Assembly (NCBI GenBank): GCA_963775935.1
Contig: CAVZKR010000005.1
Location: 209,211-273,210 of the forward strand
Direction of reading: 5' to 3'
From: an uncultured Chloroflexia bacterium
GTDB taxonomy: Bacteria > Chloroflexota > Dehalococcoidia > GIF9 > UBA5629
Length of the DNA stretch: 64,000 bases
Made by a program: the position numbers and the translations under genes. The notes under the pieces were generated by a model, which made no database searches, had not been told where the DNA came from, and saw only the letters and a list, made by a program, of their open reading frames with translations. The first letter of the stretch is position 1, and every line of letters begins with the position of its first letter. Shown here one piece after another: positions 1-64,000 of the stretch.

Positions 1-1
1 G

Positions 2-679
2 TTTGCCGATGCTTATGAGGTATTAAAGAGATACGACCTGCTATCAAAGGCTCCAGTTGCCGTAGTAGAGTTCTTGAAGAAGGGCTGCCGGGGTTTGGTA
101 GCCGAAACGCCGAAAGCGCTGGAGAATTGTCATAACTATATCATTGGAGATAATAACCTGGCTTTACAGGCTATGGTACGGAAAGCGAGCGAAATGGGAC
201 TTCATCCGCACATCATTACTGCCGAACAAAAAGGAGATACCGCCGCTATCGCCTGGTCACGAGCCCGCGACATTAAGAATGCAGAAAACTCCGCTTATGA
301 TGTATTACTACTGGGCGGTGAGACGACACTGAAGTTACCTTGCCAGGTAGGAAAAGGAGGCAGAAATCAGCATTATGCTGTGGTATCCCTGCTGGCGATG
401 GAGGAATATAAAGGTGAATGGGTTATGGCGAGTGTGGGAACAGATGGGTCAGATTTCATATCTGATGTAGCTGGCGCCATAGTTGATACTACGTCACTTC
501 GTCATTTGAGAAGTAAGGACCTGGATATACAACAATGTCTGGACTATTGCGATAGCTATACCCTGCTCAGCAAACTGGGTAATTCCATCATTGTCACGGG
601 AAACACCGGCACGAACGTTGGTGATATTATAGTATATGTCTTGAAACGAGGGTGTGCGATAACACCAAAAAATAATTAA
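2..679 (+). CDS. Glycerate kinase family protein, C-terminal MOFRL domain (5' end lies upstream of window)
   Basis: Frame open from nt 2 (FADAYEVLKRYDL...). Motifs LLLGGETT, GKGGRNQ, SVGTDGSD and TGNTGTNVGD fit MOFRL/TtuD-type glycerate 2-kinases. Stop at 677-679. Confidence 0.75.
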   Translation, partial: FADAYEVLKRYDLLSKAPVAVVEFLKKGCRGLVAETPKALENCHNYIIGDNNLALQAMVRKASEMGLHPHIITAEQKGDTAAIAWSRARDIKNAENSAYDVLLLGGETTLKLPCQVGKGGRNQHYAVVSLLAMEEYKGEWVMASVGTDGSDFISDVAGAIVDTTSLRHLRSKDLDIQQCLDYCDSYTLLSKLGNSIIVTGNTGTNVGDIIVYVLKRGCAITPKNN

Positions 680-696
680 GAAAGGGGTATTTAGAA

Positions 697-1005
697 ATGC
701 CAAAACAAATTATTCTCTACAATCTGGCGCCGCACGTGACGGATGAGCAGTTCAAGGAGTACGTTACCAAAGAGAAGGGTCCTTTAATGGAAAGCTTTGC
801 ATCGGTCGAGAAGTATGAGTGTGTAAAGATAACGGAATCTAACACAGGGAAAATTCCTTTCAAATATGTAGGCATCATGCATATAAAAGACATGGAGGGA
901 TTGCAGAAGAGGGATGAGAAGTCGCAAAAATTCCAAGAGTTTGCAGCGAAATTTCGGCCGATGGTAACGGATCTTCACAGCCTGTTTGGCGAAGAAATTT
1001 ATTAG
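697..1005 (+). CDS. Small hypothetical protein (102 aa), possibly EthD/dimeric alpha-beta-barrel-like
   Basis: ATG 17 nt after the upstream stop, with GAAAGGGG about 9 nt upstream. It is not a shadow of a larger ORF. The functional guess is weak. Confidence 0.5.
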   Translation: MPKQIILYNLAPHVTDEQFKEYVTKEKGPLMESFASVEKYECVKITESNTGKIPFKYVGIMHIKDMEGLQKRDEKSQKFQEFAAKFRPMVTDLHSLFGEEIY

Positions 1006-1100
1006 TCCGTGAATAAAAACGTATCATTCTCTTTATCATGTCTTTTTATTTGCTGGCACACTGAAAGTTAACTTAGCTAAGTTTGTGAAGGGAAGTAGTT

Positions 1101-2306
1101 ATGCATTTAGAGCACCTGTTTACCGAAGAGGAACGTCAACTGCGGGATACACTCAGGGAATTCACCAGGAAAGAGATTATACCAATTACCAAGAAATTAG
1201 ACTCAGACTATGGGCTGGTAGAAAAGGTCCATCAGAAGCTTGTTGATATGGGGGTTCAGGCATCTGGCTATCCTGTTGAGTATGGTGGTGGTGGTCACCG
1301 TTCATTTGCTGCAGACTGTATTATTAACGAAGAACTGGCAAAGGGTGATGCTGGCATCAGCCTGTCTACGTCCATAAATAGTGGCTCGATTCTGGCAGGG
1401 GCTGGTGGGAATAAGGCTGTCATGGACAGGTTTGCTCCTCCCTTCTGTCAGGGTAAATTGGCGTATGCCTGCCTGTCAATGACTGACGAGGCAGGAGGAG
1501 CTGATACCGAGAATCCTCTGCTCAACGGCACCGGAATTAAGACAACCGCCAGATTAGAAGGCAATGAATACGTTATAAACGGCAATAAAATGTGGCCGAC
1601 GCATGCTGGGATAGCTGAATGCTATTTAACGTTTTGCAATACCGACCCCAAGGCAGGAGATAATGGAGTCGCTCTGATTATGGTTCCCAAGGGTACACCG
1701 GGGCTATCATTTGGTAAGCCTGAAAAGAAGTATTTACTTAGGACGGTGGTAAATGGCGCCGTCTATTATGATAATGTCAGGGTACCGAAAGAATACCGGA
1801 TTGCCGGTCCCGGGATGGATGCCAGGATATGCTCGCTGGTTAACGCGGGAGGAGGGTGTACTCAATCAGCCATGGTTCTGGGGGTTGCGGAGCGTGCTTT
1901 TGAGATAGTGCTGGATTACACAGGAACCCGGATGGGAGGATTTAAGCCGGTGAGGCAGCATAGCATTGTTGCTGGAATAATTGCCGATATGGCTATTGGC
2001 ATTGAGATGATGAGAGCGAGCATCTACAACATGGCTTATATGTTTGACCATGCAGATTACTATGGTCCGCCGTGGTCGGCGCAATTCCTAGCCAGAGCGG
2101 CTGCAGTGAGAGTATTCGCCGCAGATACTGCTGTTGAGATAGCTAACAAAGGTGCCGAGCTGTTGGGTTCAATGTCTATTTCTGAAAACTTCCCTTACGA
2201 GAAATGTCTGAGGGATGTGAAAATTGCTCAGCTTGTGCTTGGAGGGCAGCAAATCTCTCGCTATAGAGTTGCCATGGGCTATTACGATTTGAAGAACTGG
2301 GCTTAA
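1101..2306 (+). CDS. Acyl-CoA dehydrogenase family protein
   Basis: 401 aa with an ACAD-like layout. N-terminal helical part (EEERQLRDTLREFTRKEI), middle domain (ACLSMTDEAGGADTEN...INGNKMWPT) and C-terminal helical domain. Confidence 0.85.
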   Translation: MHLEHLFTEEERQLRDTLREFTRKEIIPITKKLDSDYGLVEKVHQKLVDMGVQASGYPVEYGGGGHRSFAADCIINEELAKGDAGISLSTSINSGSILAGAGGNKAVMDRFAPPFCQGKLAYACLSMTDEAGGADTENPLLNGTGIKTTARLEGNEYVINGNKMWPTHAGIAECYLTFCNTDPKAGDNGVALIMVPKGTPGLSFGKPEKKYLLRTVVNGAVYYDNVRVPKEYRIAGPGMDARICSLVNAGGGCTQSAMVLGVAERAFEIVLDYTGTRMGGFKPVRQHSIVAGIIADMAIGIEMMRASIYNMAYMFDHADYYGPPWSAQFLARAAAVRVFAADTAVEIANKGAELLGSMSISENFPYEKCLRDVKIAQLVLGGQQISRYRVAMGYYDLKNWA

Positions 2307-2331
2307 TCGTTATCCAGAGCTAACAATTCAA

Positions 2332-2360
2332 GAATGCGATTGCTGAACACAGTCGCATTC
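2332..2360. terminator. Hairpin between convergent genes (GAATGCGA-13 nt-TCGCATTC)
   Basis: Perfect 8-bp inverted repeat in the 86-nt gap between the convergent ACAD and FAD-oxidase genes. There is no strong T-tract, so the terminator role is tentative. Confidence 0.35.
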
Positions 2361-2392
2361 TCATTAATGCTTCGTTTCACAAATTAAGGTTG

Positions 2393-4054
2393 TTATTTTT
2401 TGGGGTCTTCCAGCGTCATATAGTGGGCGTCGCCCAGATCGTTAGGATTAAAGGCTTCTCTAATCTTCCGCTGGTAGCGAAGTACAAAGGCTTGTGGTGA
2501 TTGAGAAAGTATCTGCTCGCGTTTCTCTTTGAAAGTTTCCCTACCGTCCGCTCCCCTAACAATGGCATTTGCCCTCTCCATACCCTTTCCCCATTTCTTT
2601 TCCGCGGCAAATTTGTCACAATTCTCGAAAAACTCAAATGTACCATCTACGGATGCTTTATCATGTGGGTCCCAGCAGGTAAAATTCTCCCACATAACAT
2701 AGGCTCCTCCCCCATTGCCTCCCAATCCTCCCATCATACAATCCCCTCCAGCTGCCACGATGGCACCTTTCTGTTCCCATTGCCTCTTGAATGCTGTTAT
2801 CTCTTCAACATTTGATGTTCCATAATCAGGTGGGCCAAATGTTCCGAAACAACCCTCGTAGCCACCCGCAAAAACAAGGTTGAGATTTTTATGTCCCAGC
2901 CTCAGCAGGTAGACCATAGCCCAGTTTGCTATATCCGAGTCTAACATCGCCTTGACCTTCCAACCGCCAGTATCAGTGAGTATCTTGTCCAGTGCCTTCT
3001 CCTGCCATTCGATGTCTCTCGGAGTCATCCCTGCCAGTATAAACTGGAATTCACGTTTCATTTCTTCGCTTATTTTATTAATTTCAGGATCCCTGGATAG
3101 CTGCTCTAAATCGGAAAGAGTTTTGGTCGGGTCGGTCAGTATTTTAATCATGGCAAATTTAAGGTCTCTACCGAACATATTGAACTGTCGGTGAGCGAGG
3201 TATCCGATTCCAGCATTCCAGATTTTATGACAGGCATCTGCCCATGCTTGCCAGGATGGGAAGGCTAGGGTGTAGCACTTGAAATTGTCAGGCAGCGCTG
3301 CCTTATAGGCAGGTGTCGTACCTTCGATTGGTAGCTTTGTTGGTCCTGGCCATGGATAAAGCTTAAGGGCGCATTTAGTAAAGACGCCCATTGCCCCTCT
3401 CATCCCAAGCGACCCTCTGATAATGCCTCTAATACCCGGCCCAGGTCCTTCACCGCAAAACCAGCCCAGTCCCGAACCCAATGAGCCTGCTCTCATGATA
3501 TCGCCATTGGGCATAACCCATTCAAGTCCCAGCAGATTCTCACTACCGTAGCCCATAAACATGGTATCACAACCTGGTCCTGCATACGATGTGGCACTGG
3601 CAAGGGGGGAACAGCTACCGCCGGCACCGATAATATGGGTATTTAGCCCTACCTTCATGGCTTCAGCCTGCAGATTGACTCCTATTACATAAGGCTCAAC
3701 AACGGCGAACATATTCTTCTTATCAATTTCCAGGACTCGATCCATCCGTCGCATATCGATTTGGAGGACATCATCGAATGAAGGATAGCCCATAGCACCC
3801 CAAAACGTGCTGGATGCCTTGAATTTAATCTTGTATTTGTTGCAGACTTTGACGATAGACTGAACCTCTTCCACGCTGGCCGGCAATACTACGGCTCCAC
3901 CCCTCGGAGTGTTAGTCCTGTAATGAGGACCCAGGTGGATGGAAGTGACAGCAAGAGGGAATTCATAGGAAACTAACACCGCCGGGTCATTGGAGACATT
4001 CTTCGGTCCGACGATATCTTCTAATGCCTGATAAACTTCTTTCGATAATGCCAT
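2393..4054 (-). CDS. FAD-linked oxidase (FAD_binding_4 / GlcD-D-lactate dehydrogenase-like), long form
   Basis: Start moved to the internal ATG at 4054, preceded by AGGAGGAATAAGAGAC. The N-terminus MALSKEVYQALEDIVGPKNVS... is typical of GlcD-like flavoproteins. FAD-binding region (VVLPASVEEVQSIVKVCNKYKI). Confidence 0.8.
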   Translation of the reverse strand: MALSKEVYQALEDIVGPKNVSNDPAVLVSYEFPLAVTSIHLGPHYRTNTPRGGAVVLPASVEEVQSIVKVCNKYKIKFKASSTFWGAMGYPSFDDVLQIDMRRMDRVLEIDKKNMFAVVEPYVIGVNLQAEAMKVGLNTHIIGAGGSCSPLASATSYAGPGCDTMFMGYGSENLLGLEWVMPNGDIMRAGSLGSGLGWFCGEGPGPGIRGIIRGSLGMRGAMGVFTKCALKLYPWPGPTKLPIEGTTPAYKAALPDNFKCYTLAFPSWQAWADACHKIWNAGIGYLAHRQFNMFGRDLKFAMIKILTDPTKTLSDLEQLSRDPEINKISEEMKREFQFILAGMTPRDIEWQEKALDKILTDTGGWKVKAMLDSDIANWAMVYLLRLGHKNLNLVFAGGYEGCFGTFGPPDYGTSNVEEITAFKRQWEQKGAIVAAGGDCMMGGLGGNGGGAYVMWENFTCWDPHDKASVDGTFEFFENCDKFAAEKKWGKGMERANAIVRGADGRETFKEKREQILSQSPQAFVLRYQRKIREAFNPNDLGDAHYMTLEDPKK

Positions 4055-4073
4055 GTCTCTTATTCCTCCTTCG

Positions 4074-5267
4074 TTAGATTGCCTGCTGCACCAGCTCGGC
4101 CACATCCAGGACTTTCATCTTGTCTCCGTTTTCCTTGATAGCATCAAGGAAATTCCGCTCACACCAGCCGCAGGCGCTCACAATAGCCTCGGCGCCGGTC
4201 TCCTTTGCTTCCTCCAGCCTCTCGGTAGCCGTCCAGTTGGAAAACTCGGGATAGGCTTCCTTGACTCCTCCGCCGGCGCCGCAGCACCAGGCGCATTCTC
4301 GTATTCTTTCCATCTCGACGAGCTCTATACCAGGGATGCTCTTGAGCACATTTCTCGGTGGGTCGTAGATACCCCAGGCTCCATTGTATCTGGGTTTACG
4401 GGGTTCGTAGACCACGATTTGATTGAAGATTTTCTTCTCTTTACCCTGCCAGGGTACATAGGGTTCTCCCTGCCTGCCCAGGTGACAAGGGTCATGGTAG
4501 GTGACCTTGAGGGGGATGTTTTTGGAGAACTTGATTTTACCTTCTTTGATAAGCTTGTCCAGGTATTCCACAGTGTGGAGGACCTCAAATTTGGAGCCTA
4601 CGGTGGGGTAGAGCCGTTTGAAGGCATGGTAACCATCAGAGCATGAGGTTACTATTGTCTTGACGCCTGCTTTAGTCCAGGCTTCCATATTTTTCTTAGC
4701 ACAGCGGGCAAACTCTTCCCGGTATCCCATACTGTAAGCTCTGCCACCGCAGCATAGCTCATCTTTGCCCATAATGCCGATATCGACGCCGGCATTTTTG
4801 AGCAGGGTAACCGCTGTTCTGGCTACCTTCTGCAATTCCTCGTCGAAGCTTATGCGGCAGCCAGCATGAAACAGAACCGCAGCCTTTTCCTTGGTGACGT
4901 TCTTTACATTCAGCCCTTCCGCCCACTTGCCCCGCTCAGCCTTGGGCTTCAGCATCATATTGTCTTCCTTGCGAAGACTATCGATGACAGGTTTATGTTG
5001 CGGCAGCAATTGACCATCCTCTACCAGCTTAGCCCGTAGTTCACGAATCATATCTAAAGGCTCCAGATTATAGCGGCAGATTTTGCAGGTGACGTCGCAG
5101 CTACCGCAGGTACTGCACTGGTATGCTATATCGAGAAGTTTTTCATTATACGTAATGCTTCCATTTATCAGTGCCAGAGTGACCGCATATCTGCCCCGGG
5201 CAGAGTAACTGTTGAAATTGTTGTAGGCGATGCTGGGGCAACCTTTAGAAAACCTCACACTTTTCAT
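4074..5267 (-). CDS. (Fe-S)-binding oxidoreductase with CCG domains (GlcF/HdrD-like)
   Basis: CSTCGSCDVTC ferredoxin-type motif plus two cysteine-rich CCG-type regions (LCCGG..., AWCCGAGGG). Located 19 nt upstream of the FAD oxidase gene in the same operon. Confidence 0.8.
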   Translation of the reverse strand: MKSVRFSKGCPSIAYNNFNSYSARGRYAVTLALINGSITYNEKLLDIAYQCSTCGSCDVTCKICRYNLEPLDMIRELRAKLVEDGQLLPQHKPVIDSLRKEDNMMLKPKAERGKWAEGLNVKNVTKEKAAVLFHAGCRISFDEELQKVARTAVTLLKNAGVDIGIMGKDELCCGGRAYSMGYREEFARCAKKNMEAWTKAGVKTIVTSCSDGYHAFKRLYPTVGSKFEVLHTVEYLDKLIKEGKIKFSKNIPLKVTYHDPCHLGRQGEPYVPWQGKEKKIFNQIVVYEPRKPRYNGAWGIYDPPRNVLKSIPGIELVEMERIRECAWCCGAGGGVKEAYPEFSNWTATERLEEAKETGAEAIVSACGWCERNFLDAIKENGDKMKVLDVAELVQQAI

Positions 5268-5375
5268 GTGGTCGAAGTGGAATCCACTTACAATATGAGC
5301 ACTGGCTACATCGCTCGGCTTCAGCCATATAATCTTTTAGTGCCACGTTAGTATCCTCCTTGTCGTTCTTTTACC

Positions 5376-6843
5376 TTAGAAACACAACTTGCCAGGATTC
5401 AGGACATTGTTGGGGTCGAAGATGCCCTTTATCTTCTTTAACACTACTGTCGTCTGGGCATCCTGATTGAACGCCATGTTTGCCCAGATACCATACGGTC
5501 GGGAGTAGTAGGCTCCCTGCCTCAGTAACTCTTCGCTGGCTCTGGTATAGAGCTCTTTCATGCGGGCTAGTTCTCTGGGATTGTTCCTGTCGAAGGGCAG
5601 GTCGAACTCGATGTGACAGCTCGCCCCCTGATGAACTGGCTGGATATAGACTCCTATCTCGGAGGTGGGATAGCTATGTGCTTCGGCTACCGTATACATA
5701 GTCTTTCACGAAGTGGGGAGCTTTCTCCAGAGTATTTAAGAAGAAGATATCCTGGCAGGCTCCTTTGTAGGTTAGTTTCCAGTACGGTTCTGGGGAAGGA
5801 TTGAGGATGGCCTCCAGCACTTCGGTGCCGCTGGCTCCGGGGACGGCGGGAACTAACTGCAAGCCGTAGCGCTGAGCCATCTCGGCGATGTCCTTCTGCT
5901 GATAGGCTACCCTCTCCGCGGGGAAAATATCTCTTCCGGCTATTCCTACGAGGAGCATCCACTGGGGGAGCTGTTCAGAGAGCGTTTTTATGTGGCTGGC
6001 ATCCTTGCCCAGGAGAGAAGCGAGGCTCCAGTTATTCAAGAGGAGGAGTTCATCGCCGAAGCGAATACGCAAGATATCGTAAGCTAAATCCAGCAGGTCC
6101 TCCAGCTTGCGGGAGGGCACGAAGAACAGCCGGTGAATCTGCGGCAATTGCTCACATTTCAGCGAAGCCCAGGTCACTATGCCCATGCTCCCCTGGGCTG
6201 CGGAGGTGAACTTGTAGAAATCGGTCTGATGCGGACCCGCTGGTGTCACCTGGGCGAACTTCTTCTTCCAGTCCTCTTCCAGGGAGCCAGCGCTTTCTGC
6301 CTCACCAGTGGTCATCCTTTGCCCGTCTCCCCAGACGACCTCGAGGCAGCGCAGTGGGTCGAGCATTGCCCACTGATATCTGGGTATGACGATGGGTTCC
6401 CGTTCCAGCAAGGCGGCAATAACCGACTTGTTGGCTCGGGGCATTATGGGTGAGGAGAGCCGCAATCCTACTTTGGCGAGCTCCGGTTGGAGTTGGGTAT
6501 AGGTGACCCCTGGTTCGACAAGGGCCATGCGGTTGCGGGGGTCGATATGAACAATCTTCTTCATACCGCTGAGGTCTACCATGACTGCTCCTGGAGCAGA
6601 GGGGACGGTGTCACCCCGGAAATGAGGCGGCCCTGAACTTACCGGCACCAGAGGTGTTTTCGTCTGGTTAGCCCACTGAATTAATTCCTTCACCTGGTCT
6701 ACATTCTGAGGTTTGACCACAAACCACGGCTTCAGCGGTAAGGCAAAGCTCTCGTCTCGCGAAGAAGCCTCCAGTGTCTCCTTGTCATCCAGGACTTTCC
6801 CCTTGCCAACTATCCCCAGCAGCTTTTCTTTTACCCCATTCAT
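5376..6843 (-). pseudogene. FAD-linked oxidase (GlcD/GlcE-like) split by a frameshift at about 5674-5706
   Basis: ORF 5674-6843 carries the FAD-binding domain. ORF 5376-5699 carries the FAD-oxidase C-terminal domain (ends ...FDPNNVLNPGKL) in another frame. The two overlap by 26 nt. Confidence 0.7.
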
Positions 6844-7206
6844 GCTTTGGACTCCTTTCTACAGGTATATGCTCGACCGGAATTGTTTTGATAAATGCGT
6901 TGTCCCAGTAAGTACAACTTCCACAAGCGATATAAGTTAACACGACTCTAGAATTTGGCGTAGTTAGAATATGGCTCTATTACAAGGGATAAACATATAA
7001 AATATGAAAACAGGTTTTATTATATTAGTACAGTGCCAATTTGTTTGTCAATTTCAGTTGACTGAAATAATTCGGCTCCTTAACGTATTTATTTGATAAT
7101 GGCTGTTGCAAGAGAAGTGCAGTAACCTTGTTGCCTCATATATATTAAGAAGAGCAAATATGTTTTACAAAGTAGGTTTTTTGGGCTACAATAGCTTCGC
7201 ACTAGA

Positions 7207-7279
7207 GGGCGGTTAGCTCAGCGGTTAGAGCGCTTGCTTCACACGCAAGAGGCCACTGGTTCAAATCCAGTACTGCCCA
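7207..7279 (+). tRNA. tRNA-Val (anticodon CAC)
   Basis: Hand-folded cloverleaf: acceptor GGGCGGT/ACTGCCC, anticodon loop TTCACAC, T-loop TTCAAAT. 73 nt, no encoded CCA. Confidence 0.9.
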
Positions 7280-7280
7280 C

Positions 7281-7367
7281 GCCGAAGTGGCGGAATGGCA
7301 GACGCGCTACGTTCAGGGCGTAGTATCCGTACAGGATGTGTGGGTTCAAATCCCACCTTCGGCACCA
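7281..7367 (+). tRNA. tRNA-Leu (anticodon CAG), class II with long variable arm
   Basis: Acceptor GCCGAAG/CTTCGGC, anticodon loop TTCAGGG, long variable arm, T-loop TTCAAAT, CCA encoded. Confidence 0.9.
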
Positions 7368-7369
7368 AT

Positions 7370-7446
7370 GCGCCTGTAGCTCAGTGGATTAGAGCGCGGC
7401 CCTGCGGAGGCTGAGGTCGTGGGTTCAAATCCCACCAGGCGTGCCA
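7370..7446 (+). tRNA. tRNA-Arg (anticodon read as GCG)
   Basis: Acceptor GCGCCTG/CAGGCGT, anticodon stem CGGCC/GGCTG, loop CTGCGGA, T-loop TTCAAAT, CCA encoded. The anticodon register was assigned by hand. Confidence 0.8.
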
Positions 7447-7450
7447 TGAG

Positions 7451-7523
7451 GGGCGATTAGCTCAGCGGTTAGAGCGCCTGTCTTACACACAGGAGGTCAC
7501 AGGTCCAAATCCTGTATCGCCCA
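7451..7523 (+). tRNA. tRNA-Val (anticodon TAC), integration target
   Basis: Acceptor GGGCGAT/ATCGCCC, anticodon loop CTTACAC, unusual T-loop TCCAAAT. No CCA follows (A-TTT). Its 3' 47 nt recur at 17352 and 22052. Confidence 0.85.
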
Positions 7524-7667
7524 TTTCGTATCTATTTTATGCCTGACCTCCATAAATTCCCATAAAACCGACCTCCTGAGTCGTCACATCAGCTAGGTCA
7601 CACCAGGCTCACACTAACATCACGCTCTGGTCACGGTTTTTTGACCAGAGAAAAAGGAGCCGGCACA

Positions 7668-8375
7668 ATGGAAGTGACCCGAAAGAACAGGCGGTGGCAA
7701 GAAGTGAGCACGAACTCTTTAGATTCTGCTACAACTGGCAAAGGACTTTGAGCTCTATAATAAGACTGAGGGCAAAAGCCCCAAAACAATCCTGTGGTAC
7801 AATCAATCACTGTTGCAGTTTTATCGTTTTCTACTTTTTAGCGAAAAATCTTCAAAACTGGCCGATATTGGGGAAAGCGATGTCCGGGAATTTATCCTGT
7901 ACCTCCAGGAAAAGACCCGATGGCAGGATAATCCCTATATGGTGAAGAAACAAGGTAATCTGCAGCTATCAGTATCCAAACATATATACGTGCGGTCAGA
8001 GCTTTCTTCAACTGGCTCCATAAGCAAGGCTATACAAGCGAAAACAGGCTGACCAATGTACGGCCCCCAAAAGCCCAATCCAAAATCGTACAAATACTGA
8101 CCCAAGATGAAATAAAAACTATCTTCTCTTACCTTGACGTTACTACCTACGCTGGATGCAGGAACCAGGCAATTCTATTGCTTCTCCTGGTCACAGGCAT
8201 CCGATGCAGCGAATTGGTAAATCTTAAGGTGAATGATGTCAATATCGATGATGGTTGTCTAAAAGTCATGGGCAAAGGCGGCAAAGAACGTATGGTACCC
8301 TTTGGCATAATTGTTCAAAGAGCTTTGTCGCGTTACGTTCCGCATGTTAGAAATAATGCACTACCATCTATTACT
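7668..8375 (+). pseudogene. Tyrosine recombinase/integrase, N-terminal two-thirds, frameshifted and truncated
   Basis: SAM-like N-domain (AKDFELYNKTEGKSPKTILWYNQSLLQFYRFL), then ...TGIRCSELVNLKVNDVNIDDGCLKVMGKGGKERMVPF. Frame changes near 7725 and 7962. Homology ends about 8370, just before the dctM stop. Confidence 0.8.
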
Positions 8376-8384
8376 GTCGAAAGG

Positions 8385-9686
8385 TTAACGTACCATAGAA
8401 GGCAGCCAAGTGGCTAGAATAGGAAAGCATATTAGCAGGGCTATACATACTATCATAGCCGCCAAAAAGGGCATAACCCCAGCAAAAATTTTTTGCAATG
8501 GAACCTCTGGAACTATAGCTTTCATTACATAAACATTAACCCCTACAGGAGGTGTAAGTACGCCTGTTTCGGTTAAGATGTTTACCATTAATCCAAACCA
8601 TACGGGATCAAATCCGAGGTCGAAGAATATCGGAATGACTATCGGGACACTAAGAACTAAAATACCCATGGCATCGACAAAACAACCGGAAATGATATAA
8701 AACGCAGCTAAGAGCAAGAAGGTACCAATTGGAGGTATAGGAAGTTGTTTTCCCCATTCCACGAATGTCAGTGACAGAGTAGACATACTCAGGAAATGGC
8801 CAAAAATTACCGAGCCAGTTATCAGGAAAAAAATCATGCAGGATACTTTCAACCCTTCCTTAGTCGTGCTCCAGAGTCCTTCCCAGGTAATTCTTCTGTG
8901 GATGAACCCAATTAACAGAGCTCCTATGCATCCGGCACCCCCAGCTTGAGTGGGAGTGAACAAACCGACGAATAAACCTCCGATAACAAATATAAATAAA
9001 CCAGCTACCTCTAGCAATGCTGGCAGTACCTTAAACTTCTCTTTCCAACTGGTTGGGGGGCCGGGTGGTCCTAAATTGGGATTGCGCCAGCATATAATGT
9101 ATACTGTAAGCGCCATTAGGATAGCCAGTATTATTCCAGGAATTAAACCAGATATTAGCATTTGTGCGATAGATTGTTCAGCCAACAATGCATAGATCAC
9201 TAAACCAGTGCTGGGCGGTATCATAGGTCCCAGTGTGCCGGCGCCAGCGATACAACCTGTAGCCAGTTGATCATCATAATTATGTTTTTTCATTTCCGGA
9301 TAAGCTATTTTGCCTACGGTAGCCACAGTGGCTGCACTGGAGCCACAGATGGCAGCAAAAAGGGCGCAGGTAAAGACAGTAGCCACACTCAATCCTCCAC
9401 GTATAGAACCTACCCAAATATAAGCAATTTTAAAAATGTTGGTCGTCATTCCGGACAATTCAGCATAAAAACCCATCATCACGAATGTGAGTACAGCACT
9501 TAAGGGGTAAGAAGTGAATTTTTCGAATATATCCATAGCCACAAACCCCATTGCTGCTTGTGGCGATACCACCAGTGACATGCCAACAAAACCAGCCAGC
9601 AATATCGAAAAAGCCACTGGCATTCCAATAATTAATCCTATAAGAAGAGCGGCAACAGCTATGATTCCTTCCAAGGATGGGATCAT
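8385..9686 (-). CDS. dctM: TRAP transporter large permease (DctM family)
   Basis: About 12 predicted TM helices. Start chosen at the ATG in an ATGA overlap with the dctQ stop (9683-9686). Part of a DctPQM gene order. Confidence 0.85.
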   Translation of the reverse strand: MIPSLEGIIAVAALLIGLIIGMPVAFSILLAGFVGMSLVVSPQAAMGFVAMDIFEKFTSYPLSAVLTFVMMGFYAELSGMTTNIFKIAYIWVGSIRGGLSVATVFTCALFAAICGSSAATVATVGKIAYPEMKKHNYDDQLATGCIAGAGTLGPMIPPSTGLVIYALLAEQSIAQMLISGLIPGIILAILMALTVYIICWRNPNLGPPGPPTSWKEKFKVLPALLEVAGLFIFVIGGLFVGLFTPTQAGGAGCIGALLIGFIHRRITWEGLWSTTKEGLKVSCMIFFLITGSVIFGHFLSMSTLSLTFVEWGKQLPIPPIGTFLLLAAFYIISGCFVDAMGILVLSVPIVIPIFFDLGFDPVWFGLMVNILTETGVLTPPVGVNVYVMKAIVPEVPLQKIFAGVMPFLAAMIVCIALLICFPILATWLPSMVR

Positions 9687-10177
9687 CTCTTCTTGACCTC
9701 CCGAGTTGATTGGAGAAACTCTATGATGAATACAAAACAAGCAGGTACCAGCATCAGAGCTGTGAGATAAATAATGATGTGAATTGGGAGATGGAGATCA
9801 GAGGTATATTGACCTGTTTTCTGGATTTCCAGGCCATTGGCAAAAAGCTGCCAAATAATCCATATAAAGAGACAAGTCAAAATCAACGAAATAAAGCTGT
9901 TTAGTGTCGCTTGAATATTCCTGGGAAATCGTTGAGTGAGAATATCCACCCTGATATGCTTTTGGCTTAGCTGGGTTACTGCTGTTGCAGAAGCAACAAT
10001 TATAGCTTGCGAAAGACCGGCAATTTCTATCGAACCGCGTATAGGCCAGTTAAAGCATTTCGCAAAAATAATATCAATAAAAGTCATGGCCAGAATAGCC
10101 AGGAGTAATAGTACGCCTAAACCCGTAAACCAGTTGCTCCATCGTCGGACAATCCGCTCAAATTTTCCCAGCATCAT
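9683..10177 (-). CDS. dctQ: TRAP transporter small permease (DctQ family)
   Basis: 164 aa with 4 TM helices, positioned between the DctP and DctM genes. Confidence 0.8.
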   Translation of the reverse strand: MMLGKFERIVRRWSNWFTGLGVLLLLAILAMTFIDIIFAKCFNWPIRGSIEIAGLSQAIIVASATAVTQLSQKHIRVDILTQRFPRNIQATLNSFISLILTCLFIWIIWQLFANGLEIQKTGQYTSDLHLPIHIIIYLTALMLVPACFVFIIEFLQSTREVKKR

Positions 10178-10346
10178 TCTCCCTTGATCTCAGGTTTACC
10201 ACTACTTTGCGGTTTCTAATTGCATTCGCAGGATCTCAATACTGGGGCAAGTTTGCCCCAGTATCTTTTTATATTGTTACTCTTTCTGCAAGCTTGAATA
10301 TTAGTGATACTTTTAAACTGACCTTCTTTACCCGGCTACCGATACA

Positions 10347-11453
10347 TCATCGAATCTCTTTTGGCCCATTCGGTGATTTGATACCTTTCTCTATCTGCTT
10401 TTTCAGCCAATAGTCTCTTCTCTCTTTAATATAATTAATCCAGCTTTGGGCCTCCTTTTCAGAAAAACCACGGCCCACCATGTCTTTAATATATGTATCC
10501 ACGATGGGATAAGCTGCTTTTTGCCATCTTGCTTCTTCATCGGCTGATAGGTCAATAATTTCTACCCCTTTTTCTTTACAGTACTGATATCCTACTATAT
10601 CTTGATCGTTCCAGGCTATAGCCGCTTTCTCCACCCATTCAATGGCAACTTGATTAAAAATCGATTTTATATCTCCAGGCAGTTTATTCCAGGCAGACAC
10701 ATTCATAATCAAGACAAAATCAGCGCCAGTAAGTGCCGTCCAGCTCGTGGTAAAGTATTTAGTCGCATCAGCGACCCTAAATGTCTTGGCTGCTTCAAAA
10801 GGGTAAATTGCACCGTCAAGTACGCCCTTAGATAGAGCGTCATAGGTTTCTCCGGAAGGCGTAGCCATAGTTTCAGCGCCTAGCAATTTACCTATGTCAG
10901 CCTCTCGCCCCTGGCATCTCAATTTCTTGCCCTTTAAATCTTCCATTTTCCGGACAGGTGTTTTACTATAAATACCCGTGGGAGGATTAGCACTAATGAA
11001 AAGTACGTGGAATGAATCCCACTCTTTCGGTTTGAATTTGGCATAAAAGTCATTTGCCACGTGGGTTGATACCCAGGCGCCTGGACGACCGAGGACTACC
11101 GTATCTACTTCCATCACAGGGAAGCGCCCCGGAGTGTACGACAGACCCATATAACCAATATCGGCTAGTCCTTTTGATACACCATCAACCATGCTGCCTG
11201 GTTCTAACAACGCTCCACCTGGGAAGAAATTAAACTTTACTCTGCCGTTGGAGCGCTTTTCAATCTCTTTATCGAAGCCATCTATGTTCTGAGACATAGC
11301 ACTTGGCCCAGGGAAATGAACGGCTACCCTAAGCTCTATCGGTGTTGCTGATGAAGGTGATGCCGGCGCTCCGCAACCTGCAAGCATGATTACGACGATC
11401 AATCCTACTAGCAATAATGTGAAAACCGTTTTTTTCATAAATCCCACTTTCAT
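10347..11453 (-). CDS. dctP: TRAP transporter substrate-binding protein (DctP family), lipoprotein-type signal
   Basis: N-terminal signal with LAGC lipobox, DctP-like length and context. GGAAGGAG RBS upstream of the ATG at 11453. Confidence 0.8.
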   Translation of the reverse strand: MKVGFMKKTVFTLLLVGLIVVIMLAGCGAPASPSSATPIELRVAVHFPGPSAMSQNIDGFDKEIEKRSNGRVKFNFFPGGALLEPGSMVDGVSKGLADIGYMGLSYTPGRFPVMEVDTVVLGRPGAWVSTHVANDFYAKFKPKEWDSFHVLFISANPPTGIYSKTPVRKMEDLKGKKLRCQGREADIGKLLGAETMATPSGETYDALSKGVLDGAIYPFEAAKTFRVADATKYFTTSWTALTGADFVLIMNVSAWNKLPGDIKSIFNQVAIEWVEKAAIAWNDQDIVGYQYCKEKGVEIIDLSADEEARWQKAAYPIVDTYIKDMVGRGFSEKEAQSWINYIKERRDYWLKKQIEKGIKSPNGPKEIR

Positions 11454-11609
11454 TTTTTACTACGCTCCTTCCTTTATTTATATCTGACCTTAGTCAACTA
11501 TTTTTTTACATACTCACCCCCCATAATAAATTTATTTATACGATTTATTCAATTAGTCTTTTAATCCATTTTAGTCTATCAGAAATTCAGAACCAGCACA
11601 CTATTATAA

Positions 11610-12440
11610 TCAGCTTCGAGATAATATAATATCGCCCAAATATATATCTAATTTTGTTCGAACCTTTATCTTTCTTGTCTGGTAACCTAAATGTTCTATT
11701 TGGACTATATATTCAGTCTCTTTTGGCAATCCTTCAAATTCAAAATCGCCATAATTGTTTGTGGAAGTAGTTCTCTTTTCGTTTGAACCTGTTACAGTCA
11801 CAGCTACATTTTCGGCGCATTTGTCTGTATCTCCAAAAATTACGCTCCCGGCAATGAATCTTTTTGGTAGACCGATATATTTAACTCGCTCCTTGAGTCC
11901 ATACTCAGGATGTAGTATTTCTACTTTATCTTTTTCAAGCCGCTTTGAGATTTCACTATTCTGATCACTGAGATCCCCAAAAATCAGAGCATTATTTGGG
12001 CATACTTCAACGCACCTCGGTTCTTGCCACCCTTTATCAAGCAAGTGAGCGCAGAGTGTACATTTTTGAGGCAACATTTTTTGCTCATTCCAGTAAATTA
12101 CCTGATAAGGACAAGTAGAAAGCAGGTCTTTCCGCCCAATCGCCTTCACTGGATCAATTATCACTATACCGTCAGGACGTTTATAAACAGCGTCATCTCC
12201 CGGTCGAATACATGGCGCATTGTCGCAGTGCATGCAGGGAATACTGGTATATGCAACTTTAACTTTAGGAAATGTCCCGCGTTCGTGTTCCAGTACCCTC
12301 ATCCAGAAATGCCCCGAATACGGTTGAGCAGCAGAATATGGCAAATAATCATTGCCGCAGAATTCATCACGGCAGGCTAAAAAGCAGGCATAACAGCCAT
12401 TACATCTGTTCTCATCTATCAGCAATCCATATTTCGCCAT
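11610..12440 (-). CDS. 4Fe-4S ferredoxin-type beta subunit of a DMSO-reductase-family enzyme, BthL-like with C-terminal CarboxypepD_reg-like beta-sandwich
   Basis: Motifs CNGCYACFLAC, CMHCDNAPC and CTLCAHLL...CVEVCP. The C-terminal GDFEFEGLPKETEYIVQIE tail resembles the recalled small subunit of Pelobacter pyrogallol transhydroxylase. Confidence 0.8.
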   Translation of the reverse strand: MAKYGLLIDENRCNGCYACFLACRDEFCGNDYLPYSAAQPYSGHFWMRVLEHERGTFPKVKVAYTSIPCMHCDNAPCIRPGDDAVYKRPDGIVIIDPVKAIGRKDLLSTCPYQVIYWNEQKMLPQKCTLCAHLLDKGWQEPRCVEVCPNNALIFGDLSDQNSEISKRLEKDKVEILHPEYGLKERVKYIGLPKRFIAGSVIFGDTDKCAENVAVTVTGSNEKRTTSTNNYGDFEFEGLPKETEYIVQIEHLGYQTRKIKVRTKLDIYLGDIILSRS

Positions 12441-12443
12441 CGC

Positions 12444-14954
12444 TTATACATCCCACTTCTCGATTTCAATAAGGCACGAGTTGGGCGACATACCAGGAAC
12501 ATTTTTGGACATAAGGCGGTCAGAAGTAAGCATATTCATACAGCCTCCCCGGTCCATACTGTATGGTTTGCCGGGTTCTACTGGGTCGTATTTGCCAGAG
12601 GAGCAATAGCTGTGTATTACTCCCGGCCTTATTCTTTCTGTGACCAATGCTCCTCCCAGAACAGAAGCACGATCGTTATAAAGCCTGATAATATCTCCAG
12701 TTTTGATTTTTCTGGCTTCGGCATCTTTTGGATGAATTCTCACCGTCCAATAGTAATATCCGTTATTGGGGATGCGATGTCCTGGTATATGATTCACCCA
12801 GGAACCTTCCTTATCGAAATGACTGTGGAAGGTATACCTTGGATGTGGTGTAATCAGCTGGAGCGGATACTGCTTTGCCAGTTCAGATGTATGACCTTCC
12901 CAGCTTGGAATATACTGAGGCAGCGGTGCCCTTTCTTTATCATCTGGAGTAAATTTCTTCAAGCTTTCAGACACAAACTCTATTTTCCCGCTGAGTGTTC
13001 CCAGTTCATGGGCTTTGTCTGTACCTAACTTGGGATTGTTGCTATCGCTGGTATCACATGGCCTGCCCTCATAAAACCAGCGCAATGCTGGTGTCGATTT
13101 ATAGTTGTCCTGGAGCGGAATAACATAGTACGTTTTCTTCTTAAATTCTTCCCAGGATATATATTTCGGAAGGTCTGAAATATCAAAATATGCCTTGATC
13201 CAATCTTCTTCCGATTTTCCTCCATCAGAAAATTCATCCCAGACACCCAATCGCTTCGCCAGTTGAGAAAATATCCAGTAATCGGATTTCGATTCACCAA
13301 GGGGGTCGATGCATTTCTGCTCCAGAACGACAACCTGGTAATTGCAGCCACTACTATTCCATTTTACATAGCCTCCTGTTTCTCCAAATTCCGCTATATC
13401 ATTTCGTTCCAGGTTAGTGCAAGCAGGTAAAATGATATCGGCAAACCTGGTTTCGGTATGCCACCAGCAATCCTGGGTTACTACGATGTCCAGTTTCGGG
13501 CTCTGAAACATCTTTACCATCTTGTTCCCTTCAGTCATGGTCCCCAGAGAAGGACCCCCGTACCGGTAGAGCATTTTGATCTCGGAGTAACCCGGCATGG
13601 GATAAACAAACTTTTTGAACTGCTGCTCTATCGATTGACCGCAGAATCCTTCTCCCATCCACTCAACCTTGTCCTTCAAGATGGAGTCCGGCAGCAATAT
13701 CCGGTAGAGGCGCTGTTCAACAGGATTGATAGCCTTCTTCTTGGCTGCTCGTGTGAAACTCATCATGCCATCAAGATCGGCATAACCAGGGAAAAATACA
13801 TTGCAATTATGCGGGGCACCATTCTCGTTTCCCCATAAATTAACCCCCGGTTTGCCCAAACCCTGCATAGCCTGGAGCAATACGCATAGCCTCGCCCATT
13901 CATGACCGTAAGCGGCTCTACATGCTCCACCCAACCCGCTGCCAACAAACATAGTCCTCTTCGATGCCCATTCCTGGGCAAGCGCCTCTATTGTTCGATG
14001 AGATATGCCTGTTATTTCTTCAGCCCATTTCGTTGTTTTCGGTCTTCCATCCTTTTTTCCGGTTACATAGTCACTGAACTCTTCAAACCCGATAGTCCGC
14101 TTTGATATATAGTCCTTATCGTAGGTATTTTCTTTGATCCAGACATAAGCAATCCCCAACGCCAACGCGGCATCGGTTCCGGGCCTCAACGGTATCCACT
14201 TATCAGCCATAATCGATGCCGTATAGTTGCAGAAAGGGTCAATAAATATCTGCTTCTTGCCCGATTCTTTGAGCCACTGCCACCAGATATTGGATTCCAT
14301 CCCACAGTAAGCTGCGCAAGTGGTATCGGGGTCAATCGCCCAATAAACTATCACCTCCGAGTTTTTTAAAGCATCTTCGAGGAGATCGTTCTGCTCTGAC
14401 ATTCCCAGCCTCCAATAAAACCCATAAACATGAGTGGCGCCCCAGTGCCAGCCTTCCCAGCTGTCCGGATTATGCAGAACTTCAGTAAAACCAATAGTAT
14501 TAAAAAATCTAAAATATCCGCCGAATCGGTAACCCACGATTCCCCAGTTATGATGGTCCTGATCGAGCGCTCCGATGGCCGAAGGCCCGTATTTTTCCCT
14601 GATCCTCTTCATTTCACTGGAGACGATATTGAGTGCCTCATCCCAGCTGATACGGACATAGCCCGATTTTCCTCTTGTTTCATGGTGTCTATTGCCAGCA
14701 GGATCAAAATCAACCCGTTTCATCGGGTAAAGAATTCTATCTTTAGAATATATCTGCGTCCTTGCTGCCATGATATAGCGGTTAACTTTGATCTTTTTTG
14801 GAGGTGAGAATTTTTTACCGTTAGACTCGATAGTCCAGGGTTTGAGGTCTTGTTTGTCGATTTGGAGGGGACGTATCCTGGTTATTTTACCGTTATTAAC
14901 GTAAACCGAAACGGGACCGCTAATGAGACAATTTGTGAAAATCTTTTCCCTCAC
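12444..14954 (-). CDS. Molybdopterin oxidoreductase alpha subunit, pyrogallol-phloroglucinol transhydroxylase (AthL)-like
   Basis: Motifs NPDSWEGWHWGATH, ILPACTNLERNDIAEF and a C-terminal IEIEKWDV match recalled AthL. No N-terminal Fe-S Cys motif. Start set at GTG 14954 (GGGGG RBS 6 nt upstream). The longer ORF to 15020 would overlap the predicted promoter. Confidence 0.8.
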   Translation of the reverse strand: MREKIFTNCLISGPVSVYVNNGKITRIRPLQIDKQDLKPWTIESNGKKFSPPKKIKVNRYIMAARTQIYSKDRILYPMKRVDFDPAGNRHHETRGKSGYVRISWDEALNIVSSEMKRIREKYGPSAIGALDQDHHNWGIVGYRFGGYFRFFNTIGFTEVLHNPDSWEGWHWGATHVYGFYWRLGMSEQNDLLEDALKNSEVIVYWAIDPDTTCAAYCGMESNIWWQWLKESGKKQIFIDPFCNYTASIMADKWIPLRPGTDAALALGIAYVWIKENTYDKDYISKRTIGFEEFSDYVTGKKDGRPKTTKWAEEITGISHRTIEALAQEWASKRTMFVGSGLGGACRAAYGHEWARLCVLLQAMQGLGKPGVNLWGNENGAPHNCNVFFPGYADLDGMMSFTRAAKKKAINPVEQRLYRILLPDSILKDKVEWMGEGFCGQSIEQQFKKFVYPMPGYSEIKMLYRYGGPSLGTMTEGNKMVKMFQSPKLDIVVTQDCWWHTETRFADIILPACTNLERNDIAEFGETGGYVKWNSSGCNYQVVVLEQKCIDPLGESKSDYWIFSQLAKRLGVWDEFSDGGKSEEDWIKAYFDISDLPKYISWEEFKKKTYYVIPLQDNYKSTPALRWFYEGRPCDTSDSNNPKLGTDKAHELGTLSGKIEFVSESLKKFTPDDKERAPLPQYIPSWEGHTSELAKQYPLQLITPHPRYTFHSHFDKEGSWVNHIPGHRIPNNGYYYWTVRIHPKDAEARKIKTGDIIRLYNDRASVLGGALVTERIRPGVIHSYCSSGKYDPVEPGKPYSMDRGGCMNMLTSDRLMSKNVPGMSPNSCLIEIEKWDV

Positions 14955-14991
14955 AAACAACCCCCAATTGATTATAATAAATATATTTTGC

Positions 14992-15020
14992 ATAATATCA
15001 ATAATTATTTTTATTGTCAA
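14992..15020 (-). promoter_or_regulatory. Sigma70-like promoter for the molybdoenzyme-TRAP operon
   Basis: On the minus strand: TTGACA (15020-15015), a 17-nt spacer, then TATTAT (14997-14992), about 35 nt upstream of the GTG start. Confidence 0.45.
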
Positions 15021-15062
15021 TATATGGAAATTACTATATAATAAAAACTTAATTTACCATTG

Positions 15063-15091
15063 TTGACTACGAATTTAGGCAGTCTTAAAAT
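15063..15091 (+). promoter_or_regulatory. Sigma70-like promoter for the divergent IclR gene (possibly leaderless mRNA)
   Basis: TTGACT (15063-15068), a 17-nt spacer, then TAAAAT (15086-15091). The ATG at 15099 lies only 7 nt downstream. Confidence 0.35.
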
Positions 15092-15098
15092 ATTATCC

Positions 15099-15842
15099 AT
15101 GTCTACAGTAAATAAAATCATCACAATTTTACAGATCTTTTTAGATTATAAAGAGCCAATCAGTATTGGTGAATTATCAAAATTATCCGGGCTGAAGGCC
15201 AGTACGTTATATAGGGTCATCTTGCCTCTGCGAAAAGAAGGATACATCAACCGTCAAACTAAGAGCAGCAAATACACTATTGGTCCCAAATTTTTAGAAT
15301 TTGGAAACCTTGCAAGAGGTCTATTAGATATTCAAAATATAGCAAAGCCCTATTTGGTAAAACTACATGATCTTATCGACGAAAGCATTCAAGTTGCTAC
15401 TTCTAATGGAGAAATAGCTATCTGTAAACTCATTTTACATGGTACTCAGAAGTTAAGAATTGTGATGGGTACAGATGCGGAATTTCCACTCTATTGTACT
15501 GGAATCGGGAAAATATTCTTATCCCACATGACAAACTTAGAACTTGAGAGATACTTTACAAAACAAGGCACCTTAAATAAATACACAGCTATTACAATTA
15601 TCAAGCTTCCGCGATTAAAAAAACACCTTTTAAAAATAAGAAGAAACGACGTTTCTATTGACCAGGAAGAATATATTACAGGAATCATAGAAATTGCGGT
15701 TCCTTTGAAGAATAGTGTTGGGCGAATTGTAGCGGCAATTGGAATTTTATTACCTTCTTCTCGAGCTACAAAAGAACGAATATCCGAATTGACCACCTTG
15801 CTTAAACAAACTGCGCTAGATATTTCTATGGTATTAAAGTAG
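15099..15842 (+). CDS. IclR family transcriptional regulator
   Basis: N-terminal wHTH (ILQIFLDYKEPISIGELSKLSGLKASTLYRVILPLRKEGYI) and a C-terminal IclR effector domain. Divergent from the molybdoenzyme operon. A TTG at 15060 is an alternative start. Confidence 0.8.
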   Translation: MSTVNKIITILQIFLDYKEPISIGELSKLSGLKASTLYRVILPLRKEGYINRQTKSSKYTIGPKFLEFGNLARGLLDIQNIAKPYLVKLHDLIDESIQVATSNGEIAICKLILHGTQKLRIVMGTDAEFPLYCTGIGKIFLSHMTNLELERYFTKQGTLNKYTAITIIKLPRLKKHLLKIRRNDVSIDQEEYITGIIEIAVPLKNSVGRIVAAIGILLPSSRATKERISELTTLLKQTALDISMVLK

Positions 15843-16023
15843 TGTATGTATGCAAGAGCCAATCGAAGACGTATATTCCCATTAATTTAAGTTCTATATT
15901 GTACGTTACTTTTAATAATAATTTGATTAAGAAGAGCTAAAACCTACCCAAAAATTTTATAGGCGTAATAGAGAATATTCTTATCATAATATAATTTATA
16001 TTATTTTGGAGGGCGGTTTTTAT

Positions 16024-17175
16024 ATGAACAATTACATTGGTATGCCAAAAGGTGCTTCCGTTGCTATCAGCGACTTACTTGATAATTGCGCAAAAATTCA
16101 GCAAGGTCAAGAAGTCTTATTGCTAGGCCATATCGATGGTCTTTATGGGGGGGATAACTTAATTGACGAGGTTGCTATATCTTGGATTCAAAATGCAATA
16201 CAAGCTCGTGGTGCTCATGCGTCAGTTCTTTGGATTGATGAACCTGGAAAAGCCCATGCGTGGCGGTTTCCTCCTATAGTTAAAGCTGCTATGTCAGCAT
16301 GCGATGTATTAATAAATCACTCTTTTAATATTACGACCGAAGAAATAATGGAATTTAGACAGTATATAAGGGAAAGGCGAATACCCATGGTGCGTAATTT
16401 TGCCACCACGGCACCTTTATTGTGTACTGCCTGGGCACAAACCCCCCATGAGCTTGTAAGTGAAATCCGTTACCAGTCGTCTCTACCAATTAAAGCAGGT
16501 TCAAAATGGCAATTGACTGATGAAAACGGCTCTCATCTAGAAGGCATTATCATGCCATTAGACGACCCCTTTTTCCCCACTTATTCATCGCGACGTGAAG
16601 AGGCAGGCTATTACCGACCGTGGCCAGAATGGGTGCATCCACCTATAAGAGTTTCTAATACTAATGGTATTTTTATTTTTAACAGTATGTTAAGCTGGTG
16701 GTCTCGCTATATTGGTATTTCACCTTTCTTCGAGAACTCTATTCGGTTAACCATTGATAATTGCCGTATTACTGATATAGCAGGCGGTGAAGAAGCTACG
16801 GCTTTACGGCAATTTTTGAATATGATGGCAGCGCGATTAGGTAATGGTGTTTATGATTTTAATGCTTTGCATTTTGGGGTCCATCCACAAGCAAATGTGG
16901 GAGCACACCAATGTCCGAATATTCTTTATCGGCGCTTAATAGAACATTCACATACATGTAATATTCATGTTCATATTGGTGCCCCACCGTCAAACCCAAA
17001 TTATCCATATTGGATGCATTGTACCGGGGACATACGAACAGCAACATTTCGTGTAGGTGACACAATTATACATGATCACGGGCATTTGACCGTTCTATCT
17101 CATCCATCTGTACTTGCTATCTCCAAAAAATATCCTGATAGGCCGGGATTGAATGCTGAACCCAGATCTTTCTGA
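16024..17175 (+). CDS. Hypothetical protein, possibly aminopeptidase-T (M29) fold / NicX-like
   Basis: GGAGGG RBS 10 nt upstream of the ATG at 16024. His-rich C-terminal region (EHSHTCNIHVHIG...HDHGH). The family guess comes from overall pattern only. Confidence 0.4.
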   Translation: MNNYIGMPKGASVAISDLLDNCAKIQQGQEVLLLGHIDGLYGGDNLIDEVAISWIQNAIQARGAHASVLWIDEPGKAHAWRFPPIVKAAMSACDVLINHSFNITTEEIMEFRQYIRERRIPMVRNFATTAPLLCTAWAQTPHELVSEIRYQSSLPIKAGSKWQLTDENGSHLEGIIMPLDDPFFPTYSSRREEAGYYRPWPEWVHPPIRVSNTNGIFIFNSMLSWWSRYIGISPFFENSIRLTIDNCRITDIAGGEEATALRQFLNMMAARLGNGVYDFNALHFGVHPQANVGAHQCPNILYRRLIEHSHTCNIHVHIGAPPSNPNYPYWMHCTGDIRTATFRVGDTIIHDHGHLTVLSHPSVLAISKKYPDRPGLNAEPRSF

Positions 17176-17351
17176 TTATAGTTCAAACAAGTGCTGCTAC
17201 CTTATATCACACTCACCTCACAGTTTTTGCAGTTTTTATGACTTTGAGCGAAAATATGACTTAGGTGAGCCTCAAGGTGACCTACTGAGCCGGTTCAGAA
17301 AGTGGTGCCGCTCAGATTCGAAAGAGGGGAGGTTTTAAGCTAAACCAAATA

Positions 17352-17398
17352 CCTGTCTTACACACAGGAGGTCACAGGTCCAAATCCTGTATCGCCCA
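17352..17398 (+). repeat. Direct repeat: exact copy of tRNA-Val(TAC) positions 27-73 (att-like), followed by CCA
   Basis: 47/47 identity to 7477-7523, read directly from the sequence. Confidence 0.9.
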
Positions 17399-17509
17399 CC
17401 AGTTTTTGAAGCTAATATCCGCCAATTAGAAATTTTACTAGGCTACTTTTTCACAAATAGCTAACGGATAGCTAACCAAGATTTCTGGTAAGCCCGTTTT
17501 CAGGTGTGG

Positions 17510-17790
17510 CTACAAAAACTCCGTCAAAGCGGGCAGCTCAGCTTCTTGAAGACCGGGTGCGACATGGCTATAGGTATCGAGAGTTATTTGGATACTGGAA
17601 TGTCCTACCTCTCTTGCACAATCTTTGGGTGTACTCCTTGTTTCAGCATTAATGACGCATGAGTATGCCTTGCATCGTGCAGCCGAATATACTTGAGCCC
17701 AGTTCTTTTAACCAGCTTGCCCCAAGCGTGTGTAATACTATCTGGTCGTAATGGAGTTCCGTCTAGGTGGCTAAATACAAGGTCATCATC
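17510..17790 (-). pseudogene. Tyrosine recombinase/integrase, C-terminal third (catalytic HxxR..H..Y region), one frameshift
   Basis: Translated by hand: KDDDLVFSHLDGTPLRPDSITHAWGKLVKRTGLKYIRLHDARHTHASLMLKQGVHPKIVQER / (frame shift) GHSSIQITLDTYSHVAPGLQEA... No N-terminal part is adjacent. Confidence 0.75.
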
Positions 17791-17825
17791 CTTTTATATT
17801 AGAATCAAATTGGAAATTTTGCTTT

Positions 17826-17852
17826 ATAGTTGGATGGGCTATATAAAGTACA
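17826..17852 (+). repeat. 27-nt direct repeat copy 1 (ATAGTTGGATGGGCTATATAAAGTACA)
   Basis: 26/27 identity with 21802-21828. Lies 36 nt from the truncation point of the integrase remnant. Confidence 0.8.
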
Positions 17853-18212
17853 CGAAGAAGTCATTTTAAGGCTTTTTACGGCTAGATTCTAGCCTAAGGT
17901 TGAAGTAGAATCTGATTCAGTTCCAACTAATCTCCAATCTGACATTAATTAGGATGATTTGGCCTATCGTTCCGGTGGGTCTTTTTATAAGAGTCTACCT
18001 GCTGAGAGCGTGCTTTTAAATTTACGTGTATTCCTAAATTGCGTCTTCAAAGCTGATGGACTATGGGGTTTCAAGAAATACTACCACCTGAGGCATGCAG
18101 AGTTAATGTTTCAAATTTCACATCCGCCGAAAATATGTAACTAATTTTATTCAATGCCAGCCATGCCAGAATCTACAAAGTAGTAGTTTTACTTTTACTC
18201 ACATTGTGACTT

Positions 18213-18521
18213 TTAAAGAGTTATTGTATCCACTGAGAGCTTTAAATTCTTAATGCGATAACGTATTTGGCCAGAGTACACGACTTCAAAAGCACCTGTT
18301 TTCCCCGGCTCTAATCGCCTTACGGTATCGGTCTCTGAGTCGATATAGTTACCACTGGCATCGTAGTAATCGGCTTTAACCACGGCAGTAAGGTTTGATT
18401 TCGAGCTGATATTTTTCACGGTTCCTGCGGCAAACATATCGCCAAACATACTTGTAGATATTTCGTAATTAATTATTTGTATGTCTCCATCGGGAGATGT
18501 TATCACTTGTGGTTTTTCCAT
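18213..18521 (-). CDS. Small beta-sandwich protein, FxLYD-domain-like
   Basis: 102 aa, 38 nt downstream of the AthL-like gene. The pattern GTVKNISSKSNLTAVVKADYYDASGNYI...LEPGKTGAFEV resembles FxLYD domains. Confidence 0.5.
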   Translation of the reverse strand: MEKPQVITSPDGDIQIINYEISTSMFGDMFAAGTVKNISSKSNLTAVVKADYYDASGNYIDSETDTVRRLEPGKTGAFEVVYSGQIRYRIKNLKLSVDTITL

Positions 18522-18559
18522 ATTTATCCTGCTTTACTACTCGAGATGAAGGCTTTCAA

Positions 18560-21235
18560 TTAACCGTCACTTCCTTCGACCCAGGCATTGAAGCATAGCC
18601 CATATGCCGGCTCGTATTCTCTGTTAAACGCCTCTGGATATTGCCTCTTCCACTCTTCCATCTGAGCCTCAGTGACCTTTTCCGCCTCAACCAGAAAGGC
18701 GCTGACTACCTGTCCCTGGGTATTTGGCGAAATCGTCTTTGCCGGAGTAATCAGATTAATCGCTCCCCCTCGGTCTAATTTGCCAGGGATAATCGGGTCA
18801 ACCCGTGACCCATGGTCCATATAGGCAACGCCGGGTCTTACTCGCTCAGTTACATAAGCACCTCCGAGGACAGCCCCTCTTTCGTTATAAACCTTGACTA
18901 TATCTCCGGTTTTCATCCCTCTTTTTGCCGCTTCCGAGGGATGAATCCACACAGGTTCATACTTGTATTCATCCCAGCCCTGGACTTTGCAGGTCTGGAT
19001 TTCCCTTAACCACGCAACATCATCAAGCTGGGCGTGCTCCCTCCACCGCCCATGGTTTGACACAATAAGCAAAGGATATTTCTTAGCCCTCAGATGTTCC
19101 CGGCTTTCCTGATGCGTCTTACCAAAGGGTATCCAGTGTGGAACCGGAGGTCTTTCTTCATCATTGGGAAAATGTTCAAGCAAATCTCTGGCTTCAAACT
19201 CTATTTTACCGGTCCAGGTTTTTAAAGGATGAGAGTCCGGGTCTTCATAAAACTCTATCATTCCAGGAGGGTCTTTCCCCCAGTTATCAGCCGGAGGGAC
19301 GCAGTAGTAACCTTTATTATTCAGCTCTTCCCAGCTAACAAGGTCTTGGGCATTGCTATTTTCAAACCCGAACTTCATCCAGTCTTGGACCGTCCTGCCC
19401 TCAGTATATGCTTCGTACAGGCCCAGCTTTTTAGCTACTTCGAGGACGGCTTCGTAATCGCTCTTGCTTTCTTCAACAGGCTCGATACACTTTCCCTCTA
19501 AATAGATAGACTGGCAGAAAGAGTCGGTGCCTATCATAATATCTTCCGTCTCGTATTTGGTGCAGATTGGTAGAATGATATCGGCATACAGGCAGTCATT
19601 TTCCAGCCAGGGGTGCTGAATGATTATAGTTTCTATTTTTGGACTTCTATAAGCCTCATCTATCCTATTGCCCTGATTCCAGCAGGTCTGCCAGCAAGGC
19701 GAGTCCGACCATATCAAATGTATCTCAGAGCAACCTTCAACGGGGTACCGGTACTCGTTAAACTGGTCTTCGGCGGGCATCATGTATGAACCGGTACTAT
19801 AGAATTTCATTGGTTTTTCGTGACTGGCTTCTAGGATAGCATCACAAATTCTAGTTTTGGGAATGAACTGCTTCGGGTACCATCTTAAAGAGGCCATCCT
19901 GGCTTCTTCCATACCACGGAATGCTGGGAAGGGATTTAGCTGTACTCTGCCTCTTGGCATTATTATATGGCTTGGCCGGTTAGTCCCCGGTTTCCCCAAC
20001 GCCTGCAAAGCGGAACACGCAATCTGCATTCTGACAGGTTCAGTCGAATATGGTCCTCTACAAAGGGGACCACTACTACCAGAGGCAAACGTAGTTACTT
20101 TTGACGCCCATTCCCTTGCCAGTGCTTTTATTGTCCTTGACGGTACACCGCAAAGTGGAGAAGCCCACGAGGGGGTCTTGGGAACTCCATCCTCCTGCCC
20201 CATCACATATTCCTTAAATTTTTCAAAACCGTGAGTATGTGTTACTACGTATTCCTTGTCGTACGTCTCCTCATTTATCCAGGTGTAGATAATAGCCAGC
20301 ATTAGAGCAGTATCAGTACCGGGGTATACTGGAATCCACTTATCGGCGTGGACTGCGGCGGAATAGTTCAAATCAGGAGAAATAAATATGTGTTTTATCC
20401 CTAACTCTGAGTAATAATAAGCCCACAGGCTGCTTTCCTGCCCTCCGCCCTGCCAGGAGGTGGTCTCCCAGTCAGCTCCCCAGTGCAGGAGCATCTCGGT
20501 ATGCTCGGCGATATCTTTGAAGGTATTGGCGGTATACTTGAATGTACCCATAGGAAGCATACCCCACATATGAGTGGCACCCCACTTCCACCCCTCCCAG
20601 CTATCCGGAGTTCTAATCTGCAGGGTGAACTGCCCCTTTTCCTTCCCGTGTCCTAGCAAGTCGAACATCCGGGTCTGACAGCCGTGAGGGGCATGCACGA
20701 TTTTGGTCTCTCCATGCCCATCACCTTGCAGAAATATCGCATAAGGACCGTATTTTGCACGCACCCTTTTTACTTCACTGGCGATTATGTCTGTGGCTTC
20801 GTCCCAGGTAATCCTCTTGAACTTGCTCCTTCCCCTGTTCTGTGGATTTCTTTCACCATCGGGGTCCCAATCGACTCTTTTCAGGGGGTATTTAATCCGG
20901 TTTGGCGAGTATATACGCTTCTTATAAGCCAGAACGTGAGGGTTAGGCAGGGTCCTCAGTTTTGACTCAAAAACTATTCCTCGTGCTTCGACCTTCCATT
21001 GTCCAATTTCCTGCGCTGAATATTTTTCGTCATAGTGAAACGGCCTTATGCGGACAATTTTACCGTTTTTAGCATCAACCCTGACTAGTCCCCCACCATG
21101 GCCAAAAGAGCAGAATGACATGCCTTTTAAGTATGATAGCTCTGGTCTTTCCTCTGGTGAAATCGGTTTTACCAAGTTGCTTTTCTCCGTATCATAGCGT
21201 ATAGAGTATACGCTTAAATTATTTTCGTCAATCAC
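18560..21235 (-). CDS. Molybdopterin oxidoreductase, second AthL-like paralogue (no adjacent beta subunit)
   Basis: Motifs TPDSWEGWKWGATHMWG and ILPICTKYETEDI, with the same family architecture as 12444-14954. GTG start at 21235. The internal ATG at 21121 would give an AthL-like N-terminus. Confidence 0.8.
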   Translation of the reverse strand: MIDENNLSVYSIRYDTEKSNLVKPISPEERPELSYLKGMSFCSFGHGGGLVRVDAKNGKIVRIRPFHYDEKYSAQEIGQWKVEARGIVFESKLRTLPNPHVLAYKKRIYSPNRIKYPLKRVDWDPDGERNPQNRGRSKFKRITWDEATDIIASEVKRVRAKYGPYAIFLQGDGHGETKIVHAPHGCQTRMFDLLGHGKEKGQFTLQIRTPDSWEGWKWGATHMWGMLPMGTFKYTANTFKDIAEHTEMLLHWGADWETTSWQGGGQESSLWAYYYSELGIKHIFISPDLNYSAAVHADKWIPVYPGTDTALMLAIIYTWINEETYDKEYVVTHTHGFEKFKEYVMGQEDGVPKTPSWASPLCGVPSRTIKALAREWASKVTTFASGSSGPLCRGPYSTEPVRMQIACSALQALGKPGTNRPSHIIMPRGRVQLNPFPAFRGMEEARMASLRWYPKQFIPKTRICDAILEASHEKPMKFYSTGSYMMPAEDQFNEYRYPVEGCSEIHLIWSDSPCWQTCWNQGNRIDEAYRSPKIETIIIQHPWLENDCLYADIILPICTKYETEDIMIGTDSFCQSIYLEGKCIEPVEESKSDYEAVLEVAKKLGLYEAYTEGRTVQDWMKFGFENSNAQDLVSWEELNNKGYYCVPPADNWGKDPPGMIEFYEDPDSHPLKTWTGKIEFEARDLLEHFPNDEERPPVPHWIPFGKTHQESREHLRAKKYPLLIVSNHGRWREHAQLDDVAWLREIQTCKVQGWDEYKYEPVWIHPSEAAKRGMKTGDIVKVYNERGAVLGGAYVTERVRPGVAYMDHGSRVDPIIPGKLDRGGAINLITPAKTISPNTQGQVVSAFLVEAEKVTEAQMEEWKRQYPEAFNREYEPAYGLCFNAWVEGSDG

Positions 21236-21461
21236 ATTACCGATTCTTATCCCTTACTTAGATAAGCCTCAATCACTCTTTCGTTCTCTCGAATCTCTTT
21301 GGGAGATGCTTCAGCAGGTTTTTGCCTGTGGAACAATGACGATATCCTACCGCAATGACTCATAACTGCGCTCATTGTGTATTTCTAACGTAAAGGATTC
21401 ACTAGCAACTGTATGTAGTCAGCGACAATGAGACAAGAAAACCTCAAAAATAACCGACATC

Positions 21462-21755
21462 TTAGAGGTCACTGCTCATATTTCTAGCTGTCTTATTATA
21501 GTCCTTTCTTGCCTGTAATGTTGTGACTTTCTCCTCCTTTCTTTTCTGCAGTATTTCAAGATGCTTACCAGTATAAACATCGTAGGGCATAACATTGCCC
21601 AATCCTTCATGGTACCGCCGATAGTTATAGTATTCAATAAAGGATTTGATCGCCTCTTTCAGTTCACTCGGCATCTGATATGGCACCTGATTGATTTCGC
21701 CTTTAAGTGTACGATGGTATCTTTCGATCTTACCATTAGTCTGAGGTATCAATAA
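21462..21755 (-). pseudogene. DDE (rve-type) transposase, C-terminal remnant (IS481/IS3-like)
   Basis: IPQTNGKIERYHRTLKGEI...YNYRRYHEGLGNVMPYDVY is the C-terminal part of an integrase-core domain. The upstream catalytic region is absent. Confidence 0.75.
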
Positions 21756-21801
21756 ATAATATAATGATTACTTAAGGTATGGCGGTTTGTAATTTGGATT
21801 A

Positions 21802-21828
21802 ATAGTTGGCTGGGCTATATAAAGTACA
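21802..21828 (+). repeat. 27-nt direct repeat copy 2 (ATAGTTGGCTGGGCTATATAAAGTACA)
   Basis: 26/27 identity with 17826-17852. Lies 47 nt from the truncation point of the transposase remnant. Confidence 0.8.
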
Positions 21829-22051
21829 TAAGAGATTCAAATCAAGATTATTCACGGTGGAGTTCTGATCCAAACATGACTAGGTGTATGTCTGCGTTTG
21901 TGAACTCAAACCAAAGCTAGAAAATAGCTAACGGACTAAATGAAACGGGTTATTTCTATTTGGTATTCTGCGAACAAAATAGGTTTTTTATCATTGATAC
22001 AAGCGTTCTACTTTGAACGTATAACTAGTCTTTGGGACACCAGCCTACAGA

Positions 22052-22096
22052 CTTACACACAGGAGGTCACAGGTCCAAATCCTGTATCGCCCACCA
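22052..22096 (+). repeat. Direct repeat: copy of tRNA-Val(TAC) positions 32-73 plus CCA (att-like)
   Basis: 42/42 identity to 7482-7523, followed by CCA as in copy 2. Confidence 0.9.
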
Positions 22097-22271
22097 TTCA
22101 GGTAATATCTCCTACCGTGAACGAAGTTGAATTGATTATTAGAGGGTAATGCACCATCTATACATAATCGTTAATATTTCATTCACATTTTAGTGATATA
22201 ATGAGCATATAACGTTATTTGTCGTATACAAAAAACTAGCTCATTAAGCTTTTAGAAAGGGGATAAGTTTT

Positions 22272-23078
22272 ATGCAGCAGAGGTATCCCTGTCCCAGGTG
22301 TGGTGTGCCGGTTGAATATGGCAGCCGGTTCTGCGGCAATTGTGGTAATACATTGCAAATGAATCCACCACCTCCGCCACCCAGCCCTCAATATCCTCCT
22401 CAACCACAACCATGGGGGCAGCAACAGCCGCCTTATAATCAGCAACCTGGCTGGAATCAACCTCCCCCGTATAATCAAACGCCGGGGTGGGGAGGCCCTC
22501 CCCCCTACCAGCAGCAAAACATGTATGATCAGCGAGGACCTGTGCCTCAAAAAAAGATCTCCTCGCGCAACCTCGTCTATTTAGTAATCTTGTGTGTCAT
22601 TGTGGTTACCATTGGTGGAATTGCTTTAGCCACAAATGGGAGTTTTTTCTCATCGAGCGAAACGCCGACGCCAACAGCTCCCACCACACCAGCAGAGACA
22701 CCACCATCCACCACGCCGGTACCAGAGCCCACACCTCCTCCACAAACGCCGAAGTATCCAGCGTCACAAGCTACTCCGGTTACTGCCGCGGAGCTGGTTA
22801 CCGCTTATGCGGCTGATGGTAACGTTGCAATCGCAAAATATCAGGGGAATGAATACGCTATTTCAGGTACTATATCGGAAGCGAATAGTTCAGCACCACC
22901 ATTTCTTTATCTCAAGGATAGTGCCGCAGGTACATTAGAAATACAATGTAACTTCTCGCAAGGTCAAGAAGCAAATATCTCAGCGCTCAACGTGGGGGAG
23001 ACAGTCAAAGTAGAAGGTCGGATCGGTACTTTCACCGGAACCATCATCATTGTTAATACCTGTAAACTTGTGCAATAG
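22272..23078 (+). CDS. Zinc-ribbon / Pro-Gln-rich / single-TM protein with C-terminal OB-fold (tRNA_anti-like) domain
   Basis: CPRCG...CGNCG zinc ribbon, PPPYNQ-type repeats, one TM helix, a PT-rich linker, and a C-terminal ...YQGNEYAISGTISE...VGETVKVEGRIGTF region typical of tRNA_anti-like OB folds. Confidence 0.65.
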   Translation: MQQRYPCPRCGVPVEYGSRFCGNCGNTLQMNPPPPPPSPQYPPQPQPWGQQQPPYNQQPGWNQPPPYNQTPGWGGPPPYQQQNMYDQRGPVPQKKISSRNLVYLVILCVIVVTIGGIALATNGSFFSSSETPTPTAPTTPAETPPSTTPVPEPTPPPQTPKYPASQATPVTAAELVTAYAADGNVAIAKYQGNEYAISGTISEANSSAPPFLYLKDSAAGTLEIQCNFSQGQEANISALNVGETVKVEGRIGTFTGTIIIVNTCKLVQ

Positions 23079-23120
23079 CGTCGCCGCTCTTGGTATCTTT
23101 ATATTTAAGAGCCTTGCGCT

Positions 23121-23141
23121 AATGTGGGTTTCGCCCACATT
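23121..23141. terminator. Hairpin between convergent genes (AATGTGGG-TTTCG-CCCACATT)
   Basis: 8-bp perfect stem followed by TTT, in the gap between 23078 and 23176. Confidence 0.45.
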
Positions 23142-23175
23142 TTAGATGCTGTCCTTAGTTAACTTTTTGCTTTCC

Positions 23176-23934
23176 TTAAAACTCCGCTAGCAGCACGTTC
23201 TGTAAAACTCTGCCGGGCTCGTCAGAAGGCTTCAGTTCCTTCTTATCCCTGTAATAGGTCCATGTCCCCACGGTGAGCTTATCTGCCCAGCCCAGTGCAC
23301 TACCAGTGATTTCGTATGCTGTCTGATTTATTTTCTTCACCTTCCAGTTTCGCCAGTTTTCCATGAGGCTATTGAGCGTGGAAATTGCTAATTCTCTATC
23401 TTTAAATTTTTCCTGCCACTGTTGCTTCAGTGAGGATATAGTGGACTCGAGATAATTCTTAAACTCTTCGCACTTATCTATCCTGTCCGTGGTTAAATCA
23501 ATGACTTTGAGCGTGAAAGAACTATCTTGAGCAGAAGACCCAGCTCGGCTGATATAAAACTCTACTTCTGTTACCCGGTACTGGTCGTTCTTGAGCTGGG
23601 CTAATCCCTCTGGTGTAACCCGCACCAGCCAGTTGCCCGTTTTAAAATCCCTTGTTTTCTGAGTTTCCAGCCATTTCAATGCTGGCGATGCGACCTGCTC
23701 CAGCTTTTGCAGCTTCATTTCAGTGGCATACCGCTGCTCATCTATTTTTTGTAATTCAGAATCAATGGTAGTTATCCCCGTCTTATTCATAGCTATGAAG
23801 ACGGTCATGGCCTCACGCCTGATGTCGCTTTCAGACGTGCAATGAACGAGGAAGCTGAGCAATATGATTGCTAATACCAGAAGGGAAACAATCCGCAGGA
23901 TAAATCGTCTACTCACCGCAAACCCCCTTATCAC
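23176..23934 (-). CDS. Hypothetical membrane-anchored protein
   Basis: 252 aa with an N-terminal hydrophobic anchor (ILRIVSLLVLAIILLSFLV). No recognisable domain. Confidence 0.5.
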   Translation of the reverse strand: MIRGFAVSRRFILRIVSLLVLAIILLSFLVHCTSESDIRREAMTVFIAMNKTGITTIDSELQKIDEQRYATEMKLQKLEQVASPALKWLETQKTRDFKTGNWLVRVTPEGLAQLKNDQYRVTEVEFYISRAGSSAQDSSFTLKVIDLTTDRIDKCEEFKNYLESTISSLKQQWQEKFKDRELAISTLNSLMENWRNWKVKKINQTAYEITGSALGWADKLTVGTWTYYRDKKELKPSDEPGRVLQNVLLAEF

Positions 23935-24174
23935 CGGATAAAGTCATGCAGGTACTTTTTAATTATACTGGTATCCTGTATAAAAGGGAACACTTGGAAC
24001 CACATTAACCCTCTGCTGTTGTGTATGGACTACTTCGAGGAGAACTTCCTTAGTAATCTGCCTCAGCCTGAATTCAAATCCCTCTGCTGCTAGCAGTATT
24101 TTCATACAGGCGAGCTCAGCGTACTCGTCCAGTGTTAGCGGATGTGTCGCATTTGATATGATAAGAGTGTTCGG

Positions 24175-25530
24175 ATGATGGCTAAAGATTGCTCAGCTAG
24201 TAAGCGTGTTATTGTCGTTGGCGCTGGCGCTGGTGGTATGATGGCTGCGGGGCGGGCAGCGGAGTCGGGGGCGTCTGTGCTTCTCCTGGAGAAGATGGAG
24301 CATGCAGGCAATAAGCTGCTCATCAGTGGCAAGACGCGTTGTAATCTGACCAATACCAGGGACCTGGACAATTTTATTGCCATGTACGGTAACAATGGGC
24401 ATTTTCTGTACAGCGCCTTTAACCGATTCTTCAGAGATGAGCTGTTGGCATTTTTAAAGCGCTATGGCGTCAGGACAAAAATTGAGAGCGATGGTCGAAT
24501 TTTTCCTGCCTCCAATGATGCTGGAGATGTGGTCAGAGCTCTCAAAACCTATATGGCTGACCACGGCGTACAGGTACGTACCAATGTCAGAGTGAACCGT
24601 CTGATGGTGGAGGAGGGATGTGTCCTAGGTGTCGGCACAGAGCACGGTGTACTCCCCGCTGTGTCCGTGGTGGTGGCGACTGGCGGCGCTTCATACCCCG
24701 GCACCGGCTCCACAGGCGATGGTTACAGGATGGCTGAGGCGGTGGGGCATACTATCGTGAAGCTGCGTCCCAGCCTAGTTCCGCTGGTCGTCCAGGAGAC
24801 TCAGCTTGCCGGGAATATGCAGGGTGTCAGCCTGAAGCAGGTACGCTTGACAGCCTATCGATGCAGGGCGGACGAGATTCCGCTGTCCTCGTTTCCTACC
24901 AACGACTGTGGGCGTGGTACTGTGCGTGAGTATGCTCCTTATCCTGTTATTGAGAGCCGGCTGGGCAACATGATGCTAACCCATACTGGTATCGGTGGTC
25001 CGATTACGTTGCAGATGAGTCTGGCGGTGGTTGATGCTCTTGAAGAAGGACCAGTAAGTGTTGCCATTGACCTGATACCTGGTCACACTGAGAAACAGCT
25101 CCATCAGATACTACAATTAAAGTTCGCTTCTCACGGCAGGCAGAGCTGTCAACGTATCGTTTCCGAGATGCTGCCACATAGGATGGTGGCACCTTTCCTC
25201 GAGATAGCTGGTATTCCTGTGGGCAAACTTGCCAGCCAGGTGAGCATTACCGAGCGGAAGCACCTTGTGAGCCTGTTGAAATCATTCCGTTTCAATATTA
25301 AGAAGCCATCGCTGCTCTCTACAGCTATGGTCACTGCCGGCGGCGTTGCGCTCAAGGAGATAGACCCACATACTATGGCATCGCGCCTGGTTAAAGGGCT
25401 CTATTTCTGCGGTGAGGTGATGGATATCGATGCTGACACTGGCGGCTACAACCTTACTGCTGCCTTTTCCACGGGTTACAGTGCTGGTGAACATGCCGCT
25501 GCTTTTTGTATTGCTCCTGAAAAAAGCTGA
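24175..25530 (+). CDS. NAD(P)/FAD-dependent oxidoreductase, BaiN/HI0933 family
   Basis: GAGAGG dinucleotide motif (VIVVGAGAGGMMAAGRAA), ...GKTRCNLTN..., and a C-terminal GLYFCGEVMDIDADTGGYNL signature of the HI0933-like family. Confidence 0.8.
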   Translation: MMAKDCSASKRVIVVGAGAGGMMAAGRAAESGASVLLLEKMEHAGNKLLISGKTRCNLTNTRDLDNFIAMYGNNGHFLYSAFNRFFRDELLAFLKRYGVRTKIESDGRIFPASNDAGDVVRALKTYMADHGVQVRTNVRVNRLMVEEGCVLGVGTEHGVLPAVSVVVATGGASYPGTGSTGDGYRMAEAVGHTIVKLRPSLVPLVVQETQLAGNMQGVSLKQVRLTAYRCRADEIPLSSFPTNDCGRGTVREYAPYPVIESRLGNMMLTHTGIGGPITLQMSLAVVDALEEGPVSVAIDLIPGHTEKQLHQILQLKFASHGRQSCQRIVSEMLPHRMVAPFLEIAGIPVGKLASQVSITERKHLVSLLKSFRFNIKKPSLLSTAMVTAGGVALKEIDPHTMASRLVKGLYFCGEVMDIDADTGGYNLTAAFSTGYSAGEHAAAFCIAPEKS

Positions 25531-25539
25531 CGTGGTTTC

Positions 25540-25574
25540 TGGCATCGCGAGGAACGAAGTGACGTGACGATCCC
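25540..25574. repeat. REP-like intergenic element (IATSLRSSQ-type family), copy 1
   Basis: About 27/35 identity to the reverse complement of 49998-50032. Lies between the convergent baiN-like and maf genes. Confidence 0.55.
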
Positions 25575-25586
25575 TCAGGTGAGCCC

Positions 25587-26189
25587 CTAGAAATGCCTGT
25601 TACCAGTATGGCGGTTCATAACATCTATACCGAACTCTTTAAGACTCTCAGTCAAGGAACAAAGGGGAAGCCCTATCACATTGAAATAGTCGCCCTCGAT
25701 TTTCTCTATGAGGATAGCCCCCAGTCCCTGAATGGCATAACCTCCAGCTTTGTCTAATGGCTCCTTAGAGTTTATATAATCGTCAATTTCTTTCGAAGAC
25801 AGTTTCTTCATATGTACCTTTGTTTCCACTGATTTTGACACCGTTTTATTGTCATCTGTATCCAGGATGGTGAATCCGGTGATGACTGCATGAGACCTCC
25901 CACTCAACCTCGTCAGCATTTCTCTGGCTTCAGTTTCTGTGCTCGGTTTACCCATAATGCTGCCCTGAAAAACGATAAAGGTGTCGGCAGCGATAATGAT
26001 GGCGTTTTTATGGTTACTGGCGACAGCCAGGGCTTTGTTGCGTGAAAGTACCCTGGCAAGCTCGTGAGGGTCTAGCCCGGAACTTATATCTTCTGCCTGA
26101 TTGCTCGGCTCGACCTCAAACTTCAAGCCGATTTTCTCAAGCAGCTCTTTTCGCCTAGGGGAGCTTGAGGCTAAAATGATTTTTTTCAT
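25587..26189 (-). CDS. maf: Maf-like nucleoside triphosphate pyrophosphatase
   Basis: MKKIILASSSPRRKELLEKIGL... and ...DKAGGYAIQG motifs. Start set at the internal ATG at 26189. Confidence 0.85.
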   Translation of the reverse strand: MKKIILASSSPRRKELLEKIGLKFEVEPSNQAEDISSGLDPHELARVLSRNKALAVASNHKNAIIIAADTFIVFQGSIMGKPSTETEAREMLTRLSGRSHAVITGFTILDTDDNKTVSKSVETKVHMKKLSSKEIDDYINSKEPLDKAGGYAIQGLGAILIEKIEGDYFNVIGLPLCSLTESLKEFGIDVMNRHTGNRHF

Positions 26190-26339
26190 ATCGACGATTA
26201 TTCTAGCAAAATAGAGGGTGCTTACCAATGATGTACTATTTTTCTCCAAGCCCCTTGAAGTATTGCGGTAATGCGTTTAGAATTAACTTGGCTTTAGGAG
26301 GGTGTGCCAGAGCGAAAAAAAGAATTGGGAGGTGGATGC

Positions 26340-26627
26340 ATGTCTATCTACATTATGCTCACGACCCTGACGGAAGAGGGTAGGAAAACCGTTAAAACAA
26401 ACCCCGAGAGAATCAAGGAAGTCAATAAAGAAGTTGAAGCGATGGGAGTAAAAATTCTGGCTCAGTATGCCGTCATGGGCCCCTATGACTTTGTTAATAT
26501 CCTAGACGCTCCCAGCAATGAGCTGGTAACCAAGGTCGCCATTGAGCTTGGTTCCAGGGGTACGCTCAAGACTATGACCTTACCGGCTCAAAAAGCTGAC
26601 GATTTCATTGCCTATTTGAAGAAATAA
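26340..26627 (+). CDS. GYD domain-containing protein
   Basis: MSIYIMLTTLTEEGRKTV...AQYAVMGPYDFVNILDAP fits the GYD family. GGGAGGTGG RBS upstream of the ATG at 26340. Confidence 0.75.
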   Translation: MSIYIMLTTLTEEGRKTVKTNPERIKEVNKEVEAMGVKILAQYAVMGPYDFVNILDAPSNELVTKVAIELGSRGTLKTMTLPAQKADDFIAYLKK

Positions 26628-26888
26628 TCTAGACTATTGCACACCCTCCCCAAGATAGCTCTCCCCTTGTACTGTTGTTGTTCAAACTGGTACATAGGTT
26701 ACACTTTAATCCATTACCGTAAAAAACGCCAAAAAATTAACATATTTTACATAAAGGCTTCCTTTAGGGTATAATACTTCATATAGTTCCAGTTTAGGTT
26801 ATTACAAGCTTCTTTGAATCCATCCAGATTTATTTCAAGTATTGGATGACCAAACTCTAACTAAGTTAAGAAGAGAAGAGGTTATCCG

Positions 26889-27194
26889 ATGAGTTTTCAG
26901 GATAGATTGCTTTATTGTTCCGCCTGTGGGGCTCAATTTACTTTCAGCGCCGAGAAACAGGAGTTTTTTAAGATCTGGGGCTGTACTGATGAGCCCAAAC
27001 ACTGCCCCTCATGCAGCCAGGCACGGAAGTCAACACGATGCGGAGCAAGCAGCTACAGCAACGGTACCCACCGCCAATTGTTTCGGGCAACTTGTGCCGA
27101 ATGTGGCAAAATTACTGAGGTACCCTTTGAGCCTCGTGCTGGAAGACGAGTGTACTGTAGAGATTGCTATCGTTCAGTCAAACTGTATAGGTAG
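26889..27194 (+). CDS. CxxC-x17-CxxC zinc-ribbon protein
   Basis: Two CxxC...CxxC units (CSACG...CPSC; CAECG...CRDC), with a C-terminal VPFEPRAGRRVYCRDCY typical of this small family. Confidence 0.7.
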   Translation: MSFQDRLLYCSACGAQFTFSAEKQEFFKIWGCTDEPKHCPSCSQARKSTRCGASSYSNGTHRQLFRATCAECGKITEVPFEPRAGRRVYCRDCYRSVKLYR

Positions 27195-27271
27195 TGCTAC
27201 CTCAACTCATTAAATCGTATCAAAGAGGTATGCGTATCCATAAATGCTCCAGATAAATTAATTGATGTGTT

Positions 27272-27472
27272 ATGCCATTAGAAGTACAGCTCCATAAAGG
27301 TGAATCCCAGGATTCTCTACTTCGTCGCTTTCAGCGCATGGTGCAGGTGAGTGGAATTCTGCGTGAGGCGAAAGCTAACCTCCACTTTGTATCGAAGAGA
27401 GATGCTGCCCGTCTTAAAGCAAAAAATAGTGCCAGACGCAGAAGAAATCAGGGCAATACAGGAGTGCGCTAG
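27272..27472 (+). CDS. rpsU: 30S ribosomal protein S21
   Basis: 66 aa. The sequence ESQDSLLRRFQRMVQVSGILREAKANLHFVSKRDAARLKAK is S21-like. Confidence 0.8.
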   Translation: MPLEVQLHKGESQDSLLRRFQRMVQVSGILREAKANLHFVSKRDAARLKAKNSARRRRNQGNTGVR

Positions 27473-27550
27473 GAAGTTTATACAAGGTCGCAACGTATAT
27501 CGATGACAGTTAAGCAGTAAGGTTGAGCAATGTCACAAAGGGATTCTCAT

Positions 27551-27898
27551 ATGAATATCTACGTAGGCAACTTATCACTTGAGTTGACTGAGGATGAACT
27601 GCGGCAAGAATTCTCGGTTTTCGGACAGGTGGAATCTGTAACTATCATGAACGACAGGGACATCGGCAGCGGACAACCGTGTGGATATGGTTTTGTAGAA
27701 ATGACGTTGAAGTCGGAAGGCAGTACAGCGGTTACCAGTCTTAGAGGTAAAACAATCAAAGGACGGATTATTGAAGTTGTTGAATCCCTTTGTGTTTCAG
27801 GTCGTACAGAAAGAGAGTCCCTCGATACCAGAAGAGGTAACCGTTTTAATAGAATAAAACAGCGAAGTATCAGGAGTAAGTTCCATCGCTTACCATAA
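27551..27898 (+). CDS. RNA-binding protein with RRM domain
   Basis: RNP motifs MNIYVGNL and GYGFVEM. Start set at the ATG at 27551. Confidence 0.85.
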   Translation: MNIYVGNLSLELTEDELRQEFSVFGQVESVTIMNDRDIGSGQPCGYGFVEMTLKSEGSTAVTSLRGKTIKGRIIEVVESLCVSGRTERESLDTRRGNRFNRIKQRSIRSKFHRLP

Positions 27899-27941
27899 AT
27901 TGAGCATACAATACTTTATATTACACTACTAAGGAGTCTTA

Positions 27942-29189
27942 ATGAGTTTTGAAATCTTTAATCTTCATCCGAGCATTATGTCCGGCGTGCGGGCGCTTGG
28001 ATATACGAAACCCACACCTATCCAGGTTCAATCGATCCCTCCAATTATGAATGGCCGTGATATCATCGGCCTCGCCCAGACTGGAACCGGTAAAACTGCC
28101 GCTTTCGTACTGCCACTATTGCAACGTCTGCTGAAGGGACAGAGGGGGCAGCTCCGTGCCCTTATCATTTCTCCCACGCGCGAGCTGGCTGAGCAAACGT
28201 GCGAGGTTATTAGTAAATTGGGTCAGCAAACTGGACTGCGGAGTATCGCTGTTTACGGTGGGGTGAGCATGGATCAACAAATCAGGGGACTTCGTAATGG
28301 GAGCGAAATAGCTGTTGCCTGTCCAGGCCGCCTGCTCGACCACATCTGGAGGGGCACTATCGATGTGTCACATCTGGAAGTTCTTGTAATCGACGAGGCG
28401 GACCGAATGTTTGACATGGGCTTTCTGCCTGACATTCGGCGTATTTTGAAATGCCTGCTCAATAAGCGACAAACACTCCTTTTCTCAGCTACTATGCCTG
28501 ATGATATTCGTCATCTGGTGCAGGATGTCCTGAACAATCCAGTCACGGTGCAAATCGGACGCGCTGCACCGGCAACCACGGTATCGCATACGCTGTACCC
28601 TGTGAAACAACATCTCAAAACTGCGCTGCTGATAGAAGTCCTGCGCCATACTAAAACGGAGTCGGTACTTGTTTTTACCCGTACTAAACATCGCACTGAA
28701 CGCGTCACACAGCAGCTAAAAAAAGCTGGCTTAAAGGCAATTTCACTGCAGGGTAATCTGTCCCAAAACAGGAGACAGGCTGCATTGGATGGTTTCCGTG
28801 ATGGCTCATATAAAATCCTGGTGGCAACTGACATTGCCGCCCGTGGTATCGATGTGCTGCATATTTCGCACGTTATTAATTACGATGTACCCGAGAGCAC
28901 GGATGCCTACACTCATCGCATCGGCCGTACGGGACGGGTTGATAAAAACGGTGATGCATTGACATTTGTGACAAGTGCGGACACAGCTATGGTACAGTCT
29001 CTTGAGTTTATTCTCAAGACAAAATTGGAGCGACGAACGCTGCAAGGCTTTGATTATACGGCATCTCCTACTACGCCGGATACCCACTATGTCCGCTCTC
29101 CTCGTCAATCACAACAACGTATAGTTAGACACGGGCGGATTGGTAGCAATAGAACAAAATATGCAGCACAAAGTGCCTCTAAAAATTGA
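27942..29189 (+). CDS. DEAD-box ATP-dependent RNA helicase (RhlE-like)
   Basis: Q motif (PTPIQ), AQTGTGKT, PTRELA, DEAD, SAT and HRIGRTGR motifs are all present. Confidence 0.9.
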   Translation: MSFEIFNLHPSIMSGVRALGYTKPTPIQVQSIPPIMNGRDIIGLAQTGTGKTAAFVLPLLQRLLKGQRGQLRALIISPTRELAEQTCEVISKLGQQTGLRSIAVYGGVSMDQQIRGLRNGSEIAVACPGRLLDHIWRGTIDVSHLEVLVIDEADRMFDMGFLPDIRRILKCLLNKRQTLLFSATMPDDIRHLVQDVLNNPVTVQIGRAAPATTVSHTLYPVKQHLKTALLIEVLRHTKTESVLVFTRTKHRTERVTQQLKKAGLKAISLQGNLSQNRRQAALDGFRDGSYKILVATDIAARGIDVLHISHVINYDVPESTDAYTHRIGRTGRVDKNGDALTFVTSADTAMVQSLEFILKTKLERRTLQGFDYTASPTTPDTHYVRSPRQSQQRIVRHGRIGSNRTKYAAQSASKN

Positions 29190-29275
29190 CCTGCCTTCAA
29201 TAATTGTGTTTGTATGGTTCTTCAAAGCTCCAAAATAGATAAGAGAGGCTGGTATCAAATCAGCGAAATACCAGT

Positions 29276-30688
29276 TTATTCCAGATAATCTTTTAGCTTG
29301 CGGCTGCGGCTGGGGTGGCGTAACTTGCGCAGCGCTTTAGCTTCAATCTGGCGAATTCTTTCCCTTGTTACGTGAAACTCACTACCCACCTCTTCCAGCG
29401 TCATTGGTCGCTCATTTTCCAAGCCGAACCTGAGAGTAACCACTCTCCTCTCCCGGTCACTAAGCTCAGAAAGCACTTTGCTCAACTGGTCTTTAAGCAA
29501 TCCTCTTGAGGCAGCTTCAGATGGCGGTAGACTGGTTTGATCTTCAATGAAGTCAACAAGGCGGCTGTCTTCTTCTTCTCCAACCGGAGTCTCCAGAGAT
29601 AGAGGATGCCTTGATAATTTTCGGATTTCAGATACCTTCTCCGAAGAAATAGCCAGTGCCTCACCTATCTCTTCATTACTTGGCTCATATCCGTATTCCT
29701 GCGCCAACTGGTAATTGGTTCGTTTTAGCTTGTTAATAGCATCTATCATGTGCACCGGGATACGAATAGTTCGGGCCTGGTCAGCTATTGCCCTGGTAAC
29801 AGCTTGCCTGATCCACCATGTGGCATACGTACTGAATTTATATCCTTTTCTGTGTTCAAACTTCTCCACGGCGCGGACTAAACCAATATTTCCTTCCTGG
29901 ATTAGATCAAGCAGTGGCATGTAACTCGAACCGTATTTTTTCGCCACGCTGACCACCAATCGTAAATTTGCCTCGATAAGGTGTCTCTCAGATTGCCCCG
30001 CAATACTTTTTATATTTCTGGCATGGGTTCTATAATACTCGCTTGTGGATTGCAGCTTTACCAGAAACTCGGGATTAATGGGATCGGTCACCATCCGTTC
30101 GATTTCATCCCAAGAAGTTTTATCTCCGATAATATCGAATAACTTCGAGGGCAACAGGCGACTATAAATAGACAGGTCTATTAAATCTTGCCAAACTTTT
30201 AAAACGATTGTTTCATTATCTTCAGCAATAGATTCTATTAGTTCCTCTCCAATGACGCCATCAATAATCAATCTCAGTTTGGGGTTGCGAATCGTGCGGT
30301 TAAAACCATTCTCAGGGGCAAGTCCGAGTCGGTGGACAAGAGTGTTGATCACGTAACGGACTGTAACCAGGTGATGCAGTAAATAGAGCATAGCATGAGC
30401 CTCCGGAGACACCCCGTCGATGTGCTCAAAATGAAGGCTCTCGATCCTTTTCAAATAGCGACCTTCTTCTATTTTACTGGCCAATGTCTTCTCTTCCATA
30501 GCAGTGAGCAATGAGACTCTTCCAATTCCTCGGAGATATATATGAATCGGATCGTCAAGCGGATCATACACATCAGGGATAAAATGAGGCACGGCCGTAG
30601 ATTTGACTGCACCTGCTGGCAAATCTGTTTTTCCTCTGGCAAGGTCAGTGGATTCCTGTTTGTCTGTGCGTATCATATTGCTTTTCAT
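29276..30688 (-). CDS. rpoD: RNA polymerase sigma factor RpoD (sigma-70)
   Basis: Regions 1.2 to 4.2 are present ([12 protein letters not shown]..., [45 protein letters not shown]). The start is uncertain (30688, 30676 or GTG 30745). Confidence 0.9.
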
Positions 30689-31294
30689 AGTGTCTGCAAC
30701 AATCAGCGGAGGAAGTAACAGCGAAATACAGAAGCTCGGCACCACCTCGTCTGTGTACAGTCTTCACAAGAGCAGACTCTGCTTAGCTTAGCCCCTATCG
30801 AAGCAACTCCTACAGCATACAGGCTGGAATTAAAGGGGTTCAAATGGTATCTTGGTGTTCTAACAACCCAACTTTATATGAATTAGTTGCGGAAAAGGGA
30901 ACTATTTCATATAAGTATGATGATCCAACTTGAAACTCTCCCCTATACTATAACCTATATTCACTTCTTTTACAAAGCAGACATGAGATTTTTGTATTGA
31001 ACGGAATCGTATAAAGACGAGTAAAAGGGAAAATTGGAAGGGCGCGTGCCCTTGCGTAAATTACGGCAAATTGCTACTATCATATCGGATAATTTGCTCG
31101 ATTCAAGAGGTATACGCGCTGTAAAATGCCATCTTAGCAAAGTAGTTCAACGATGCGCCTGCTTGTCATACCGTAGCCTTGCTGCTCGTTTCCTTTGCGT
31201 TATCGGTATGCAAATTGCAGGACAAGCCATGTTTAGTTTATTCAGGCATTCTACTTTGATGATTATGAGTTGAACATAGTGAAAGGAGTAGCCA

Positions 31295-33539
31295 ATGGCA
31301 GACAAATCCAGTGAAGTACAGGTATATAAGATGGGTGCCTGGTCGCCGGGACCGGGCTGTCATGGTGGTTGCGGGGTTAAGATATTCGTTAAGGATGGCA
31401 AGCTATTCAAGATAGAGGGAGATGAGAACCACCCCTATCTTCAGGGACGACTTTGCCCACGGGCTCTGGCGCTGAAACAGTATATCTATCATCCCGACCG
31501 CCTCAGGTACCCTTTGAAACGGGTAGGTGAGAGAGGCGAAGATAAGTGGCAGCGCATTTCCTGGAACGAAGCCTTCGATACTTGCGAGAGCAGGTTGCGG
31601 GAGATACGAGATAAATACGGCGCCGAGTCCATAGTCTTTGGTCAGGGCACTGGCCGTGACTCCGGCGGACCGATAATCTTCCTGGCATATGCGTATGGAA
31701 GCCCCAACTGGACTCTGTTCGGGCTATCGGGGATCGCCTGCTTCACTCCCAGATTAGCGGCAATGCATACTATTGAAGGTGATGCTACCTTCCCCGATGC
31801 CGCCCAATTCTTCCCTCTTCGCTACAATGACCCTGAATGGGTAGCGCCCAAATACCTAATTTCCTGGGCGAGAAACCTCCGCGGCAGCCAGTGCACCGAC
31901 CACTATTTCACCGGTCACTGGGTGGTAGATATGATGAAGCGTGGCACCAAGCTGATAGTTATTGACCCGGTATGTTCCTGGGAAGCAGCCAGAGCTGAGC
32001 TCTGGCTGCAAATCCGGCCGGGGACCGATGGCGCTCTGGCTATGGGCATGCTCAATGTTATCATCAATGAAAACCTCTATGATAAGGAATTCGTGGACAA
32101 ATGGACTCACGGCTTCGATAAGCTTAAGGAGAGAGTGCAGGAGTATCCTCCGTCAAAAGTTGCGGAGATTACCTGGGTACCAGAAGAAAAGATAATTAAG
32201 GCAGCACGTCTCTATGCTACCAATAAGCCGTCAGCTATTCGCTTCGGGCAGCCGCTCGATAGCAATGCTGAAGCCACCAGCGTTATCCATGCACTCAACT
32301 GCCTCTGGGCTATTACCGGTAATCTGGATGTGCCCGGTGGCAATGTTATCTGCTCGCCCCCCTTATGGTGTCACCATTTATCCCTATTCCACCCAGGAGG
32401 TCATCCAGCTCTACGGTCAGGAGTTTGTCACCAATCTGAATAAGAAACGTATTGGCGCGGACCGCTATCCACTGGTCAAAAACTTCCGAGCCTGGGCGTT
32501 GTCCGATATGGTCCTCGAACAGATGGAAACGGGAAAGCCCTATCCTATCAAAGGGCTGTGGTGCCAGACCAATAACTTTATGGCAAACACAGCACAGGAC
32601 CCAAGACGGCATTATGAAGCTGTCCGCAAGCTGGAGTTCAACGTGGTCGTTGATACCTTCATGACTCCCACGGCTCAAGCTATTGCCGATATGGTGCTGC
32701 CAGCAGCTTCGTTCCCGGAGAAGGACTCCGTTTTTACTACTGGCATCCCCCTCAATGCCATCTATAAGGTGTTAACGGTCGATGAATGTAAGTCGGATTG
32801 GGAAATCAATTTTGAACTGGCGAGGCGGCTTAGCCCCGATGCAGTACCCTGGAATAATGTCAGAGAGCTTTTTACTACCAGGCTCAAACCCTCAGGGCTG
32901 ACCTTTGAAGAGCTGTGTCAGAGCCCGTGGGCTCTGGCTCCCAAAGGTCATTCCAGCGGCACTGCACCCTATCGAAGATATGAAAAGGGATTATTGCGTC
33001 CTGATGGAAAACCGGGGTTCCGTACACCAACCGGTAAGATTGAACTCTACTCCACTGTTTTTGAAAGCTATGGGCTGGACCCGCTTCCCTATCACAAGGA
33101 ACCTGTTGAAAGCCCGGTAAAAACCCCTGAAATCTGGAAGGAATATCCGCTGATTTTGATAACGGGCAGACGCTGTGGAGTGTTTTTCCACAGCGAACAC
33201 CGTCAAATTCCATGGCTGCGCGAGATAGAGCCCGACCCGACTGTTGAGATGCACCCGGATACCGCAAAATCGCTGGGCATCGAAGATGGCGACTGGGTCT
33301 GGATTGAAGGTGTCAGAGGAAAATGTAAGAGGAAGGCTAAGCTTACTCGTGTCATGCACCCGAAGATGGTACATGCATTACACGGGTGGTGGCTGCCGGA
33401 AACCGATGGCAAAGCCCCCAATTTCTATGGAATCTGGGATTTAAACGTGAATCAACTTATACCTATGGGATGTCAGAGCTCTTCCGGCTTTGGCGGGGCG
33501 CCTACCAAGACCATGCTGTGCAAAATCTACAAGGTATAG
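31295..33539 (+). pseudogene. Acetylene-hydratase-like Mo/W bis-PGD enzyme, frameshifted as assembled
   Basis: ORFs 31295-32443 and 32214-33539 are the N- and C-terminal parts of one protein. Motifs INVIINENLYDKEFVDKW..GFDKLKERVQEYP..KVAEIT, FMTPTAQAIADMVLP and GKIELYSTVFESYGLDPLPYHKEP match recalled Pelobacter acetylenicus acetylene hydratase. Confidence 0.75.
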
Positions 33540-33677
33540 CACTTCTATTTGCCATGCCTGAAATGGTACAATAAGCATTCGTTTATTGTAGAAACGCCTA
33601 TTACCGCAGTTCATATAAGATATCGTCTTTTGGAGTGAGTTGATAGAGTCCAATAAGGCAAAAGGGGAGTTCAGGTA

Positions 33678-35069
33678 ATGGTTGACCAGCTAGAACAGAT
33701 AGAGAGAATTTTCCATCCCAGGTCAGCGGCTATTATAGGAGCCTCGAACAGGGAAGGAAGTTTCGGCCGTCTGTTTCTGGAAGGTTTTATGCGTATGGGT
33801 TTTAAAGAAATCTACCCGGTACATCCGCGCGAGAAAGAGCTGCTCGGCTTGAAGGCTTACCCCACTATAAAGGATATACCGCAAGAGGTAGACCTGGCGA
33901 TACTGCTTACGCCACCCAGTGAAGCATTGAAATTAGTCAAAGAATGTGCCGATAAGCATGTGAAAGGTATTTTGTTATTCAGCGCCGGTTTCCGCGAAAA
34001 AGGCGAAGAGGGCAAAAAGGCAGAGCTTGAGATTGCTCAAATTGTTCGGGACAGTGGCGCCCGGCTTGTCGGCCCCAATAGTAACGGCCTCTATTCCCCA
34101 TCAGCTCGCTTGCTTACTCTCCCCGGCTCGCAGACTGCCGGCGGTTTGCCTGTCGAAAGCGGGGCATTGAGCGTCTTTTCCCATAGCGGTTCTTTTAGCG
34201 ATTATCTCACCCAGGTCCTCATCGGCAAAAACATCAGGTTCAGTAAGGTAATTAGCTGTGGTAATGAAGCAGACCTCAGCGCCGTCGACTTCCTCGAATA
34301 CTTTGGAGCAGATAAAGAAACGAAAATAATCGCCGGATATCTTGAAGGTGTTAAGGACGGCAGAAGATTTTACCAGCTTGTAAAGACTATTTCCCGAGAG
34401 AAGCCTATCGTTATCTGGAAAGGCGGTAGTACGGAAATCGGCGCCAGAGCAGCTCTGGCCCATACCGGTTCCTTAGCCGGTTCCAAACTGGTCTGGGACG
34501 CCGTGTTCAAGCAGACTGGTGTCGTCAGCGTCAGTAGCTTCGAGGAGATGGTCGATTGTCTGTTAGCCTTCTCCTGGCTGCCGTTACCCAAAGGAAAGAG
34601 GGTGGCAATAATATCGGGTATGGGGGGAACTAACGTTGGCACGGCTGACAATTGCATCATGATGGGGCTTCAGATTGCCAGATTAAGCGAACAGACTACT
34701 GAGAAACTTACTAAAGTGCTACCTGCCTTTGGAACAGCAGTGGGTAATCCAGTGGATGTAGGTGTGGGGATGTTAATGACCCCGCAAATTTATGGTGACG
34801 TTATCAAAATATTGGCTGAGGATGAGAGTGTTGACATGCTGCTTGCCGTCACCGCGCCTGAGAGCCCGCTCAGCGTGAAAAGCATAGCCGACGCAGCCAA
34901 AGAAATACATAAACCTCTGGCCGTAGCGATATTCGACATACGGGGATTTGCAGAAGAGCAGACCCAGTTGCTGCTAAGCCAGCATATTCCCACGTATTCT
35001 GAAGCTAAAAGGGCTGCTATGGCATTATTCAAAATGGCTGATTACGCGGAACGTATGGCACAAGTTTGA
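33678..35069 (+). CDS. NDP-forming acyl-CoA synthetase, alpha-type protein (CoA-binding + ligase-CoA domains)
   Basis: FHPRSAAIIGASNREGSFG CoA-binding start and a phosphohistidine-loop-like ALAHTGSLAGS. 463 aa with no ATP-grasp domain. Confidence 0.8.
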   Translation: MVDQLEQIERIFHPRSAAIIGASNREGSFGRLFLEGFMRMGFKEIYPVHPREKELLGLKAYPTIKDIPQEVDLAILLTPPSEALKLVKECADKHVKGILLFSAGFREKGEEGKKAELEIAQIVRDSGARLVGPNSNGLYSPSARLLTLPGSQTAGGLPVESGALSVFSHSGSFSDYLTQVLIGKNIRFSKVISCGNEADLSAVDFLEYFGADKETKIIAGYLEGVKDGRRFYQLVKTISREKPIVIWKGGSTEIGARAALAHTGSLAGSKLVWDAVFKQTGVVSVSSFEEMVDCLLAFSWLPLPKGKRVAIISGMGGTNVGTADNCIMMGLQIARLSEQTTEKLTKVLPAFGTAVGNPVDVGVGMLMTPQIYGDVIKILAEDESVDMLLAVTAPESPLSVKSIADAAKEIHKPLAVAIFDIRGFAEEQTQLLLSQHIPTYSEAKRAAMALFKMADYAERMAQV

Positions 35070-35119
35070 AGCTAATGCTGGCATAAAATTAAGCAATAAT
35101 TTTTAGATAGGATGAGCAG

Positions 35120-36394
35120 ATGAAGAAAGAACAAGAAAATAAATCAGCCCTACCACACATTCGAGTCCTGGATTTAACTGAGGGTGGATGTATGCTCGGA
35201 GGCAGGATGTTCGGAGATATGGGAGCCGATGTCATTAAGATAGAGCCTCCCAGGGGAAGTCTTTCGCGCATTGCACCGTATTATAAGAACATCGCCGATC
35301 CCGAGAAAAGCCTCTTCTGGTTTGCCTATAACTCCAATAAAAGAGGCATTACCCTTGATATTACAAAGCCCGAAGGCCAGGAGCTATTTAAGAAACTAGC
35401 AAAAACTGCCGATGTTATCCTGGAGTCTTTCAGCCTGGGATATATGAACAAGTTGAAGCTGGGATATTCCGATATTTGCCAGATTAAACCGGATATCATT
35501 TATACCTCTATCACTCCCTTCGGCCAGAATGGTCCTAAGTCAAGCTACCATGCCAATGAACTCAGTCTCTGGGCGAGCGGAGGATTCCTGAATGCGTGTG
35601 GTGATCCTGACCGCGCTCCAGTCTGGATCGGTTACCCTCAGGCCATGTTTTTCGGTGGGGCTGAAGGAGCGATCGGTTCCATGACCGCCCTGTGGTATCG
35701 TCTGAATACCGGTGAAGGTCAGTTCGTGGATGTATCAATTCAGGAATCCACTATTTCATCGAATATGAATTCTTTACAGATGTGGGATGTGAATAAGGTG
35801 GAATTCCGCCGTGTCGGCGCTGTTTCGTTTGTGGCTGCTACCAGAGTGAAACAGCCGATATATTTTAAATGCAAGGATGGTTATATCATGATTCTGGCCC
35901 TGGGTGGTAACGACCCTTATACTACTTCTTCGGAACACCTTATTCAGTGGATGAAGGACGAAGGTATGTGTCCTGAATGGCTGGCTAAAGTAAACTGGTG
36001 GACCGATTATAACGCCGCTGTGCTGAAGCAGGATTTAGCCGATAAAGTCGGACAGGCTATCGAGGCATTTACGCTTACCAAGACGAAAGACGAACTCTAT
36101 GAAATTGGCGCTTTCGGCAAATACAAGCAAATACTGATAGCGCCGGTCTCCAGCACCAGGGATATCAGTGAAGATGTTCAGCTTAAAGGCCGCAACTTCT
36201 GGGTAAATCTGGAACATCCAGAACTGGGAACGACCTTGCCTTACTGCGGACCTTCTGTACGTATGAGTGAAACACCTATCGAATTCAACAGACGGGCTCC
36301 TTTAATCGGGGAACATAATAAAGAAATTTACATTGACGAATTAAGATTAAAAGAGATTGAATTGAAAACCTTGAAAGACAAGGCGATAATCTAA
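35120..36394 (+). CDS. Family III CoA-transferase (CaiB/BaiF)
   Basis: LPHIRVLDLTEGGCMLGGRMFGDMGADVIKIEPP is the typical N-terminal signature. 424 aa. Confidence 0.85.
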   Translation: MKKEQENKSALPHIRVLDLTEGGCMLGGRMFGDMGADVIKIEPPRGSLSRIAPYYKNIADPEKSLFWFAYNSNKRGITLDITKPEGQELFKKLAKTADVILESFSLGYMNKLKLGYSDICQIKPDIIYTSITPFGQNGPKSSYHANELSLWASGGFLNACGDPDRAPVWIGYPQAMFFGGAEGAIGSMTALWYRLNTGEGQFVDVSIQESTISSNMNSLQMWDVNKVEFRRVGAVSFVAATRVKQPIYFKCKDGYIMILALGGNDPYTTSSEHLIQWMKDEGMCPEWLAKVNWWTDYNAAVLKQDLADKVGQAIEAFTLTKTKDELYEIGAFGKYKQILIAPVSSTRDISEDVQLKGRNFWVNLEHPELGTTLPYCGPSVRMSETPIEFNRRAPLIGEHNKEIYIDELRLKEIELKTLKDKAII

Positions 36395-36407
36395 AATCGA
36401 GAGGATT

Positions 36408-37664
36408 ATGAAAATGGATAAAAAAGTATTTGAAGGAATAAAAGTAGCCGAGTTTGCCTGGGTAGTAGTGGGCCCCTCCACCTCCCGTTATCTGGCAGAC
36501 CACGGAGCTACTGTGGTAAAAGTCGAATCTCATAAACGATTGGATACCAACCGCGTCAACGGGCCTTTCATTGGTGGGGTACCCTCACCTGACGGCAGCA
36601 TGTTCTACGGCAAACATAACCCAAACAAATACTGCATTAGCATTGACCTGCAGAGCCCCGGCGGCAAGAAGCTGGCATGGAAGATGATTGAATGGGCGGA
36701 TATTGTTACCGAGTCTTTTTCTCCAGGAACCATGGAGAAATGGGGAATGGGTTATCAGGATATCAAAAAAGTCAGACCCGATGTCATTTATTTCAGCTCC
36801 AGCATGCAGGGTAGAGGGGGTCCCCATACTGCTTATGCTGGTTATGGTCAGAATGCCGTCAACTTTTGCGGTTTTTCTGAAGTTACCGGTTGGCCGGACC
36901 GGCTGCCTTCTCCACCCTATGGCGCTTATACCGATTATGTAAGCTGTCGCTTTGCTGCTTTTGCTATTATGGCAGCCCTGGAATACCGTCGCCGCACGGG
37001 CAAGGGACAGTATATAGACCAAAGCCAATTCGAGTCTTCTATTCAATTTTTCACACCACCCATTATGGATTACCAGATTAATGGCACGATACTGGGAAGA
37101 AACGGGAACCGTTTACCCACAGCTGCGCCGCATGGGGTTTATCAGTGCCAGGGTGATGATAACTGGGTGGCCTTAGGCGTGATGGATGAAGAACAATGGC
37201 CGAAATTCTGCCAGGCGATCGGCAATCCGGACTTAGCAGCACAAAAAAACTTCGCTAATTTGGAGCAAAGAAAAAAGAATGAGGATGCTCTGGATAAAAT
37301 AGTCGCCAATTGGACTCTCACGCACACCGCTGAAGAGGTAGAAGGTATATTGCAGAAAGCTGGTATACCTTCCAATGTAGTAGAGAAGCCTTCGGATATT
37401 TATAAAGACCCGCAACTGGAAAGCCGCCATTATTTTACCCCTATGGAGCATTCTTTCATGGGTTTGCAGAAATACGAAGCTCAGGCATGCTTTATTCTTT
37501 CTAAGACTCCACGCACTATCTCCATGCCTTCACCCTGCGTCGGTGAGCATAATGAATACGTCTTCAAGGAATTATTGAAGATGAGTGATGATGAGATTGC
37601 TGAACATATCATTGATGGTAGTATCACCACCGAAATGGAAGGCAAACTGACCACTTCTTTCTAA
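36408..37664 (+). CDS. Family III CoA-transferase (CaiB/BaiF), second paralogue
   Basis: FEGIKVAEFAWVVVGPSTSRYLADHGATVVKVES signature. 13 nt after the previous gene. Confidence 0.85.
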   Translation: MKMDKKVFEGIKVAEFAWVVVGPSTSRYLADHGATVVKVESHKRLDTNRVNGPFIGGVPSPDGSMFYGKHNPNKYCISIDLQSPGGKKLAWKMIEWADIVTESFSPGTMEKWGMGYQDIKKVRPDVIYFSSSMQGRGGPHTAYAGYGQNAVNFCGFSEVTGWPDRLPSPPYGAYTDYVSCRFAAFAIMAALEYRRRTGKGQYIDQSQFESSIQFFTPPIMDYQINGTILGRNGNRLPTAAPHGVYQCQGDDNWVALGVMDEEQWPKFCQAIGNPDLAAQKNFANLEQRKKNEDALDKIVANWTLTHTAEEVEGILQKAGIPSNVVEKPSDIYKDPQLESRHYFTPMEHSFMGLQKYEAQACFILSKTPRTISMPSPCVGEHNEYVFKELLKMSDDEIAEHIIDGSITTEMEGKLTTSF

Positions 37665-37677
37665 TAAGGAGAGCAAG

Positions 37678-39813
37678 ATGTTCCTGAATGAAATAGAAGC
37701 CATGCAATTGTTGACAGATGGCGGCATCAGCGTCGCCGAAACTCGACTTGCCACCTCGAAACAAGAAGCGGTTACCTTAAGCCAAGAAATCGGTTTTCCC
37801 GTCGTATTGAAGATAGTCTCACCGGACGTGATCCACAAGAGCGATGCCGGCGGTGTAAAAGTGGGATTGAAAACCTCAAGACAGGTGGAGCATGCCTATG
37901 ACGATATTATAGCCAGTGTACAGCAGAAATACCCTGAGGCTAATATTCGTGGAATAGCCATTCAGCATATGGCACCCCCAGGTACCGAAATAATCATAGG
38001 TATGATCAAGGATTCGCTGTTCGGCGCTACCTTAATGTTCGGCCTGGGTGGTATCTCTGTGGAAGTCCTGAAGGATGTCTCTTTCCGCGTCACCCCTGTG
38101 ACCAGGCAAGAAGCCGCCGAAATGGTCCGGGAGATCAAAGGATATACACTCCTTACTGGGTTTCGGGGTCAGCCTGCAGTGGACATTGCTGCTCTGGAGG
38201 AAATGCTGGTCAAAGTCTCGCAATTCATCGAGGCGAACCCACAGATAAAGGAATTAGACCTGAATCCTGTACTGGCTTATCCTGATGGAGTTATAGCTGT
38301 CGATGCCCGCATTAATGTAGAAGAGTCCCGGGTGGAATCCCGGGTCTATGATAACAGGAGTAATTTAGGGGAGCTGGACTTTCTGTTTTACCCGAAATCC
38401 GTGGCTGTAGCCGGCGCTTCCAATAATCCGAACTCACGCGGCTATGATTTTATGCTGCACCTGATTAACTTCGGCTATAAGGGTAAAATCTATCCTATTA
38501 GCCTGAAAAGCCCCGAAGTTATGGGAATAAAAGCCTATCCTACTCTGGACGACGTCCCGGATACCGTTGACCATGTCATCTATTGTATTGGCTTGGAAAA
38601 TATGCCGGCTTTCCTGGATAGCTGCGCTAAAAAGGGAGTGAAGTCTATTCATGCCTTCTCAGCCCGCGGCGCCGAGACCGGGCGTGCGGACGCTATAGAA
38701 CTGGAATCCCACATTCAGAAAAAAACCAGAGAGTATGGCATTCGCTTGCTGGGCCCGAACTGCATGGGCGTCTACTGTCCAGAGTCCGGCTTCAGCTTCA
38801 GTACCGACTTTCCTAAAGAAAAAGGCAATGTCGGCGCTATGATACAGAGTGGTGGTAGCTCTACTGATATTACCAGGTATGGTGCTCTGCGGGGTTTGCG
38901 ATTCAGCAAGCTGTTGAGCTATGGCAATGCTATCGATATCAATGAAATGGACCTGCTGAAGTATCTGAGTGACGACCCTGAGACCAAAATCATTGTGGCT
39001 TTTATCGAAGGGTTAAGAGGAAATGGACGGGACTTCCTGGAGCTTGTACGAAAGACCACGGCCAGGAAACCTTTCATCGTCTGCAAAGGCGGATTGAGCC
39101 GGTCTGGAGCTAGAGTCGCCATGTCTCATACCGCTTCGCTCGCAGGGTCATCACTGGTCTGGAACACCGCTATCAGGCAGGCAGGCGGAATACCCGTCCG
39201 GGATATCGATGATCTGGTTAATGTGGCGGTAGCTTTTAATTTCATTCCGCCGATTAAAGGGAGAAGGGTAGGAACAGGTGGTAGCGGTGGCGGTCGTAAT
39301 ACCGTTTCCGTTGATGAATGGGAATCAAAAGGTTTCGAAGTTGTCCCCTTACCCCAGGAAATCCGTGAGGAATTCAGAAAGCGGGGCGCTCTGCTCTGGG
39401 ACTGTCTGGATAACCCTGCCGACCGTTCCATCACCATTCCCGGCGATGCCTTTACCATACCGGCACTGTTAATGGAAATGGCGAAACATCCGAACTATGA
39501 CTTCATCTGCGCCAATATCGCCGCCGAGGACCATCCGTATAACCAGGAAACGTTTGTATACTGGGTTGCCTCAAATGTTGATGGCTATATCAAACTACAT
39601 AAGGAAAGCCCGAAACCATTCTTCGCTATTTGCAGCGACCGCCCGCTGGGAACAGCGGATATGGACCACTGGTTCTTCCGGGAAGTTGCCAAGATAAGAA
39701 CCTGTTTAATTGAAGAACGGGTGCCGTTTTTCCCAACAGTGGATAAGGCAGCCGAAGCAATTAACGAGTTAATCTGGTACTACCAGCGGAAAAAATCAGT
39801 TAACCCCAAATAA
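37678..39813 (+). CDS. NDP-forming acyl-CoA synthetase, fused ATP-grasp (N-terminal) + CoA-binding/ligase-CoA domains
   Basis: N-terminal ATP-grasp region (EAMQLLTDGGISVAETRLA...FPVVLKIVSPDVIHKSDAGGVKVGL), then FYPKSVAVAGASNNPNSRG, and a phosphohistidine-loop-like AMSHTASLAGS. Confidence 0.8.
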   Translation: MFLNEIEAMQLLTDGGISVAETRLATSKQEAVTLSQEIGFPVVLKIVSPDVIHKSDAGGVKVGLKTSRQVEHAYDDIIASVQQKYPEANIRGIAIQHMAPPGTEIIIGMIKDSLFGATLMFGLGGISVEVLKDVSFRVTPVTRQEAAEMVREIKGYTLLTGFRGQPAVDIAALEEMLVKVSQFIEANPQIKELDLNPVLAYPDGVIAVDARINVEESRVESRVYDNRSNLGELDFLFYPKSVAVAGASNNPNSRGYDFMLHLINFGYKGKIYPISLKSPEVMGIKAYPTLDDVPDTVDHVIYCIGLENMPAFLDSCAKKGVKSIHAFSARGAETGRADAIELESHIQKKTREYGIRLLGPNCMGVYCPESGFSFSTDFPKEKGNVGAMIQSGGSSTDITRYGALRGLRFSKLLSYGNAIDINEMDLLKYLSDDPETKIIVAFIEGLRGNGRDFLELVRKTTARKPFIVCKGGLSRSGARVAMSHTASLAGSSLVWNTAIRQAGGIPVRDIDDLVNVAVAFNFIPPIKGRRVGTGGSGGGRNTVSVDEWESKGFEVVPLPQEIREEFRKRGALLWDCLDNPADRSITIPGDAFTIPALLMEMAKHPNYDFICANIAAEDHPYNQETFVYWVASNVDGYIKLHKESPKPFFAICSDRPLGTADMDHWFFREVAKIRTCLIEERVPFFPTVDKAAEAINELIWYYQRKKSVNPK

Positions 39814-39900
39814 AGAGGCGCAGGTCACTTCCTACCTCATAGTAATTCCATCTTTTACCGTCTTTTCGGTACAATAGCAAGAGAAGCGAAGGACGCAACC

Positions 39901-41103
39901 ATGAAATACGACTTTGACAGAGTAATCGACCGCAGAAACACCGATTCGGCAAAGTGGGGAAAAGTAGAAACGTTATTCGGTGACAAAGATGTATTGCCGA
40001 TGTGGGTTGCTGACATGGATTTGCCTATTGCCAGGCCGATAACCGAGGCTCTCAGGAAACGGACGGAACACCAAATATACGGCTATGCGCTGCCGCAGCC
40101 ATCGACAATCGAGGCAGTGGTAAACCGGGTACAGAAAAAATACCAATGGAAAATCAAACCCGAATGGGTGGTATTTACCCCAGGAGTGGTCCCTGCCCTC
40201 CATGCCGCGATCAGGGCGTTCAGCCATCCCGGCGATGAGGTCATCATCCAGGGACCGGTCTACTATCCCTTCTGGTCATCAATAAAGAACTGCGGCTGCC
40301 AGGCAGCGAACAACGAGCTTAATCTTATTGATGGGCATTACCGGATGAATTTTGAGGACCTGGAAAGAAAGTTTCGAGTACATAAGGATGGCATGATGCC
40401 ATTGCCCTCTCGTATCCGGCTGATGATTCTGTGCAGTCCCCACAATCCAGTGGGGAGAGTCTGGACTAAGGAAGAATTGACCAGGGTGGGGGAAATCGTA
40501 TTAAAACACGGCGTCTTAATGGTCTCTGACGAAGTCCACTGTGAATTACTTTACCAAGGTTCCAGGCACACACCGTTTGCCTGTCTATCGAAGGAGTTCG
40601 AACAGAACTCCATTACCTGCATGGCACCAAGCAAAACGTTCAATCTGGCAGGGCTGAATGTCTCCTCAATCATCATACCTAACCGTCAAATCAGGGAGAA
40701 ATTCAATGCTGCCAGGTTAGGCATTCAATCAAGCCCGAATGTTTTTGGGTATGTTGCCCTGGAGGCTGCTTATCGGTACGGTGATGAATGGCTGGAACAG
40801 CTGCTGGAATACCTTCAGGCAAACCTGGAATTTTTGATGGATTGCTTTGAAAAGAAAATACCGAAGATTAAGGTTATCCGCCCGGAAGGAACATATCTGG
40901 TCTGGCTGGACTGTCGGGATTTGTTCATGAGCCCTGAGGAGCTGAGGACTTTTATGAGGACAAAGGCTAAGGTGGGACTTGATGACGGATACCTCTTCGG
41001 AACAGGTGGGGCTGGTTTCCAGAGAATCAATATCGCCTGCCCCCGTGCTACGCTGGAAGAAGCGCTCCGAAGAATCGAAAACGCTATATCTTCAATTACA
41101 TAA
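39901..41103 (+). CDS. patB: PLP-dependent C-S lyase, MalY/PatB family (class I/II aminotransferase fold)
   Basis: MKYDFDRVIDRRNTDSAKWGK... N-terminus and ...SKTFNLAGL (PLP lysine context) are typical of MalY/PatB. Confidence 0.75.
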   Translation: MKYDFDRVIDRRNTDSAKWGKVETLFGDKDVLPMWVADMDLPIARPITEALRKRTEHQIYGYALPQPSTIEAVVNRVQKKYQWKIKPEWVVFTPGVVPALHAAIRAFSHPGDEVIIQGPVYYPFWSSIKNCGCQAANNELNLIDGHYRMNFEDLERKFRVHKDGMMPLPSRIRLMILCSPHNPVGRVWTKEELTRVGEIVLKHGVLMVSDEVHCELLYQGSRHTPFACLSKEFEQNSITCMAPSKTFNLAGLNVSSIIIPNRQIREKFNAARLGIQSSPNVFGYVALEAAYRYGDEWLEQLLEYLQANLEFLMDCFEKKIPKIKVIRPEGTYLVWLDCRDLFMSPEELRTFMRTKAKVGLDDGYLFGTGGAGFQRINIACPRATLEEALRRIENAISSIT

Positions 41104-41205
41104 GCTCGCGTCCTTGTTTGAGATTATTCTTCACCTTCAGGGATGGTGACTCCCACGGAATAGCCCCATAGTATACTTGATAAATTGTGAACTTGTCTAA
41201 AAAGT

Positions 41206-41673
41206 ATGAATTACACAAAAAGTAAAAAATCTGCACAAAAAGTCCACAAATTACACAGGCAAGTTCCAGCTAAAGTTACTGCTTATGTAGATGAAGGTAT
41301 TAAGGAATTAGTAGAAGTATTAAATACAATTCCTAATGTTTGTACCATCGAAAGTTGTGAAGGTAACACTGTAATCCCTGCACGTGTTTTATTGGATTAT
41401 GGGGTAAATTATGATACTGACGAATGCGATAGACACGCTCTAGTAGAATTTGCCGATATATTATGGGAAACAATTAAGAATTCGGAACTTGAAGGTAGTG
41501 TTCCTGCTGGAATGATAGAATGTGTCACTCTATCTTTAGAATGGAATCCTAGATACCATCCCACATTATGGATAAATGTTAAGAAGCAATATTTAAATGA
41601 TTTAGTTAATATCCTACGTCCCTTATGTAACGAGTGCAGACTGAACAAACAGCAATCCAAGAGTTTGCATTAA
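41206..41673 (+). CDS. Hypothetical protein (155 aa)
   Basis: Long ORF in AT-rich DNA with no recognisable domain and a weak RBS. Its 3' end overlaps the convergent ORF 41606-41851. Confidence 0.4.
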   Translation: MNYTKSKKSAQKVHKLHRQVPAKVTAYVDEGIKELVEVLNTIPNVCTIESCEGNTVIPARVLLDYGVNYDTDECDRHALVEFADILWETIKNSELEGSVPAGMIECVTLSLEWNPRYHPTLWINVKKQYLNDLVNILRPLCNECRLNKQQSKSLH

Positions 41674-41851
41674 TAGATGAACCATCATTATGAGGATTAA
41701 CAAACTTATATGTACTATGCAAAAGACGTTTACAAGGATGCTTGTGGTCGTGTTGAAAACTAATACACATGCAACGTCCTTGTGCAAGAGTAAGGATTCT
41801 ACGTTTTTCTTCTACCTCAGTTCCATGTGGGACTTTAATAAAGTCAGACAT
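41606..41851 (-). CDS. Hypothetical small Cys/His-rich protein (81 aa)
   Basis: AGGAGTG RBS about 9 nt upstream of the ATG at 41851. Last ORF of the minus-strand operon. The 68-nt overlap with 41206-41673 makes one of the two doubtful. Confidence 0.35.
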   Translation of the reverse strand: MSDFIKVPHGTEVEEKRRILTLAQGRCMCISFQHDHKHPCKRLLHSTYKFVNPHNDGSSINANSWIAVCSVCTRYIRDVGY

Positions 41852-41912
41852 ATTTTACTTCACTCCTACTGGTCTAATTCCTGCCTTATCCTAACTATGT
41901 AGTTGTTGTCTA

Positions 41913-42077
41913 TCACCCAATAAATATAAAAATCACAGAAATTATTATTGCGATAGCAGCCAGAACTAAGCTTACTAAAGCTATTTTATAACTTCTCTTT
42001 GATTCCGATTTTAATTTTAGCAGTATTTCTTTCTCTTCTGGTGGCATTTGTGCAACCCCATTAATGTATTCTGTCAT
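41913..42077 (-). CDS. Small single-TM protein (54 aa), absent from the supplied ORF track
   Basis: Hand-translated: MTEYINGVAQMPPEEKEILLKLKSESKRSYKIALVSLVLAAIAIIISVIFIFIG*. Strong GGGGGAGG RBS 9 nt upstream. Confidence 0.55.
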   Translation of the reverse strand: MTEYINGVAQMPPEEKEILLKLKSESKRSYKIALVSLVLAAIAIIISVIFIFIG

Positions 42078-42140
42078 TACTTAAATACCTCCCCCTTTTT
42101 CTGTGTTAATCCCATGAGCTTATATGATACATAAACCTAG

Positions 42141-42770
42141 TTAATATTTACCATTTGACCAATCATGCAATAACCACGACCGCACTGCTTTTCCTTGTGA
42201 TTTTTTATGGTGATATGGGCAAAGGCAAATAAGATTATTAATGTTATTGTTTGCTGGATTATTGTCTATATGATGTATTTCCAGATAACTTGTTTTATCA
42301 CAACCTTTCCATTGGCATCTACTGTTTGCCCTTGAAAAAACTTGTCTCTGTATTTCAACTGGTATAGGTGTACGGCTTTTTTTGCCATTTTTATTACTTT
42401 TCCTTAGTACCCTATTTATAATTTTCCAAGCTAAAATACTAATTGCACAAATAGCAGCAATAGTAATAATAATTGGTATCCAATTCTGTTTAATCCATGC
42501 AGGTAATAACGGAACTACATAAATCCCAAAAAGACAACCAAAGGCTATAATTATGAGAACTATATCTGCTGTTCTTCTTGATGCCGTACTTACCTTTTCC
42601 ATTACAAAACGAATACCAACAAAAGCTAAGATAATGATGGCGATTACCGTTAACAGTATTGTTAGATTATTACTTATCCAATTAGAAGCACCTGGTATAA
42701 AAAACCATGCAATAAAAGCAAGGATTGCTATCAATATGATAATGGCTAAGAGTTGATTACTTCTCCGCAT
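42141..42770 (-). CDS. Membrane-anchored HNH endonuclease domain protein
   Basis: Four predicted N-terminal TM helices, then a C-terminal HNH region: RCQWKGCDKTSYLEIHHIDNNPANNNINNLICLCPYHH. Confidence 0.75.
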   Translation of the reverse strand: MRRSNQLLAIIILIAILAFIAWFFIPGASNWISNNLTILLTVIAIIILAFVGIRFVMEKVSTASRRTADIVLIIIAFGCLFGIYVVPLLPAWIKQNWIPIIITIAAICAISILAWKIINRVLRKSNKNGKKSRTPIPVEIQRQVFSRANSRCQWKGCDKTSYLEIHHIDNNPANNNINNLICLCPYHHKKSQGKAVRSWLLHDWSNGKY

Positions 42771-42802
42771 AATCCCCTAAACTGGTGGAGGTTTCCTTTT
42801 CC

Positions 42803-43213
42803 CTACATAAAACCTGGAGCAATTAAATCTAAACCATCAATATGTTGGAAATGCCTTCCATTATTAGTAGCTAATGAACATTCGTGCCTTATGGCACATG
42901 CAGCAATCCAACAGTCGGCATACTCAATAGTAAAACCCATTTTGTCACATTTACATTTAATCTCTGCCCATTTCAAACAAACCAAATGGTCATAAGGTAG
43001 TACTACATAATTTTTTAAATGATTCTCTAATTTAAAAATTCTTTGATTCCCCCACATAGCTTTGTAAGCACCGTAATATAATTGTGCAACTGTCATAAAC
43101 GCCACAGCTAAACTTCTATGTGATAAACGTGGGAGGAAATAGGCAGCTTGCGTATGTCGATTAAAAATGTACGAAACTACATCAGTATCAACTACTATTC
43201 TATTGTCTGCCAA
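42803..43213 (-). CDS. PIN-domain ribonuclease (VapC-like toxin)
   Basis: N-terminal IVVDTDVVSYIF acidic motif and PIN-like length. TTG start with an AAGAGGT RBS, 14 nt after the upstream gene's stop. Confidence 0.75.
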   Translation of the reverse strand: MADNRIVVDTDVVSYIFNRHTQAAYFLPRLSHRSLAVAFMTVAQLYYGAYKAMWGNQRIFKLENHLKNYVVLPYDHLVCLKWAEIKCKCDKMGFTIEYADCWIAACAIRHECSLATNNGRHFQHIDGLDLIAPGFM

Positions 43214-43227
43214 AGTGAATTTACCTC

Positions 43228-44178
43228 TTAATTACGTGAACTTCTTACTGCTTCAAAAAATGTGTCGAAGTCAGTGTCTTCAGGCCAATCGGATGCCATC
43301 TCGTGCAAATCACCTACAGGATAAACAGATTGTTCCCTAGCTAATTCCTCAAATGTTTTCTCTCTCCAAAATGATGACAATGGAACTTGTGGAATATCAG
43401 TAAGCGAAAGTTGTGCAATCGGCTCTACATCCTTAACATGTAATAATGCCATTTTACCAGTATCAAAATCATACTTGGCATCGCCTTTAGCCCTTATAAA
43501 TTGTCTCGGATATCGCATTATTTGTTCTGCTATATCTTCATCAAATGTGCAACCGATAGGCTCTCCCGTTGAAGGTTGTAAGCGGCATCTTAATTTGTCT
43601 TCCTCTACATCTAACATCAATAATCTACCTTCAACTGTAGTATAAGAAAATTGATATCTATTAATTCTATTTATTATCTTTTCTCTTACAGATGACTCAT
43701 ATTTCAATTTTCGGTGTCCAAAGCTGCTATTTGAATTAATGTAGATATTATCTACTCCTCTATCAATAATTTTACCTGCATCTCGTAATGGTATTAATAT
43801 ACTTTGGTCAACTTCATCTGGTACTTGTTTGTCTTTAGCGATTGCGTTTATAGATACAATTAACTTGTCTGTAGCCTCTTCACCAATATCCCATTGTGGA
43901 AATTGTTGCCCATTTCTACGAAGGTCTAACCCTATACGGAAACATCCACGCCTGACTGAAACAATTTCCAATGCAGACAATATTTGCATTGCCTTGGTTG
44001 GTCTTCCCCTTTTTGTTGCAGTATCTTTTTGCAACGACTTGTGAATTAAGCGGTCAATAGCAATACTTATATTGGATATAAAAGTCGATAGGTCGTCAAA
44101 TAGAATTGTATTGTTCCGAATAGCTGAACCCTCAAATTTAAAGCGTAGAAGCGGTTTTTTGTTGAAAGACTTGTTCAT
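43228..44178 (-). CDS. Hypothetical 316-aa protein with antitoxin-like C-terminal tail
   Basis: AGGAGGG RBS. The C-terminal ...FWREKTFEELAREQSVYPVGDLHEMASDWPEDTDFDTFFEAVRSSR resembles the toxin-binding tails of PIN-associated antitoxins. The N-terminal ~260 aa are unrecognised. Confidence 0.6.
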   Translation of the reverse strand: MNKSFNKKPLLRFKFEGSAIRNNTILFDDLSTFISNISIAIDRLIHKSLQKDTATKRGRPTKAMQILSALEIVSVRRGCFRIGLDLRRNGQQFPQWDIGEEATDKLIVSINAIAKDKQVPDEVDQSILIPLRDAGKIIDRGVDNIYINSNSSFGHRKLKYESSVREKIINRINRYQFSYTTVEGRLLMLDVEEDKLRCRLQPSTGEPIGCTFDEDIAEQIMRYPRQFIRAKGDAKYDFDTGKMALLHVKDVEPIAQLSLTDIPQVPLSSFWREKTFEELAREQSVYPVGDLHEMASDWPEDTDFDTFFEAVRSSRN

Positions 44179-44314
44179 TTTGAATTTGCCCTCCTATTCC
44201 AGACATGATAAAATATCTACTGATGGAGGGTATTTTAAGCTAGTACCAATAACTTAAAATCATAATCAGAGCCTAAGACAAATAAAACTGTTCTTTTAAC
44301 TGATATTATCAAAG

Positions 44315-44340
44315 AAACCCTACTATTACAAGTAGGGTTT
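44315..44340. terminator. Perfect 10-bp hairpin (AAACCCTACT-ATTACA-AGTAGGGTTT) with flanking T/A runs
   Basis: Immediately downstream of the HTH gene stop (44343) on the minus strand. It separates that gene from the 44178 operon. Confidence 0.55.
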
Positions 44341-44342
44341 TG

Positions 44343-44579
44343 TCATTTTAGCTTATTTCTTGGTTTCTTATACCGCTTTTTCTTCGGGATACGTTTTCTT
44401 TTACTTAACTGGTCTAATAGACTGAGAACTGATTTTGAATTATTCGGATTGCGTTCTCTAACCTTCCATTTCTGTACAGCATTAACTGTTACTCCTAATT
44501 CATCTGCTAATGCTGCTAATGTCCAGCCTTTTTCCTGTAGTTCGGCAAGCTTATCTTGTATTTCAGTCATTACTACCAT
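44343..44579 (-). CDS. Small helix-turn-helix protein with basic C-terminal tail
   Basis: GWTLAALADELGVTVNAVQKWKVRERNP is an HTH segment, with a KKKRYKKPRNKLK tail. Divergent from the transposase gene. Confidence 0.65.
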   Translation of the reverse strand: MVVMTEIQDKLAELQEKGWTLAALADELGVTVNAVQKWKVRERNPNNSKSVLSLLDQLSKRKRIPKKKRYKKPRNKLK

Positions 44580-44720
44580 ACTAACATACTCTGTATGCTG
44601 TTGTCAATACGTAATAATCAAAAATAATTGCAATTTTTTCTGAAAATATACCCGAAACCTATTGACAAAACTATACAGTGTATGTTATTATAAATACAGA
44701 ATAAAGTATGGAGTAGTGAA

Positions 44721-45956
44721 ATGGATATATGGCAGGAAAGAGGAATAGCAATAGCTGAATCGAATCAAGTAGAGAAAAATAAATTAGGTTGGAAAGTGTC
44801 TTCACAATCTGGCAACGGAACGTATATTGTTAATATTGATAATGAACCATTCTGTACCTGCCAGCACTTTGAAGAGACTCATGAAAAATGCCAGCATATT
44901 TACGCTATCGAATTTATAGAGCAACAGGAAACAAGAGAGGATGGTACTACTACATGCACTAAATCAATGAGAATAACTTATAGCCAAGTATGGCCAGTAT
45001 ACAATATGGCTCAACGTAACGAGAAGAAAGAGTTTATGAGACTTCTATACGATTTATGCCAGACCATACCACAGCCAGAATATATTTTTGGCAGACCACG
45101 ATTACCTTTATCCGATATGGTATTTTGTGCAGCTTTGAAAGTATATTCAACGGTATCTGGCAGACGTTTTATGACAGACTTGGAAACTGCTTTTGAAAAA
45201 GGTTATATCTGCCAGTTACCACATTACAACTCAGTATTCAACTATCTTGAAGATGAAAGCTTAACTCCACTATTAAAGAGACTGATTGAATCAACGAGTA
45301 ATCCACTAAAGCATATTGAGACATCTTTTGCTGTAGATTCAACAGGGTTTTCCACTTGCAAATTTGACCGCTGGTATGATACGAAATATGGAAAAGAACG
45401 AAGCCAGAAGAAATGGCTCAAGGCTCACATAATGTGCGGTACTACCACTAATACAGTGGTTAGCATTGAAATCACGCCAAGTAATGTAAATGATTCTGTA
45501 ATGCTTAAGCCGCTAGTAGATAATACAGTAAAGCGATTTAATTTAGCTGAGATAAGTGCCGATAAAGCCTATGCCAGCGATAATAACCTTAATATCATCA
45601 ATGATGCAGGTTCTGTACCATACATACCTTTTAAAATGGGGGGTTCTACTGGTCGTGGTGTTAGAAAGTCTGGCTCTGCAATCTGGACGAAGATGTATCA
45701 CATGTTCATGTTTCATCAACAGGAATTCATGCAACATTATCACAAGCGTTCCAATGTGGAATCAACATTTGCCATGATTAAAATGAAGTTCGGTGATGCC
45801 ATAAGAAGCAGAGGACATGTCTCGCAAGTAAACGAATTGCTATTAAAGGTACTTTGCCACAATATCTGCGTATTGATACAGTCAATTTACGAATTGGGGA
45901 TTAGTGATACTTTTTGGGCAGAAAATGCGGTTGCACAAAAAGCAAGTCAGAATTGA
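44721..45956 (+). CDS. DDE transposase (IS4/IS5-like) with N-terminal SWIM zinc finger
   Basis: SWIM-type motif CTCQHFEETHEKCQHIYA. Candidate DDE residues in AVDSTGF, ISADKAY and SNVESTFAMIKMKFG. Confidence 0.75.
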   Translation: MDIWQERGIAIAESNQVEKNKLGWKVSSQSGNGTYIVNIDNEPFCTCQHFEETHEKCQHIYAIEFIEQQETREDGTTTCTKSMRITYSQVWPVYNMAQRNEKKEFMRLLYDLCQTIPQPEYIFGRPRLPLSDMVFCAALKVYSTVSGRRFMTDLETAFEKGYICQLPHYNSVFNYLEDESLTPLLKRLIESTSNPLKHIETSFAVDSTGFSTCKFDRWYDTKYGKERSQKKWLKAHIMCGTTTNTVVSIEITPSNVNDSVMLKPLVDNTVKRFNLAEISADKAYASDNNLNIINDAGSVPYIPFKMGGSTGRGVRKSGSAIWTKMYHMFMFHQQEFMQHYHKRSNVESTFAMIKMKFGDAIRSRGHVSQVNELLLKVLCHNICVLIQSIYELGISDTFWAENAVAQKASQN

Positions 45957-46031
45957 CACTTTTTAGACAAAGTGATAAATTGTATAGTAAGCTTTACAAT
46001 TAGTACAGTAAACTATACAGGAGGCATCGGA

Positions 46032-46412
46032 ATGCAAATAAGTAAATTTCGTATTTACAAGGCGATCATAGCGGGCGGGCTGGGCATTGCTGTGGCAATT
46101 GCGATTGCTACTGACACCGCCATAATCGCGCTGGTGGCGGTTGTTGTAGCTATTGTACTTGCGTTTATTCTGGAACGTAGCAACAAAGAGATAGTACGGG
46201 ATGAGCGAATCTCGCAGATCAGCGGGAAAGCTGCTTCTGCTTCTTTCTATAGCGTGCTTATACTGGCGGCAGTCGCCTCATTGGGCATCGCCCTTTTCCG
46301 CAGCCAGTTGCCGGAAAACGTTGTTTTTTTTGGTGCTATCATGGGCTATTTTATCTGTGTTGCATTATTACTGCATATGTGTTTTTACGCCTATTTCAGC
46401 CGGAAGCTATAG
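46032..46412 (+). CDS. DUF2178-like membrane protein
   Basis: 4 TM helices, typically paired with the downstream small XRE regulator. AGGAGG RBS upstream of the ATG at 46032. Confidence 0.6.
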   Translation: MQISKFRIYKAIIAGGLGIAVAIAIATDTAIIALVAVVVAIVLAFILERSNKEIVRDERISQISGKAASASFYSVLILAAVASLGIALFRSQLPENVVFFGAIMGYFICVALLLHMCFYAYFSRKL

Positions 46413-46422
46413 GGTGCAACAG

Positions 46423-46659
46423 ATGAAAAACAGGCTAAAGGTATTTCGTGCCATGCACGACCTCACACAGGAGGCGCTGGCCGATCAATTACGCGTGACC
46501 AGGCAGACGGTCGTCTCCATCGAAAATGGTAAATACGATCCTTCCCTGCCGCTTGCTTTCCGTATCGCCAATCTTTTTAATGTAAAAATTGAGGATGTCT
46601 TTTTATGCGAAGGTGAACCGGGTGAATTTCATGGCTATCCACCCATGTCTAAAAAGTAA
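46423..46659 (+). CDS. XRE-family HTH transcriptional regulator (78 aa)
   Basis: MKNRLKVFRAMHDLTQEALADQLRVTRQTVVSIENGKYDPSLPLAFRIANLF is a classic Cro/C1 HTH. Confidence 0.85.
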   Translation: MKNRLKVFRAMHDLTQEALADQLRVTRQTVVSIENGKYDPSLPLAFRIANLFNVKIEDVFLCEGEPGEFHGYPPMSKK

Positions 46660-46903
46660 AGCCTATGTATACAGGGATACCATCTTCGCAGTTGTTACCC
46701 CATGAGGCCAAACCTATAGGCCCCTGGGTCGGGGGTCAGCCTTGGAGAGCCGTGGGAGACCTAGGATAAGCCGTATCGATAATAAGCTAAATTTCTTATA
46801 CTAAAGCATGTAATGAGGTTTTATGTATCGGATGCAATGGATGTACGAAGTAACAACAAATTGATATCATAACTATAGAGGCTATTGGAGGGAGGTGCCG
46901 ATA

Positions 46904-48307
46904 ATGAGTAATCAACCCTCGGTATTCATTTCATCGAATGTCAAGGAATTTCGTGACTTACGTTCAGCAATAGCTTTTACTTTGCGTGAACAAGGATTTA
47001 CTGTGTATCAATCCGAAGCATCTGATTTTGATGTAAAAGGTGATCGTTCTGCAATCGAAGAATGTTTTACTAACATTAACAATAGTGATTTCTACATACT
47101 AATTGTGGGCAATAAAAAGGGTAATCTATTTGAAGATGGAATTTCTATAACGCGCCAAGAATATAGGATTGCGAGAAGTACTTTTATGTCACTTAAGCGA
47201 CCACGATTGTTCTTTTATTTACGCCGTGAAACTGAAATGGCGCTACAAAGTAATCAACATGATCTATCAACAACAGATATTGATGATTCAGACCATCTAA
47301 AATCATTTATTAATGAAATTCAAAATCCGAACATTGCTGGTGCCCCTAATTTTCTAACTCGTTTTTATGATTTCAATGACCTAATGCAATCTTTAGTTGT
47401 AAAGATGAACTTAGGCAGAAACCTTTCCGAAAAGCTAATTCGGTATTCTTTGTTATCAGAATTGCTATCAAATCTTGCACATATTTCAAATCGTAGTGGT
47501 ACTAGCATATGGCTGCCTCATCATTTTATAAGCAAAGTAAGAGAACGAGTGAAGATATCAATAGCTGATATTGATAAATACGTTAATGTCAAGAGTGATT
47601 TGGCTTTATCATTGGGTATGGCACTTGTTACAAGGACAAGGGGAAATGATTTAAGTACAAAAATTATCAAAACGGCTCTAGACGAAGGGTTATTTTTAAT
47701 TTTCGATCATACGACTGGTAGTCTAAAAGAATCTGAGTTGCATTCTGCTATCAGACAAATTATTGAAGATATCGAGTCATTCCGTACTCTCGATTATTCT
47801 GGATCGGGAAAAGATTGGAGTGCGGATATTGCTGTGGCTGTATCAGCAAAAAGGAAGGGAGATGCACTAGTAATTCCTTGCATGGACTTATCTTTGGCTT
47901 TTGCTTATTATGATCGATTGGAAAATATATTTAACGGACACTTGGCATTTTGTCGTGTATTACTTGGTTTGGATGAGCAAATAAAGCCGTATAAACGACA
48001 ACCACTTACAGTTTGGGGAGATACTGAAGACCACCAGATGAGGAAAGAGAAGGTCTCGGAGGCGGAAATATCACATCTTATTCAAAACAACATATGGCCA
48101 CTGGGAACAAAAGTCCCCAGAGACGTTTACGGAGCTAGCAGAGAAGAACAAATAAAGACTGTTAAAGATAAGATGCTATCGATTCTAGGGGAAGCCGGTA
48201 TTGATAGTATTCAATTCAAGGAAACAATGGAAAAAGCTGCCATAAATTATTTGGATAAAAATGCGGTCGCTCCAGAGGAAGGTATTCAGAATTTAGATAA
48301 TATCTGA
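46904..48307 (+). CDS. DUF4062-domain protein with uncharacterised ~350-aa C-terminal region
   Basis: N-terminus SVFISSNVKEFRDLRSAIAFTLREQG...SDFYILIVGNKKG...ISITRQEYRIA fits the DUF4062 pattern. GGAGGGAGG RBS 8 nt upstream of the ATG at 46904. Confidence 0.65.
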   Translation: MSNQPSVFISSNVKEFRDLRSAIAFTLREQGFTVYQSEASDFDVKGDRSAIEECFTNINNSDFYILIVGNKKGNLFEDGISITRQEYRIARSTFMSLKRPRLFFYLRRETEMALQSNQHDLSTTDIDDSDHLKSFINEIQNPNIAGAPNFLTRFYDFNDLMQSLVVKMNLGRNLSEKLIRYSLLSELLSNLAHISNRSGTSIWLPHHFISKVRERVKISIADIDKYVNVKSDLALSLGMALVTRTRGNDLSTKIIKTALDEGLFLIFDHTTGSLKESELHSAIRQIIEDIESFRTLDYSGSGKDWSADIAVAVSAKRKGDALVIPCMDLSLAFAYYDRLENIFNGHLAFCRVLLGLDEQIKPYKRQPLTVWGDTEDHQMRKEKVSEAEISHLIQNNIWPLGTKVPRDVYGASREEQIKTVKDKMLSILGEAGIDSIQFKETMEKAAINYLDKNAVAPEEGIQNLDNI

Positions 48308-48491
48308 ATACTATACAATGAATTATTGTTCCTCTTTCTCAAAATAGTGACTGTATAGGATCCAAGTTCATTAGGTCACTCCAGAACTAAGCACTAAACT
48401 CCCGAGAGGTAAATGTACTGACCTCCAACAACGAAGGTCATCCTGGTTAGCCATTGGACTCTTAGAATGTCGCCTTTTTTCAGGTAATGTT

Positions 48492-48935
48492 TTAACTAAT
48501 CCAGTTTAAGGCTACTGCTGCAGTCAGAAGAGGATAAGCAATAATTAATAAGAATACCGATATACCAAAAAGAATCCATGCTAATTTGGTTTTCTTTTTC
48601 CCAAACTCCTTGTTATCTTTGGTGCTTAGCCTATTTGACCAGACTGTACAGATGCCTGCAACAATGAAGAGTGTGAATGCCGAAATTAACCAATTTCCTA
48701 CGTAATTCAAACATAGAATTGAACATATCCCAGCCAATACAAGCAAACCACCTACAATGAATATAACATATGATAGTATTTTAAGTGTTTTTCTTAATTT
48801 TTCTTGATTTTCTATTTCCATAAGTTTTTCTTGTCTTGATGTAACTATTCCCTGAATTAATAGATTAACAGAAAAAACTGCAAGTCCTATGCCAATGTTT
48901 TTAAAGTGTTCAGCTATAATTCCTATGAGTTCCAT
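48492..48935 (-). CDS. Hypothetical 4-TM membrane protein
   Basis: AGGAGGG RBS, four hydrophobic helices. Convergent with the DUF4062 gene. Confidence 0.55.
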   Translation of the reverse strand: MELIGIIAEHFKNIGIGLAVFSVNLLIQGIVTSRQEKLMEIENQEKLRKTLKILSYVIFIVGGLLVLAGICSILCLNYVGNWLISAFTLFIVAGICTVWSNRLSTKDNKEFGKKKTKLAWILFGISVFLLIIAYPLLTAAVALNWIS

Positions 48936-49277
48936 TCCACTGTCCCTCCTTTTATGCCTATTCTATCATCTAGTTTAGACATATCAATATAGATATTCTA
49001 AAAATGTATACTTGATGCAATTTTTCAAAGCAGCAGAATAGGGGCATGTTTTAGAAGGCATTATCCCCAATATTACATTCTTTCTTTGGGATTGGATGGT
49101 CTGTGATCGGCTGTATCGGGATAAACTTTGATATTATCCAAATATATGAGACACCAAACTTACTATTTGGCTTAGATCCACTACCATTTTATTTGCGTTA
49201 GTATCTATAAGCGATATAGGGCAATTGTAGTAGGCTTGAGGTCGCTTCACAGCGGGCGCCGGAAGTCTTGAATTAGG

Positions 49278-49320
49278 TGGTGGGCTCGGTAGGTTTCGAA
49301 CCTTCAGCCAATCGTTAGAC
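49278..49320 (-). repeat. tRNA 3' fragment (T-arm, acceptor CGAGCCC, A, CCA), no 5' half
   Basis: The reverse complement reads ...GAAGGTTCGAAACCTACCGAGCCCACCA. The upstream part does not fold as anticodon or D arms. Confidence 0.5.
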
Positions 49321-49341
49321 CATAAAACCTTGAAAATGAAA

Positions 49342-49377
49342 AAGCCCTCGGCGTTGAAACCGGGGGCTTCCTTTTTC
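49342..49377. terminator. Bidirectional rho-independent terminator downstream of hicAB
   Basis: Stem AAGCCCTCGG/CCGGGGGCTT, 8-nt loop, T-tracts on both strands. Confidence 0.55.
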
Positions 49378-49378
49378 A

Positions 49379-49412
49379 AGATTTGGTAGCGGGGGCTGGA
49401 TTTGAACCAGCG
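49379..49412 (-). repeat. 34-nt direct repeat copy A: 3' end of an initiator-like tRNA-Met (T-arm + acceptor + CCA)
   Basis: Identical to 50037-50070. Confidence 0.85.
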
Positions 49413-49425
49413 CACGTGCGAGAAA

Positions 49426-49617
49426 TCACACTTCGATTTTTACCAATTCCTCTTTATCTTTGATCTCAAAAGGTGTATTGAGCATATCTTCAGCGCCAAT
49501 TTTTAATGATTCTATTAGCTTTTCCTTGCTCTTTTCCTGGGCGTTTACTCCTGGCAAATCAATAAGCCAGCCGATCCACCAGTCATCACTTTTTTTAATT
49601 ACTGCTCTATATTGCAT
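49426..49617 (-). CDS. hicB: HicB family antitoxin
   Basis: MQYRAVIKKSDDWWIGWLIDLPGVNAQEKSKEKLIESLK fits the HicB N-terminal fold pattern. Overlaps the hicA stop by 11 nt. Confidence 0.75.
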   Translation of the reverse strand: MQYRAVIKKSDDWWIGWLIDLPGVNAQEKSKEKLIESLKIGAEDMLNTPFEIKDKEELVKIEV

Positions 49618-49810
49618 TGCGAACCCCCTTATCCATAAACGGAATATCCAAGTCCCGGCATATTTTTCTGGCAAGCTCATCGACAATTTCACTATGCCGC
49701 GGGACTTCAGTTCTACATTTCCCTTTCTTGTAGATACTATGTCTTCTGCCCTCTCTCAATAGAAAAGCGCCATTATCGATAAGATAGCGGACAAGTTCCT
49801 TTCTTTTCAC
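49607..49810 (-). CDS. hicA: HicA family mRNA interferase toxin
   Basis: MKRKELVRYLIDNGAFLLREGRRHSIY...VPRHSEIVDELARKICRDLDIP is a typical HicA sequence. Confidence 0.8.
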   Translation of the reverse strand: MKRKELVRYLIDNGAFLLREGRRHSIYKKGKCRTEVPRHSEIVDELARKICRDLDIPFMDKGVRNAI

Positions 49811-49997
49811 GAAAGATGCTTACAACTATTTTTCTATATTATACATCGAGATGTAGGCAATTTCACAGGTAATGATTTCATGAAGTTAGCATCAATTCGG
49901 GCATAGTGCTTTTTATTATAGAAACGAAGGCAGGGCATTTCTGGTCTGCCTTTAATATACTAATAAGATAAGGTAGTCGGAGTCCTCCTTGAACTCC

Positions 49998-50032
49998 GAG
50001 ATTGCCACGTCGCTTCGCTCCTCGCAATGACA
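49998..50032. repeat. REP-like element (translates IATSLRSSQ*), copy 2
   Basis: GAGATTGCCACGTCGCTTCGCTCCTCGCAATGACA. About 27/35 identity to the reverse complement of 25540-25574. Confidence 0.55.
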
Positions 50033-50041
50033 ATTGAGATT

Positions 50042-50091
50042 TGGTAGCGGGGGCTGGATTTGAACCAGCGACCTTCGGGTTATGAGCTCGA
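50042..50091 (-). repeat. Initiator-like tRNA-Met (CAU) 3' half, copy B (anticodon arm to CCA), 5' half not recognisable
   Basis: Reverse complement: TCGAGCTCATAACCCGAAGGTCGCTGGTTCAAATCCAGCCCCCGCTACCA. This is close to the recalled E. coli tRNA-fMet 3' half. No complementary 5' acceptor or D-arm lies upstream. Confidence 0.65.
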
Positions 50092-50371
50092 TTGGATCAG
50101 GCGCTACCATCCTCTACTCAGCATCACATGTTCTCCACTGCTCGCCGCAGAGCGAGCAAATTGCTATGTGGCACACCGGATAAGGTCATGGAAATAGCAG
50201 TGGTGGCAGCGCTCCCTGATTAACTGATGCCTATGCTAAACGAGCAATACTAATCCAACCGCCCTGACAGCGTGAAGCATGGCATGGTCAGCCTGGATGT
50301 TGATCATTTGCAACGATTTCTGTGATGTTGTAACGTTAAGATTATCCACACTATACGGATAGTAAGCTTGC

Positions 50372-51157
50372 ATGTTTGAAATAAGCATTGATGCCATTAT
50401 TTTTTATATAGGCTCCTTCGGCGTGCGGTGGTATCACCTGACGGAGGTACTGACTATTGCATTGTTTCTGGGGTTTGCCGGTTATGAAGCCAGACAACTC
50501 GGCATACCTTTAAAACATATGTACAGGCTGCTGGCGATTGCCATTGCTGCGGGTCTTATTCTGGCCAAGATAACCGACATCATTGGCCGTCCCGAGTATT
50601 ACAGTACCCAGCCGGAAAAAATGTTCAGTCTGGCGGGCATGCGTGTCGCCGGAATTTTCGCTGGCTTTTTCCTGGTGAAGCTGCTGTACTGCTGGAAATT
50701 CAAACTTTCCTTCTGGCGTATCAGTGATGCCATCGTACCCGGAGCAGCACTGGGGTATGCCATATTCAGGATTGGCTGTTTTCTTAACGGCTGCTGCTAT
50801 GGGCTGGAATGCCCGGTGACGTGGCTGGCAGTGACGTATACCGGAGAGAACACCATAGCTCCGCCCAATGTACCACTCTATCCCGTCCAGCTCTACCAGG
50901 TACTGTGGGGCATAGTTACCTTTGCTGTACTATGGGTATTGAGAAGAAAATTGCAGCCGACAGGCTCGCTCTACCTGCTTTTTATTATGTTCTATGCTGC
51001 AGGCGATTTTATTATTCGCCTTTTTCGTGAGCCGGATGCCGTCCTCATCGGTATTCAAATTCAGCAGATAGTGAATGTCATCATGGTACTGGTGGCCATA
51101 CCGCTATTGTTCATCAGGAGAAAACGATGGCGCCAAAATGGAATACTGAAAAATTAA
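50372..51157 (+). CDS. lgt: Prolipoprotein diacylglyceryl transferase
   Basis: Polytopic membrane protein with GAALGYAIFRIGCFLNGCCYG and PLYPVQLYQ motifs typical of Lgt. Confidence 0.8.
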   Translation: MFEISIDAIIFYIGSFGVRWYHLTEVLTIALFLGFAGYEARQLGIPLKHMYRLLAIAIAAGLILAKITDIIGRPEYYSTQPEKMFSLAGMRVAGIFAGFFLVKLLYCWKFKLSFWRISDAIVPGAALGYAIFRIGCFLNGCCYGLECPVTWLAVTYTGENTIAPPNVPLYPVQLYQVLWGIVTFAVLWVLRRKLQPTGSLYLLFIMFYAAGDFIIRLFREPDAVLIGIQIQQIVNVIMVLVAIPLLFIRRKRWRQNGILKN

Positions 51158-51242
51158 CTACTCGTGATGAAATATGATACCTATCCTTTACCGGTAAACA
51201 TATTTACTAGCTGAAGAATTGTAAAAGGAATGTGGTATTGCT

Positions 51243-51944
51243 CTATTTCTTACAATATCCATGCAGGTTTGATCGGTAGAATTGGTCTTTTAGGTTAAAA
51301 CTTGCAGTTGTTGTTGATGCTTTATTCAACAGATTACAGGCTTCTGATTTTTTACCAGCATCATACTTAAAACAAGCAGCCCTAAAATAGTCCTCAGCTT
51401 TTGTATCAGTATTGGTTTCATATCTGGCTGCCCATATCATGGCATCCGCAGCCTGATTACTATATTTAGCTTCCTCCTTATAGGAAAGATTATTATCATC
51501 ATCATCGGCTAAATTCCAATAGCATACGACCATTTGTTTTAATATCTTATCTCTGATAGGTTGCTGTGCTTTATCGTCAGCAGATATCCATTTGAGTGCC
51601 TCGTTATAGTTTTCTGCAGCTCCTCTGTAATCCTCTTTTTTCTTTGCCGCATCTGCTTTTTGCTCGTAATCAGCACGTCGCAGGCCTCTTACTACTGTAA
51701 GAGCATCTGCCAAATCATCATTTCCCACTGTCCTGGCTCCTAAAATAGCCAGATCAACTTCTATCGGATTATCCAGATCCACTTCCATTTCGCTCTCAAT
51801 ATCATTTTCTACTGACCTGGTCGTGCCAGCTCTTGGGGCTCCTTCCCCACAGCATGAGGAAAAGTTCAGTATAAGCAAGATACTAGAAAGTATAGCCAGT
51901 ACACTAAGGGTTCGGTTCATTAGCGATGTCCTCTTCATTTTCAA
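51243..51944 (-). CDS. Hypothetical lipoprotein (helical-repeat-like)
   Basis: Signal peptide with FSSC lipobox. Starts 2 nt after the upstream gene's stop. Confidence 0.6.
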   Translation of the reverse strand: MKMKRTSLMNRTLSVLAILSSILLILNFSSCCGEGAPRAGTTRSVENDIESEMEVDLDNPIEVDLAILGARTVGNDDLADALTVVRGLRRADYEQKADAAKKKEDYRGAAENYNEALKWISADDKAQQPIRDKILKQMVVCYWNLADDDDNNLSYKEEAKYSNQAADAMIWAARYETNTDTKAEDYFRAACFKYDAGKKSEACNLLNKASTTTASFNLKDQFYRSNLHGYCKK

Positions 51945-51945
51945 A

Positions 51946-53079
51946 TTATTTTTTCATGGCATCAAAGGCAGCAAAGCGATCTTCTACTTGTGCCACACTT
52001 CTTTTGATGAATTCCTTTTGCGCGATTTTCCCAGTGCGGAAGGCATCAATGTCCGATGATTGCGCACCTGCCTTAATGATAATACGTCCTTTGCTGTCTT
52101 TTAGTACGACGGTAACATAAGTAATTCCTGATAGGTCGAGCGTTTTTATACCTGCTATCTTAACCAGTGACTGTACTGCGCTGGTGATAAAGGAGCCCGG
52201 CTTTGAGCCTACCTCCAGTTTCGCAAAATCGAGAGCGATGAGGAGTACCTGTTTTTCTTGAGTTGTCGGCTCGAAATAAATTCCCGTAACAGGTAATCCA
52301 GATGAAACTAGAAGAGCCTTTGTTTTGTCTGTCCGCTGATTTACTGCTTGCTGCGTGGTGTTAATCTGAGCTTCCAGATCACCGATAATTTCAGAGGTAA
52401 GGTCAGGTTTGCCTTCCCTCGGTATCTCTCTCCCGCTTCCCAGGGTAACTCCCAGGACTATCCCGACAACTATAATCAGGGCCACCCCGGCTGCCCCAGC
52501 TATTACCATTCGTTTTCGGTTTAGCAGTTTACTGGTTATATACAGGGAGCCAGCTTTTAGGACGTTGACTATTTTAGATGGCGATGCCGCTCTCGAAGGC
52601 GCAGCTACCGGTAGTACGCTGGCTATTTTAGATGGTACTGCTGCTCTGGAAGGGACAGCGACCGGCTTCTTAACTTCTGTGTCGATATCAGCCGAGGATT
52701 GAGCATTGATGAGCTTTTTAAGCTCCTGAGCTTCTACCTCAAGTGTATTGACCTGAGCCCGCATTTTTCGGTCGGCTGCCAGGTACTCTTCCACAGGCAG
52801 TTCCTCTATCTTGTATCTAACTTCCAGCCTGCGCAGCTCGTACGCAGAGGCCTCTATATCCCGTTGATTTTTTTCTAACTGTTTCTTGAGCTCGCCCTTT
52901 ATCCCGGCTATTTCTGATAGAGCTGCGCCGAGCCTTCCATCATAGTCTGCTTTGACGGCAGTATGTTGCTCGCCGGTTATGGAACCGTCAGCTTTGAGCT
53001 TGTCCAGGTTGGCCAGGAACCCTCTCAATTTATCGGCTGTGGTGAGAGCTTCAATAAGGTTGGCCCTGTCATCAGTCAT
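51946..53079 (-). CDS. Bitopic membrane protein: conserved N-terminal coiled-coil module, repeat linker, TM, unknown C-terminal domain
   Basis: The N-terminal ~130 aa are paralogous to 54925-55920 (LANLDKLKADGSIT...ELRRLEVRYKIEEL...LINAQSSADI). Contains a tandem 18-aa repeat and one TM helix. Confidence 0.65.
   Translation of the reverse strand: MTDDRANLIEALTTADKLRGFLANLDKLKADGSITGEQHTAVKADYDGRLGAALSEIAGIKGELKKQLEKNQRDIEASAYELRRLEVRYKIEELPVEEYLAADRKMRAQVNTLEVEAQELKKLINAQSSADIDTEVKKPVAVPSRAAVPSKIASVLPVAAPSRAASPSKIVNVLKAGSLYITSKLLNRKRMVIAGAAGVALIIVVGIVLGVTLGSGREIPREGKPDLTSEIIGDLEAQINTTQQAVNQRTDKTKALLVSSGLPVTGIYFEPTTQEKQVLLIALDFAKLEVGSKPGSFITSAVQSLVKIAGIKTLDLSGITYVTVVLKDSKGRIIIKAGAQSSDIDAFRTGKIAQKEFIKRSVAQVEDRFAAFDAMKK
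52569..52676. repeat. Tandem 54-bp repeat x2 inside the CDS (18-aa units VA.PSRAA.PSKI..VL)
   Basis: Units start at 52569 and 52623. Read directly from the sequence. Confidence 0.8.
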
Positions 53080-53204
53080 ACCGTACCACCTGTCTACATA
53101 CCTTCATTTGCAAGGGAAGAAAACCGCTGTTGGAAAACCGAACAAAGATGTTCTCTCTATACGATACTTCCTGTGAGCTGATTAGTCAATAGGCGTGGCC
53201 ACGA

Positions 53205-53244
53205 GGCTGGATTTGAACCAGCGACCTTCGGGTTATGATCTCGA
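53205..53244 (-). repeat. tRNA-Met-like fragment, copy C (T-arm + anticodon arm, different acceptor)
   Basis: 39/40 identity with 50052-50091. The acceptor side diverges (CTCGTGG) and there is no foldable 5' half. Confidence 0.6.
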
Positions 53245-53286
53245 AATCTGCCGGCGTATAGCTCTCACAAAAATGCAGCAAAACTA

Positions 53287-54780
53287 TTAGCCTGGCGTGC
53301 TGGTAAACTTTCTGCGGTCTTTCTGGCAGACTGCTTTGATGACTTTCCTTCCTGACAATGCATTAGCAAAGAGTGCTCCTGAAGAAGTCATCCACTGCCC
53401 TGCAAAGTAGAAGTTGGAGAGCCCCGGAACAGTCATCTCCTGTTCTCTGCCAAACAGGCTGGAAAGAAGGCTTGTTGTTTTATTGGGAGAGTTGGCAAAC
53501 CCATGTGTTCCACCCATGAATCGCTCCCAGGTCATAAGTGTGGGCACATCGATTACCTCGATTTGACTCTTTATTCCTTTGAAGTAGCTATCGAGCACAT
53601 CAATAACCTGCTCGGCAACCTTTTCTTTCTCTTCCTTATATCTCTGACGCTCTTTGTACAGCTTCTTCCAGTAGGAGTGACTGGAGACAAGCTCGACCTT
53701 TATGACTCCTTTGCCTGAGGGCGCCATGGTCTTATCGAATCCGTAGATTTGCATCTCCAGGCTCTCGTTCTCATGGTGGGCGATGGTAATCGGCTTATCC
53801 AGGAGCATTACCAGAGCGGATGACTCTTGAGAAAGGTCTCTGTTGACTCCAAGGAATACATGCACTGCCCAGTTGGTCACATCTGTCGGCTCCTCGCAGT
53901 ACATTCTGAGACGGTTGTTCATGTAGTTGCCTTCAAGCATATTCGTGAGCGTCTTTCGCCCATCGGTATTCGAGATAACAATATCCGCCCGGTGTTCGCT
54001 GCCATCGGCAAGTCGTACTCCTACTGCCCGCCTGTTTTCGACCAGTATCCGGTCGACCTTCTGGTGGTAGCGCACCTCTCCTCCGAGTTCCCGGTACCGT
54101 TTCTCGATGGATTTGGCGAACCCGATTGAGCCACCCGCAGGCCACTGAATATCACCCCGGTAGCCGTGAGCGTGTCTGGCCACATGCACAAAGAACGGTA
54201 CAATGGGAATTGAATACACCAGGAGAGCGAAAGCCTGTTTCAGAAAAGGGTCAGAAAACCGCCCGGCAAATTGCTGCATACTGGAAGCAAACCATTTTAA
54301 CGAAGTAATGAGTGTGGGGGCGACCTCGATTTTCTCCCGGGCAGTTCCCAGCATCACTTTACCCCAGAGGTCGTGTTTGGTTAAATGTCGAATGGCATTA
54401 ATGTATTCCCTGATAACTTTAGAATCGGCAGGTGATAGCTCATTGAGATGCTGTTCCAATCTTTCCAGGTCGTAGTAGTCGTGAAAAAGCTTACCCTCAG
54501 GAGAAAGAACGCTGACACATTCATTGGTACGTACCAGTTCCCGCGGCATTGCTCCAAGCTCATGCCAGAGCGAATAAATTTTTGTGCTCGGGTCGCAGCC
54601 GAAAAGGTGGTGTATACAGGCATCAAAGGTATATCCCTGGCGTTTCCACGACGTGCATTGACCACCGGGCAAGGTATGCATTTCGAAGATCTGGGTCTGG
54701 TATCCATTCACCTGTCCATAGATGCCGGATGTCAGCCCGCCCATGCCTGCGCCAATGATAATAATCGACTTTTTCTTCAT
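53287..54780 (-). CDS. FAD-dependent oxidoreductase, phytoene desaturase (CrtI)-like family
   Basis: MKKKSIIIIGAGMGGLTSG dinucleotide fold. ~497 aa with a C-terminal ...NFYFAGQWMTSSGALFANALSGRK typical of CrtI-like amine-oxidase-fold enzymes. Confidence 0.75.
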   Translation of the reverse strand: MKKKSIIIIGAGMGGLTSGIYGQVNGYQTQIFEMHTLPGGQCTSWKRQGYTFDACIHHLFGCDPSTKIYSLWHELGAMPRELVRTNECVSVLSPEGKLFHDYYDLERLEQHLNELSPADSKVIREYINAIRHLTKHDLWGKVMLGTAREKIEVAPTLITSLKWFASSMQQFAGRFSDPFLKQAFALLVYSIPIVPFFVHVARHAHGYRGDIQWPAGGSIGFAKSIEKRYRELGGEVRYHQKVDRILVENRRAVGVRLADGSEHRADIVISNTDGRKTLTNMLEGNYMNNRLRMYCEEPTDVTNWAVHVFLGVNRDLSQESSALVMLLDKPITIAHHENESLEMQIYGFDKTMAPSGKGVIKVELVSSHSYWKKLYKERQRYKEEKEKVAEQVIDVLDSYFKGIKSQIEVIDVPTLMTWERFMGGTHGFANSPNKTTSLLSSLFGREQEMTVPGLSNFYFAGQWMTSSGALFANALSGRKVIKAVCQKDRRKFTSTPG

Positions 54781-54924
54781 ACTACTGAGGTTGATGCAAT
54801 ACCCTGTACTCGACCCGTATCTCCGCAATTGTACCACTTTTGCTATGTAGGAGTTGTTGGAATGGTGCGCTGCAGCGGGATATATCTGCGGTTGGGTAAT
54901 CCATCAAAAATGATATGTCGTGGA

Positions 54925-55920
54925 CTATTTTCCCGAAGCGGTGAAGATTAGTTTTGGGGATAGAAACGATTTGTCTTTGGGAGTATAATCGCCAGCCTCG
55001 GTGCTTACAGACAGCTTGCTCAGGCTGGCACCGTCGTAGGCAACGGCATTCTCCAGGCTGAAGTCATAGAGTTGCTGTTCCCAGCCCTGAACCTGGAATC
55101 GTACAATAACGATGGGAATATCCCCATTGATACCGCTGCTGCTTACCATTGCCACTAGTATTCTGCCCGGGGTATCAATATTGTATTCGATAAGAGCGTT
55201 CCCTTCTGATGTCACTTCGGCGACATCCAGAGCAATAAGGGTGCTGTCATCATAGACCAGCTCGAAGTAGAGACTGCCGACATTGGCAGCACCTTCAACA
55301 TCTATAGGTATCATTACCTCCTTGGGCTCCCAGGGTTTAAGTAAAAAAACTGCCAGCAGGACACAAGCCACAACCACAACAGACCCTCCGATAATTGCCA
55401 GCCGTTTTTTGCCTGACATTTTGCCTTTTGTTTTGCCGGCAGCCTTCGGTGCTTTCGCTGGTCCCTTTTGGACAGGAGGTGGTGCTGGAGGGGTGGGGGC
55501 GGGTAGTTTCTCAGCCAGAACAGCGAGGTCGGCGGAAGACCTGGCGGCAATAAGCCCATTCAGTTCTCCGCTGAGCTGTTCCAGACGTGTTATGGAAGTC
55601 TGTATCTTTTGCCTGGAGCTACTGTAGGAGTCCTCGCAAAGCTCGCCGATTTTGTATTTTACTTCAAGCCTGGTCAGCTCCTGCTGATAGGTCTCGTGTT
55701 CCTGGTGCACCGCTGCGAGCTGCCTGCTGAAGTCCTTCTTGAGCCGCTCTATCTCCAATCTGGAGGAACTCAGCCTCTGTTCATACTCTGCCTTCATACT
55801 GGAATACATATCCGGTGTGAGCGAGCCGTCGGCTTTGAGCTTCTCCAGATTGGTCAGGAACTTTTCGGTATCTTCTTTTCCAAAGAAGGCTTTTGCCAGG
55901 TTCTTTAGTTCATCAGCCAT
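54925..55920 (-). CDS. Bitopic membrane protein: conserved N-terminal coiled-coil module, TM, C-terminal cohesin-like domain
   Basis: The N-terminus is paralogous to 51946-53079. The C-terminal IPIDVEGAANVGSLYFELVYDDSTLIALDVAEV...GDIPIVIVRFQVQG fits the cohesin pattern. Confidence 0.65.
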   Translation of the reverse strand: MADELKNLAKAFFGKEDTEKFLTNLEKLKADGSLTPDMYSSMKAEYEQRLSSSRLEIERLKKDFSRQLAAVHQEHETYQQELTRLEVKYKIGELCEDSYSSSRQKIQTSITRLEQLSGELNGLIAARSSADLAVLAEKLPAPTPPAPPPVQKGPAKAPKAAGKTKGKMSGKKRLAIIGGSVVVVACVLLAVFLLKPWEPKEVMIPIDVEGAANVGSLYFELVYDDSTLIALDVAEVTSEGNALIEYNIDTPGRILVAMVSSSGINGDIPIVIVRFQVQGWEQQLYDFSLENAVAYDGASLSKLSVSTEAGDYTPKDKSFLSPKLIFTASGK

Positions 55921-55981
55921 CTCTATACTTTACTCCAGTATCCTGTTACAGGTACTCCAGTTCACTGCTGTACATCTGGAT

Positions 55982-56698
55982 TCATTTTTTCTTGACTGCC
56001 AGCTTCAGAAAGAGACGGGCATCCGTCATGTCGACTTTACCATTTTTATCAGCATCCAGCTTCGAATCAGAGGCCAGTTTCCCGTCGGCTATTTTCAATG
56101 CCAGCAGTGCCATCAGCTCACTGGAAGTATTGGCATCAATGGTAATGGGTATGTTCCCACTCTTTACCGGGGGTGTGGTAGCCGGGGGAGACGTTGTTAC
56201 AGGCGGAGTCACCGGTGGAATCACAGGTTGTATCACTGGTGGTTGTGTAACCGGTGGGGTAGTGTATGGAATTACCGTTGTAGGGGGTGGTGTTGGCATC
56301 ACCGTGCCAGTGACCGTAAAGGAAGTCGTATCTGCCTTGACCTGGTTGAAGCCTGAGCCTTCCAGCCTGACCTGCCATAGGCCTATGTCACTCTGGTCTG
56401 CCGTTCCCAGAGGAAGAGTTTGTGTTGAATTTGTTGGCAAAGATAATTGACTAACAGTGGGTCCACCTGGACCTGTCAGAGTTAATTTTGCCTGGCATTC
56501 GACGGAAGCATGCAGGTAGAGTATTACCTGTTCACCTACCTTGTAGGACCCGCCTGTTTTACCTTCCCCCTGTCCACCCTTGCTGGTCCAGACGTCTACA
56601 CTTAATATAATTGGCTTGGCACTAACGCTGGTAGTCGGGAACATACCGATGCTTAAAAAAATGAAGAGAATTGTTATTGGAATAGAGAATTTTTTCAT
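55982..56698 (-). CDS. Secreted protein with PT-rich linker and C-terminal dockerin-like module
   Basis: Signal peptide (..TSVSA-KP), a beta-rich domain, a PT linker, and a C-terminal TSSELMALLALKIADGK....DADKNGKVDMTDARLFLKLAV resembling dockerin repeats. Confidence 0.65.
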   Translation of the reverse strand: MKKFSIPITILFIFLSIGMFPTTSVSAKPIILSVDVWTSKGGQGEGKTGGSYKVGEQVILYLHASVECQAKLTLTGPGGPTVSQLSLPTNSTQTLPLGTADQSDIGLWQVRLEGSGFNQVKADTTSFTVTGTVMPTPPPTTVIPYTTPPVTQPPVIQPVIPPVTPPVTTSPPATTPPVKSGNIPITIDANTSSELMALLALKIADGKLASDSKLDADKNGKVDMTDARLFLKLAVKKK

Positions 56699-56773
56699 TC
56701 CTGGTTTCCTTGCTAAAATTATACCTTATAATACCAGATTAACCTCGCTGACTATGATGGGTGTTTTTCTCTC

Positions 56774-57313
56774 TCATTTGGTTTCTGTCTCTTTAAAAAA
56801 ATCTTCATCCAACCTAAAATAAAATCTAAAGACATGAGAACATTGTAGTATATCATTACTCGTATCCAAAGTAGATTTACTATGTGCCTCATCCCAAGTT
56901 AGCTGCTTTGTTTGAGATCTTAAGTGACCTGTTTTTATATCTCTGACGTGGGCCAGAACATAAATAACTTCTCCTTTTCTTATTTCAATATAGACTTCTG
57001 GATTAGGTTTTCTACGGTCTTCGGTATAATTTGTAACCTGCCACATATTTCTAAAGAACCCATACGATAATTCGAGTAAATCTCCACCCACGAATACCGA
57101 GCGTCTTATACCACTCTCATCATATCCATAAACAGATGTATCTGTGGCTGTCCAACACTTAACTCTAACAGGTTTTTCTTTCGCCTCCTTCACTCCCATT
57201 GCGCAGGAAGGTATAAACCTGTCCATAATGTCAGAAGCGTCTTGCTTAGTGCAGGAAGGAAAAATCATTAGCAGTAAAACCAAGAACAGCACAACTAAGC
57301 GAATATTTCTCAC
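56774..57313 (-). CDS. Hypothetical lipoprotein
   Basis: Signal peptide with FPSC lipobox. 179 aa, no recognised domain. Confidence 0.55.
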   Translation of the reverse strand: MRNIRLVVLFLVLLLMIFPSCTKQDASDIMDRFIPSCAMGVKEAKEKPVRVKCWTATDTSVYGYDESGIRRSVFVGGDLLELSYGFFRNMWQVTNYTEDRRKPNPEVYIEIRKGEVIYVLAHVRDIKTGHLRSQTKQLTWDEAHSKSTLDTSNDILQCSHVFRFYFRLDEDFFKETETK

Positions 57314-57430
57314 GTCAAACCCTATGTGAAAAGATGTAGTTAAAAGGCAGTATATGGCAGTGAACTAAGGTTGTCAATACTCTAGGCATACTTTATGTTT
57401 GGGAGAAGGGGTAATAAAGTGCTGGAAGAG

Positions 57431-58129
57431 TCACTCAGTTAGAAACTTGTAAACGAGGTTATTGAACTCTTCGACGTATTCCCGCTGAGGGGCGTGGCCG
57501 CAGTGGGGGAATATATGCAATCTGCAATCCGGTATCAGCTTGTATGCCCTTTTTGCCTGTGAGACAGGTAAATAAATGTCCTTATCTCCCCAGACTATCA
57601 TCGTCTTTGGTTTCAGTTCCGGCAGGCGATTGAGGAAAACCCAGTCATCTGCACTGCTCTCAGCGTAGGTGAACTTCCTCTCTTTCCCTGCTAATCTCCT
57701 GATGCCGCTGGTCAGTTGGAGAATCAATGTGCCCTTACGGCTGAGCTCTCCCAGTCCTCCACTGTTCACCAGCATGAGCTTCTTCACCCTTTCGGGATAG
57801 TCGAGGGCAAAGGAAAGAGCCCCCATACCACCCATAGAATGTCCCACGAGGTGAACGAACTGAATATCCATGGCTTTCAGGAAACCTTTTAAGAAGTCGG
57901 CACCCCAGGAGGGAGCCACTGGCAATTCTGGCATCTGGCTGAGACCGTAGCCTGGCAGGTCGGGAACATAAACTCGAAAGCTGTTGGATAGAGAGCTGAT
58001 ATTCTTTTCCCACTCATGCCAGTCATTGGCAGCACCGTGGAGGAGAATAACCGGCTCTCCTTCGCCCAGACATTTATAGTGGATATCAAGCCCCTGCACC
58101 TTCGCCCAATAGCTGTGAAAATCCGACAT
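57431..58129 (-). CDS. Alpha/beta hydrolase fold protein
   Basis: HG oxyanion motif (VILLHGAAND), nucleophile elbow GHSMGG and a C-terminal His (PHCGHAPQ). Confidence 0.85.
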   Translation of the reverse strand: MSDFHSYWAKVQGLDIHYKCLGEGEPVILLHGAANDWHEWEKNISSLSNSFRVYVPDLPGYGLSQMPELPVAPSWGADFLKGFLKAMDIQFVHLVGHSMGGMGALSFALDYPERVKKLMLVNSGGLGELSRKGTLILQLTSGIRRLAGKERKFTYAESSADDWVFLNRLPELKPKTMIVWGDKDIYLPVSQAKRAYKLIPDCRLHIFPHCGHAPQREYVEEFNNLVYKFLTE

Positions 58130-58144
58130 TGCAGTGTGTTCTTC

Positions 58145-59038
58145 TTATCCGCCTGAGCTCCTGGAAGAGTCTACGGGTGCTTTGTCGAAATAGAAGGCAA
58201 TACCGAGCAGTCCGGGACCTGTATGCACCCCCATGACCGGAGTGAAATCACGGACATAGATTTCAACGCAGTTAGACGTTGAAGTGATATGTTCCTTGAG
58301 TTTCTCAGCTTCCTGGAGGGCATCGCTATGCAGTACGATGGCATGCATCGGTTTCTTATCGGTACGTTCCAGAACTATCTCGCTGAGGCGTTTAATGGCC
58401 TTTGCCCTGGTTCTGACCTTGTCCAGCGGGATGGCTCCTCCTGACAGTGGCAGAAGCTCGAAAATTGGTTTAATCTCGAGTAACTGGCTTGCCCAGGCGG
58501 CGATATAGGGGACCCGGCCTCCCTTTGCCAGGTAACGGAGCGTGTCGATAAATGCCACGAGGTGAACTACGGGCATTGTCTTATGGGCAGCATTGAGTAC
58601 TTTTTCTAGATTTTCCCCCAGCGCCGCTGCCCTGGCTGCCGCCAGCACCACCAATCCCTGAGCGCCGGCAGCGGTACCGCTGTCGAGCACTTCGATAGTA
58701 GCCTGCAGCTTTTCTCTTCCCATCTTCGACGCAGCCATGGCGGAATTAAAAGCGTGGGTAAGTTTGGCAGAGGGAGCAATTATCAAGATAGCTCCGGCTC
58801 TCCTGGTGGTCTTTTTAAGAACTTCAAAATAGGTTGCTGGTGATGGCGCTGAGGTGGTGGGTAGTTTGTCAGCATTGGCGAGAAGCTTGTAAAAGTCAGA
58901 GGGGCTCATGTCTACCCCGTCACGATATACCTTGTCTTTATAGATAAATTCCATGGGTACAACGTCAATCCCATATTTCTCTACCAGCTCGGGGGGCAGG
59001 CACACTGTGCTGTCGGTGATAATGGCTACATCCGCCAT
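58145..59038 (-). CDS. DegV family fatty-acid-binding protein
   Basis: VAIITDSTVCLP N-terminus, ...PTTSAPSP..., and DegV-like length. Start at ATG 59038 (GTG 59056 is an alternative). Confidence 0.8.
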   Translation of the reverse strand: MADVAIITDSTVCLPPELVEKYGIDVVPMEFIYKDKVYRDGVDMSPSDFYKLLANADKLPTTSAPSPATYFEVLKKTTRRAGAILIIAPSAKLTHAFNSAMAASKMGREKLQATIEVLDSGTAAGAQGLVVLAAARAAALGENLEKVLNAAHKTMPVVHLVAFIDTLRYLAKGGRVPYIAAWASQLLEIKPIFELLPLSGGAIPLDKVRTRAKAIKRLSEIVLERTDKKPMHAIVLHSDALQEAEKLKEHITSTSNCVEIYVRDFTPVMGVHTGPGLLGIAFYFDKAPVDSSRSSGG

Positions 59039-59320
59039 GCTTGTATTTTCCTTCACACGCTTTGTTGACTACGTGGCTGTCTGAACTCCCTCGAGCACTT
59101 TGCTGCTCCTATTTTGCCACGTTTTAAGTACGAACTAACTAAAGCACATTGTAATGCGAGGCATATTGAATGTCAATGGAATGTAGAGCAAGTGGGACAC
59201 AGGCTGGGAGGGGATTCCCTTGCTTAAAAACAGGTCTTTACTCTATTGATTTGAACATGTTCCGATGCTATCATGGCGTTAGCTACAGGTAGTAATTACA
59301 GAGGCAAAGGGGGGTTGACG

Positions 59321-59797
59321 ATGATAGCTGAGAAGGTTCTTAAAGAGTTTGCGCTTTTTGACGGTCTGGATGCCAGCAAGCTGGCAAAGATAGCAGAATT
59401 TTGCCATGAGCGTACGTTGAACGACGGAGCACTCTGCTTCAGCCAGGGCAATCAGGCTACGGAATTGCATCTATGCCATAGTGGTAGAGTTGATATCGTG
59501 GTCAGAATCCATGAACCCTGGGGCACAGAGGTTGTCGTCCATACTGCTAAGCCTGGCGAGGTCTTTGGCTGGTCTGCCCTTGTTGGTCCCTATCTTTTCA
59601 CAGCATCAGCAAAATGTACAGGGAAGGTTGAGGAGATTTATCTGAAAGGTGTGGATTTGCTCAAGTTATTCGAGAAAGACCCTGCTACCGGCTATATCAT
59701 AATGAGAAATTTAGGTATGTTGATAAGTTCGCGACTTACCGAAAGCCGCGAGAAGTTGACCAGGGCAATAGCTGCCTCGACGAATAAGGAGTGGTAA
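59321..59797 (+). CDS. Cyclic-nucleotide-binding domain protein (no DNA-binding domain)
   Basis: FALFDGLDASKLAKIAEF...GEVFGWSAL pattern of cNMP-binding beta-barrels. GGGGGG RBS upstream of the ATG at 59321. Confidence 0.7.
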   Translation: MIAEKVLKEFALFDGLDASKLAKIAEFCHERTLNDGALCFSQGNQATELHLCHSGRVDIVVRIHEPWGTEVVVHTAKPGEVFGWSALVGPYLFTASAKCTGKVEEIYLKGVDLLKLFEKDPATGYIIMRNLGMLISSRLTESREKLTRAIAASTNKEW

Positions 59798-59806
59798 GGA
59801 ACGGGA

Positions 59807-60973
59807 TTACTTAAGCAGCAAATCGTATATTCGCCATCTCTTATAGTATTTTGCGCCAAACATCTGGACAAGTTTGATAATTTGGTCATTGTCTTCCAAC
59901 AGCAGTGATGCATCACAGCTGAAATAATTTTTTTGCAGCCATTGTTCTACGATTTCAGCAGTAAGGATGGCTGGAAGCCCCGTCATTCGATATTCCGGCT
60001 TAATACCGAAGAACATACCTCGTAAATGTGGTATTCGGCGGCGCATCAAAAGTAGTCTCGCTACCCGCACCAGGTCTGAATCACCATACCAGCGCCATCG
60101 GGGACGAAGGGCAAAATTGGGATCGGGGATAACTCCCATAACCGAGGCTGGTTTGCCATCAATATAGGCAAAACGTACCAGAGCTGGGTCGATTATGAGA
60201 CGCAGGGTATCGGCAATAGAATCCGCTTCTTCATCTGTTAAGGGCATAAAGCCCCAGTTTTGCGACCAGGCTTCGTTGTAGATATGGACGATTAGTTGAA
60301 CCTCAGCCCTGAGTTCCTTAATATTTACGGCGCGGCTTTCATATTTAATGAGCTTGCGTGCAGTCTGCGCCAATCTCCTGATGAACTTTAGTTGAGCGGT
60401 ATCCCTATCTGCTATATAAGCAACGTAGTCTTTTGCTTTCTGGAATCCGTAGCGTTCAATAAATTCCTGATAGTATGGGTAGTTATGGGTTAATTCTACA
60501 GTTGGCGGATATTGAAATCCATCGATAAGAATACCCTGGCGTTCATGTGTAGCATTAGAGTATTCCCCCGGTCCCCGCAGCACTGTCATGCCACGCTCCA
60601 CCACCCAGTTGCGAGCATGGTCTAAGAGGGTGCGTGCCACGTCGTAGTCATTGACCACGTCGAAAAATCCGAAAAAACCAAAAGAGGAATGATAATGCTC
60701 GTTATACTCCCTGTTCACCGCTGCTGAGATACGACCTGCGGGTTCTTTTCCCCTCCATGCCATAAAATGGGTTACTTCCGCATGCCGATGATAGGCATGA
60801 TTTGGCGTCAGCAATCCTTTCAGCCCCAGCAATTTATTGCCTAGCAAATCTCCGTTAAGAGGTGGCGTCCAGCAGGGGTCTCCTTTGTATAGTTTCCAGG
60901 GGAATTTAACGAAGTCCTTTAACCGGGAATCTCCTAGCGGAATCTGAGTGATGGTCAATGCTTTGTCAGACAT
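59807..60973 (-). CDS. Conserved hypothetical protein, possibly GNAT-fold acyltransferase
   Basis: 388-aa ORF with the FGFFGFFDV motif seen in a family usually annotated as N-acetyltransferase. The assignment comes from memory only. Confidence 0.45.
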   Translation of the reverse strand: MSDKALTITQIPLGDSRLKDFVKFPWKLYKGDPCWTPPLNGDLLGNKLLGLKGLLTPNHAYHRHAEVTHFMAWRGKEPAGRISAAVNREYNEHYHSSFGFFGFFDVVNDYDVARTLLDHARNWVVERGMTVLRGPGEYSNATHERQGILIDGFQYPPTVELTHNYPYYQEFIERYGFQKAKDYVAYIADRDTAQLKFIRRLAQTARKLIKYESRAVNIKELRAEVQLIVHIYNEAWSQNWGFMPLTDEEADSIADTLRLIIDPALVRFAYIDGKPASVMGVIPDPNFALRPRWRWYGDSDLVRVARLLLMRRRIPHLRGMFFGIKPEYRMTGLPAILTAEIVEQWLQKNYFSCDASLLLEDNDQIIKLVQMFGAKYYKRWRIYDLLLK

Positions 60974-61493
60974 TATTGCTCCTTAAGCAGAAAAGCAAAG
61001 CCTTTTTAATCGATTTCATTCCTGCCTCCTGCTCCCGCTTTTGTGGTGGTAAGCGCTATTATAGCATTTAGCGTAACAGAAAACCCCAGGAATTGCTCGC
61101 TTAAATAATATTCCCCTCCCTGCAACGGGAGGGGAAAGGTTGGTATGATACTCTGATATAAGCTGTCGCAGTTCTCACTACACTGATAACGTCGATGAGC
61201 TTCTCTGCGTTCTTAGCCTAATACTCTATAATGACCCTTATCATAGTAATTCTCCTTTCAGGCTGATGTAAATCATTCGACTAAGAGTAGTATAGATTCT
61301 TCTGGTGATGTTAGCTATTCGAAAGCTTACAATGAGAGAATTTTCACACTATGCGAAATTTCACACCTTGTACTATCAACTACTTCTCAAGAAGTGCTAG
61401 AATTGTGAGGAAAAAGTTAATAGTTCACTGGTGTTAAGGGGAATGGAATTCCTAGTGAACAATACGTAACTTCGAGAAGGGGGATTTAATTAT

Positions 61494-61946
61494 ATGGCAT
61501 CGAAAGTGAAGCATTACCCTATGTACTATCGCGGCGTGAAACAGGTCTGCTCCAATGTGCCGCCCGGATCACCGATATATGCTAAGGAAATAGCGGTGGG
61601 CAATCTTATCTTTGTTTCCGGGATGACTGCACAGGACACGGAGACCGGTGTGGTCATGGTACATGATATATCCAGCCAGATGAATGTGGCATTGACTAAA
61701 GTCAAGATGGCGCTGGAGGAAGCCGGTAGCTGCATGGATAATGTCATCAAAACGCTGATATTACTTAAAAATCCGACTGACTATACCGTGATGCGCCGCA
61801 GCGAAGTTGAGTTTTATCAAAAACATGCGCCACTTCTTCTGGAGGAGCCACCGGTGAGCACTCTCATCCATGTACCCCAAATCGGCAGCGGGCCTGAATA
61901 TTTGGTAGAAATCGAAGTGGTAGCTGTGGTATTGAGAAAAAAGTAG
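61494..61946 (+). CDS. RidA/YjgF/TdcF family protein
   Basis: 150 aa. ...GNLIFVSGMTAQD... and C-terminal ...VEIEVVAV motifs of the Rid family. Confidence 0.75.
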   Translation: MASKVKHYPMYYRGVKQVCSNVPPGSPIYAKEIAVGNLIFVSGMTAQDTETGVVMVHDISSQMNVALTKVKMALEEAGSCMDNVIKTLILLKNPTDYTVMRRSEVEFYQKHAPLLLEEPPVSTLIHVPQIGSGPEYLVEIEVVAVVLRKK

Positions 61947-61966
61947 CACAGCAAAAGGAGGTTACC

Positions 61967-62704
61967 ATGAATTATGGTCAACTAATAGAACTGGTAAAGC
62001 ACAGAAGGAGCGTCCGTAAATTTAAGCCGAATCCGATACCCGATGACTACGTTGAGAAAATTATCGAGGTAGCTCGTTGGGCTCCATCAGGTTTCAACTT
62101 ACAGCCATGGGAATTCGTGGTGGTGAAAGAAAAAAGACTGAAAGGCAAAATTGCGCACATTGTCACTGAATGCCGTGCTCGCCAGATGAAGATGGAACCA
62201 ACGAGGGAAAAGTGGCAGGGATCTGCCTGGAAACCACCACTCACGGAGCTGGCAGAGTTCAGTGTCGCTCCAGTGTTTATACTCCTCTTCGGTGATACCA
62301 GAACCAGGGCGGGATTGCCTATGTATCTAAGATATGACGACCGACAATTCGAGTCGACGTTTAACTCAGGACTGGCCAATGCTTTCCTCTATATGCATCT
62401 GGCTGCAGCGAGTCTCGGACTTGCTTCGCAGTGGGTATCCCAGGTTTGTGACCCAGTGGTGCATTGTTTGATAAAGGACTTTCTGGGAATACCGGCAGAT
62501 ATGGAAGTCTACGATATGATGGCGGTGGGATATTCTGAGGTGAAGCCAAGACAAAAGCTGCTGAAAGGTAAAGAGAACATGATTCATTACGATTACTGTG
62601 GCGAAAAAGATTTTAGAACTGATGAAGAAGTCAAAGATTTCATCAAGCGAGTCCGAACCTGGACTGTGGCTGCTCATCGCTGGAAACCAGGCAATAAGAC
62701 GTAG
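61967..62704 (+). CDS. Nitroreductase family protein
   Basis: HRRSVRKFKPNPIPDDYVEKIIEVARWAPSGFNLQPWEFVVV is the canonical nitroreductase N-terminus. Confidence 0.85.
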   Translation: MNYGQLIELVKHRRSVRKFKPNPIPDDYVEKIIEVARWAPSGFNLQPWEFVVVKEKRLKGKIAHIVTECRARQMKMEPTREKWQGSAWKPPLTELAEFSVAPVFILLFGDTRTRAGLPMYLRYDDRQFESTFNSGLANAFLYMHLAAASLGLASQWVSQVCDPVVHCLIKDFLGIPADMEVYDMMAVGYSEVKPRQKLLKGKENMIHYDYCGEKDFRTDEEVKDFIKRVRTWTVAAHRWKPGNKT

Positions 62705-62896
62705 AGTATCTCACCCTGCTCAAGGACAATAAATACATTTGCACCCTGGCATGCTGTAGTTAAGGGTGATTTCCATCTCTTTTATCGCCTGTGGTACACT
62801 ATTGAGCGTTATGCCATTCGAATACTGGTGATGTATATTCCCGAAAAATTCCATGCAAGCCCATATAATCAGATAGTTACCATATTGTAAGGAGTT

Positions 62897-63685
62897 ATGA
62901 TGAACATTATTGTCTGTATAAAACAGGTACCTGACCCGGAGTCTCCAGCTTCAGCTTTCGAGATTGACAGTGAAGCCAAGCAGGTCAAGTTAAAAGGAGT
63001 GCCTCCAGTGCTCAATCCCTTTGATGAGAATGCACTTGAGGCTGCATTGCGGATTAAAGGTGCTCATCAAAGTAAAATAACCGTGATCAGCATGGGAAAA
63101 ACTCTGGCTAAGCCGGTGCTGAGGAAGGCTCTGGCTGCCGGCGCAGATGAGATGTTTCTTCTGGAAGATGCCAGTTTCGGTGATTTAGACAGTTACACCA
63201 CGGCTTTAATACTTGCTGCTGCTATTAAAAAGATTGGGGCATACGATATTATCTTCACCGGCAGGCAGGCATCAGATACTGATGCTGGTGTTGTAGGCTC
63301 GGGTATCGCCGAGCTCCTGGGTATTCCAGTCATTACTATTGCTCGCAAAGTAGAGTTAAATGACGGAAAGCTAAGAGTGGAGCGAGCGCTCGCCGATGGT
63401 CATGAAGTAGTTGAAACATCATTACCAGCCCTGGTCACCGTAAGCAATGAGCTTGGAGAGTTGCGTTCTATTGCTATGAAAGAGCTCATAGCTGCGCAGA
63501 AGATGCCGATGAAAACGATCACGGCTCAGGAACTCGGAATTGAACCTCTATCGAGCAAGCGAGCTACTTTGCTCAAGTTGTTTATCCCCAAGAGAGAAGT
63601 GCACTGCGATATTATTGGAGGTGGAACGCCGGAGGAAGCAGGCGCAAATCTGGCTATAAGGCTCAGGGAGTCCCAACTGATTTAG
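62897..63685 (+). CDS. etfB: Electron transfer flavoprotein beta subunit
   Basis: MNIIVCIKQVPDPE..., ...NPFDENALEAALRIK... and ...DIIFTGRQASDTDAGVVG... motifs. No etfA follows within the window. Confidence 0.85.
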   Translation: MMNIIVCIKQVPDPESPASAFEIDSEAKQVKLKGVPPVLNPFDENALEAALRIKGAHQSKITVISMGKTLAKPVLRKALAAGADEMFLLEDASFGDLDSYTTALILAAAIKKIGAYDIIFTGRQASDTDAGVVGSGIAELLGIPVITIARKVELNDGKLRVERALADGHEVVETSLPALVTVSNELGELRSIAMKELIAAQKMPMKTITAQELGIEPLSSKRATLLKLFIPKREVHCDIIGGGTPEEAGANLAIRLRESQLI

Positions 63686-63767
63686 TAATCAGCAACGCAC
63701 CGAAGAACAATGCTATATCCATGATAGTCGCGGCTCATTTTACGTCAATGTTCGCTTAGCTATTTTT

Positions 63768-64000
63768 TTATTGTGCCGTTTTTGAAGTGGATGAGGCGGT
63801 TGTTGGCTTCAGGAAGATGGCCAACAGAATAGCAACAATAGAGACGCAAATACCCAGCAAAAAGGCGAAGTGGTAGCTGCCAGTTACATCGAATATATAA
63901 CCAAATAGTGCAGGTCCAAAAGCGGCTCCGACGCTGAAGCTGAAACATAAAATGCCATAAATCAGGCCATGGGACGCTAGCCCAAAGAGCCCTGCCACGA
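63768..64000 (-). CDS. MFS transporter, C-terminal part (5' end beyond window)
   Basis: Two terminal TM helices (...FGPALFGYIFDVTGSYHFAFLLG...). The ORF runs off the right edge of the window. Confidence 0.6.
   Translation of the reverse strand, partial: VAGLFGLASHGLIYGILCFSFSVGAAFGPALFGYIFDVTGSYHFAFLLGICVSIVAILLAIFLKPTTASSTSKTAQ

What the first reader, a model, noticed from the sequence alone, without database searches (positions are those of the whole stretch)
49278..50091. Stack of initiator-tRNA-like 3' fragments, with hicAB enclosed by 34-nt direct repeats
On the minus strand, 50042-50091 reads TCGAGCTCATAACCCGAAGGTCGCTGGTTCAAATCCAGCCCCCGCTACCA. This is nearly the 3' half of bacterial tRNA-fMet as I recall it from E. 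coli (GGGCTCATAACCCGAAGGTCG..GGTTCAAATCC..CCCCGCAACCA). Position 30 is A rather than G, and no 5' acceptor or D-arm lies upstream.

Its last 34 nt (50037-50070) recur exactly at 49379-49412. The two copies enclose only hicA, hicB and a REP-like element, about 620 bp in total. A different tRNA 3' fragment lies at 49278-49320, and a 40-nt relative with another acceptor lies at 53205-53244. This looks like a repeatedly used tRNA integration hotspot with a minimal toxin-antitoxin cassette left between att scars. No intact tRNA-Met is present in the window.
Basis: partly seen in the sequence, partly recalled or inferred. Interest (0 to 1): 0.6.

Follow-up and report, generated by a model that had tools for sequence, protein, structure and literature searches.

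The report
Orphan tRNA-fMet repeat stack with hicAB
Three partial copies of an initiator-tRNA 3' end and one of another Met-type tRNA mark an insertion hotspot holding a small hicAB toxin-antitoxin cassette; relatives carry the same cassette between an intact initiator tRNA and a repeat of its 3' end, with no integrase nearby.

Summary
On the minus strand, 50091-50042 is an initiator-tRNA 3' half with A30 instead of G. Its last 34 nt (50070-50037) recur exactly at 49412-49379. A 39/40 copy lies at 53244-53205. The fragment at 49320-49278 is a decayed 3' part of a CAU-anticodon (Met-type) tRNA.

Rfam's tRNA model does align 50045-50118 end to end (33.8 bits, cut-off 29). A plain 3'-half repeat of tRNA-Val in this window scores 29.5 the same way. 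ARAGORN finds nothing, and the 5' part lacks tRNA hallmarks, so this is a pseudo-tRNA.

Relatives clarify the locus. Four other genomes or populations show 23S rRNA, intact tRNA-fMet, hicA, hicB, then a 24-68 nt repeat of the local tRNA 3' end. One genome holds different cargo between the same 34-nt boundaries. An independent contig carries this window's cassette plus trailing repeat at 98% identity with unrelated flanks.

No integrase occurs in the window or in the flanks examined at four relatives. Hence this is an orphaned stack of small integrase-less cassettes. The insertion enzymology is unresolved.

More distant hicAB relatives sit in toxin-antitoxin cassette arrays separated by partial 5S rRNA copies. 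My literature searches found no description of either pattern.

The parts
50037..50091 (-). C1: initiator-tRNA 3' half (anticodon stem to CCA, with A30 instead of G) plus 5 nt of flank (AATCT). Its last 34 nt form the upstream copy of the exact repeat.
   Evidence: Sequence. The 32-nt core is shared with many bona fide tRNA-fMet genes. The TCGAG variant is absent from 118 such loci and from the genome and viral collections.
50092..50118 (-). Pseudo 5' half, not tRNA-like. G replaces U8, there is no G18G19, the D stem has 3 pairs, and the acceptor pairs at 5 of 7 positions.
   Evidence: Rfam alignment. ARAGORN is negative. Fold z-score is -1.46. The stretch is present, with the few differences lying outside it, in a run X2 contig spanning 50062-50193.
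49953..50036 (-). 84-nt stretch that other strains lack, holding a REP-like palindromic element (core 49998-50032) and a small hairpin.
   Evidence: Absent from L279. A run X3 contig appears to replace it with 9 other letters (section 5c; my reading, see the full report). The core has a depth in the thousands in wetland metagenome contigs.
49379..49951 (-). Conserved cassette block: hairpin, promoter, hicA, hicB and the trailing 34-nt tRNA piece.
   Evidence: 98% identical to independent contig L279, with unrelated flanks on both sides.
49838..49866 (-). Promoter-like site GTGAAA-17-TATAAT upstream of hicA.
   Evidence: The site is conserved in L279 and L361.
49607..49810 (-). hicA toxin gene, 67 aa. 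A single-base length difference near its 3' end shifts the reading frame and extends the product by about 7 residues compared with relatives of 60-63 aa.
   Evidence: Pfam HicA_toxin at E 2e-5, 25.0 bits (cut-off 27). 23 of 25 relatives match, best E 1.6e-8. H24 is invariant.
49426..49617 (-). hicB antitoxin gene, 63 aa. It has the N-terminal HicB domain only and no DNA-binding domain. Its start overlaps the end of hicA.
   Evidence: More than 1495 relatives at 83-97% identity, some named HicB antitoxin by their sources. AlphaFold2 pLDDT 88.6. Best Foldseek matches are HicB and HicB-like proteins: 2dsy, 6g1c, 6g1n, 3k6q.
49379..49412 (-). C2: exact 34-nt copy of the tRNA-fMet T arm, acceptor strand, CCA and AATCT. 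It trails the cassette.
   Evidence: The same piece at the same junction occurs in L279.
49335..49372 (.). Intrinsic terminator hairpin with T runs on both strands, directly after C2.
   Evidence: and the sequence.
49278..49320 (-). Decayed 3' part of a CAU-anticodon tRNA. The matching genes are labelled tRNA-Met by ARAGORN; a lysidine tRNA-Ile2 cannot be told apart from the DNA.
   Evidence: T-arm scan. Among the places in other genomes that match the T-loop-plus-acceptor pattern, tRNA-Met(CAT) is the commonest call (52), and many of these are Chloroflexota or Dehalococcoidia. Local alignment.
53205..53244 (-). C3: 39/40 copy of the anticodon stem to T arm, with the same A30. It has no acceptor strand, no CCA and no 5' half.
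41178..49277 (.). Low-GC (0.34-0.45) strain-variable island next to the stack. It holds an IS4-type transposase, PIN, HNH, HTH and DUF4062 genes and no integrase.
   Evidence: Composition, Pfam. Run X1 joins 41177 to 45973, and no contig of runs X1 or X4 covers 46857-49378 (X2 and X3 were laid only from 47500 and have none there either).

Best explanation
The locus is an orphaned stack of repeat units left by serial insertions at the 3' end of an initiator-tRNA gene. The youngest unit is a self-contained hicAB toxin-antitoxin cassette. It has its own promoter, hicA, an overlapping hicB, a trailing 34-nt copy of the tRNA T arm, acceptor strand, CCA and 5 more nt, and then a terminator.

SHOWN
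- In relatives the canonical form is 23S rRNA, intact tRNA-fMet, hicAB, a repeat of the local tRNA 3' end, then a terminator.
- The cassette and its trailing piece occur as one unit in different flanking contexts.
- Different cargo occupies the same 34-nt boundaries in another genome.
- The upstream copy in this window is only a 3' half and is not a working tRNA.
- No recombinase gene is nearby.

INFERRED
- Circular cassettes carrying one copy of the tRNA 3' segment insert by conservative site-specific recombination at the tRNA 3' end. The recombinase is supplied in trans or has been lost.
- Two classes of events stacked up here: one with a boundary at the anticodon stem (C3, C1) and one with a boundary at the T arm (C2).
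- The intact tRNA was later separated from the stack or destroyed.
- hicAB acts as an ordinary HicA RNase / HicB antitoxin pair that favours retention of the cassette.
For: - Repeats are exact and non-random.
- The pseudo-tRNA status rests on several results. ARAGORN is negative. The Rfam 33.8 bits come with 4 broken pairs, comparable to the tRNA-Val repeat control at 29.5 bits. The fold z-score is -1.46.
- C1 and C3 share A30, a state not found in 118 real tRNA-fMet loci or in the genome and viral collections.
- Canonical arrangements occur in L280 (37/37 repeat), L311, L288 (63/68) and L362-366, all directly after 23S rRNA.
- L291 has tRNA-fMet, a 122-aa membrane-protein gene, then an exact 34-nt repeat with the same boundaries.
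- Each repeat matches the T stem of the local tRNA: GCTGG, GTTGG or GTTCG.
- L279 is 98% identical from 49951 to 49379 and has unrelated flanks.
- 17 of the 46 loci whose HicB is at least 74% identical carry a tRNA-fMet piece 2-42 nt after the hicB stop. These include loci without any tRNA.
- Exact repeats of at least 20 nt flank hicAB in 9 of 53 loci, against 1.3% of 1343 control positions.
- HicA and HicB identity is supported.
- Strain variation begins directly beside C2.
- Partial tRNAs flanking stacked and degenerate elements are the known signature of serial tRNA integration (preprint 10.1101/2020.12.28.424599, read).
Against: - No tyrosine or serine recombinase was found among the ORFs of at least 170 aa screened across the 64-kb window.
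- None was found in the flanks examined in L280, L286, L305 and L312.
- No HicB relative was found in viral contigs or plasmids that could act as a vehicle.
- Left boundaries of the repeats vary: tRNA positions about 27, 32 and 42-50.
- In several loci the duplication runs on into the terminator or REP beyond the tRNA. This fits homology-driven recombination at least as well.
- Most hicAB relatives (about 80%) have no flanking repeat.
- No intact tRNA is in the window, so the order of events is a reconstruction.
- No empty site or circular junction was observed. The public contigs break at the 34-nt repeat.
Confidence: 0.55

Rival explanations
1. The anatomy is the same but the enzymology differs. 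Cassettes insert by RecA-type homologous (Campbell-type) recombination. The highly conserved 3' part of a stable RNA gene plus its terminator serves as a portable homology anchor. Excision between the two repeats regenerates a circle with one anchor copy. No dedicated integrase exists.
For: - No integrase was found in the window or in the flanks examined at relatives.
- Repeat length and left boundary vary from 24 to about 140 nt.
- Repeats often extend past the RNA gene into the terminator or REP.
- Each repeat matches the local RNA gene variant.
- The same pattern occurs at a second conserved RNA, 5S rRNA, with cassettes of unrelated toxin-antitoxin families.
Against: - 34-37 nt is near the lower limit for efficient homologous recombination.
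- Four or more independent loci share nearly the same left boundary (tRNA position 42-50) and end 2-5 nt after CCA. This looks like a fixed att core.
- In L279 and in the window the crossover maps to the very 3' end of the tRNA.
Confidence: 0.25
2. The arrangement arose from one ancient insertion or a local duplication. It was then inherited vertically. The trailing copy is kept identical to the tRNA by gene conversion, or because it works as an RNA 3'-end or processing element for the hicAB message.
For: - The junction between the hicB stop and the trailing piece looks homologous across lineages (GTGC followed by the T arm: window, L364, L367).
- hicAB coding DNA is only 70-78% identical between loci, whereas the repeats are 91-100% identical to the local tRNA.
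Against: - The same cassette lies in unrelated flanks.
- Different cargo lies at the same site.
- Orphan copies occur at non-rRNA loci.
- The trailing pieces decay once away from the tRNA, which argues against their own selected function.
Confidence: 0.1
3. 50118-50042 is a functional non-canonical tRNA or tRNA-like RNA. For example, it could be a decoy or substrate linked to the neighbouring toxin.
For: - The Rfam tRNA hit is above the cut-off.
- An 8-bp complement, TGGTAGCG/CGCTACCA, closes the molecule in the minimum-free-energy fold.
- The stretch is conserved in a second strain.
Against: - ARAGORN is negative.
- The cloverleaf has 4 broken pairs, no U8 and no G18G19, and the anticodon-stem G-C run is broken.
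- The fold z-score of -1.46 is not better than for shuffled sequences.
- A plain 3'-half repeat of tRNA-Val scores similarly.
- From general knowledge, HicA toxins are not known to target initiator tRNA.
Confidence: 0.03
4. The stack is a metagenome mis-assembly, joined at conserved tRNA or REP sequence.
For: - The REP core and the tRNA 3' half are shared by very many organisms in the same samples.
- The adjacent low-GC island is absent from related strains.
Against: - An independent ENA contig carries the cassette plus C2.
- A run X2 contig spans C1 and its upstream flank.
- In run X1, hicAB, lgt and the upstream genes have the same depth of about 6.
- Run X1 links 41177 to 45973, so part of the island is adjacent to the core in nature.
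Confidence: 0.03

Closest known systems
Genomic islands and integrative elements at tRNA genes with stacked partial-tRNA repeats (for example tycheposon islands of Prochlorococcus, preprint 10.1101/2020.12.28.424599; ssrA islands of Dehalococcoides, from my own knowledge)
   Same: Direct repeats equal the 3' part of a tRNA gene. Several copies stack up by successive insertions. Degenerate remnants and partial tRNAs are scattered beside a strain-variable island.
   Different: Those elements carry, or recently carried, a tyrosine recombinase and are kilobases long. Here the recurring unit is about 0.55-0.6 kb (hicAB only), no recombinase is near in the window or in the relatives whose flanks were examined, and in this window no intact tRNA remains.
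CIMEs (cis-mobilizable elements of streptococci) and other att-flanked, integrase-less islands. This comparison is from my own knowledge and was not checked in the paper library.
   Same: A segment is bounded by attL/attR-like repeats of a tRNA or gene 3' end and lacks its own recombination module. It is thought to move only with a recombinase supplied in trans.
   Different: CIMEs are decay products of known ICEs or IMEs at the same site. No parent element with an integrase was found here, and the same cassette family also occurs at 5S rRNA.
HicAB type II toxin-antitoxin modules (structural examples: B. pseudomallei 6g1n/6g26, E. coli 6hpb)
   Same: The toxin gene comes first and overlaps the antitoxin gene. 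The HicA Pfam signature and an invariant His are present. The HicB N-terminal fold is recovered.
   Different: HicB is 63 aa and lacks the C-terminal DNA-binding domain. Sequence profiles do not reach any solved HicA or HicB.
Chromosomal integron cassette arrays
   Same: This applies to the related 5S rRNA loci. They are arrays of short, mostly toxin-antitoxin cassettes, each followed by a repeated structured unit.
   Different: There is no intI and no attC. The repeat unit is a partial stable-RNA gene plus a terminator, and the cassettes carry their own promoters.

Membership tests
Functional (initiator) tRNA gene | Detected as a full cloverleaf by tRNA finders | tested here: inconclusive
   ARAGORN finds none. 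Rfam RF00005 gives 33.8 bits against a 29-bit cut-off. A known 3'-half repeat with an unrelated 5' part scores 29.5 bits, whereas the window's four real tRNAs score 54-73 bits.
Functional (initiator) tRNA gene | Paired acceptor, D and anticodon stems, with U8 and G18G19 | tested here: not met
   There are 2 acceptor, 1 D-stem and 1 anticodon-stem non-pairs. G stands at position 8, and the D loop AGCGCCUGA has no GG.
Functional (initiator) tRNA gene | Three consecutive G-C pairs in the anticodon stem (an initiator hallmark, from established knowledge) | tested here: not met
   A30 opposite C40 in both C1 and C3.
tRNA-integrated genomic island or integrative element | Direct repeat identical to the 3' part of the target tRNA gene | tested here: met
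   34/34 and 39/40 in the window. 37/37, 34/34, 24/24 and 63/68 against intact tRNAs in L280, L291, L311 and L288.
tRNA-integrated genomic island or integrative element | Intact tRNA gene at one end | tested here: not met
   No tRNA-Met in the window. The feature is met in relatives L280, L288, L291, L311 and L362-366.
tRNA-integrated genomic island or integrative element | Element-encoded integrase | tested here: not met
   No recombinase domain in any ORF screened across the window (ORFs of at least 170 aa, plus smaller ORFs near the stack), apart from an IS4 DDE transposase. None in the flanks examined in L280, L286, L305 and L312.
tRNA-integrated genomic island or integrative element | Variable occupancy between strains or genomes | tested here: met
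   The same cassette lies in unrelated flanks. Other cargo sits at the same site. The flanking island is absent in run X1. An empty site for hicAB itself was not observed.
HicAB toxin-antitoxin | HicA_toxin domain (PF07927) with a conserved His | tested here: met
   The window protein scores 25.0 bits (cut-off 27), E 2e-5. 23 of 25 close relatives match, best E 1.6e-8. H24 is invariant.
HicAB toxin-antitoxin | HicB N-terminal (partial RNase H-like) fold | tested here: met
   AlphaFold2 pLDDT 88.6. The top Foldseek matches are 2dsy, 6g1c, 6g1n, 3k6q and 6u0i, with probability 0.97-1.0 and query-normalised TM 0.55-0.73. E-values are only 0.04-0.35.
HicAB toxin-antitoxin | HicB C-terminal DNA-binding domain for autoregulation | tested here: not met
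   The protein is 63 aa. The model shows three strands and one helix only.
HicAB toxin-antitoxin | Toxicity of HicA and neutralisation by HicB | not testable with these tools
   Needs an expression test in a laboratory strain.
Integron | intI integrase and attC sites | tested here: not met
   No integrase (calls above). The repeats are tRNA- or 5S-derived.

The most novel reading that the evidence does not exclude
hicAB and other small toxin-antitoxin or defence cassettes may form a so far undescribed class of integrase-less cassettes. They would use the 3' end of the last stable-RNA gene of an rRNA operon as a landing pad: tRNA-fMet after 23S in Dehalococcoidales-type genomes, and 5S rRNA in Desulfobacterota-type genomes. 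Each cassette carries a trailing partial copy of that RNA gene plus a terminator, so insertions pile up into integron-like arrays. Units can also be relocated as orphans, as in this window.
Probability: 0.25. Interest if true: 0.75.

Novelty: new variant of a known kind. Interest (0 to 1): 0.45.

Why it matters
On its own, the window shows an ordinary kind of feature: remnants of insertions at a tRNA gene beside a variable island.

The comparison with other genomes adds more. A roughly 0.6-kb toxin-antitoxin cassette recurs at the 3' end of the initiator tRNA that closes the 23S rRNA unit. More distant relatives sit in arrays separated by partial 5S rRNA copies. No recombinase was found in the flanks examined.

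If this is a real insertion system, it would explain how very small selfish or defence cassettes spread without their own recombinase. They would use near-universal RNA gene ends as safe, conserved landing sites. It would also give a simple sequence signature, repeated stable-RNA 3' ends, for finding such cassettes in metagenomes.

There is a practical point for annotators as well. A tRNA covariance-model hit near threshold can be nothing more than a 3'-half repeat.

Tried and rejected
- **Syntenic relatives.** Lgt as a query found nothing closer than 33% identity (genome collection) or 40% (metagenome collection). The exact-protein look-up found nothing. The oxidase reached 70% at best, with mixed taxa. 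No syntenic empty site could be obtained, and the lineage stays unresolved.
- **The A30 variant elsewhere.** No matches in the genome or viral collections.
- **Occupancy from public runs.** Only short contigs built from 31-letter words were available.
- **Common arms.** Sequences upstream of C1, C2 and C3 show no similarity.
- **Conserved element ends.** Nucleotide homology between cassettes of different genomes stops at the coding region, except in L279.
- **Vehicles.** No HicB relative in IMG/VR viral contigs or PLSDB plasmids.
- **Solved structures by sequence.** Neither single proteins nor profiles reached any HicA or HicB entry. NCBIfam gave nothing for either protein.
- **Rfam on L361.** The roughly 70-nt repeat flanking hicAB there matched no family.
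- **Literature.** Six full-text searches found nothing on hicAB or toxin-antitoxin cassettes at tRNA-fMet or 5S rRNA ends. Absence from this library does not prove novelty.
- **Integron reading.** Rejected: no intI and no attC.
Full report
**1. Observation**

Read on the minus strand, the region runs in this order:
- lgt (50372-51157, on the plus strand);
- a tRNA-like stretch, 50118-50042;
- a REP-like element;
- hicA (49810-49607);
- hicB (49617-49426);
- a second copy of the tRNA 3' end;
- a terminator;
- another tRNA 3' fragment (49320-49278);
- a low-GC island.

The 34 nt at 50070-50037 (CGCTGGTTCAAATCCAGCCCCCGCTACCAAATCT) recur exactly at 49412-49379, and the neighbouring bases differ on both sides. 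A third copy at 53244-53205 matches 50091-50052 at 39 of 40 positions. It diverges right after the T arm, so it has no acceptor strand. The 17-nt T arm occurs exactly three times, against 0.06 expected by chance.

**2. Is 50118-50042 a tRNA?**

ARAGORN finds four tRNAs in the window, all at 7.2-7.5 kb, and none here. Rfam's tRNA model does align 50045-50118 end to end at 33.8 bits, above the 29-bit cut-off. In that alignment two acceptor pairs, one D-stem pair and one anticodon-stem pair are broken. Position 8 is G, and the D loop has no GG. The fold is no better than that of shuffled sequences (z = -1.46).

The window supplies its own control. tRNA-Val(UAC) at 7451-7523 has an exact 47-nt repeat of its 3' part at 17352-17398, preceded by unrelated sequence. 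Rfam calls that repeat a full-length tRNA at 29.5 bits. A score near 30 is therefore what a 3' half plus arbitrary 5' sequence gives. The real tRNAs in the window score 54-73 bits.

The 32-nt core is shared with tRNA-fMet genes of many phyla. The TCGAG form (A30) is absent from those 118 loci and from the genome and viral collections. C1 and C3 therefore share a derived state and are copies of each other or of one source. They are not two independently decayed genes.

**3. The genes between the repeats**

- *HicA.* The window protein matches Pfam HicA_toxin at E 2e-5, 25.0 bits against a cut-off of 27. Of 25 close relatives, 23 match, with best E 1.6e-8. H24 is invariant.
- *HicB.* The 63-aa product has more than 1495 relatives at 83-97% identity. 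Some are named HicB antitoxin by NCBI or JGI, mostly from Dehalococcoidales MAGs. Its AlphaFold2 model (pLDDT 88.6) is closest to HicB and HicB-like structures: 2dsy, 6g1c, 6g1n, 3k6q, 6u0i. Probabilities are 0.97-1.0 and query-normalised TM-scores 0.55-0.73, though E-values are only 0.04-0.35. It lacks the usual C-terminal DNA-binding domain.
- *Signals.* A promoter-like site (GTGAAA-17-TATAAT, 49866-49838) precedes hicA, and a terminator hairpin follows C2.

**4. Related loci**

By contrast with HicB, the neighbouring housekeeping gene lgt has no relative above 40% identity, and the oxidase none above 70%.

*Canonical arrangement.* Four other genomes or populations show 23S rRNA, intact tRNA-fMet, hicA, hicB, a repeat of the tRNA 3' end, then a terminator.
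- L280: 37/37 repeat.
- L311: 24/24, plus a stretch interrupted by an indel.
- L288: 63/68, starting in the anticodon loop and running on into the terminator.
- L362-366: the repeat continues into a REP-like element.

*Same site, other cargo.* L291 has tRNA-fMet, a 122-aa membrane-protein gene on the other strand, and then an exact 34-nt repeat with the same boundaries as in the window.

*Local match.* In each genome the repeat carries the T-stem variant of the local tRNA: GCTGG, GTTGG or GTTCG.

*A discrete unit.* ENA contig L279 is 98% identical to the window from 49951 to 49379, that is from the hairpin to the last base of C2. It is unrelated on both sides. The cassette and its trailing tRNA piece are therefore one unit found in two contexts.

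*Trailing pieces and orphans.* 17 of the 46 loci whose HicB is at least 74% identical have a recognisable tRNA-fMet piece 2-42 nt after the hicB stop. These include loci with no tRNA nearby. Orphan 3'-half pseudo-tRNAs like C1 also occur in L305 and L361, and L367 and L287 hold comparable orphan stacks of shorter pieces.

*Statistics.* Exact repeats of at least 20 nt flank hicAB in 9 of 53 loci with full flanks, against 1.3% of 1343 control positions. Most relatives, however, have no such repeat.

**5. The other fragments and the island**

The fragment at 49320-49278 has the acceptor strand CGAGCCC-A-CCA. Among the places in other genomes that match the same T-loop-plus-acceptor pattern, tRNA-Met(CAT) is the commonest ARAGORN call (52), and many of these are from Chloroflexota or Dehalococcoidia. 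The fragment aligns to such a gene from the anticodon loop onward, with several mismatches. A lysidine-modified tRNA-Ile2 would carry the same DNA anticodon and cannot be excluded.

The island at 41178-49277 is low in GC (0.34-0.45). It carries an IS4 transposase, PIN, HNH, HTH and DUF4062 genes. In run X1 a related strain, at depth about 6, joins 41177 directly to 45973 across an 11-nt repeat. That strain has no contig for 46857-49378, although hicAB and lgt are present at the same depth.

The 84 nt at 49953-50036 that hold the REP-like element are absent from L279. A contig of run X3 appears to replace them with 9 other letters. One search lists that joint as 49952 to 49379. Because the two 34-nt copies are identical, I read the second coordinate as 50037. 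The REP core itself has a depth in the thousands in these metagenomes.

**6. No recombinase**

Pfam scans covered the ORFs of at least 170 aa across the window, plus the smaller ORFs around the stack. They found no tyrosine or serine recombinase, only the IS4 transposase. None lies in the flanks examined in L280, L286, L305 or L312. HicB relatives are absent from viral contigs and plasmids.

**7. Interpretation**

*Shown.* The three initiator-type pieces and the fourth fragment are tRNA 3' parts, not genes. hicAB with its trailing piece is a recurrent, discrete unit whose canonical home is the 3' end of the tRNA-fMet that closes the 23S rRNA unit. The same site takes other cargo. The window's stack has lost its tRNA.

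*Inferred.* Insertion occurs by recombination between a circular cassette carrying one copy of the tRNA 3' segment and the tRNA gene. Two boundary classes are visible, one at the anticodon stem and one at the T arm. From my own knowledge these resemble the anticodon-loop and T-loop sublocations that integrases use in tRNA genes.

I favour a site-specific recombinase acting in trans. Several independent loci share nearly the same boundaries: position 42-50 to 2-5 nt past CCA. The rival is homology-driven Campbell-type insertion. It is favoured by the lack of any integrase, by the variable repeat lengths, and by repeats that run into terminators. It cannot be excluded.

A functional tRNA-like RNA and a mis-assembly are both unlikely, for the reasons in sections 2 and 4 and.

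**8. Wider pattern (beyond the finding)**

More distant HicB relatives (57-68% identity, mostly Desulfobacterota-type MAGs) sit after the 5S rRNA gene that ends an rRNA operon. Each is followed by a partial 5S copy plus a copy of the terminator. The best example is L359: 16S, tRNAs, 23S, 5S, hicAB, then a second 5S-like copy of 72 bits.

L355, L327, L345 and L319 have arrays of three to five such repeat units. The cassettes between them encode HicAB, two ParE-type pairs, Phd/YoeB and a HEPN AbiU2 protein. Six full-text literature searches found no description of either pattern. The closest documented concept is stacked partial-tRNA repeats in tycheposon islands.

**9. Verdict**

In the window the feature is an orphaned remnant of modest interest. 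The recurrent integrase-less cassette arrangement seen in relatives is the part worth following up.

Noticed in passing
window 7451-7523 and 17352-17398: tRNA-Val(UAC) and an exact 47-nt repeat of its 3' part (anticodon stem to discriminator) bracket 9.8 kb. The segment holds TRAP transporter genes, a molybdopterin oxidoreductase, an Fe-S subunit and an IclR regulator, and no integrase. The repeat is followed by CCA, whereas the resident gene does not encode CCA. Rfam calls the repeat a tRNA at 29.5 bits.
   Followed up: partly
window 41178-45972: A 4795-nt block (IS4-type DDE transposase, PIN, HNH, HTH and two unknown genes) is bounded by an 11-nt direct repeat, TGATAAATTGT. A contig of run X1 skips it precisely.
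   Followed up: partly
window 46857-49378: This part of the island (a DUF4062 protein and a small membrane protein) has no matching contig in runs X1 or X4. X2 and X3 were laid only from 47500 and show none there either, apart from a trace of X2 depth near 49138-49371. hicAB and lgt are present at equal depth in X1. The sequence after C2 also differs completely in L279.
   Followed up: partly
window 49953-50036 (core 49998-50032): A REP-like palindromic element (GTCATTGCGAGGAGCGAAGCGACGTGGCAATC) lies in an 84-nt stretch that L279 lacks and that a run X3 contig appears to replace. The core reaches depths in the thousands in wetland metagenome contigs. Similar elements follow tRNA-fMet in L362-366 and are part of the duplicated segment there.
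   Followed up: partly
L355 1-4700; L359 5636-7029; L327 3229-6385; L345 1-2237; L319 179-1742: Arrays lie downstream of 5S rRNA. Short cassettes (HicAB, ParE-type pairs, Phd/YoeB, HEPN AbiU2) are each followed by a partial 5S rRNA copy plus a terminator copy. No integrase is obvious among the ORFs listed after the arrays; those ORFs were read but not scanned against Pfam.
   Followed up: partly
L291 4449-5091: Intact tRNA-fMet, a 122-aa membrane-protein gene on the opposite strand, then an exact 34-nt repeat of the tRNA 3' end and a terminator. This is the same site and the same boundaries as the hicAB cassette, with different cargo.
   Followed up: yes
window 49607-49640: hicA differs from L279 and from run X1 and X4 contigs by a substitution and a single-base length difference near its 3' end. 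This gives a 67-aa product with a different tail, compared with relatives of 60-63 aa.
   Followed up: no
window 50372-53079: lgt matches Pfam LGT strongly (E 1e-42) but has no relative above 40% identity in either collection. Next to it are a predicted lipoprotein (51243-51944) and a coiled-coil membrane protein (51946-53079). The latter contains a 54-nt tandem repeat at 52558-52665. This 3.1-kb segment lies between C3 and C1.
   Followed up: no
window 50042-50049 and 50102-50109: The 8-nt stretch TGGTAGCG in the pseudo 5' half is complementary to CGCTACCA, which includes the CCA end. This pairing closes the minimum-free-energy fold. It may be chance.
   Followed up: no
L361 327-360 and 560-1150: A hicAB whose HicB is 97% identical to the window's is flanked by a degenerate repeat of about 70 nt of unknown origin (no Rfam match). 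A decayed tRNA-fMet-like piece lies about 330 nt upstream of hicA.
   Followed up: partly
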